Positions 1 to 12,507 of a stretch of 12,507 bases of DNA are shown piece after piece (the first letter of the stretch is position 1; each line of letters begins with the position of its first letter). The DNA is from a virus, in UHGV virus genome UHGV-0291998, one strand, 5' to 3'. Position numbers and translations under genes: made by a program. The notes beneath the pieces were generated by a model that was not told the origin of the DNA, made no database searches, and was given only the letters and a program-made list of their open reading frames with translations.

Positions 1-507
1 CAGCAGGATCCCCGCGTTATTCGGGATATACGGGAGCAGTTTTTTGGCAATATGTAAGCCCTGGCCGACACAGCCGTACTGCCCTTTGCTCAGGTCTGCC
101 TTCGGATGATTCAGCGTACTCATATCCTGCACATCATGCAGGCAGTGGTCGGCCGGAATAATATCGTTATATCTGCAGGCAGCCCCACCCGGCGTCACTG
201 TACTGCGGCGCGCCAGCTGTTTAATACGCGGATCCGGAGCATCGTATGAATCCGGCAGCGGAAGCCCTTCACCGTAAGCCATGGCATTGGACTGCCCGGC
301 CAGTACGATGACGTAGTACCACTCCGGCTCAGTTGCACCACTGACCACCACATCACCTTCTGCTGCAATCGCCTGCATCAGGGTATAAGGGGTTATGGCC
401 ACCGGACTACCAAACGGCTGCCAGCCCTCTTTCAGTTTATGTGTCAGCTTTTCCGCAAGGTCTGACGGCGACGCCGCCCTGACAACATCATAATGTTTAA
501 TCGACAT
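1..507 (-). CDS. NanS-p-like sialate O-acetylesterase (SGNH/SASA hydrolase), 5-prime part only; gene continues past the window start
   Basis: Reverse-complement reading from ATG at 507..505 (GGGAG-type RBS about 8 nt upstream on the minus strand) gives MSIKHYDVVRAASPSDLAEKL...WYYVIVLAGQSNAMAYGEGLPLPD... The GQSN block is the nucleophile motif of SGNH/SASA esterases, and the N-terminal ~50 aa resembles the DUF1737-type segment of prophage NanS-p proteins (from memory). The frame is open to position 1, so it is absent from the ORF track. Confidence 0.6.
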   Translation of the reverse strand, partial: MSIKHYDVVRAASPSDLAEKLTHKLKEGWQPFGSPVAITPYTLMQAIAAEGDVVVSGATEPEWYYVIVLAGQSNAMAYGEGLPLPDSYDAPDPRIKQLARRSTVTPGGAACRYNDIIPADHCLHDVQDMSTLNHPKADLSKGQYGCVGQGLHIAKKLLPYIPNNAGILL

Positions 508-953
508 CGAATTTCTCCCGTGTACAGGAACAGAGTTAAAAAGCCGGAACCGGAATCAAATTACAGGATGGCCATCTGCCAGTGGCTGGTCGTAAAAAAA
601 AGGCCACGCCATGCGCAGCCGGAAATAAAGGGATAACGATGATAGTTTGAGAAAAACAGAAACAACACTTTTGTGGCAAAGCATGGTGCCGGGTGCCTCC
701 CGGTGAATTCAGTATCAGCACCTGAATCCGCGATTATCCCATATACCTGGTTGCTGATCGCCCCTCCGCACAGGGGGATTCACCATGCCAGTTTCTTTTA
801 ACAAACTCCCCGCAAACCAGACAACAGTCAACCGCCTGAATTGTGAGGTATTTAAAAATTTCAACGGGTAACTGATACCCTGCTAATCGCCTGATGCTTT
901 CTTTTTCAGCAACGGGAAAGCAACAACCACCACACCCACCAGCCGCCCATTTA

Positions 954-985
954 CCACAAATAAAAAAGCCTTCAGGACTGAAGGC
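954..985 (-). terminator. Rho-independent terminator for the minus-strand gene 972..1169
   Basis: Minus-strand RNA forms GCCUUCA-GUCC-UGAAGGC (stem-loop 968..985) followed directly by UUUUUUAUUU (954..967). The hairpin overlaps the stop codon of the 65-aa gene. Confidence 0.6.
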
Positions 986-1169
986 GTCTGTAACAACCGA
1001 ACTGATAGTCTGCCAGACCCGCCATAACCAGCTGGGTCAGTATTAACTGGCAGCGTTCGCGTGAAAGGTAAGTATTCTGCGCAATCTCCCCGACGATCGC
1101 CGGTTCGGTGACGCTTAATTCATTAAACACCACTCTGGCGGTTTCGGTCATATCCTGCTGTTTCAGCAT
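972..1169 (-). CDS. Small PapI/FaeA-like winged-helix regulator (65 aa), putative
   Basis: ORF-track protein MLKQQDMTETARVVFNELSVTEPAIVGEIAQNTYLSRERCQLILTQLVMAGLADYQFGCYRRLQS. The pattern xxEIAxxTxxSxxxxxxxLxxLxxAGxx matches PapI/FaeA-type regulators as I recall them. Own terminator downstream. Confidence 0.45.
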   Translation of the reverse strand: MLKQQDMTETARVVFNELSVTEPAIVGEIAQNTYLSRERCQLILTQLVMAGLADYQFGCYRRLQS

Positions 1170-1366
1170 GTCTTTTTCCGGTTAACGTGACACACCAATA
1201 ACTCTTGTCGAAAAAGCCAGCAAGCTGAAAGACCGGTATTCACCGCCGCCAGCGCGTTTACTGTACTGGACCGATTTCAGCCATAAAAAAACCCGCTCGC
1301 GGCTGGTTTAAGCTGTGTGGCGTAGTAACCACTCTTAACATACTGACATACTTTTTGCGGACCGCG

Positions 1367-1759
1367 CTAATCATTTTTTACTTTTTTGGGCAGCCAGTCG
1401 TCCATCTCCAGCCTTACACCCAGCATCGACAGACATCCGTCAATAAATCCTTCAGCAATCTGCATCTCAATTCGTATTGCCTTTTCGCTCTTCTTTCTTG
1501 TTCTGGCAATCTGCCTTTTTGATATGCGCAGCAGATAATGAGCTACCAGCAGCGAATACTCGTCCGGTTTTTTCTTCTTCAGGCGCGTAAGGCAGTTTTC
1601 GATGATAAGGCCGTCATCATCGCTGCAGGCCGGGCGAGGTTTAGCGGTGGATGGTAAAAGGCCTTTAAATCCAGCAGCTATCGGAGAATAGTCCACCCCG
1701 GCGTTACCACTTGCCGCCCATGCCCCCCAGCGTTCGAGAACCATCTGAATATCACGCAT
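1367..1759 (-). CDS. Late-gene antitermination protein Q (Q82/QuuD-type)
   Basis: Track ORF 1367..1768; the internal Met at 1759 gives MRDIQMVLERWGAWAA...FKGLLP...CSDDDGLIIENCLTRLKK..., near-identical in its opening to the E. coli cryptic-prophage Q homologue QuuD as recalled. Start overlaps the stop of the upstream gene by 1 nt (TAATG). Confidence 0.85.
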   Translation of the reverse strand: MRDIQMVLERWGAWAASGNAGVDYSPIAAGFKGLLPSTAKPRPACSDDDGLIIENCLTRLKKKKPDEYSLLVAHYLLRISKRQIARTRKKSEKAIRIEMQIAEGFIDGCLSMLGVRLEMDDWLPKKVKND

Positions 1760-2616
1760 TATTCGCACTCACCAACCAGATTGAGAATGACCGCTGCACC
1801 GTCGTCTTCCATGCATTCACCCTTACCACTTGCCAGAAACCAGCGGCACACCTCCACGGCTTCAGCGCGTGTCACCGGTTTGATGGTTGCCAGCAATTTT
1901 TCAAGGTAGCGCTCCCGGTCATATACCGATTCGTGATGCTCAGAGTAACCAAACTCATCGCCCTGTTCTTTAGTTGCAGTGTGGCGAACACTGTAGAGCC
2001 AGTCCCAGTAAACGAACTCGCGAACAACATCAGACAGCGTATAAGGCTCAGGCAGCACATCGCGATATCCATCAACAAATGCCCGACGCTGTTCATCAAT
2101 TTCGTTCATGCGGCTGCCGCCAATGCTTCCGGCTTTTTTCTCTGCCGCAGTCCAGCCCCAGAGATGATCGTTGATAAATTTCTGGGAAGACCTGATGACC
2201 CGCTCTGCTTCCACATCTTCGAGCGCTGCTTCATAGCTACCAAACGTAGCCCTGACTGATGCCGCTTTTTTGATGTTCTCCCGGGCGTTCCTGATAACCT
2301 GCGCAGGGTTATCCATGCCGATGATGCCGAACGCAACCTGGAAAGGTTCGTAACCATTCGCCAGCAGATAACGCGAATAGCGTTCCTGAGCCTCTTTTGG
2401 GGAAATTTTAATTTTCACCAGCGCAGCCTCAGCAGCATCCAGATGTGCGGGTTCGTTCAGACGGATAACCTCCAGCACCCAAAGATAAGCATCAGTCTGC
2501 TTATGCCCGGTGATTCTCCGTTGCTCTGGCAGGGGCTTGATGTTTGCGAGGGCGGAGCTGTACGCTGCCGTCGGGATGGTGAATAGTGCTTTATGTTCGT
2601 TATTATCAGTACGCAT
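1759..2616 (-). CDS. Hypothetical protein (285 aa), between primase and Q; function unknown
   Basis: Long ORF whose start overlaps the primase stop (TAATG at 2614..2618) and whose stop overlaps the Q start. No motif I can assign by eye. Confidence 0.55.
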   Translation of the reverse strand: MRTDNNEHKALFTIPTAAYSSALANIKPLPEQRRITGHKQTDAYLWVLEVIRLNEPAHLDAAEAALVKIKISPKEAQERYSRYLLANGYEPFQVAFGIIGMDNPAQVIRNARENIKKAASVRATFGSYEAALEDVEAERVIRSSQKFINDHLWGWTAAEKKAGSIGGSRMNEIDEQRRAFVDGYRDVLPEPYTLSDVVREFVYWDWLYSVRHTATKEQGDEFGYSEHHESVYDRERYLEKLLATIKPVTRAEAVEVCRWFLASGKGECMEDDGAAVILNLVGECE

Positions 2617-3584
2617 TACGCAACCGCCTTTTTCTTATGGAAAACCAGCTCTCGAACCTGATCACCGTTCATGAGCATATTGTTGAAATCATCGTGATCC
2701 GGCCAGTACACGCTCACGCGCTGCAGGTCATTCTTTGCCATCAGATTGGCATGAGCACATTCGCAAGCCGCAGCCAGCCCGGTGGCGCTGTTCTCGTCAC
2801 GGTCGGCAAAAATAATCAGGTGCAGAACACCAGCTGGTACGCGAAACTTTTTCATAAAGCCGCTGTTAATGGTTGCCCAGGTGTTCACGTTATAAATCTG
2901 GTGCGCTGACAGCGCTGTTTCGATGCCTTCGGCGATACCCAGAGTGCTGGCGACAGGAAACATGCGGATAGCTACAGAACGAGCGTGATCCAAATAGTTA
3001 TCTTCCTGCAGGGATTTGAGGCGCTTTGCACTGCTACCGATATCTGCTTTTTTATCACCATCAAGCAGAGTCTGGTGCAGATAGCACAACTCCCCTTTAT
3101 CGTCCGTAGCAAGTGAATAAAGAGACTGGAACACACTCCCGTTGTGTCTCTGCCTGGCATTGAACCGGATCGCCTCAGCAGGAAGACTGAATATTCCACG
3201 AGAATTAAGATACGCTGCGCCGGATGTACCACGCAGTGCCTCCAGTTTTGAAAACTTGCTCAATACCCGTTTGCGTAAGCTGGTGGCGCTGCTGGTTACC
3301 GGGATTTTAACCCGTTGGTAATCATTACCGATCAGGCGGTCTATTTCGGTACAAATCTCGTTAAATGGCTTCGCCTGTGTCAGGGTGACAAGTTTCATAC
3401 CATCGCCACTACCACATACACAGATCCACGTTCCTGCACCGTCGCGGTCGTCAATTCGGAACTTGCCACGTGCACCGCATACCGGGCATTCACCCTTGAA
3501 GTGATTTTTTCCGGTTATCGGCGGCAGACCGAAGTGCTCTAATATTTCAGGCCAGCGGCCTTTCGCTGCATCTGCTGTTTTCAT
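2616..3584 (-). CDS. DNA primase, N-terminal zinc-ribbon plus TOPRIM domain (DnaG/P4-alpha-like)
   Basis: N-terminus ...HFKGECPVCGARGKFRIDD..GAGTWICVCGSGDG is a primase Zn-ribbon pattern. IAEGIETALS (Glu) and IIFADRDEN (DxD) are TOPRIM signatures. Start codon lies 1 nt after the helicase stop. Confidence 0.8.
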   Translation of the reverse strand: MKTADAAKGRWPEILEHFGLPPITGKNHFKGECPVCGARGKFRIDDRDGAGTWICVCGSGDGMKLVTLTQAKPFNEICTEIDRLIGNDYQRVKIPVTSSATSLRKRVLSKFSKLEALRGTSGAAYLNSRGIFSLPAEAIRFNARQRHNGSVFQSLYSLATDDKGELCYLHQTLLDGDKKADIGSSAKRLKSLQEDNYLDHARSVAIRMFPVASTLGIAEGIETALSAHQIYNVNTWATINSGFMKKFRVPAGVLHLIIFADRDENSATGLAAACECAHANLMAKNDLQRVSVYWPDHDDFNNMLMNGDQVRELVFHKKKAVA

Positions 3585-3585
3585 C

Positions 3586-5244
3586 TTACTGACTCAGACT
3601 GTTTATATTTTTCTGGAGTTGGTGCTTTGCCTGCATGATGCGCCAGGCCTCACTGCCTGCCGGTATCTCACGTCGTTCATCACGTTCCTGAGATAAATCA
3701 ATCGTTGTTTGTGCGTTTTCAGTGACCTTCTGAACCCGCTGGTGGCCTTTGGCAAACCGGATCAGTTTGTGTCTGATGTAGTTATTTACCTCAGGGGTAA
3801 TTTCCATCGGAAAGTTACTCAGTCCGTCAGGCCACTCACCGAACTTTTCCCGGAAAGTGTGAGCACACCATCCGTCACTGACTGGACGCCCCAGCGAAGC
3901 ACGCTGGCGCTGATAAAATTTGATCTGACTCCACCAGGACTGTTTCTCTGCCTTCGTCGACTGATGCTGATTTTTACCCAGCTTATTAAGTTTGCGGCTA
4001 GTGTCAGTATCAACGTCTTCACCTCGCAGCGGCTTGTGTCCACATTTCGGGCAAACATAGACGCCTGCTGGCTTCATGTAGTGGCATTGAGGGCATTCAT
4101 GTGGCAGTTTTTCGGCCCGTTCCTCAACTGCCCGGCGCGCGCTTTCCTCCATGCCGTCAGACTTACCGGGAAGCTCGTCGTACTCGATTGAATCCGGATA
4201 ACCCAAACGGTGCACGGTGCCGCTGTGATCGAAGATAAGGCAGGACTCTTTACCCGGTGCGGTGCGCAGCCCACGCCCGAGAGCCTGCAACCAGCGAATT
4301 TCGCTTTTTGTTGGCCTGGCGTAGATGATGCAACGAACGTCACTATCAAAGCCGGCCACCAGAACGCCCACACTAACGATGATTTTCGTTGCACCGGTTT
4401 CAAAGCGGTGAATGATGGTCTGGCGCTCATCTACCGGAGTGTCGGCGGTCATTACCTCAGCGTTAACACCCGCCAGGTTAAACTGGATTGTCAGATAATT
4501 GGCGTGAGCTACGTTGACGCAGAAAGCGATGGTAGGTAAATCCCGACCATTCTCCAGCCAGTTCTGTACGATGTCGCCCACCAGCGTAGAGCCGCACATG
4601 ATTTCAGCCAGCTGTGTTTCGTTGTAATCGCGGCCGTACTCAAGCGAAGATGTGGTTTTAACACCTTTCAGATCCGGCTTAGTTGGCGCGTAAAATTCGT
4701 ATTTACTCAGATCGCCACGCTGGATTAACTCGCCGATGGTGGTCGGCTTAATCAGTCGGTCATAGTATTTGCCCAGGAACGGAGAAAACGGAGTACCCGA
4801 CAGGCCAATCACCTTTACGCCTTTGCCGCGCAGACGTTCGATATCCTTCAGGATGCGTTTTTTACGCAGGTGCGCTTCGTCGATAATCAGCAGATCGATA
4901 TTTTCAGGAAAAACACGACGAATAAGCGTGTCAGCGCTGGCAATCTGAATTTTCCGGTCCGGATCGTAGTTCGGGTGATCCGCCCAGATATAACCGATTT
5001 CATCTCCAGGTAAACCATACTGCACGAACCGATTAGCCGTCTGACCAATCAGGATGGTGTACGGAACACAGAACAGAACACGCATACCACGGCTGACAAA
5101 ACCAGCAACTATGAAGGCTGCCAGACCCGTTTTACCGCTACCTGTTGGCGAGTAAACCATGAAGGTGTCGTTTGCCTTCCAGTCACGGCGCAACATGTTT
5201 AACGCTCGTTCCTGTGCAAAATTCGGCGTGATCGTCAGCTCCAT
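3586..5244 (-). CDS. Superfamily-2 DEAD/DEAH-box helicase with C-terminal Cys4 zinc finger (phage replicative helicase)
   Basis: Walker A SPTGSGKT, motif II LIIDEAHL, motif III LSGTPF, motif VI QALGRGLR, plus C-terminal CPQCH...CPKCGH. GGAG RBS about 8 nt upstream of the ATG at 5244. Confidence 0.85.
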   Translation of the reverse strand: MELTITPNFAQERALNMLRRDWKANDTFMVYSPTGSGKTGLAAFIVAGFVSRGMRVLFCVPYTILIGQTANRFVQYGLPGDEIGYIWADHPNYDPDRKIQIASADTLIRRVFPENIDLLIIDEAHLRKKRILKDIERLRGKGVKVIGLSGTPFSPFLGKYYDRLIKPTTIGELIQRGDLSKYEFYAPTKPDLKGVKTTSSLEYGRDYNETQLAEIMCGSTLVGDIVQNWLENGRDLPTIAFCVNVAHANYLTIQFNLAGVNAEVMTADTPVDERQTIIHRFETGATKIIVSVGVLVAGFDSDVRCIIYARPTKSEIRWLQALGRGLRTAPGKESCLIFDHSGTVHRLGYPDSIEYDELPGKSDGMEESARRAVEERAEKLPHECPQCHYMKPAGVYVCPKCGHKPLRGEDVDTDTSRKLNKLGKNQHQSTKAEKQSWWSQIKFYQRQRASLGRPVSDGWCAHTFREKFGEWPDGLSNFPMEITPEVNNYIRHKLIRFAKGHQRVQKVTENAQTTIDLSQERDERREIPAGSEAWRIMQAKHQLQKNINSLSQ

Positions 5245-5657
5245 TGTGCAGCTCCCGTGCTGATGAGATAATAATTTTGTGATGTGGTTTTCATGGATTC
5301 CCCCTCACATGGCTGGTGGCCTCCCCAAAGGCTGCCAGCCTCCCTTCTGATTCAGCTCCTCTGAAAAATCACTCTTCCAGGAAGAACCCTTTTCGTTTCT
5401 CAGCGCCTGAGCGCTTTGTACTACCTTGCTGATACGGGCGTTTTTTTAAATTGCGCCCTTAAGACAGTGATCTACTTAACCAATGGATCTCTCCTGTTGG
5501 AAAAGACCCTATTCCTGCCCCAACACCCAATCCCCCCTTACCCCCCTTACCCTCTTCCCCATAAAAACGTACTACTTCCCTAGTACACATGAGGAGTTGG
5601 GTCAGTTGGTTGCCAACCTGAACAGGCACCTTTAAGCCTGCTTCTGTTCGGGTACCT
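5245..5657. promoter_or_regulatory. 413-bp structured non-coding region upstream of the replication operon (candidate origin / nut-terminator region)
   Basis: No convincing ORF. Imperfect 11-bp inverted repeat GGCTGGTGGCC/GGCTGCCAGCC (5311..5340), hairpin TTCGGGT/ACCCGAA (5647..5668) across the stop of the 102-aa gene, and a pyrimidine-rich tract at 5511..5560. Confidence 0.3.
5511..5560 (-). repeat. C-rich (plus) / G-rich (minus) tract with tandem CCCCCCTTA repeat; G-quadruplex-type motif on the minus strand
   Basis: Plus strand ...ctgccccaacacccaatCCCCCCTTACCCCCCTTACCCTCTTCCCC. The minus strand therefore carries at least five G3+ runs separated by 1-4 nt loops (GGGG-AAGA-GGG-TAA-GGGGGG-TAA-GGGGGG). 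Confidence 0.5.
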
Positions 5658-5966
5658 TTAAACCCGAAACAGTGAGGAGCGCGATTGCGATCCAGCCAGG
5701 GGAGGTTCGGCTGTATACCCCTGTAAAGCTCTGCCCTGATTTCTTACAAACAGGCGGAGCCTTGTGTTTGCTTCGTGCCTTGCTCTGTTCTCCTTGCGGA
5801 ATGAAACAGGCTCAGCGTCAAAAGTGATTTCGTATACCTCCGCATATTTCAGGGCAACCTTCCGTCTCAGTGACGGAGGCAGCCCCTGTAACTGCTGCTG
5901 AATCCACTCTTCGTCTGCCTGGCAGTACCTAGATGGCATCTCTGTCTGAACGTAATTCTGGGACAT
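5658..5966 (-). CDS. Hypothetical protein (102 aa) downstream of cro (cII-like position); function unknown
   Basis: Track ORF MSQNYVQTEMPSRYCQADEEWIQQQLQGLPPSLRRKVALKYAEVYEITF... AAGGG-type RBS 5 nt upstream of the ATG. Overlaps the 3-prime end of the cro-like gene by about 38 nt. Confidence 0.5.
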   Translation of the reverse strand: MSQNYVQTEMPSRYCQADEEWIQQQLQGLPPSLRRKVALKYAEVYEITFDAEPVSFRKENRARHEANTRLRLFVRNQGRALQGYTAEPPLAGSQSRSSLFRV

Positions 5967-6216
5967 ACAAGCCCTTCACCTCCCCCGTGCGCGCTAAGCT
6001 TGGATGTGGAAAAAGCTCTGGTAGGTCTGGCCGAAATTCATACGCTTGGATCTTTCCGTCGACAGCTGCAACCAATAACGGCACAAATTCTGGTGAAATC
6101 TTGTTCTTGCAGTTCAACCAATCGCAGACTGTTGACTGGGCCTTTCCGCATCGCTTGGCTAAGGCTTGCTGACTTCCAAGAATCTCAATAGCTTTCTCTA
6201 TGGCTTTATGTTTCAT
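5929..6216 (-). CDS. Cro-like HTH regulator of the YdaS family
   Basis: The internal start MKHKAIEKAIEILGSQQALAKRCGKAQSTVCDWLNCKNKISPEFVPLLVAAVDGKIQAYEFRPDL has an AGGAG RBS 8 nt upstream and parallels E. coli Rac YdaS as recalled. The track start at 6267 lacks an RBS and would run into the operator. Confidence 0.7.
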   Translation of the reverse strand: MKHKAIEKAIEILGSQQALAKRCGKAQSTVCDWLNCKNKISPEFVPLLVAAVDGKIQAYEFRPDLPELFPHPSLARTGEVKGLYVPELRSDRDAI

Positions 6217-6283
6217 AATCGCATCTCCTATTGAACGCATAATAACAACAGGAAAAGCGATATTCAACGTTAAACATAGAATA

Positions 6284-6303
6284 TTTATCGGAAAGCCGAT
6301 AAA
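6284..6303. promoter_or_regulatory. Operator-like perfect palindrome in the cI/cro divergent region
   Basis: TTTATCGG-AAAG-CCGATAAA has 8-bp perfect inverted arms. It sits between a minus-strand -35-like TTGGCT (6306..6311) and a weak -10-like element (6283..6288) upstream of the cro-like gene. Confidence 0.55.
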
Positions 6304-6335
6304 CTAGCCAAGATAGAGAGGGGAGGAAAATCGCA

Positions 6336-7028
6336 ATGACATTTTCAGAACGACTTGATTTAGCTATGCGCAACGCAAAATTTACGCAAGGTAGGCTGGC
6401 CAAAGAAGTGGGTATGGCTCAGTCCAGTGTTAATCAACTACTTAACAAAGCCAACGGTTCCAGAAAAACAGTCGAAATAGCAAAAGTTTTGGGCGTTAAC
6501 CCGGAATGGCTCGCATCGGGTGTTGGCCCAATGGAAATCGTGACCTCTGCAGACTCACACCAAATACGTAACATTTCTGAAGATTGGGTTACTGATTCGT
6601 ATGTCGTGGATGTTTTAGACATCAGATATAGTTGCGGACCTGGTAGTTATAACTCTGATTTTCCTGATATTGTCAGATCTATAGCGATAGAACCAGGATA
6701 CGCATCAAGAGTTTTTGGCGGCAGACCAGCATCAGCAATCAAAGCAATAAACGCCCACGGCGACAGTATGAAAGGCACAATAGACCCTGAAGACTTGGTA
6801 TTTGTAGATGTATCAGTTCGCACATTTAATGGTGATGGTATATACGCCTTTACATACTCTGGAACATCGCACATCAAAAGACTTCAAAAAATCAAAGATA
6901 CTCTAACGGTGATATCTGACAACCCAGCTTACAAGGATTGGGCTATCGAACCGGAAGACTTCGAACAACTTCACATTGACGGAAAAGTAATTGTCAGTTG
7001 GCCTATGACACTACACCGTTTTGCATAA
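6336..7028 (+). CDS. CI-type prophage repressor (XRE HTH + LexA-like S24 peptidase domain)
   Basis: N-terminal HTH ...QGRLAKEVGMAQSSVNQLLNKANGSRKTVEIAKVLGVNPEWL and C-terminal S24 core with Ser in AHGDSMKGTI and Lys in SHIKRLQKI. GGGAGG RBS 9 nt upstream. Divergent from the cro-like gene. Confidence 0.9.
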   Translation: MTFSERLDLAMRNAKFTQGRLAKEVGMAQSSVNQLLNKANGSRKTVEIAKVLGVNPEWLASGVGPMEIVTSADSHQIRNISEDWVTDSYVVDVLDIRYSCGPGSYNSDFPDIVRSIAIEPGYASRVFGGRPASAIKAINAHGDSMKGTIDPEDLVFVDVSVRTFNGDGIYAFTYSGTSHIKRLQKIKDTLTVISDNPAYKDWAIEPEDFEQLHIDGKVIVSWPMTLHRFA

Positions 7029-7046
7029 GCAAAAATCATTTAACCC

Positions 7047-7072
7047 GCCCACTCTTAAGTGGGCTTTTTTTT
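7047..7072 (+). terminator. Rho-independent terminator after cI
   Basis: GCCCACT-CTTA-AGTGGGC stem-loop (7047..7064) followed by T8 (7065..7072). Confidence 0.8.
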
Positions 7073-7093
7073 GGGAAAAAATCGATAAACCAA

Positions 7094-7122
7094 TTGACAG
7101 GTGAAATCGGTAAACCTATTAT
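7094..7122 (+). promoter_or_regulatory. Near-consensus sigma70 promoter (pL-like) driving the downstream cassette
   Basis: TTGACA (7094..7099), 17-nt spacer, TATTAT (7117..7122). ATCG(G/A) operator-half-like motifs at about 7081, 7106 and 7134, the middle one overlapping the -10. Confidence 0.6.
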
Positions 7123-7162
7123 CTTGACATAGGTATCGAACTCACCAAAGCAATTATAGAGG

Positions 7163-7582
7163 ATGAGAAAAATGTCATCGTATATGGGATTACCAACAAA
7201 TCAGCACGATGCTCTTGAGAATATTCAGCTCTTAGTAGGGACTGGTGCACTACTGTATAGCAGCAATAACCCTGAGTTAATTGAACTTGCCAGCTCCATC
7301 CTGGCTGTAACTCAAAAATATAGCCTCACCGCGTCACGTTTATGCAAACAAAATTTAGCTATTAATTCCCAGAATCGGATTCGCACCCAACGCGAAACCT
7401 GCGGCTTAACAACCGCCGAACTCGCTAGGCTGCTCGATCTCGATGAAGAAATTATCATCCAGTGGGAGAGCGGAGAGTACGAACCAACCATCAGCATGCT
7501 TATCCCTCTGGCTAATGTTCTTGGCTGTGATCCAATGTTGTTATTGACTGATGCTTATAAACAAAATCAGGAGGAAGCATAA
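7163..7582 (+). CDS. Protein with unassigned N-terminal domain and C-terminal XRE-type HTH (139 aa)
   Basis: C-terminal ...RIRTQRETCGLTTAELARLLDLDEEIIIQWESGEYEPTISMLIPLANVLGCDPMLLL is an HTH_3/XRE pattern. The N-terminal ~70 aa has no motif I recognise. The start may be the second ATG at 7172 (GAGG upstream). Confidence 0.65.
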   Translation: MRKMSSYMGLPTNQHDALENIQLLVGTGALLYSSNNPELIELASSILAVTQKYSLTASRLCKQNLAINSQNRIRTQRETCGLTTAELARLLDLDEEIIIQWESGEYEPTISMLIPLANVLGCDPMLLLTDAYKQNQEEA

Positions 7583-7583
7583 G

Positions 7584-12507: not shown

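What the first reader, a model, noticed from the sequence alone, without database searches (positions are those of the whole stretch)
5511..5560. G-quadruplex-capable G-run tract (minus strand) with tandem CCCCCCTTA repeats in the replication-operon leader
Plus strand CCCCAACACCCAATCCCCCCTTACCCCCCTTACCCTCTTCCCC gives, on the minus (operon-sense) strand, five or more runs of three to six Gs separated by 1-4 nt loops, the canonical intramolecular G4 pattern. Such tracts are rare in enterobacterial sequence. It lies about 270-310 nt upstream of the helicase start, where an origin, a nut-like RNA element or a transcriptional attenuator could reside.
Basis: seen in the sequence. Interest (0 to 1): 0.5.

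Follow-up and report, generated by a model that had tools for sequence, protein, structure and literature searches.

The report
Conserved twin G-run before phage helicase
A G-rich stretch just upstream of a prophage's helicase-primase replication genes is real and strongly conserved across enterobacterial phages, including Shiga-toxin phages from major outbreaks; its invariant core of two long G runs has the same form as the mitochondrial element that turns transcripts into replication primers, but its function has not been tested.

Summary
On the + strand, 5518-5560 holds six C runs. These are G runs on the operon-sense strand, with 3-4 nt loops. It is the only canonical G4 motif in the window (G4Hunter 2.4; 3 of 1000 shuffles reach that).

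The tract lies in a 413-nt untranslated gap between a 102-aa gene of unknown function ("p102") and an SF2 helicase-Toprim primase pair. That pair is related to the "Eru1" replication unit of Stx2a phages.

The four-run G4 motif is not what is conserved (45 of 77 leaders have it). The conserved part is a twin G run, G4-9/N1-3/G4-8, here G6-TAA-G6 at 5532-5546. It is present in 90 of 91 leaders collected through p102, always on the sense strand, even where the flanks cannot be aligned. G-run positions show no substitutions, while loop positions do. Run lengths slip, so the tract is not coding.

It is one module of an undescribed cis-acting leader. The other modules are covarying hairpins, a GATC box about 52 nt downstream, an A run and palindromes.

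My best guess (about 0.35) is a transcription-coupled RNA:DNA hybrid or hybrid-G4 element at an origin, like mitochondrial CSB II or ColE1. The main rival (about 0.3) is an RNA-level leader element. Neither has been tested experimentally.

The parts
5532..5546 (-). Twin G run, G6-TAA-G6: the invariant core of the element
   Evidence: A pair of G runs of at least 4, separated by 1-3 nt, is present on the sense strand in 90 of 91 p102-anchored leaders (72 unique). Run 1 is 4-9 long and run 2 is 4-8. Loops are TAA, TTT, A, TA, AAA, TT or AA. There are no substitutions at G-run positions.
5518..5560 (-). Full G-rich tract: six G runs, a canonical G4 motif, and the strongest predicted RNA:DNA-hybrid-favouring stretch of the window
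   Evidence: G4Hunter 2.4; shuffles; predicted G4 of -15.4 kcal/mol in isolation; hybrid minus duplex ddG of -19 kcal/mol, z = -5.0.
5550..5560 (-). Purine motif GGGGAAGAGGG, conserved upstream of the twin run. In this clade it is also the 3' arm of a long hairpin
   Evidence: A GGRAGAGG-like motif lies within 45 nt upstream of the twin run in 65 of 73 unique leaders. Pairing with 5589-5601 is predicted.
5589..5601 (-). Pyrimidine-rich 5' arm (CCCAACUCCUCAU) of the long hairpin that encloses palindrome A
   Evidence: RNAfold predicts the equivalent helix in each clade-1 leader type although the arm sequences differ. The helix is absent in clade 2.
5569..5586 (-). Palindrome A (GTACTA-N6-TAGTAC), the tip of the long hairpin, followed by U5 in this leader type only
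   Evidence: It is swapped together with palindrome B for a TAGACGTC-type pair in other leader types.
5620..5669 (-). Two tandem hairpins with the identical 8-nt loop UUAAAGGU, starting at the stop codon of the 102-aa gene
   Evidence: Across 35 distinct copies the loop is invariant and the stems covary: 91.4% of cells are paired against about 42% when the partner is slid, and 55 double-change cells against 14.7 in shuffles. Many G-U pairs are present.
5467..5486 (-). Conserved GATC box (CCATTGGTTAAGTAGATCAC) at a fixed distance from the twin run
   Evidence: TTARNTAGRT lies 47-63 nt (median 52) after the twin run in 63 of 73 unique leaders. At least one GATC lies within 140 nt in 73 of 73.
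5418..5458 (-). Small hairpin with an A7 run (5436-5458) and palindrome B (5418-5435)
   Evidence: An A run and a second palindrome occupy this position in every leader type that was read.
5658..5966 (-). 102-aa gene ('p102', phrog_852, function unknown), almost always linked to the leader
   Evidence: It carries the conserved motif EPVSFRKENRARHEANTRLRLFV. The AlphaFold model has low confidence.
3586..5244 (-). SF2 DEAD/DEAH helicase (Eru1A-like), the first gene downstream of the leader
   Evidence: best NCBIfam resemblance is to RadD, far below its cut-off. It is 66% identical to the P13374/TL-2011c-type helicase.
2616..3584 (-). Zn-ribbon/Toprim primase (Eru1B-like)
5235..5294 (-). 19-codon upstream ORF (MKTTSQNYYLISTGAAQWS) with a strong SD. 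Its stop overlaps the helicase ATG
   Evidence: Read. It is conserved in alignment A1 and in Fels-1 and phi467.

Best explanation
The tract is the core of an undescribed cis-acting module. The module sits between a small conserved gene (p102) and the helicase-primase genes of an Eru1-like phage replication unit.

Proposed mechanism, all of it inferred: after induction, transcription from the PR-like promoter reads through the leader. The G-rich nascent RNA (GGGGAAGAGGG...G6-UAA-G6) stays annealed to the C-rich template behind the polymerase. The displaced G-rich non-template strand, alone or together with the RNA, folds into a G-quadruplex. This would be a persistent R-loop or 'hybrid G4'. It would open the duplex next to the GATC box and A run. 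It would then provide a primer or a structure-specific entry site for the phage's SF2 helicase and Toprim primase.

On this reading it would act as the origin-activating or priming element of a replication module that has no recognisable initiator or iterons. The analogues are mitochondrial CSB II and the rG-run:dC-run persistent hybrid of ColE1 RNA II.

What is shown: the sequence, its position, its orientation, and its conservation pattern. What is inferred: R-loop or G4 formation and any role in replication.
For: 1. Selection acts on the G runs themselves.
- 90 of 91 p102-anchored leaders keep a twin G run on the sense strand, and none has a twin C run. This holds even where the rest of the leader cannot be aligned and p102 is only about 50% identical.
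- In a set of sequences collected without reference to the tract, there are 0 substitutions at 26 G-run positions, 13 at 17 loop positions and 78 at 24 upstream positions.
- Loop sequence is free (TAA, TTT, A, AA, TT) and run lengths drift between 4 and 9. This fits a structural requirement rather than a sequence-specific one, and it excludes coding.

2. The orientation is the one that favours R-loops. The G-rich strand is both the non-template strand and the RNA of the cro-p102-helicase operon. A nearest-neighbour hybrid-minus-duplex calculation makes it the most hybrid-favouring 41 nt of the window on either strand (-19 kcal/mol, z = -5.0).

3. Two G runs are enough for an RNA:DNA hybrid G4 but not for an intramolecular one. 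The exact 15-mer CCCCCCTTACCCCCC is the published core of gecko and frog mitochondrial CSB-2. CSB II is the documented site of G4-dependent primer formation and a hybrid-G4-stabilised R-loop (PMC3488243).

4. Context.
- The tract lies directly upstream of a helicase-primase module for which no origin or initiator has been described (Eru1; PMC8044961 and PMC8951638).
- No iterons were found in the leader.
- In marine relatives of the helicase, the same slot holds a winged-helix 'replication protein' gene. In the Vibrio phage, iteron-like repeats lie upstream of that gene.
- The distance to a GATC-containing box is fixed at 47-63 nt, and an A run follows.

5. The helicase resembles structure-specific SF2 enzymes (RadD, RecG, PriA) at weak, sub-threshold scores, not DnaB.

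6. With a G4-aware energy model, the displaced single-stranded DNA is predicted to prefer a G4 (-47.4 against -34.7 kcal/mol).
Against: - There are no experimental data of any kind. The origin of this phage group is unmapped and could lie elsewhere.
- The 100 nt downstream are only 29% G, below what R-loop predictors usually require for extension.
- In the RNA, the 5' third of the tract is predicted to be locked in a hairpin, and the G4-aware RNA minimum-energy fold has no G4.
- Neighbouring elements are clearly sense-strand RNA structures, which fits a purely RNA-level role equally well.
- One natural variant (L242) has lost the tract but keeps the helicase. Its viability is unknown.
- E. coli RNase HI and Rho normally remove R-loops.
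- The match to CSB-2 is a 15-mer of low complexity and may be coincidence.
- The nearest-neighbour parameters were recalled from memory, and the result follows largely from the GG content.
Confidence: 0.35

Rival explanations
1. RNA-level leader element. The G-rich stretch acts in the operon-sense transcript and not through DNA. It could be a binding platform (for p102's Arg-rich motif, a host protein, or the 30S subunit through its UAAGGGGGG Shine-Dalgarno mimics). It could also be part of a fold that controls processing, stability, read-through or translation of the downstream replication genes.
For: - The adjacent features are sense-strand RNA structures. The hairpins with the invariant loop UUAAAGGU covary strongly and use G-U pairs.
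- In clade 1 the purine tract forms the 3' arm of a long hairpin. Its arms differ between types but remain complementary, and sense-strand pairing is stronger than antisense (Wilcoxon p = 0.0008).
- The leader folds better than shuffles (z = -4.2).
- The tract lies between genes of one operon, where such control is common.
- An upstream ORF coupled to the helicase start (5235-5294) shows that helicase expression is tuned at the RNA level.
Against: - The twin run has no conserved complementary partner.
- The enclosing hairpin is absent in clade 2, where the twin run persists.
- No conserved terminator follows the tract. The U5 is specific to this leader type.
- There is no Rfam match.
- The antisense strand also folds better than shuffles (z = -5.9), so the overall fold statistic does not point to one strand.
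- RNA folding is also part of ColE1-type primer function, so this evidence does not separate the two models.
Confidence: 0.3
2. Duplex- or single-strand-DNA recognition site. The G runs would be bound by a phage protein (helicase, primase, the 285-aa protein or p102) or a host protein, as part of an origin or an operator-like site. No R-loop or G4 would be involved.
For: - Conservation is strict, the distance to the GATC box is fixed, and palindromes flank the tract.
- The position is next to the replication genes.
Against: - Loop sequence, loop length and run length all vary freely, which is unusual for a sequence-specific site.
- The flanking palindromes swap type while cI, cro, p102, helicase (99%), primase (99%) and the 285-aa protein (93%) stay nearly the same. 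No co-varying partner protein is therefore evident.
Confidence: 0.12
3. Antisense function. The C-rich, G-poor + strand would be a Rho-utilisation site or insulator. It would stop leftward (antisense) transcripts from running into p102, cro and the immunity region.
For: - The + strand is 43 nt of C-rich, almost G-free sequence, which is ideal rut composition.
- In the antisense RNA the G-U pairs of the hairpin become C-A mismatches, leaving the C-rich arm exposed.
Against: - No promoter-like site was found on the + strand between 5000 and 6500.
- rut sites do not need long homopolymer runs, or two of them with a short spacer. The strict conservation of the G runs is therefore unexplained.
Confidence: 0.08
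4. No dedicated function. The tract would be a slippage-prone homopolymer pair carried along with a conserved leader, or a contingency tract that merely tunes spacing.
For: - Run lengths do vary between close relatives: 9 of 36 distinct versions differ.
- One relative (L242) lacks the tract.
Against: - The tract persists where the flanks are not alignable, and only on one strand.
- There are no substitutions in the runs, while loops and flanks change.
Confidence: 0.05
5. Coding: the 56-codon ORF 5459-5629 (-) would encode a glycine-rich peptide.
For: An ORF exists in the window. The G runs would encode Gly and Lys.
Against: - Run-length changes of +1, +2 and +5 nt, an in-frame stop in phage Fostie, and two separate 1-nt insertions in YP3 all break the frame.
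- There is no Pfam or PHROG match.
Confidence: 0.01

Closest known systems
[quoted passage not shown]
   Same: - Two long G runs are separated by 1-3 nt. The gecko and frog CSB-2 core CCCCCCTTACCCCCC is identical to window 5532-5546.
[quoted passage not shown]
- The element lies just upstream of where replication functions act.
- In mitochondria it gives G4-dependent transcript termination, primer formation and a hybrid-G4-stabilised R-loop (PMC3488243).
   Different: - The polymerase and replisome differ: E. coli RNAP with an SF2 helicase and Toprim primase, against POLRMT, Twinkle and Pol gamma.
- There are no CSB I or CSB III counterparts.
- No termination or primer ends have been mapped here.
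- The resemblance is almost certainly convergent, and it is a lead, not a test.
ColE1-type plasmid origin (RNA II pre-primer and persistent hybrid)
   Same: - A structured transcript of several hundred nt is made from an upstream promoter.
- A G run in the RNA and a C run in the template stabilise a persistent hybrid that becomes the primer. This is established knowledge (Masukata and Tomizawa 1990), recalled and not re-read here.
- No plasmid-encoded initiator is needed.
   Different: - ColE1 uses RNase H, Pol I and host primosome assembly, whereas this phage brings its own helicase and primase.
- The transcript here is an mRNA leader inside an operon.
- No antisense RNA I-like regulator was found.
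Phage T4 oriF/oriG R-loop origins and E. coli constitutive stable DNA replication (oriK, PriA-dependent)
   Same: A transcript retained as an R-loop gives the replicative helicase access without an initiator protein. PriA- and RecG-class SF2 enzymes recognise such structures (established knowledge).
   Different: Those sites are not defined by twin G runs. The similarity of this helicase to RadD, RecG and PriA is weak and below family cut-offs.
Lambda nutR/tR1 and HK022 put sites (leader RNA elements of early operons)
   Same: They are cis-acting RNA hairpins in the early-right transcript of temperate phages. The hairpins at 5620-5669, with an invariant loop and covarying stems, resemble boxB in principle.
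   Different: - The G tract itself has no counterpart in nut or put.
- No conserved boxA was seen by eye across the leader types.
- The Eru1 Stx phages are reported to lack an N homologue (PMC8044961).
- The position is after the second gene of the operon, not directly after the promoter or cro.
Transcription-induced G-loops on G-rich plasmids in E. coli (Duquette et al. 2004; recalled, not re-read)
   Same: When the non-template strand is G-rich and is transcribed in E. coli, an RNA:DNA hybrid forms together with G4 on the displaced strand.
   Different: Those were mammalian switch or telomeric inserts hundreds of nt long. Here the G-rich core is 43 nt, and the downstream region is only 29% G.

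Membership tests
Canonical intramolecular G-quadruplex motif (G3+ N1-7, four runs) | At least four runs of at least 3 G with loops of 1-7 nt on one strand | tested here: met
   The window has six runs at 5518-5560 (-) and G4Hunter 2.4.
Canonical intramolecular G-quadruplex motif (G3+ N1-7, four runs) | If the G4 is the selected feature, the four-run pattern should be kept in homologous elements | tested here: not met
   Only 45 of 77 p102-anchored leaders satisfy it. phi467- and Fels-1-type leaders have G4-A-G5 inside a GA-rich tract.
Canonical intramolecular G-quadruplex motif (G3+ N1-7, four runs) | Actual folding into a G4 (CD, ThT/NMM, K+ dependence) | not testable with these tools
   Only an energy-model prediction is available: -15.4 kcal/mol in isolation, favoured in ssDNA, not favoured in the RNA leader.
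CSB II-type twin-G-run hybrid-G4 / R-loop primer element | Two long G runs separated by a very short spacer | tested here: met
   The window has G6-TAA-G6 at 5532-5546. The feature is present in 90 of 91 homologous leaders. The 15-mer is identical to published CSB-2 cores.
CSB II-type twin-G-run hybrid-G4 / R-loop primer element | The G-rich strand is the non-template strand, so the nascent RNA is G-rich | tested here: met
   The flanking genes are on the same strand. A PR-like promoter lies at 6267-6239 (-), and no intervening terminator-like site was found. Transcription itself was not observed.
CSB II-type twin-G-run hybrid-G4 / R-loop primer element | Located at a mapped replication origin, with RNA 3' ends or RNA-DNA junctions just downstream | not testable with these tools
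   No origin is described for this phage group, and no transcript-end data are available.
CSB II-type twin-G-run hybrid-G4 / R-loop primer element | A persistent RNase H-sensitive hybrid forms on transcription | not testable with these tools
   Only a nearest-neighbour estimate is available: the most hybrid-favouring 41 nt of the window.
ColE1 RNA II-type pre-primer | A structured transcript from a promoter several hundred nt upstream, with an rG run pairing to a dC run in the template | tested here: inconclusive
   The promoter-like site lies about 680 nt upstream. The leader is structured and G runs are present. Nothing shows that the RNA is used as a primer.
Iteron-type origin (lambda ori, P4 ori/crr, plasmid iterons) | Three or more direct repeats of an initiator site next to an AT-rich region, plus an initiator protein | tested here: not met
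   Only two-copy families were found in 5200-5700. No O- or Rep-like protein was identified. The two palindromes do not co-vary with any replication protein.
Lambda-type nut site | A conserved boxA, a boxB hairpin and a cognate N protein | tested here: not met
   Hairpins with a conserved loop exist at 5620-5669, outside the tract. By eye, a boxA-like CGCTCCT is not conserved across the leader types. The Eru1 Stx phages are reported to lack N (PMC8044961). The leftward operon of this prophage was not searched for an N homologue.
Intrinsic terminator / attenuator | A GC-rich hairpin followed directly by a U run, conserved among relatives | tested here: not met
   The scan reports no terminator-like site on the minus strand within the leader. 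The weak GUACUA-N6-UAGUAC hairpin plus U5 at 5563-5586 lacks the U run in phi467, Fels-1 and other types.
Rho-utilisation site on the antisense transcript | A C-rich, G-poor unstructured RNA downstream of an active promoter | tested here: inconclusive
   The composition requirement is met on the + strand. No + strand promoter-like site lies between 5000 and 6500.
Small protein-coding gene | The reading frame is conserved among homologues | tested here: not met
   Indels are not multiples of 3, and Fostie has an in-frame stop.
Described RNA family (Rfam 15) | A covariance-model match | tested here: not met
   No match at gathering score. Only chance-level hits (E > 0.2) were found in the window and phi467 leaders.

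The most novel reading that the evidence does not exclude
The twin G run would be the heart of an initiator-less, transcription-primed replication origin for the Eru1-type helicase-primase module of enterobacterial temperate phages. These include the Stx2a phages of the O104:H4 (2011) and O103:H25 (2006) outbreak strains. On this reading, PR transcription through G6-N3-G6 leaves an RNA:DNA hybrid or hybrid G-quadruplex, a bacterial-virus counterpart of mitochondrial CSB II. That structure primes DNA synthesis or loads the phage SF2 helicase, and so links derepression directly to replication.
Probability: 0.3. Interest if true: 0.85.

Novelty: new variant of a known kind. Interest (0 to 1): 0.6.

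Why it matters
The replication unit downstream of this leader belongs to the family named Eru1. Eru1 is carried by Stx2a phages of highly virulent EHEC, and its origin and initiation mechanism are unknown (PMC8044961, PMC8951638). A homologous leader, with G5-TAA-G5 and the same GATC box, is present in 98 sequenced phages. These include TL-2011c, P13374 and 62 Stx2a-converting phages.

If the twin G run marks the origin or controls expression of the replication genes, it gives a defined 15-nt target. With it one could test how these phages start replication, a step that determines toxin gene dosage.

It would also be a natural bacterial example of a two-run, hybrid-G4/R-loop element. Such elements are so far documented mainly for mitochondrial DNA.

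Even if the mechanism proposed here is wrong, the roughly 250-nt leader is a strongly constrained and undescribed cis-acting module. It comprises the hairpins with an invariant loop, the long hairpin, the twin G run, the GATC box and the palindromes.

Tried and rejected
- **Coding for a Gly-rich peptide:** rejected. The frame is not conserved.
- **Known RNA family:** none found.
- **Iterons or direct repeats in the leader:** none beyond two-copy matches.
- **Palindromes A and B as specificity sites of a replication or immunity protein:** rejected. GTAC-type and TAGACGTC-type pairs occur with nearly identical cI, cro, p102, helicase, primase and 285-aa protein. What they are remains open.
- **Long hairpin as the universal reason for the purine tract:** rejected. 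Its outer helix is absent in the divergent clade, which still keeps the twin run. A global MAFFT plus alifold of all types failed to capture the helix, so covariation there rests on per-type folds and arm-swap energies only.
- **p102 function:** no Pfam or NCBIfam family. All homologues are annotated 'hypothetical'. The AlphaFold model was too poor (pLDDT 59.8) to justify a fold search.
- **Literature:** no paper in the library links G-quadruplexes to lambdoid or Eru-type phage replication. The exact 15-mer appears only in two mitochondrial genome papers.
- **Plasmid carriage as a test of autonomous replication:** the one small 'plasmid' hit is a whole circular phage genome, so it is uninformative.
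- **L122:** an almost identical G tract in an unrelated plasmid- or ICE-like contig could not be interpreted.
- **Antisense promoter or -10-like readings of the GATC box:** inspected by eye, and nothing convincing was found.
Full report
**1. What is in the window**

The window is an E. coli lambdoid-type prophage, 99.8% identical to a region of strain E110019. The minus strand carries the early-right operon, in this order:
- a PR-like promoter (6267-6239);
- a YdaS-family Cro-like gene (5929-6216);
- a 102-aa gene of unknown function, called p102 here (5658-5966; phrog_852);
- a 413-nt gap (5245-5657);
- an SF2 DEAD/DEAH helicase (3586-5244);
- a Zn-ribbon/Toprim primase (2616-3584);
- a 285-aa protein;
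- Q.

The S24-type repressor is on the + strand (6336-7028).

**2. The observation**

In operon sense, 5560 to 5518 reads GGGG-AAGA-GGG-TAA-GGGGGG-TAA-GGGGGG-ATT-GGG-TGTT-GGGG. It is the only canonical G4 motif in the window and has the highest G4Hunter score, 2.4.

A minimal four-run motif is not very improbable in 12.5 kb: 95 of 1000 dinucleotide shuffles contain one. A tract of this strength is improbable: 3 of 1000 shuffles reach 2.4.

**3. Conservation**

Megablast finds the same leader in phages of Escherichia (Fostie), Yersinia (YP3) and Cronobacter (ENT39118), and in 42 of 5426 complete E. coli genomes. Exact-anchor scans find it in nine further species genomes and in more than 130 viral contigs. 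It almost always lies between a p102 homologue and the helicase.

Those scans were anchored on the tract or on its flank, so I collected two further sets through the p102 protein alone. Of the 91 leaders long enough to read:
- 90 carry a pair of G runs of at least 4, separated by 1-3 nt, on the sense strand; none carries the complementary pattern;
- among 72 unique leaders, run 1 is 4-9 long (48 have 6) and run 2 is 4-8 (45 have 6);
- the spacer is TAA (47), A (9), TTT (6), TA (3), AAA (3), TT (2) or AA (1).

The twin run persists in a clade whose p102 is only about 50% identical and whose leader is otherwise not alignable. It also persists in Serratia phage OS31, Klebsiella phage ST11-VIM1phi8.3 and the Stx2a phage P13374.

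Only 45 of 77 leaders keep a canonical four-run motif. Fels-1 and phi467 have GAGAGGAGGGGAGGGGGAGGAG at the homologous position. The selected feature is therefore two long G runs close together, usually preceded by a GGGAAGAGG-like purine motif. It is not an intramolecular G4 pattern.

Within the window's own leader type, using only sequences collected through the downstream flank:
- there are no substitutions at 26 G-run positions, 13 at 17 loop positions and 78 at 24 upstream positions;
- 9 of 36 distinct versions differ in run length.

This pattern excludes coding, as do an in-frame stop in Fostie and two separate 1-nt insertions in YP3.

**4. The element around the tract**

Reading representatives of each leader type side by side shows a common plan.

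(a) One or two hairpins directly follow p102. Their 8-nt loop UUAAAGGU is invariant and their stems covary. Across 35 distinct copies, 91.4% of cells are paired against about 42% when the partner is slid. There are 55 double-change cells against 14.7 in shuffles, and many G-U pairs. In the window these lie at 5620-5669.

(b) A palindrome follows (5569-5586). In clade 1 it forms the tip of a long imperfect hairpin. The 5' arm of that hairpin is pyrimidine-rich and its 3' arm is the first part of the purine tract. The arms differ between types but remain complementary, and they pair better in sense than in antisense. The outer helix is missing in clade 2.

(c) The twin G run.

(d) A box, CATWGSTTARNTAGATCWC, lies 47-63 nt further on (median 52) in 63 of 73 unique leaders. 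At least one GATC follows within 140 nt in all 73.

(e) A small hairpin with an A run.

(f) A second palindrome of the same type as the first (5418-5435).

(g) Depending on type, there is then a 122-127-aa gene, a NUMOD4/HNH gene, or neither.

(h) In the window's type, a helicase-proximal hairpin is followed by a 19-codon upstream ORF whose stop overlaps the helicase ATG (5235-5294).

The two palindromes change type together (GTAC-type against TAGACGTC-type). They do so while cI, cro, p102, helicase (99%), primase (99%) and the 285-aa protein (93%) stay nearly the same. I could not assign them a partner protein.

No Rfam family matches the leader.

**5. Link to known phages**

The helicase is 66% identical to that of P13374, phi191, ArgO145 and many Stx2a-converting phages. 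Llarena et al. named this replication unit Eru1: eru1A is an SF2 helicase and eru1B a Toprim protein. Eru1 is carried by the O104:H4 and O103:H25 outbreak strains (PMC8044961).

That paper and its follow-up (PMC8951638) describe no origin, iterons or non-coding elements. They note that Eru1 phages lack N, CII and CIII homologues.

P13374 has a p102 homologue (ORF34). Its leader carries GGGGGTAAGGGGG and the box ACATAGGTTAGGTAGATCAC. A member of the 122-aa family (ORF35) follows, and then the helicase. That leader is present at 92.7-100% identity in 98 phage records, including TL-2011c.

In marine relatives of the helicase (Vibrio 1.233.A at 58% identity, Pseudoalteromonas HS1 at 56%), the slot upstream of the helicase holds a 'replication protein' gene. 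That annotation, with InterPro IPR011991, applies to the Vibrio phage. In HS1 the equivalent ORF was only read by eye. In the Vibrio phage, iteron-like repeats lie upstream of this gene, and there is no twin run.

**6. How it most likely works**

Three facts guide the choice.
- The constraint is on G runs as such. Loops and run lengths are free, which points to a structural role and away from a sequence-specific one.
- Two runs are too few for an intramolecular G4. They are exactly what a bimolecular or RNA:DNA hybrid G4 needs, and what stabilises an rG:dC hybrid.
- The G-rich strand is the non-template strand of an operon that is switched on at induction, and the tract lies directly before replication genes that have no known initiator or origin.

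The closest precedent is mitochondrial CSB II. [quoted passage not shown] The exact 15-mer CCCCCCTTACCCCCC is printed as the CSB-2 core of geckos and, within longer C runs, of a frog.

A second precedent is ColE1 RNA II, where a G run in a structured pre-primer anchors a persistent hybrid. This is established knowledge, recalled and not re-read here.

Two further estimates point the same way. A nearest-neighbour calculation makes 5507-5547 the most hybrid-favouring 41 nt of the window on either strand. The parameters were recalled from Sugimoto 1995 and SantaLucia 1998, and the result follows largely from the GG content. A G4-aware fold predicts a G4 in the displaced single-stranded DNA but not in the RNA leader.

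I therefore rank first, at about 0.35, a transcription-coupled hybrid or hybrid-G4 element that activates or primes an origin in this leader. Every step beyond sequence, position, orientation and conservation is inference.

**7. Rivals**

An RNA-level role in the leader (about 0.3) is nearly as likely. This could be a binding platform, or control of processing, stability or translation. The neighbouring hairpins are clearly sense-strand RNA structures, part of the tract is paired in clade 1, and the helicase has a coupled upstream ORF. However, the twin run has no conserved pairing partner and no conserved terminator follows it.

The remaining rivals rank lower: a protein-binding DNA site (0.12), an antisense rut or insulator (0.08; no + strand promoter-like site), no dedicated function (0.05) and coding (0.01).

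**8. Evidence against the leading model**

- The downstream G content is only 29%.
- One relative, L242, has a deletion that fuses p102 to the core and removes the tract while keeping the helicase. Its viability is unknown.
- There are no experimental data.

**9. Verdict**

I rate it a new variant of a known kind, namely transcription- or R-loop-linked origin or leader elements. Interest is moderately high for three reasons: the depth of conservation, the parallel with CSB II, and the presence of the element in Eru1 Stx phages whose initiation mechanism is an open question.

Noticed in passing
window 5620-5669 (-): Two tandem hairpins start at the stop codon of the 102-aa gene. They share the identical 8-nt loop UUAAAGGU but have different stems. 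Across 35 distinct copies from related phages the loop is invariant and the stems covary strongly, with many G-U pairs. This looks like a protein- or RNA-recognition hairpin of the sense transcript, boxB-like in principle. No partner is known.
   Followed up: yes
window 5569-5586 and 5418-5435: Two 18-bp palindromes (GTACTA-N6-TAGTAC and GTATCA-N6-TAGTAC) lie 151 bp apart and bracket the G tract and the GATC box. In other leader types both are replaced together by TAGACGTC-type palindromes, although cI, cro, p102, helicase, primase and the 285-aa protein stay nearly identical. The partner or purpose is unexplained.
   Followed up: partly
window 5467-5486 (-): The conserved box CCATTGGTTAAGTAGATCAC (consensus CATWGSTTARNTAGATCWC) contains a Dam site. 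It lies 47-63 nt after the twin G run in most leader types, and a second GATC is usually nearby.
   Followed up: partly
window 5235-5294 (-): A 19-codon upstream ORF (MKTTSQNYYLISTGAAQWS) has a strong GAGGGGG Shine-Dalgarno sequence. Its TGA overlaps the helicase ATG (caATGgagcTGA). It is conserved in Fostie, YP3, ENT39118, Fels-1 and phi467. It is probably a translational coupling device for the helicase.
   Followed up: partly
window 5350-5400; L149 3157-3525; L232 6036-6638: Other leader types carry a 122-127-aa gene between palindrome B and the helicase. It has an ...IDCLV...AIEVDKK... motif that looks PD-(D/E)XK-like by eye; NCBIfam gave no hit and Pfam was not run on it. Alternatively they carry a NUMOD4/HNH endonuclease gene. 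The window has neither, but keeps TTCTTCCTGGAAGAGTGATT. This matches the start of the 122-aa gene and may be a remnant or a separate conserved palindrome.
   Followed up: partly
window 5658-5966 (-): The 102-aa protein has an invariant Arg-rich stretch (EPVSFRKENRARHEANTRLRLFV) and no family assignment. All database homologues are annotated 'hypothetical'. In Serratia phage OS31 it follows a separate CII-like gene, so it is not simply the CII analogue. The AlphaFold model shows three helices at low confidence (pLDDT 59.8).
   Followed up: partly
L242 (IMGVR_UViG_2634166491_000002), about 2740-3912: This is a natural variant in which a deletion fuses the p102 reading frame to the leader core. 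The twin G run is gone, a 331-aa gene is inserted, and the helicase is retained. It would be a ready-made test case if the prophage is inducible.
   Followed up: partly
L122 1330-1400 (IMGVR_UViG_2820089333_000004): A nearly identical tract (ATGGGGAAAGGGGGGGTAGGGGGGGATTGGGG) occurs in an unrelated, plasmid- or ICE-like context. It lies about 200 nt downstream of a near-consensus promoter, is followed by a terminator-like hairpin, and has toxin-antitoxin-like ORFs (by eye) nearby. I could not tell whether it is a coincidence or an analogous element.
   Followed up: partly
L249 2440-2570 (Vibrio phage 1.233.A): Upstream of a winged-helix 'replication protein' gene that precedes the helicase homologue there are iteron- or operator-like repeats: ACGACAGAACCTGTCGC twice and ACGACAGAGGTTGTC once. 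This shows what occupies the equivalent slot in marine relatives.
   Followed up: no
window 645-817 (-): Rfam match to the sRNA STnc100 (108 bits against a gathering score of 47), downstream of the Q region.
   Followed up: no
L253 (NZ_CP083847.1, Enterobacter asburiae p16773_5): A 42.9-kb circular 'plasmid' record is a complete HK97-like temperate phage genome carrying this p102-leader module. Its leader is 90% identical to the window's. It is presumably an excised or episomal phage.
   Followed up: partly
window 5311-5340 (-): A conserved hairpin (GGCUGGCAGCCU-UUGGGG-AGGCCACCAGCC) lies just before the upstream ORF. It travels with the helicase even in phages whose distal leader differs (Fels-1, phi467). 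Its CCUUU is complementary to the AAAGG of the UUAAAGGU loops. Any long-range contact between them is speculation.
   Followed up: no
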